Of a stretch of DNA of 11,095 nucleotides, positions 1 to 11,095 are shown piece by piece. Each line of letters opens with the position of its first letter. The stretch's first letter is position 1. The DNA is taken from positions 1 through 11,095 of the forward strand of contig CAWANH010000009.1 of the NCBI GenBank assembly GCA_963783375.1. Reading direction: 5' to 3'. This DNA is from Candidatus Eiseniibacteriota bacterium. GTDB lineage: Bacteria; Eisenbacteria; RBG-16-71-46; JABDJR01. The position numbers and the translations under genes are program-made. The notes under the pieces were generated by a model. The model had not been told where the DNA came from and ran no database searches. It was given only the letters and a program-made list of their open reading frames with translations.

Positions 1-62
1 CCCAAGGAGGGTCGGTGCAAGGGGGCCGGAGTACCGGTGGCGAAGGGCCGAACGCTTTTCGG

Positions 63-87
63 CAACTTGCTGCATCATAACAACTTG
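63..87. promoter_or_regulatory. 25-bp AT-rich imperfect dyad, IHF-like (degenerate WATCAANNNNTTR on both strands)
   Basis: CAACTTGCTGCATCATAACAACTTG in a GC-rich background; 13/25 identical to the element at 2644-2668, with most differences being transitions. Confidence 0.45.
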
Positions 88-251
88 AAGGTGACGCGGT
101 CTCTTCGTGGGCGCGACGGGGGCTGCGTGCTATTTCCCAAAGGGCGAGCGTATCGCACGCCCTTGACTCCAGGTCCAGCCTCGCGGACCGAAAACCTGGT
201 TGCGTGGGTTCCGTCCCAAGTAATCGGTCAAGTCCCTGCGAGGAGATCCAA

Positions 252-2411
252 GTGAGAAACGCTCTGTTGGGACGGATCCGTGTATCCGTCGGTTTGGCGG
301 CTCTTGCCGGCCTGATCGGGGCGGCCGTCGCGCTCGGCGCCCCCGCCCCCGCCCCCGCCGACGGTAAACTCGATTCCCGACTTCAGGCTCTGCTGGATCA
401 CGCCGGCGTCCCGGCCGCTCCCGGCATGGTGGACCAGGACGGGACCGTGGAGGTGATCGTCCGCGGCGACCTCGACCGCGAGTTCCTGAAGGGGCTGGGC
501 GCCGAGCCTCAGACCGTCCTCTCCGGTCTTGTAACCGCCCGGGTCCCGGTGGACGCCCTTCCGGCCCTCGTCGCCTCGAGGCGGATTTCCCGCATCCAGG
601 CCGGGTCCGGAATGGAGTATCTCCTCGACAAGAACCAGGTCGAGACCGACGTCGAATCGATGTGGGGAGGAGCACCGCCCCAGTACCCCACCGGCGGCTA
701 CACCGGCCAGGGCGTGGTCATCGGCATCGTGGACACCGGGATCGACCGCAATCACCTCGACTTCAAGAACGCCGACGGCACCACCCGCATCCGCTACATG
801 TGGGACCACACCGGGGGCCCGGAGCCTCCGCCCGCCGGCTACACCTACGGCCAGGAGTGGACGGCCTCGGAGATCAACGCCGGCCAGTGCATCGAACAGG
901 ATGCCGTCGGCCATGGGACCCACATCGCCGGGGTGGCGACCGGGAACGGCCGGGCCACCGGGAACGGGGTCCCGCAGTTCACCTACGTGGGCATGGCCCC
1001 CGAGGCGGACATCATCGCGGTCAAGCTGGACTTCCCTTCGGATGTGGAGGTCATCGACGGGGTCTCCTACATCTTCCAGAAGGCCGACCAGCTCGGCGAG
1101 GACGCGGTGGTGCTGCTGGCGGTGGGCAAGCAGTCGGGGCCCCACGACGGCACCGATCCCCTGGATCTGGCCATCGACGCCATGACCGGTCCGGGCCACC
1201 TAGTGGTGGCCGCCGCCGGCAACGAGGGCATGAACAAGATCCATTCCGAGATCGCGATCACTCCCCACCAGACCACGAGCACGACCTTCAACATCCCGAG
1301 CTACGGCTACGCCAGCAACCCGTTCATCGCGGTGGACGGATGGCTGACTCAGGGCCCGACCATATCGGTGACCCTTACCACGCCGTCGGGATACAACCTC
1401 GGTCCCATCGCCGTCGGGCAGGTCAACGTCTGGAGCAACGCCGACGGTTCGGTCCGACTCGAGGTTCCTGCGGGGAGCCCCACCCAGTTGCACCTGTCGG
1501 TCAGCAATCCGGGGGCGGGGACCTGGACGGTAAGGGTCAACGCGGGAAATTCCAGCTCCGGCACCATGGACTTCTGGATCTCGGATTACGACCTGGCCGG
1601 CTCCAAGCCCGAGATGGTCCAGGGGCAGACCTTCGCCAAGTGCGTCGCGTCGCCGGCCACCGCGACCAATGTCGTGGCGGTGGGGGCCTACACCACCAAG
1701 AAATACTGGACCGACCAGTACGGCGGGACGAAGTTCTATCTGAGCGCGGTCATGGACCAGATCGCCGACTTCTCGAGCCGGGGCCCCCGGCGGGACGGCG
1801 TCCTGAAGCCGGAGATCACCGCGTCGGGCTACGGCGTGGCCTCCGCCCGCTCCACCGCCGCCACGATCTACTCGGGTTACATCGTGTTGGACAAGGTGCA
1901 CTGCATGATGTACGGCACCAGCATCGCCGCGGCCTCGGTCGCGGGGGCGGCCGCACTCCTGCTCGAGGAGTTCCCGGGTCTCGATCCGTCCTCGCTGAAG
2001 ACCCTCCTCCAGGGGCGGGCCAACGTGGACCAGTACACCGGCGCGGTCCCCAACCCGACCTGGGGATACGGGAAGCTCTGCTTGACCGCCGCCACCACCG
2101 CGGTGGGGGACACCGGACCGGGGACCGGGCTTCTGACCCGCATGCTGGGCGCGCCCTATCCGAACCCGACCGGGGCCATGACCCGGGTGCCGGTGAACCT
2201 CGACGTCGCGGGGGACGTGACGGTCTCGGTGTACGACGTGACCGGCCGCACGGTGAGGGTCCTCTATTCCGGCTCCATGGACGCGGGCCCGCATGTCCTG
2301 AGCTGGGACGGTACGAACCAGATGTCCCAGGCCGTGCCCTCGGGGAGCTACTACGTGGTCGCGGTGAATCGCACCGCCCGCGAGAGTCGCGCGGTTCTGA
2401 TCCTGCGATGA
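252..2411 (+). CDS. Secreted S8 subtilisin-family serine protease (CspA-like subfamily) with prodomain and C-terminal FlgD-Ig/T9SS type A sorting-like domain, 719 aa
   Basis: GTG start at 252 after AGGAG (241-245); hydrophobic signal peptide. Catalytic Asp in VIGIVDTGID (732-734), His in GHGTHIAG (912-914), oxyanion Asn in AAAGNEG, Ser in GTSIAA (1920-1922). Also HLDFKNADGTTRIRYMWD, FSSRGP..LKPEITASG and PNPTWGYGKL. C-terminus YPNP..VSVYDVTGRTVRVL..WDGTN..VPSGSYY. Confidence 0.95.
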   Translation: MRNALLGRIRVSVGLAALAGLIGAAVALGAPAPAPADGKLDSRLQALLDHAGVPAAPGMVDQDGTVEVIVRGDLDREFLKGLGAEPQTVLSGLVTARVPVDALPALVASRRISRIQAGSGMEYLLDKNQVETDVESMWGGAPPQYPTGGYTGQGVVIGIVDTGIDRNHLDFKNADGTTRIRYMWDHTGGPEPPPAGYTYGQEWTASEINAGQCIEQDAVGHGTHIAGVATGNGRATGNGVPQFTYVGMAPEADIIAVKLDFPSDVEVIDGVSYIFQKADQLGEDAVVLLAVGKQSGPHDGTDPLDLAIDAMTGPGHLVVAAAGNEGMNKIHSEIAITPHQTTSTTFNIPSYGYASNPFIAVDGWLTQGPTISVTLTTPSGYNLGPIAVGQVNVWSNADGSVRLEVPAGSPTQLHLSVSNPGAGTWTVRVNAGNSSSGTMDFWISDYDLAGSKPEMVQGQTFAKCVASPATATNVVAVGAYTTKKYWTDQYGGTKFYLSAVMDQIADFSSRGPRRDGVLKPEITASGYGVASARSTAATIYSGYIVLDKVHCMMYGTSIAAASVAGAAALLLEEFPGLDPSSLKTLLQGRANVDQYTGAVPNPTWGYGKLCLTAATTAVGDTGPGTGLLTRMLGAPYPNPTGAMTRVPVNLDVAGDVTVSVYDVTGRTVRVLYSGSMDAGPHVLSWDGTNQMSQAVPSGSYYVVAVNRTARESRAVLILR

Positions 2412-2422
2412 TCTGATCCTGC

Positions 2423-2499
2423 GGGCGGGTCGCGGCACCCGCCCCACCGTCATTCCGATCGTCGTCGGCGGCCCGGCTCTCTCCGGGCCGCCGCTTCAT
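2423..2499 (+). terminator. Two GC-rich hairpins after the protease gene; probable terminator or mRNA-stabilising structure
   Basis: GGGCGGGT-cgcggc-ACCCGCCC (2423-2444) and CGGCGGCCCGG-ctctct-CCGGGCCGCCG (2466-2493), followed by only a weak U-tract (CTTCATGTT). Confidence 0.55.
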
Positions 2500-2620
2500 G
2501 TTGTCCCGGCGCGTTCTGCCCCCCAACCGTCGAGCCGTCCAGACCGGTGGTCGGCCCCAAGTGTGGAAGCCGTACTCGATTCCTTCCGCAGAGACTGTGT
2601 TCTTCTCGATTTCCCTCCAG

Positions 2621-2636
2621 ATCCCGGTTCCGGGAT
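2621..2636. promoter_or_regulatory. Palindrome, candidate upstream activator site for a sigma54 enhancer-binding protein
   Basis: ATCCCGG-TT-CCGGGAT, about 85-100 bp upstream of the predicted sigma54 start site (~2721). Confidence 0.4.
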
Positions 2637-2643
2637 TAACCCG

Positions 2644-2668
2644 TAATTTATTGTTAAGCAATGACTTG
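2644..2668. promoter_or_regulatory. Double (inverted) IHF-like binding site
   Basis: + strand AAGCAATGACTTG and - strand TAACAATAAATTA each match 8 of 9 specified positions of WATCAANNNNTTR; lies between the palindrome and the sigma54 box. Confidence 0.6.
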
Positions 2669-2694
2669 AGAGATATTAAACGAATCCCATCCGA

Positions 2695-2710
2695 TGGCAT
2701 CCGGGTTGCA
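2695..2710 (+). promoter_or_regulatory. Sigma54 (RpoN) -24/-12 promoter
   Basis: TGGCATCCGGGTTGCA: exact GG-N10-GC spacing and close to TGGCACG-N4-TTGCW; 55 bp upstream of ATG 2765. Confidence 0.8.
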
Positions 2711-2764
2711 ATGCAGGGGGGCATACAGGTCGTTTCGGGGTCTCGGAAAACGGAGGTGGAGGCC

Positions 2765-3382
2765 ATGTCTCGCAGGCAATTGCCGGTCTTGATCGGAGCG
2801 GTCCTTTTCTCGGGGGTCGTTCTCCTCGGTGAGCAGCGGGCCGAGGCGGTCTCGGACACGGGTCTGGCCCGGGGGCTCGGCCATGAGGTGTCCTACCGCG
2901 TTCTGGAGCAGGGGCGGGACGGCCCGTGGATGAGTTCCATGGTGCGGCTCTTCTCCAACCAGGAGGATTGGGACGCGGCCATGTCCGCACTCGCCGCCCG
3001 GGCGCTTCTCGTCATGGCACCGGTCTCCGCGCCCCGGGACGTCGATTGGAGCCGGCAGACGGTGATCCTGGTCACGATGGGAGAGCTTTCCGGAGGCGAC
3101 TACTCCGTCCAGGTCCGCGACATTCGCCGCTCGGGTTTCGCGTGCGTCCTCGACCTCGAGTGCAGCGGCTCCTCCACCCGCGGCTGGGGTCGGAGCGCCT
3201 GCCGCCCCTACCAGATGATCGTGATCGAGAAGCATGGGGTGAAGGAGGCCCGGGGACGGTTCCGCTGGACCGGTGAAGGGACCGCCACCGCCCGGGCCGC
3301 GGCGCAGGGTTGGGGTCTCACCGGGGACGCCGGCGCCGCGCGCCGTCTGAGCTGGGGCGCGCTCAAGGCCGGGGGATACTGA
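2765..3382 (+). CDS. Secreted PrcB C-terminal-domain-like (protease complex subunit) protein with C-terminal SWGALKAGGY tail, 205 aa
   Basis: ATG 2765 preceded by GGAGG. Signal peptide ending AEA. Core VDWSRQTVILVTMGELSGGDYSVQVRDI...PYQMIVIEK resembles the PrcB_C pattern (vDF.....l.v.mGe.ptgGY.v.v...Py.iv.i.k). The longer ORF from 2498 runs through the promoter region, so 2765 is preferred. Confidence 0.8.
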   Translation: MSRRQLPVLIGAVLFSGVVLLGEQRAEAVSDTGLARGLGHEVSYRVLEQGRDGPWMSSMVRLFSNQEDWDAAMSALAARALLVMAPVSAPRDVDWSRQTVILVTMGELSGGDYSVQVRDIRRSGFACVLDLECSGSSTRGWGRSACRPYQMIVIEKHGVKEARGRFRWTGEGTATARAAAQGWGLTGDAGAARRLSWGALKAGGY

Positions 3383-3444
3383 GCCCGACCCTGGATCGTC
3401 GCCGAAATTGCTTCAGGCCCTTGAACGGGAGCCGAGAACAGGAT

Positions 3445-3472
3445 AGGGCCGCCGGCCGAGCCGGCGGCCTTT
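3445..3472 (+). terminator. Probable intrinsic terminator
   Basis: GGCCGCCGGC-cga-GCCGGCGGCC (3447-3469) followed by TTT. Confidence 0.6.
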
Positions 3473-3476
3473 CCGA

Positions 3477-3505
3477 TTGACTGGGTCGGTAAGTACTCGT
3501 AAATT
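3477..3505 (+). promoter_or_regulatory. Sigma70-type promoter for the YjbH-like pair
   Basis: TTGACT (3477-3482), 17-bp spacer, TAAATT (3500-3505); 35 bp upstream of ATG 3541. Confidence 0.7.
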
Positions 3506-3540
3506 CGAACCTTACCGCTCACGTTCACCGAGGGCCCTGG

Positions 3541-4803
3541 ATGTTCTCCGGACGCCTCCGGGCCGGCTGGGCCGGTCTGGTCATCCTCGCCGTCTTCCTC
3601 CCCGTCCGGGGCGAGGGCGGTCCTTCGTCTGCCGGGTCCGAGCCTCCCGCCGCCCGCGCCCTCGTCGCCCACGGGTTCGAGAACGTCGTGATGGATGCGA
3701 CCCCCCAGGCGGTCACCGTCTGGTACGAGAACCGCGTCTACCGCTACGAGCTGGCCGGGCTGGGCGAGGCGGCGGCCCTGGCCGCGGCGGACCTGGATTC
3801 GGAGCGCACCCTGGTCATGGTGCCCCAGAACCGGGGCGTGGCCATCGTCGCGGTGGCCGCGGCCGCGGGGGACTGGCGGCGCTTCCTGGCCGGCGACGCC
3901 GACGCCTCGTGGTTTCGCGGCCGGATCGAAGTGCGGGCCGACGGAGAGGTTCCCCGCCCCCCCGCCGGAGCCGTCCGCTCCAACCCGCGTTGGTGGCGTA
4001 CGGACCTGAGACTTCGCCCGCTGCTCTCCTTCGAACTCGGGATCGCCGACAACCCCTTTCAGTACTCGCTCTGGCTCGCTCCCGAGGCGGTCATGAGCCC
4101 CGTCACCGGCGTGCTGGTCACCGGGCAAGCCCAGGTCCGGCTGCACGAGGACTTCGACGAGTTCGGCCGTGACGTGGTTCCCGGCCGGAACACCGCGAGC
4201 TGGGGGGGGCGGCTCCCCGCGGGATGGCTCGGCGCGGCCAGCGCCGGCCTCTTTCCATCCAACCGCTACGGCGTGGCCGCCCGGACGGGACGGCTCTTTC
4301 GCGGTGGGGCGCTCGAGATGCAGGTGGGGGGGGATCTCTCCGGGTTCCTGAAGTTCTCGCGGCACGTGGTTCTCTATTCCCGCCTCGAAACCTGGTCCGC
4401 GTTCGTGGCCGGAACCTACCGGACCCGGGGTATCGATCTGGAGACCACGGTGACCGGCGCGCGGTTCATGGAGAAGCGGCTGGGAGGACGGCTCGACGTG
4501 GCCCGGCGGTTCGGGGAGACGCGCGTGGACTTCTTCGGCATCAAGACCCAGGACGATTCGGTGGTGGGGATGGAATTCGAGATCCCGCTCCCGGTCCGGA
4601 AGTGGTCCCGGCCCCGGACGGTGAGGGTCTCCACCGTGCCGGAATTCCCCCTCGCCTACCGGGAATCCGTGCAGGACGTCGGCCGCCAGGTCTCGATGTT
4701 CGACGACCTCGAGCGCCTGCGGATGGGGCTCTATCCCACCTTCATTCTCAACAACCTCGACGATCTGCGATCCGGACTTCCGCGGAAGGAGGGCGGGCGA
4801 TGA
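3541..4803 (+). CDS. Exported YjbH/GfcD-like outer-membrane protein resembling the middle plus C-terminal beta-barrel part, 420 aa
   Basis: Signal peptide; N-terminal GFENV...VWYENRVYRYE segment; amphipathic beta-strands with SAGLF..NRYGV, TGARFMEKRLGGRLDVARRFGE and GMEFEIPL, similar to YjbH C-terminal motifs. Its stop overlaps the next start (ATGA). Confidence 0.7.
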   Translation: MFSGRLRAGWAGLVILAVFLPVRGEGGPSSAGSEPPAARALVAHGFENVVMDATPQAVTVWYENRVYRYELAGLGEAAALAAADLDSERTLVMVPQNRGVAIVAVAAAAGDWRRFLAGDADASWFRGRIEVRADGEVPRPPAGAVRSNPRWWRTDLRLRPLLSFELGIADNPFQYSLWLAPEAVMSPVTGVLVTGQAQVRLHEDFDEFGRDVVPGRNTASWGGRLPAGWLGAASAGLFPSNRYGVAARTGRLFRGGALEMQVGGDLSGFLKFSRHVVLYSRLETWSAFVAGTYRTRGIDLETTVTGARFMEKRLGGRLDVARRFGETRVDFFGIKTQDDSVVGMEFEIPLPVRKWSRPRTVRVSTVPEFPLAYRESVQDVGRQVSMFDDLERLRMGLYPTFILNNLDDLRSGLPRKEGGR

Positions 4804-5519
4804 AACGGCTACCGGTTCTGCTCGCCCTGCTCCTGGTCCCGGCCGCCTCACCGACCGCCCGAGGCGCTGAACCGGTGACCGGCCACGTTTCCCTGGGAGG
4901 AACCACGGGTCTCATCAACACCCCCACCGCCGACGTCCTTCCCGACGCCACGTTCCGGTTCGGGTACTTCCGTATCGACAGGAAATGGGCCTACCAGCTC
5001 CGCGGCGTCTCCGACAACGACGTCTACTTCGTGAGCTTCGGATTCCTCCCCCGGGTGGAGCTCACGGTCCGGGCCACGGTGTTCAAGGACGTCACCCTCC
5101 TTCCGGACACGAACTTTCCCCAGGTGGATCGGATGGGATCGGCGCGGATCCTCCTTCTGCCCGAGGGGAGGGCGCCGGCGGTGGCGGTGGGGCTGGACGA
5201 TCCGCGCGGCACACGGCGATTTCACAGCCTCTATGTGGTTGGAACCAAGACATTTCCAATTCCGATGGGGCAAATCACCCTCCGAGCCTCGGGCGGGTAC
5301 GGGTCCACGGCTCTTTCCGCGTCACGGCGGGTCCTGGACGGAGGCTTCGGTGGGGTCGAGCTGGGAATCGCCGGCCGGGCGACGGGAATGCTTGAATACG
5401 ACACCGAGAAATGGAATACTGGTGTAAGTCTGGTGTTCCTTGGACGCCTGAGCATTCAAGCAGCCTTGCTTCATCTCGACACCCTGTCCGGGGGTGCGGC
5501 CTGGACCCAGTCGTTCTGA
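4800..5519 (+). CDS. YjbH-domain outer-membrane beta-barrel protein resembling the N-terminal barrel of YjbH/GfcD, 239 aa
   Basis: ATG 4800 after GAAGGAGG; signal peptide ending ARG/A. Motifs GTTGLINTPTAD, FGFLPRVELTVR, LLPEGRAPAVAVGLDD, SLYVVGTK, GGFGGVEL and MLEYD; C-terminal WTQSF beta-signal. Confidence 0.85.
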   Translation: MKRLPVLLALLLVPAASPTARGAEPVTGHVSLGGTTGLINTPTADVLPDATFRFGYFRIDRKWAYQLRGVSDNDVYFVSFGFLPRVELTVRATVFKDVTLLPDTNFPQVDRMGSARILLLPEGRAPAVAVGLDDPRGTRRFHSLYVVGTKTFPIPMGQITLRASGGYGSTALSASRRVLDGGFGGVELGIAGRATGMLEYDTEKWNTGVSLVFLGRLSIQAALLHLDTLSGGAAWTQSF

Positions 5520-5654
5520 GGGTTCTTCGGAACGTCGGGGTCGTGTCGACGTCCAGGATGCCCGCCCGTGGATGAGGGTGGTCCAAGTACACCGTGACGT
5601 TTCGGTTCGATCCATTTTCTCGCTAGCGAGTCACAGCCAAGGGGGATCAGGCTC

Positions 5655-6026
5655 ATGCGCTCCAACCAGCCCTATCGCCGTATCTCTTTCTTCGCCATCG
5701 CCGGTATGGCCTTCTTCGCCCTGGCCGCATCGGAACCGCAGTGCGCGCGGGTGGGCGATCAGGTCGTGTCTCCGGACGGTACGTCCCTCAACAGCAACAA
5801 GGGTGGGGTTTCGCAGTGCGTACGCGCCTGCGTCGATGAGGCCCAGCAGCGTCGTGCCGACGAGAAGGACCTCCACCACACCAACCTCAAGAGCTGTGCG
5901 GGCGACTGGCAGTGTCACCAGGAAGAGGAGGCCCGTCACGAATCGGTCATGGAGCAGATCGCCATGGACCAGCGTGACTGCAAGGCCCTTTGCCACAATC
6001 AGGGAGGCGGGCACGGCGGGCAATAG
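5655..6026 (+). CDS. Small exported Cys/His-rich protein (possible lipoprotein) of unknown function, 123 aa
   Basis: AAGGGGGA RBS-like sequence upstream; basic N-region plus hydrophobic h-region; 7 Cys (C30, C55/C59, C81/C87, C109/C113); followed by a strong terminator. Confidence 0.8.
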   Translation: MRSNQPYRRISFFAIAGMAFFALAASEPQCARVGDQVVSPDGTSLNSNKGGVSQCVRACVDEAQQRRADEKDLHHTNLKSCAGDWQCHQEEEARHESVMEQIAMDQRDCKALCHNQGGGHGGQ

Positions 6027-6063
6027 CTCGGTTTCCGTTCCCCCTTTGATGAATGCAATCGTG

Positions 6064-6104
6064 ACCGTGGCGCGCGGTCCCTACGCCGTGCGCCACGGTT
6101 TTTC
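6064..6104 (+). terminator. Rho-independent terminator
   Basis: ACCGTGGCGCGCGG-tccctacg-CCGTGCGCCACGGT (14-bp stem with one G-U pair) followed by TTTT. Confidence 0.85.
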
Positions 6105-6249
6105 TGTGCCGGCGCTCGGAGCGCACGGCGCCCTGACCGCTCCCGGTGGATGTCCGAGCTTCCGGGGTACTTGCGTGCGCTCGAATGTCCGCCGCGCCGG
6201 CGGGTTCAAGACACTTCCAGGCCGAAATTTCCGTCCGGCCGTCGAACTG

Positions 6250-6258
6250 TGATAAAAT
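6250..6258 (+). promoter_or_regulatory. Extended -10 promoter element for the radical SAM gene
   Basis: TGATAAAAT (TGnTAAAAT) 40 bp upstream of ATG 6299; -35 region weak. Confidence 0.5.
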
Positions 6259-6298
6259 CCATCCTCGTTCCGGTCGATCACCTCTTCACCAGGGCAAC

Positions 6299-7492
6299 AT
6301 GACGCGAACCACTCCAGACCACGCCACGGACACTCCGGCGCCTGGGGCGTCTCGGGAACCCTTCCACGCCGCGGCGCCGGGATCCGCTCCCAAGGGACCG
6401 GGGCCCCGTCCGGATGCGCCACCGGCCCCGGTTCCGGATTCCCCCTCCCTCTTCCGTCACGCCGCCGCCCACCGGCGCATCGTGCCCGAGGACCTGCTCC
6501 TGGTCCTCACCTACCGGTGCAATTCCCGGTGCGTGATGTGCGGGATCTGGGAGGCGGACCAATCGGGCAAGGGGGAACTCACCCCGGAGGACTATGCCCG
6601 GGTCATTCCCGATACCCTCCTCAACGTGAACCTCACCGGAGGCGAGGTGTTCCTCCGGAACGACCTCCCCGCGGTGGTGGCCGCGGTGCGCTCCGCCGCT
6701 CCCCGGGCCAAGATCGTGATCTCCACCAACGGCCTTCAACCGCGCCGGACCCGTAAGATGATTCCGGAGATCCTGCGGGCGGATCCCGGGATCGGTTTCG
6801 CGGTCTCGATCGACGGCGAAGAGGATGTTCACGACCGGGTACGCGGCATCCGGGGGGGATGGAAGAAGGCCTACGAGACCGTGCAGGTCCTCCAGGAGGA
6901 GGGGGTCACCAACCTCCGCATCGCCTTCACCGCCACCGTGAACCAGGTCGCCGACAACACTTCGCACCTGGGGAAGATCTACGACCTCGCCCGCCGCACC
7001 GGGGTGGAGTTCACCTGCGCGGTGGCTCACAACTCCGACCACTACTTCAAGACGAGCTCCAACAAGGGGGTGAACGTCGACGAGCTGACCCGGCAGCTGG
7101 ACTACGTGGCCGGGAACGAGCTCCGGAGCGGGAAGCTCAAGAGCTGGCTCCGCGCCTACTTCCACAAGGGCCTGGTGGAGCACGTCAAGGCCAACGTCCG
7201 GCCCACCCCGTGCGAGGCGGCCCATACCAGCCTCATGATCGATCCGGTGGGGGACGTCTATCCCTGCAACATCCTGAACCTGCCGGTGGGTAACATCCGA
7301 AAGACCCCGTTCATGGAGATCTGGCGCTCCCGGAGAATGGAAGAGGTCCGGGACGTGGTACGCGGGTGCAACCAGCCCTGCTGGATGGTCTGCACCGCCC
7401 GGGCCAGCATGCGCCGCGACAAGACCCAGGTGCTCTCCTGGGTGGCCGGGAACAAGGTCAAGGCCCATCTGGGTCGTTCCATCATCCGCTGA
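6299..7492 (+). CDS. Radical SAM enzyme with C-terminal twitch/SPASM-like auxiliary Fe-S domain, ~397 aa
   Basis: LTYRCNSRCVMC (CX3CX2C), NLTGGEVFLR, ISTNG, VSIDG..HDRVRG; C-terminal CEAA..IDPVGDVYPC..VGNIRKTPFMEIW..CNQPCWMVC. Start codon uncertain (Pro-rich N-terminal extension). Confidence 0.93.
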   Translation: MTRTTPDHATDTPAPGASREPFHAAAPGSAPKGPGPRPDAPPAPVPDSPSLFRHAAAHRRIVPEDLLLVLTYRCNSRCVMCGIWEADQSGKGELTPEDYARVIPDTLLNVNLTGGEVFLRNDLPAVVAAVRSAAPRAKIVISTNGLQPRRTRKMIPEILRADPGIGFAVSIDGEEDVHDRVRGIRGGWKKAYETVQVLQEEGVTNLRIAFTATVNQVADNTSHLGKIYDLARRTGVEFTCAVAHNSDHYFKTSSNKGVNVDELTRQLDYVAGNELRSGKLKSWLRAYFHKGLVEHVKANVRPTPCEAAHTSLMIDPVGDVYPCNILNLPVGNIRKTPFMEIWRSRRMEEVRDVVRGCNQPCWMVCTARASMRRDKTQVLSWVAGNKVKAHLGRSIIR

Positions 7493-7625
7493 CCCCCCAC
7501 CGCGGCTCCTCGGTCCCGCCTTCCCTTCGCCGACCTTCCTCCCTCGCCACCGACCTGCCGTCAGCGTTTCCGCGAGGGGACCTCGGATCGGTCGGAGGAG
7601 CCCGAGATTCCCGGCCCCTCCCGGC

Positions 7626-7641
7626 TGCGCCAAATGGCGCA
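7626..7641. promoter_or_regulatory. Palindromic operator-like site
   Basis: TGCGCCA-AA-TGGCGCA in the rSAM/NTase intergenic region; resembles an NtrC-type TGCACCA-N3-TGGTGCA site but with a 2-nt spacer. Confidence 0.35.
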
Positions 7642-7759
7642 ATTTGCCCTCGCCGCCACTCCGGGATCAAGTTCGGAGCGAACCAGGACGATAGTTGAAG
7701 GGACAGGGGATCGTGGCCCTGGGCCCCCGCCCACCTCCGACAATGGGATCCTGACTGGC

Positions 7760-8539
7760 GTGAATATCGAAGCCCTCATCCTCGCCGAGACCGGCAGCCT
7801 TCGACTCCGTCCACTGACGGAGCATCTTCCCACCTGTCTGGTGCCGGTGGGGGGGACCCCCATCCTCGATCACGTGATCCAGGCGCTCCACAGCGCCGGG
7901 GTGGACCACATCACGGTCATCGGAGGATACCGATCGGCCCAGGTGGAGCAGGCCTGCCGGGCGTACGGCGACGTGCGATTCTGCATGAACACCCGCTATT
8001 CGCGGGCGGAGCCCCGCCTGAGCACGCTCCGGGCGGCGGGGGCCATGCCGCCGCGCTCCCTGCTCCTGGTGAGGGGCGAGATGGTATTCGACGGAGTCAT
8101 GATCGAGCAGCTCGTGCGGGGAGGCGATGGGAATCGGGTGGTGGTGGACGCGGCGGGTGATCCGGCCGGAATCTGGTGGCTGACCGCCCGCACCGCCGCG
8201 GCTCTGTTCGCCGCCGCCGGGGACGAGGGAGCCCAGCTCGACTCGGTGGAAGGGCTCTACGACGCGCTTCGGGACGTCCTGGAGCGACACGGACACGAGC
8301 CCGTTGCGGTCAACGGGCATCCCTGGGCCCGGGTCGACACCATGGAAGACCTGGCCCGGGCGCTCAAGGCGCATCGTCAGGTGGCCGAGGCCCGGGTGGC
8401 CCGCCACCAGGAGCGCCTCCGGGTCGAATCCCCCTCAATGCACCCCGCCCGGCCCAACCCTCCGCGGCTTCCCACCCCCCCGATCCCCCCGGCCCGCGCC
8501 AACCTGCCCCGCACGGAGATGAAGCCGATCCACCCCTGA
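7760..8539 (+). CDS. Sugar/phosphocholine nucleotidyltransferase-fold protein (LicC/NTP_transferase-like) with degenerate catalytic motifs, ~259 aa
   Basis: Family similarity begins right after GTG 7760: EALILAETGSLRLRPLTEHLPTCLVPVGGTPILDHVIQAL..GVDHITVIGGYRSAQV, LLVRGEMVFD, WARVDTMEDL. Pro-rich C-terminal tail. No clear RBS, so the start is uncertain. Confidence 0.85.
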   Translation: MNIEALILAETGSLRLRPLTEHLPTCLVPVGGTPILDHVIQALHSAGVDHITVIGGYRSAQVEQACRAYGDVRFCMNTRYSRAEPRLSTLRAAGAMPPRSLLLVRGEMVFDGVMIEQLVRGGDGNRVVVDAAGDPAGIWWLTARTAAALFAAAGDEGAQLDSVEGLYDALRDVLERHGHEPVAVNGHPWARVDTMEDLARALKAHRQVAEARVARHQERLRVESPSMHPARPNPPRLPTPPIPPARANLPRTEMKPIHP

Positions 8540-8579
8540 TTTCGCCGTCCTTGCCGGCGCTCGAGTCGCGTTACGGCTG

Positions 8580-8616
8580 TTGTTGGATAAGGTTGCGGCA
8601 TGGTACGCTCTATGGC
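8580..8616 (+). promoter_or_regulatory. Candidate promoter for the priming transferase gene
   Basis: TTGTTG-N18-TACGCT with extended TG at 8601-8602. The same bases (TGGTACGCTCTATGGC) also resemble a sigma54 box with a non-consensus -12. Confidence 0.35.
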
Positions 8617-8718
8617 GAATAAGCCACGCCAACCGGTGCAAAATGGGGTTTCAGGGGGGCTGTACACCCCGCTCTTCCGCCCAACCGGGAGACCCCCCCA
8701 AGGACGAAATCACAGACC

Positions 8719-10263
8719 ATGACCGCCTGGATCCGAGACCTCTCCGCGCGACAGGTCGCCAGCACGGATTCGATCAGCCCCTCTTCCTTCCCGACCCCCC
8801 CGGTGATGGAGCCCCTTCCCCGTACCCGGGTCATCGTGGCCTTGGCCCTGGTCGATTTCGTGGCCGTAGCCGCCGCGTTCTGGGGAGCGCACCTTCTGCG
8901 CGATTCCTCCCAGGCCCTGGGGCACGCCGCGCGCGTGGCCGTCGCCTCGCTGGCCCTGGCGACGCTGGGAGTGGGCGTGTTCGGGGTGAACGGCCTCTAC
9001 GACCCGAGGGTCGTCGCCCGCGGTGGACGGCAAAGCGCGCCGCTCTTCGGATCCTGGATGATGCTGATGGGCCTGGCCATCCTCGGCATCTTCCTGGCCA
9101 AGGCCGATTCCCCGCTCCGTTCGCGCCTGGCTCTCTTCCTCTTCTTCCTCTTGGGATCCGCCCTCACCTCGGCGGTCCGCGCGGGTGGATGGCGGCCCTG
9201 GCTCACCGCCCGCTATGGACGGCGGCTCCGGGGAGCCCGGGTGATCGTGGGCACCGGCAAGCTGGCGCGGCGAGCCGCCTCCCTCGCCGCCGAGCAGGGG
9301 GAGGCCGAACCCTATCTCGTGGGATTCGTGGACGACCTGACCGATCCCGGAACCGGATTCCGCAATCCCGCGCCCCGGGGGCTCTCCGAACCCTTCCTGG
9401 GAGGCCTCAACGAGGTGCGTCATCTCGCCCGGGAGCATCGCATCACCCAGGTGATGGTGGCCCGGGAGGACCTCTCGAGGGGCCGGCTGGTGGAGCTGGC
9501 CCACGACTGGCTCGACGAGGGGCTTCGGGTGATCCTGGTCTCGAGCGCGTTCGAGGTCATGGTGGCGCGCGCCTCGGCGGGACTCCTGGGCGGCGTTCCC
9601 CTGGTGGAGCTCCGCCGATCGCCGCAACGGGGCTGGGGTCTCACCGCCAAGCGCGTCCTCGACGTTACCTCGGTGACCGCCGGGGGGATCGTGCTCCTTC
9701 CCCTTCTGGCTCTCATCGCCGCGGCCATCAAGCTTACCTCGCCCGGCCCGGTACTCTACAAGCAGGAGCGGGTGGGGCGACAGGGCAGGCGCTTCGTCCT
9801 GTACAAGTTCCGGAGCATGGTGGTGAACAACGATGACGAGGCCCACCGGAACTACGTGAAGTCGCTCATGCGGGGGAATGCGGCGGGGGTCGATGAGCGC
9901 GGGCGCAAGGTCTACAAGATGATGGACGATCCCCGGGTGACCCCGATCGGACGCTTCCTCAGGCGGGCCAGCCTGGACGAGCTGCCGCAGCTCTGGAACG
10001 TCTTCCGGGGGGACATGAGCCTGGTGGGGCCCCGGCCCTGCCTTCCCTACGAGTGGGACCTGTACGAGGAATGGCAGCGTCATCGCCTCGACGTGGTTCC
10101 CGGCATCACCGGCCTGTGGCAGGTCACCGGCCGGAGCCAGGTCTCCTTCGAGGAGATGGTCCTTCTCGACCTGCACTACATCACGAATTGGTCCCTGGGC
10201 CTGGATCTGGCCCTGTTGACCCGCACCATCCCCGTCGTGATCCACGGAAGCGGGGGGCATTGA
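8719..10263 (+). CDS. Priming polyprenyl-phosphate phosphoglycosyl transferase (WcaJ/WbaP-like), 514 aa
   Basis: Four N-terminal TM segments; Rossmann-like VIVGTG domain; AKRVLDV followed by a membrane helix; catalytic domain [76 protein letters not shown]. Alternative start at ATG 8806. Confidence 0.96.
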
Positions 10264-10301
10264 GAGATGGTGGGGGGGGCGCGGCAATCAGGAGTGTGCG
10301 C

Positions 10302-11095
10302 ATGGTGAAGGTCGGCGTGGTCGGATGCGGATATTGGGGCCCGAACCTGATCCGGAATCTGGTGGAGAACCGCCGGTGCGAGGGCGTGGTGGTCTGCGAC
10401 CTGGAGCAATCCCGGCTGGACTACGTCCGCCAGAGGTTCCCGGTGATCGGCACCACCCTCGACATCCAGGAGATCCTGGACGATCCCGCGATCCCGGCGG
10501 TGGTGATCGCCACCCCGCTCTCCACCCACTTCGACCTGGCCCGCCGCGCCCTCGGCGCGGGGAAACACGTCTTCGTGGAGAAGCCCTTCGCCCATACCTC
10601 GGTCCAGGCCCAGGCGCTGATCGACCTGGCCAAGGCCTCGGGGAAGGTGATCATGGTCGGTCACACCTTCGAGTACTCGCCCGCGGTTCGGAAGATCGGC
10701 GAGGTGATCCGTTCCGGTGAACTCGGCGACGTGTATTACATCTCGTCCACACGGGTGAATCTCGGACTGCACCAGAAGGACGTCTCGGTGGTCTGGGATC
10801 TTGCCCCCCACGATCTTTCCATGATCTTTGCCTGGCTGGGGGAGCACCCGGTCCAGGTGGTGGCGGTGGACGGGACTACGTCCAGCCCGGGCTTCCCGAC
10901 GTGGCTTTCATCGACCTCATCTTCGGTTCCGGCGTCCTGGCCCACGTCCAGGTGTCGTGGCTCTCTCCCTCCAAGCCCGAAACACACCATCGTCGGATCC
11001 CGGAAGATGCTGGTTTACGACGACACCGAACACCTGTGAAGGGTGAAGAGTCTTCGACAAGGGAGTGAACTCTACCGCGATCCCCAGACGTTCGG
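10302..11095 (+). CDS. Gfo/Idh/MocA-family NAD-dependent oxidoreductase (probable nucleotide-sugar dehydrogenase), 3'-truncated and frameshifted near the window end
   Basis: AGGAG (10290-10294) then ATG 10302; VGVVGCGYWGPNLIRN, VIATP..HF, GKHVFVEKP, MVGHTFEY, WDLAPHD. Similarity continues in another frame from 10871 (RDYVQPGLPDVAFIDLIFGSGVLAHVQVSWLSPSK), then TIVGSRKMLVYDD and VFDKGV. Confidence 0.9.

Follow-up and report, generated by a model that had tools for sequence, protein, structure and literature searches.

According to passages of PMC8167434, the lipoprotein PrcB of Treponema denticola has the subtilase PrtP as interaction partner, which it anchors and stabilizes at the outer membrane, and the acyl group of PrcB, together with that of PrcA1, presumably anchors the PrtP complex. 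In PEP-CTERM/exosortase systems (TIGR02595, PF09721), many exported proteins of one genome share a short C-terminal tag with a PEP motif, a transmembrane helix and an Arg-rich end. Cargo of the secretion system of type IX (T9SS), whose components include PorU, PorV and SprA, ends in a type A C-terminal domain (CTD; TIGR04183/PF18962, and in the genome studied here of the FlgD_ig type, PF13860), a beta-sandwich of 70–100 residues. Membrane anchoring by a short amphipathic stretch at the C-terminus is represented by the C-terminal helix of PBP5 and the membrane-targeting sequence of MinD.

Here we describe a gene from a Candidatus Eiseniibacteriota bacterium whose product, or the tag at its end, has points of likeness with each of these systems. 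The window, meaning the whole stretch of DNA analysed, is a contig of 11,095 nucleotides (C9) from a genome of 4.73 Mb (69% G+C, 97% complete, 1.75% contamination). Over its full length it is 96.55% identical to C28:1786387-1797487, and we thus take the second copy of the focal gene to lie on a duplicate or strain-variant contig rather than to be an independent paralogue. An earlier, sequence-only reading of the window had proposed that the end of the focal protein is a sorting signal analogous to PEP-CTERM, controlled by sigma-54 and possibly connected with the polysaccharide locus next to it.

The focal gene and its PrcB-like product

The focal gene lies directly downstream of a gene for an S8 subtilase, with a hairpin and a promoter-like element between the two, and 159 nt upstream of two YjbH-like genes. 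The features of this part of the window are as follows.

204–2411, plus strand: S8 subtilase with a T9SS-type (FlgD_ig/Por_Secre_tail) C-terminal domain, from Pfam and NCBIfam matches
2466–2493, plus strand: GC-rich terminator-like hairpin 3' of the S8 gene, with 11 G-C pairs, from a terminator scan
2695–2710, plus strand: putative sigma-54-type -24/-12 element TGGCAT-N5-TTGCA, from a pattern scan, 54 nt before ATG 2765
2765–3382, plus strand: focal gene for a predicted exported PrcB-like protein, from ORF and translation, homologues P0002-P0004 and profile matches
2765–2848, plus strand: predicted signal peptide MSRRQLPVLIGAVLFSGVVLLGEQRAEA without a lipobox Cys, from a hydrophobicity heuristic and direct reading, with an inferred cleavage site
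2882–3274, plus strand: PrcB_C-related core, residues about 40–170, with AlphaFold2 pLDDT above 90, weak PrcB_C and denti_PrcB matches, and relatives that pass PrcB_C
3275–3340, plus strand: variable Ala/Gly/Thr linker, residues 171–192, differing among homologues and of low pLDDT
3341–3379, plus strand: tail RRLSWGALKAGGY, residues 193–205, a diverged copy of [ST]WGx[LIV]Kxx[YF] by homologue alignment and profile score
3446–3470, plus strand: terminator-like GC hairpin followed by TTTCC, 3' of the focal gene, with a 12-pair stem in the RNA fold
3477–3505, plus strand: sigma-70-like promoter match before the first YjbH-like gene (TTGACT-17-TAAATT, 9/12), a consensus match only

ATG 2765 is most likely the start of the focal ORF, whose frame (2765-3379) encodes 205 amino acids and is closed by the stop codon at 3380-3382. 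Residues 176-205 (3290-3379) read ARAAAQGWGLTGDAGAARRLSWGALKAGGY, so that the Ala/Gly/Thr linker and the terminal tail had been placed correctly in the sequence-only reading. We found no Cys in the N-terminus on inspection of the sequence, and the protein thus lacks the lipoprotein signal of PrcB. An AlphaFold2 model, calculated from 70 family sequences, has low pLDDT over residues 1-29 and over the linker (56 for residues 171-180, 45 for residues 181-190), after which residues 197-202 are drawn as a short helix with a pLDDT of about 50. A Foldseek search of the PDB with this model returned no match at E <= 0.001, which leaves the core fold without a name beyond PrcB_C.

The assignment to PrcB came out mixed. 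The focal protein itself scores below the cut-offs of both curated models, with 17.8 bits against Pfam PrcB_C (PF14343; cut-off 24) and 27.8 bits, E 2e-6, against NCBIfam denti_PrcB (NF033596; cut-off 125). Homologues linked to it by profile do exceed the PF14343 cut-off, at 30-43 bits. Three of them (L027-L029) have no tail, carry lipoboxes of the form LAGC, PGC or SGC, and pass PrcB_C at 42-43 bits, and these lipobox-bearing relatives tie the focal family to PrcB.

The focal gene also adjoins an S8 subtilase gene, and Treponema PrcB is the partner of a subtilase, PrtP. The upstream protein matches Pfam Peptidase_S8 (E 5e-42) and FlgD_ig (E 1.9e-11), and at 29.5 bits it exceeds the cut-off of 23 for NCBIfam TIGR04183. 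The focal protein differs from PrcB in having a C-terminal tag in place of the lipobox, and its gene forms a separate unit downstream of the protease gene. Adjacency to an S8 gene is also confined to this genus: none of the seven homologue loci outside the genus has an S8 gene within 1.5 kb, and the same-genus genome G003 has the S8 orthologue without the focal gene.

The two YjbH-like ORFs are followed by a short ORF rich in Cys, by genes for a radical-SAM/SPASM enzyme and an NTP-transferase and, 5.3 kb from the focal gene, by one for the priming sugar transferase of EPS synthesis (TIGR03025 at 384 bits). The neighbours named in the sequence-only reading are thus indeed present. With hairpins after both the S8 and the focal gene, and a sigma-70-like match before the first YjbH-like gene, the focal gene looks monocistronic. 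The hairpin at 3446-3470 has a z-score of -2.3 for a 118-nt stretch and did not pass the T-run rule of the terminator scanner.

The C-terminal tag in this genome and beyond

Among 37,814 stop-to-stop ORFs of at least 60 amino acids, taken from all six frames of the genome, the pattern [ST]WG.[ILVM]K occurs 63 times, and 56 of these occurrences lie within 15 amino acids of the stop, where 0.64 would be expected from the internal rate. The reversed motif, used as a control on the same ORF set, gave 6 internal matches and no C-terminal one. The tail is beyond chance. As consensus of 52 distinct tails we obtained P-[VT]-P-[VT]-E-x-T-[TS]-W-G-x-[LIV]-K-x-x-[YF], mostly followed by 0-2 further residues and often preceded by a Cys just upstream. 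Counted from the Trp, P is found at -6 in 44 of the 52, E at -4 in 32, T or S at -1 in all 52, and Y or F at +7 in 50. A profile built from these tails adds about 13 W-S variants, which brings the total to some 70 tagged ORFs, small duplicate contigs included, and the tag almost always stands 0-5 residues from the stop. In one protein, however, the motif follows directly after the signal peptide instead of lying at the C-terminus.

Most of the tagged proteins have an N-terminus that suggests export. A start resembling a signal peptide was scored in 59 of 66 tail ORFs compared to 164 of 400 control ORFs, by a permissive heuristic that accepts 41% of controls. The tail is not unique to the focal protein. 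The cargo is diverse: 20 sampled proteins have unrelated domains (cupredoxin, phosphoesterase, Big_5, fn3, beta-helix and the lamin-tail domain LTD) or none. In none of 20 tail proteins scanned is the tail covered by a Pfam or NCBIfam model, nine isolated tails had no relevant NCBIfam match with E allowed up to 10, and we found no publication on the tag in literature searched by motif and by topic, which fits the earlier suggestion that the system is possibly undescribed. In summary, the motif is a recurrent C-terminal tag on predicted exported proteins with otherwise unrelated domains.

The focal tail is an outlying copy of this tag. SWGALK ends 4 residues before the stop of a protein with a signal-peptide-like N-terminus, in keeping with the core of the tag, whereas the extended consensus is not followed: G stands at +7 and Y at +8 instead of +7, the residues upstream are GAARR, and there is no PxPxE. 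Against the canonical profile the focal tail scores 8.4-9.2 bits, compared to 20-37 for canonical tails, and it ranks 75-80 among 19,892 scored ORF ends (27,826 submitted), amid noise ORFs. Such a score, with PxPxE and the Y at +7 both missing, would fit a chance resemblance or a decayed copy that has lost its function as a tag. However, RRLSWGALKAG.Y is the same in each of the four close homologues, whose identity goes down to 58%, whereas the preceding linker varies, and the chance expectation of 0.64 C-terminal matches covers the entire genome. More distant homologues end at the aligned position in TTWGRVKSFYR, MTWGGVKSAYR, TSWGAMKAEYR or a W-S form, and in three relatives (L025, L026 and L030) canonical tags align with the focal tail. 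Of the best 150 of 189 family representatives, 61 end in the motif, and many of these likewise lack PxPxE (VSWGALKGIYR is one such end). We therefore consider decay or chance very improbable, and by these alignments the focal tail is a diverged member of the canonical tag.

The same family gives an indication of what the tag may stand in for. In a library of 1.84 billion representatives the family comprises 189 members at E <= 0.001, and its profile finds a match in 14 of the 121 genomes of a sample from the window's phylum. Crude sequence patterns divided the best 150 of the 189 into 56 with a tail but no lipobox-like N-terminus, 20 with such an N-terminus but no tail, 5 with both features and 69 with neither of them. 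The two are not strictly exclusive, since 5 of the 61 tail bearers also match the crude lipobox pattern, and we conclude that within the PrcB-like family the tag tends to replace the lipid anchor, as far as such patterns can indicate. This alternation of lipobox and tail is, as a finding, new here.

Beyond this genome, the tail profile has a match in 119 of the 121 genomes of the phylum sample, usually with 10-70 matches per genome among the best 71 candidates scored for each; one family of 26 genomes (f5) has just 0-6. A degenerate DNA pattern for P-x-E-x-T-T-W-G-x-I-K-x-x-Y found at least 122 loci in a collection of species genomes, and in all 122 loci listed an in-frame stop follows within 0-9 codons (within 0-5 in 120). 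By title, 80 listed matches came from Eisenbacteria/Eiseniibacteriota (30), Krumholzibacteriia (5), Latescibacterota (4), Effluviviaceae (2), Gemmatimonadota (1) and entries without a taxon (38). In whole-genome searches, two genomes titled Latescibacterota had 59 and 32 tail matches, one of Krumholzibacteriia had 29 and one of Effluviviaceae had 34. The statement, in the sequence-only reading, that such termini are common in FCB-related candidate phyla is thus borne out by the phylum sample together with the Latescibacterota, Krumholzibacteriia and Effluviviaceae MAGs.

The Gemmatimonadota-titled MAG has only 3 tail matches, on two small contigs, and no PorU match. As a specificity control we searched 120 other genomes of that phylum, and none had a tail at E <= 1e-4. 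This MAG thus looks like an outlier of its phylum, perhaps through bin contamination or gene transfer. PorU exceeds its cut-off in 18 of 61 genomes of the same phylum, and in 13 of the genomes listed for both PorU and the tail it does so with no tail match, which indicates that having a canonical T9SS is not enough for a genome to have the tag. On these profile matches, the tag is restricted to certain lineages, and its occurrence does not just mirror that of a T9SS. A negative control at the level of a phylum is likewise new here.

Sigma-54 and the polysaccharide locus

According to the sequence-only reading, the tail belongs to a sorting or glycan-anchoring system that is tied to the polysaccharide locus and to sigma-54, in analogy to PEP-CTERM/exosortase. 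Parts of this proposal have a basis at the focal gene. The sigma-54-type element at 2695-2710 is real as a sequence match, being one of only 10 strict sites in the genome; rpoN is present; the YjbH-like genes and the EPS priming transferase do lie close downstream; and in another genome (G036) the focal homologue adjoins a sigma-54 activator. Among tail genes, however, the strict site precedes only the focal gene and its duplicate and none of 57 others, and a looser pattern adds one, so that at most 1 of these 57 has a sigma-54-like site. Sigma-54 control may be real for the focal gene family, as the element and the G036 neighbour suggest, and is not a property of the tag.

Linkage to polysaccharide genes fared no better. 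YjbH-like genes are found only at the focal locus in this genome, whereas the roughly 70 tail genes are scattered over the contigs, and over the phylum sample YjbH occurs in 28 of 121 genomes, against 119 for the tail. Among the roughly 70 tail genes, the focal one alone has any of the four Bac_transf loci within 25 kb, and no tail gene is as near as that to the exosortase of this genome. Comparison with related genomes gives the same picture. The same-genus genome G003 keeps the S8 gene (50% identity), the YjbH pair, the Cys protein, the radical-SAM enzyme and the NTP-transferase in order, with less than 200 nt between S8 and YjbH and no focal-gene homologue anywhere in the genome. G027 keeps the block from YjbH to the NTP-transferase without the S8 or the focal gene, and in G006 and G036 the focal homologue and YjbH lie on different contigs.

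The likeness to PEP-CTERM is similarly limited to the general design of a short C-terminal tag on many exported proteins of one genome. The focal tail RRLSWGALKAGGY has no PEP motif, no transmembrane helix or hydrophobic span, and no basic cluster, and thus differs from a PEP-CTERM signal with its Arg-rich end. None of 20 tail proteins scanned matches the PEP-CTERM model. A genuine exosortase system exists elsewhere in the genome, with the exosortase at C29:332746-333501 (235.6 bits), a Bac_transf gene 11 kb away, and five ORFs over the TIGR02595 cut-off, none of which is a tail ORF. The tag shows no tie to the adjacent polysaccharide genes, every test of such linkage having failed, and we regard the proposed PEP-CTERM-like system as scarcely tenable. 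This explicit refutation of the link is new here. It also means that the focal tail protein is unfit for inferring the function of the YjbH/radical-SAM/EPS cluster.

What may read the tag

As the genome also encodes a T9SS, we considered whether the tag might be a minimal signal of the type IX style, with lineage-specific paralogues of the T9SS attachment machinery (a PorU-like C25 peptidase and PorV-like shuttles) fastening the cargo to the surface. SprA is present at 432.8 bits, over the cut-off, and a PorU-like and a PorV-like protein are encoded by adjacent genes (376.7 and 98.8 bits, both below their cut-offs). There are five more PorV-like matches, another PorU-like protein that has a CTD itself, and about 45 proteins with a CTD; no ORF in the genome reaches the cut-off of the NCBIfam 'PorU2' model NF052324 (best 85 bits, compared to 450). 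We also noted one tail gene that stands two genes after a PorV-like match.

In several respects the tag does resemble a CTD: it is C-terminal, found on diverse cargo that would be exported by Sec, present in the same genome, and in its named bearers restricted to FCB-related lineages. Two of 56 tail proteins queried (T17 and T18) even have paralogues in this genome that end in T9SS CTDs, so that tail and CTD alternate. On the other hand, the tag has 15-17 residues and no fold of its own, compared to the 70-100-residue beta-sandwich, and matches no CTD model. No tail gene adjoins C25-like, PorV-like or exosortase genes in this genome, and the tail genes closest to the PorU-like paralogue are 14-21 kb away from it, separated by genes on the opposite strand. 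Homologues of this paralogue occur in 118 of the 121 genomes regardless of the tail count, including one (G078) without any tail match, and the PorU-like paralogue therefore does not discriminate as a reader. The 13 tail-less genomes of another phylum in which PorU exceeds its cut-off also speak against a type IX-style signal. Cupredoxins are usually periplasmic, and one of the tagged proteins is a cupredoxin. No reader of the tag was found in this genome or by PorU-like profiling over the 121 genomes. Taken together, a type IX-style signal seems to us somewhat unlikely. A self-sufficient amphipathic helix that binds the membrane in plane, with no dedicated reader needed, is also unlikely in our view, and nevertheless a serious rival. 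Plotted on a helical wheel, W0, I/L3, (L6) and Y7 come together on one face, opposite K4 and R8; the AlphaFold2 model has its helix at this place, after a disordered linker; the tag tends to take the place of a lipid anchor in the PrcB family; and the protein with the motif just after its signal peptide would suit an anchor that works by itself. As with the PBP5 helix and the MinD sequence, the stretch is short, terminal and amphipathic, with aromatic and basic residues and no transmembrane segment. Compared by sequence alone, the tag differs from these in its much stricter conservation and in the upstream Pro-x-Pro-x-Glu. The motif is defined by W, G and K, all 52 tails have T/S at -1, a fixed P-x-P-x-E stands 4-8 residues upstream, and across phyla the tag is 0-5 residues from the stop in 120 of the 122 listed loci, a pattern that looks like recognition by a protein and not like a general affinity for lipid. 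Moreover, a Gly directly after the Trp disfavours a helix, and the modelled helix has a pLDDT of only about 50.

What favours a dedicated protein reader is that T/S at -1 (52/52) and Y/F at +7 (50/52) are kept across phyla, that the Pro-x-Pro-x-Glu is fixed just upstream, and that the tag lies close to the free end. The explanation we prefer, and hold to be probable, albeit with reservations, is that RRLSWGALKAGGY is a diverged member of a phylum-wide tag that likely serves as an address or anchor label, read by envelope machinery encoded elsewhere and not by the polysaccharide locus. A plausible course of events would begin with Sec export, after which the tag would be exposed at the end of the flexible linker, according to a low-confidence prediction as a short amphipathic helix with W, I/L and Y on one face and K/R opposite. 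The tagged protein would next be retained at the outer envelope, or fastened there, by a dedicated reader, and in the PrcB-like family the tag would take over the part played by the N-terminal lipid in PrcB-type lipoproteins. The focal protein, whose gene is apparently transcribed alone from the sigma-54-type promoter, may work with the neighbouring S8 subtilase, as Treponema PrcB does with PrtP.

In a wider and more tentative form, which we consider possible but would not yet bet on, the tag would be the address label of an undescribed C-terminal sorting route that does without a transmembrane segment in Eisenbacteria, Latescibacterota, Krumholzibacteriota and Effluviviacota-type bacteria. 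It would be carried by about 1-2% of proteins, could replace lipoprotein anchors and T9SS CTDs, and would be read by lineage-specific machinery, perhaps T9SS attachment-complex paralogues. The known C-terminal sorting signals would then gain a very short type that has no transmembrane segment. A curated model of the tag would bring an immediate gain in annotation, and as a sorting or anchoring signal the tag would mark the envelope and surface proteome of several uncultured phyla, with dozens of proteins per genome, most of which are annotated as hypothetical.

Tail-bearing proteins of the genome

The largest group of paralogues that carry the C-terminal [ST]WGx[LIV]Kxx[YF] tail in the genome of the window is made up of the proteins of two clusters, G000:C29:1341809-1349242 (-) and C28:1096982-1100335 (+). 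Tail proteins of both clusters share the end ...YNPC(T)...TTWGxLKxQY(H/N), and among the members of each cluster is one protein with Big_5 repeats, some 850-880 aa long. In one ORF (G000:C28:1279421-1280569, -), the tag motif VPVEASVPSTWGRIKALY is not C-terminal, being found immediately behind a signal-peptide-like N-terminus and followed by approximately 180 further residues that end in a Cys-rich stretch. At G000:C28:2013779-2014828 (-), the tail gene T35 directly adjoins an ORF with the PEP-CTERM sorting tag (TIGR02595, 35 bits); the two are immediate neighbours, and thus both tag types coexist side by side.

Contig duplication and tail matches outside the genome

Across its full length, the window (C9, 1-11095) is 96.55% identical to C28:1786387-1797487 of the same assembly, and C9 is either a duplicate contig or a strain variant. 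The small contigs C11, C14, C24 and C26 likewise carry second copies of tail genes that lie on the large ones. At the end of the window, reading the Gfo/Idh/MocA frame (10308-11093) through to 11093 meets an in-frame stop, which may reflect a frameshift or the real end of the gene. Three tail matches were found in G121, a MAG titled Gemmatimonadota, on two small contigs (C68 and C75). The tail was found in 0 of 120 other genomes of that phylum, and the T9SS component PorU had no match in G121. Bin contamination or gene transfer are possible explanations for the three matches.

Sigma-54 context and the polysaccharide locus

G036 is another genome from the order to which the window belongs; at L024:2-1192 of G036, the gene for an activator of sigma-54-dependent transcription (Sigma54_activat, E 2e-66) lies immediately upstream of the PrcB-like homologue, which has a W-S type tail. 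This adjacency fits the sigma-54-type element that precedes the PrcB-like gene in the window. Two adjoining genes of the downstream polysaccharide locus are:

5655-6026, small Cys-rich exported ORF
6146-7492, radical-SAM/SPASM enzyme

Two genomes of the same genus (L155, L156) keep both genes along with the NTP-transferase and the YjbH pair, and the identity of the radical-SAM enzyme there is about 82%. The pair at 5655-7492 may represent a modified peptide or protein within the polysaccharide locus.

Follow-up and report, generated by a model that had tools for sequence, protein, structure and literature searches.

A family of small predicted lipoproteins whose conserved tail is predicted to fill the side gate of a split YjbH/GfcD barrel in Eisenbacteria

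Among multi-barrel proteins of the outer membrane, the YjbH/GfcD proteins have been described as the largest family (PMC8346858, in part), and the closest described loci are gfcABCD and yjbEFGH of E. coli. In these loci, GfcD or YjbH is a single chain in the order N-barrel, middle domain, C-barrel, GfcB or YjbF serves as its partner, and this lipoprotein partner has been reported to bind GfcD (PMC8592465). The yjb locus additionally encodes a small secreted protein, YjbE. In the consulted sections of PMC11494523, the C-barrel of GfcD is modeled as a 14-strand topology minus the last strand, which leaves strands 1 and 13 separated by a stable aperture, and a lipid-anchored polysaccharide is proposed as cargo from simulation. 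In these sections, a simulation with lipid A is so far the only explanation for the open side of this 13-stranded barrel (PMC11494523).

Two other described systems resemble parts of the locus presented here. LptM is a small lipoprotein that intercalates into the barrel seam of an outer-membrane protein of another family, where it is reported to act as a translocon subunit promoting gate opening (10.1101/2025.04.10.648201). The DUF3869/DUF3870 proteins of Bacteroides (e.g., BVU_4064 and BF1687) are lipoproteins with a lipobox and a His-rich C-terminus, encoded in gene clusters with DUF940 neighbors (PMC4387736), DUF940 being a label that has been used for yjbH (PMC8540638). The available extracts of PMC4387736 take the DUF940 proteins themselves as lipoproteins, guess that the His-rich tail binds metals or wall charges and give no role at a barrel gate. 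More generally, the arrival and retention of lipoproteins on the diderm surface are, in the literature extracts consulted, known in special cases only. Slam, the BAM beta-signal and the SusCD lids involve a C-terminal recognition signal, strand pairing at a seam, or a lipoprotein that caps a barrel.

The stretch of DNA analyzed here (the window, 11,095 nucleotides) shares with the E. coli loci the PF06082 barrel family, the domain content and a barrel of 13 strands with a gap between strands 1 and 13; its features are listed in Table 1. Both barrel genes lie above the PF06082 cut-off, and because the first matches positions 277-453 and the second positions 6-173 of this family, YjbH is split in the window and its order is reversed. 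Unlike in E. coli, the chain is thus split or, when fused, runs middle-C-N, a helical Cys hairpin serves as partner, and polysaccharide genes mostly do not flank the module. The absence of GfcB and GfcC alongside, which the first-pass annotation had tentatively suggested, is borne out: GfcB/YjbF (PF11102) is above cut-off in 0 of 206 genomes of the phylum, including the window's own assembly (G000, 97% complete), in which GfcC (PF06251) was not found either. The model of the first barrel gene (pLDDT 95) consists of an alpha/beta domain and 13 long strands as counted from DSSP. A sequence search for solved relatives of either barrel returned none, fold matches of the barrel in the PDB are generic (best OmpG, Z 12.4, rmsd 3.7, 196 aligned), and no homology with Slam, BAM or SusCD was found. 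The single, circularly permuted chain was observed in 37 ORFs of the genome loci and in 61 of the 80 metagenome loci; it is seen at L017, L020, L021, L044 and most loci of family f10. Stand-alone proteins with middle domain and C-barrel are found mostly in Bacteroidota in the Atlas.

Table 1. Features of the barrel and small-protein module in the window.
Feature	Position	Strand	Basis
YjbH/GfcD middle domain plus 13-stranded barrel, gene 1	3541..4803	+	PF06082 positions 277-453, 42 bits
Outer half of barrel strand 1, model residues 131-136, predicted tail partner	4021..4038	+	model
Barrel strand 13 plus next residues, model residues 339-346, predicted tail partner	4645..4668	+	model
YjbH/GfcD N-type barrel, gene 2	4800..5519	+	PF06082 positions 6-173, 62 bits
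Gene 2 model residues 86-88, touching the small protein in the prediction	5124-5132	+	model
Leader, 135 nt, SD-like run at 5640-5645	5520..5654	+	sequence
Small predicted lipoprotein, 123 aa plus stop	5655..6026	+	translation, Cys spacing, family matches
Signal peptide up to invariant Cys30 (codon 5742-5744), Gln at -1	5655..5744	+	lipidation presumed
Post-Cys motif V33, D35, G39; residues 30-36 in predicted interface	5742..5771	+	alignment, model
Antiparallel helical hairpin, helices 51-80 and 85-115, variable tip C81-C87	5805..5999	+	AlphaFold2, alignment
C-terminal tail, residues 114-123, His/Tyr-x-Gln/Glu-Gly-x-Gly; predicted 14th barrel strand	5994..6023	+	alignment, model
Intrinsic-terminator-like hairpin closing the module	6063..6108	+	consensus match only

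The small gene, its Cys spacing and the terminator behind it, all described in the first-pass annotation, are real as judged by the translation, the codon-position GC and a 16-bp stem. The GC content at the three codon positions of 5655-6026 (0.67/0.45/0.80) resembles that of real neighboring genes and differs from that of the overlapping frames; two alternative frames, 5494-6252 (+) and 5631-6023 (-), were discarded on this ground. A purine-rich, SD-like run starts at 5640 upstream of the gene, and the stem of 16 pairs with its T-run lies at 6063-6100 on the 3' side. In the 123-aa protein, cysteines are found at positions 30, 55, 59, 81, 87, 109 and 113, leaving gaps of 24, 3, 21, 5, 21 and 3 residues, and the Glu/His motifs at 69-75 and 88-95 and the Gly/His-rich tail that had been pointed out are present in the translation as well. 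AlphaFold2 predicts the two helices of the hairpin with pLDDT values of 89-98 per block over residues 51-110, while confidence is low for residues 1-50, i.e., the N-terminal tether is disordered.

A second copy of the module lies on contig C28 of the same assembly. Since C28 matches the entire window (contig C9) at 96.5% over 11.1 kb, this copy is a strain allele, and its reading as a paralogue was rejected. The two alleles of the small protein differ at 15 residues, of which 13 lie within 71-100 and 0 in the tail. Along the DNA, the divergence of the alleles (window 2750-6250 versus G000:C28:1786387-1797487) is concentrated in the small gene, the two barrels and a PrcB-like gene, and most genes flanking 2750-6250 are near-identical; the segment has the look of a surface module that is being exchanged or is diversifying. 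The PrcB_C-like protein (window 2747-3382) is secreted and has 25 non-synonymous differences between the alleles. Further upstream, window 204-2411 encodes a subtilase with a FlgD-Ig C-terminal domain that is also found beside the module in G003, G008 and G009.

The first-pass annotation had assigned the small protein to a YjbH-like module on the basis of its position, and this membership is supported by adjacency in other genomes. PF06082 is present in 47 and the small gene in 46 of the 206 phylum genomes (the latter count including G130, E 0.004, probably a false match), with both in 44. In the genome loci, 43 of 48 N-barrel matches have the small gene immediately behind them, at a median spacer of 111 nt (41 pairs). 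The five exceptions are three barrels at contig edges, G074, and G162, which has no small gene beside the barrel and three copies elsewhere. Of 80 metagenome loci, picked by the barrel alone with a pattern that samples this barrel clade only, 75 extend far enough beyond the barrel to be scored. The small gene comes next in 71 of these 75, as one, two or four copies per locus (one in 55/71). Seen from the small gene, 26 of 84 matches have no barrel match in the 3 kb upstream, some of them because of contig breaks.

Judged by sequence comparison, the small protein is the founder of an unnamed and new protein family. A profile built from six sequences gives 84 matches in the 46 genomes, with up to 6 per genome. 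A profile built from 32 sequences retrieved 72 proteins in a word search, the two taxon-labeled ones being from Eisenbacteria, and 336 clusters at 50% identity, of which the best 150 were inspected; these best 150 of 336 are also the source of the long, fused forms of the protein. A search of the ESM Atlas with the small protein returned just two hypothetical Eisenbacteria clusters, under 0.9. Searches of Pfam, NCBIfam and PDB sequences with 128 family members gave no consistent known family, which confirms that the first-pass annotation was right not to recognize one; matches to cyclin D3 (E 0.003) and OATP were treated as chance. Fold searches with the hairpin yielded generic hairpins only (best Z 9.3, rmsd 2.1, 75 aligned; 4okv_F with a Foldseek E of 2.6 and a TM of 0.77 on the target), although the lack of a family match in fold searches excludes nothing. 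In the open PMC and bioRxiv literature, no paper was found on the small-protein family, on a permuted YjbH or on a 14th strand supplied by a partner. New, then, are this family and the YjbH/GfcD variant together with its partner, whereas the barrel family and the His-rich tails of DUF3869 proteins beside DUF940 are known.

The pattern C-x3-C-x21-C-xn-C-x21-C-x3-C is fitted by 280 of 299 distinct family sequences, a count from which P0073 and P0151, two apparent chimeric gene calls, were left out; on this alignment evidence the pattern is not due to chance. In an alignment of 142 sequences with less than 90% identity (P0003-P0072 plus the locus proteins), C30 and the four core cysteines C55, C59, C109 and C113 are invariant. 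C81 and C87 are both present in 129/142 and both absent in 13/142, and an extra pair, C66/C102, has been gained together in 8 members and never singly. Because the residue numbers of C81/C87 and of C66/C102 each sum to 168, like those of the core pairs, this paired gain and loss confirms the antiparallel register with C55-C113, C59-C109 and C81-C87 that had been proposed from the spacing in one sequence. The tip spacing is not constant at 5: between C81 and C87 the tip ranges from 4 to 113 aa, with both arms staying at 21 aa. Tips of 15-113 aa occur in 20 sequences and consist of 27% Asp, the long ones being rich in Asp and Gly. Three members (P0121, P0131 and P0222) are branched, with poly-Asp loops and an additional Cys hairpin as an insertion in the tip.

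The hairpin charge ranges from -11 to +11 across the family, whereas the tail is conserved (G117 138/140, G119 125/140). Tail length is 9-11 aa in 283 and 10 aa in 198 of the 299 sequences. The first-pass annotation missed this conservation, although the tail is precisely the part predicted to bind the barrel. Behind the invariant C30, conservation extends to V33 (127/141), D35 (129/141) and G39 (112/142). Of the remaining residues that had been highlighted, C81/C87 are dispensable and H75 and H88 are not conserved.

A further proposal was a cross-helix His/Glu metal site, from which the small protein could be read as a periplasmic or secreted metal-binding hairpin with two ExxxH motifs, co-transcribed with the barrels and not docked to them. 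The ExxxH pairs are indeed pseudo-symmetric and well conserved individually (E70 137/142, H74 130/142, E91 137/141, H95 121/141). However, all four residues are present in 109/141 only, His can be replaced by Tyr, Phe, Trp or Asn, and the strain allele on C28 itself carries H74Y. The losses pair across the helices (E70 with H95, p=4e-5; E91 with H74, p=0.002, the relatives being kin and not independent) and show no pairing within a helix, a pattern that hydrogen-bond pairs fit better than one metal site. Judging from the alignment, a metal site is not required, and since the reading also leaves the conserved tail and the three-chain prediction described below unexplained, it is considered improbable, although some members may bind metal.

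Another first-pass suggestion was a likeness to the small Tim chaperones, in which case the protein would be a periplasmic chaperone escorting barrel precursors. In small Tims, the CX3C motifs are separated by a short spacer of about 11-16 aa. The twin CX3C motifs of the present family do sit on an antiparallel hairpin, and in E. coli GfcB and GfcC are reported to stabilize GfcD (PMC8592465), but the spacer here is at least 49 residues, the Tim10/DDP Pfam family matches 0/128 members, the surface charge varies widely, and the predicted contact is with the gate and outer loops of a folded barrel. The analogy is therefore superficial, and a chaperone role of this kind is very improbable. The same holds for the shape in general: small Tims, plant alpha-hairpinins and the C-terminal hairpin of aegyptin/AAPP are likewise disulfide-stapled helical hairpins with CX3C pairs, but this is a likeness of shape only, as the small protein has much longer arms, a lipid anchor and a tail. 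Weak Pfam matches occur in 1-3 of 128 members, and no fold or sequence match is significant.

The residue after C113 is His in 116/141, which gives a CX3CH motif and could indicate a monoheme c-type cytochrome. This reading is hardly credible. The His after the second Cys, invariant in c-type cytochromes, is replaced here by Tyr in 21/141, always with Glu two residues on, C109/C113 are in register with the invariant C59/C55, and profile searches gave no match to a cytochrome family.

The N-terminus of the small protein consists of a basic n-region, a hydrophobic h-region and the invariant Cys30, which is kept behind the hydrophobic stretch in 140 of 140 aligned relatives. A canonical lipobox with G/A/S at position -1 is absent from the window protein, which has Gln there. 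Gln is likewise found at -1 in 103/140 relatives and G/A/S in 9/140, while other crude lipoprotein calls in G000 have G/A/S in 112/125 and Gln in 1/125. A regular-expression count of 51 canonical lipoboxes was set aside in favor of the aligned count, because the expression can match a tip Cys and is unreliable. Given this conservation, Cys30 is likely a non-canonical lipidation site, in agreement with the first-pass annotation.

When the small protein was predicted together with both barrels, as had been recommended, the tail and not the hairpin core gave the best contacts. The three-chain prediction, a single job from which the whole case for binding comes, scores 0.65, compared to 0.00 for the best of 3 controls, with at least 78% contact agreement between runs and a partner pLDDT of at least 74. 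The score mark is reached by 116/157 solved and by 2/215 mismatched pairs, a calibration that applies only roughly here, since it did not cover three chains with custom alignments. All 25 lowest-error contacts link tail residues 117-122 with barrel residues 131-136 (strand 1) and 339-346 (strand 13), the tail being predicted to run antiparallel to both strands. Most of the remaining barrel contacts involve the loops that follow strands 1, 3, 5, 7 and 13, and residues 30-36, a stripe of helix 2 and residues 86-88 of the second barrel are also in predicted contact. Since the published model places the middle domain in the periplasm (PMC11494523, in part), these loops are taken to face the outside of the cell. 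In the model, the hairpin is accordingly read as sitting on the outer face, a placement that rests on strand numbering.

Several elements bear on the reliability of this pose. As the sequence search gave no solved relative for either barrel, the pose is unlikely to be a complex remembered by the predictor. Where a clade has Tyr-x-Glu in the tail, the most diagnostic columns are 348, 346 and 345 of the first barrel and 88 and 86 of the second, all of which are predicted contacts, and the enrichment of diagnostic columns in the interface has a threshold-dependent p of 0.007-0.07. According to a quick tree this clade has a single origin, so that the covariation of tail and barrel counts as one event. 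Interface columns are not more conserved than the remaining barrel (0.55 versus 0.58, p=0.39), and any flexible tail might be drawn to a barrel edge that is left open.

From these predictions, the reading that is somewhat favored is that of a surface lipoprotein whose Gly-rich tail would enter the side gate and stand in for the absent 14th strand, the barrel pair being a docking platform for such tails. The protein would be exported by Sec and lipidated at Cys30 through its Gln(-1) lipobox, after which the two-helix hairpin would fold, held by two to four disulfides in the register given by covariation and by paired Glu-His contacts. It would reach the outer face either through the barrel gate or by a general route for surface lipoproteins. 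The latter, with docking after general export, is favored because a plugged lumen of 13-14 strands would presumably leave little room for a multi-domain protein or for a hairpin that is folded and locked by disulfides, and because Bacteroidota surface lipoproteins have been reported to use the LPS translocon (10.64898/2026.10.03.756453, in part). There, the tail is predicted to pair antiparallel with strands 1 and 13 and close the gate, with helix 2 covering the outer loops and the N-terminus, which bears the lipid, next to the second barrel. The hairpin would then show its variable, often acidic tip at the cell surface, and the paralogues may be interchangeable passengers. The locus hereby offers a proposal that is testable at the level of residues, i.e., that the ten-residue tail of a partner fills the strand gap. 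Compared to LptM, it is the C-terminal tail that is predicted to complete the barrel, and the paralogues vary.

Alternatively, the barrel could export a lipid-anchored polysaccharide and the small protein be a fixed part of its gate or lid, as LptM is for LptD, and thus a regulator and no passenger. The same predicted pose at the gate would be expected, operon linkage is strict with a single copy at most metagenome loci, lipid A has been modeled as leaving via the GfcD gate (PMC11494523, in part), LptM is reported to intercalate in the LptD gate (10.1101/2025.04.10.648201), and sugar genes are found close to the module in genus g1, family f18 and G074 as well as at two Phocaeicola loci. In the window, the terminator is followed by genes for a radical SAM/SPASM protein, an NTP-transferase-like protein, a bacterial sugar transferase and an oxidoreductase; in genus g1, to which the window belongs, a sugar-transferase gene lies three genes downstream. 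However, a scan of the nearest 75 of 146 crudely called ORFs around 40 modules yielded 3 sugar epimerases as the only sugar-pathway enzymes, next to 10 FKBP, 12 DUF6982 and 7 DUF6627 proteins and 17 ORFs without assignment. In these neighborhoods the polysaccharide link is therefore local, and the general one implied earlier is not supported. Moreover, several diverged paralogues can occur per barrel, some of them unlinked, unrelated Ig-like lipoproteins of 400-780 aa take the same position in Bacteroidota, and the polysaccharide-type locus of G074 carries the barrel without the small gene. A fixed gate subunit is, on balance, unlikely compared to the docked surface lipoprotein.

Two observations on neighboring genes can be added. 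The DUF6982, FKBP-type isomerase and DUF6627 genes adjoining the 40 modules (at L020, L021, L055, L056, L066, L075-L081 and L085) may reflect ancestral synteny of family f10. At L044 (G074:C118:2000-8417), a permuted YjbH lies between an OPX-like polysaccharide-export gene and a Wzc-like gene, as read from sequence, and has no small lipoprotein; it forms a long branch in the barrel tree and is possibly foreign DNA.

Lipoproteins with comparable tails are found next to split barrels in Bacteroidota. The sample consists of three loci from searches of a plasmid collection, and 3/3 have an unrelated Ig-like lipoprotein ending in His...Gly-Gly-Gly. In Parabacteroides distasonis, a lipoprotein of 776 aa lies between the two barrel genes; its Cys is followed by an acidic stretch, it contains Ig-like domains, and its tail is of the His/Gly type. 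None of the 11 annotated features at this locus is a sugar gene. In the two Phocaeicola loci, the barrel pair is followed by Ig-like lipoproteins of about 400 aa with His-Thr-Gly-Gly-Gly-type tails, one of them after an intervening helicase gene, and both loci adjoin polysaccharide-type genes. The DUF3869/DUF3870 proteins belong to this picture, as related Ig-like lipoproteins flank the split barrels, but their beta-sandwich bodies are unrelated to the Cys hairpin. A tail pattern, written after the Bacteroidota tails had been seen, matches 3 of 50 ORFs of the Bacteroidota loci (exactly the three lipoproteins) and 32 of 3397 ORFs of G000; it fits 234 of 299 family members and does not fit 65. 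The Phocaeicola C-barrel genes (L184 6899-7807 and L185 6887-7780) encode about 300 aa, apparently without a middle domain.

More tentatively, YjbH/GfcD barrels in general could be a dedicated export-and-display system for surface lipoproteins, in which unrelated bodies (Cys hairpins of Eisenbacteria, DUF3869-type Ig-like proteins of Bacteroidota and perhaps YjbE/GfcA of Proteobacteria) would use a His-x-Gly-Gly-Gly tail as 14th strand and pass their lipid anchor through the lateral gate. This extension is doubtful, and clearly less probable than docking in the present family. If true, the polysaccharide phenotypes of gfc/yjb would be due to loss of a protein carrier or anchor. It would also account for the His-rich tails of the abundant DUF3869 lipoproteins of gut Bacteroides, and it points to YjbE/GfcA as the E. 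coli counterpart of interest. For the channel family as such, the models suggest that it likely docks surface proteins and handles more than sugars. As to a role as phage receptor, the consulted part of PMC7414163 gives no support for YjbH, and a scan of viral contigs with the Parabacteroides barrel returned none.

Some minor observations concern expression. CANGGA motifs, which are presumably CsrA-type sites, number 41 in 68 leaders of the small gene, compared to 9 +/- 3 in shuffles, the relatives again being kin and not independent; examples are L047, L049, L051, L055, L057, L060, L065, L074, L085 and L086. CsrA was found in 179/206 genomes and not in G000 or its family, and the leader in the window has no CANGGA. 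In one salt-marsh metatranscriptome run, contigs of close relatives cover 5507-6046 and none covers 3331-5180, which is no proof of transcription; contigs of a single run cannot rank expression, and the observation was left out of the evidence.

Lastly, two small proteins beside canonical YjbH genes share a signal peptide and a hydrophobic stretch and are candidate passengers. E. coli YjbE (L183 1407-1649) has an internal Thr-Gly-Gly-Gly stretch ahead of its Thr-rich end, and a 68-aa Phaeobacter protein (L186 7951-8157), which lacks Thr-Gly-Gly-Gly in the same place, has a Thr-rich end as well.
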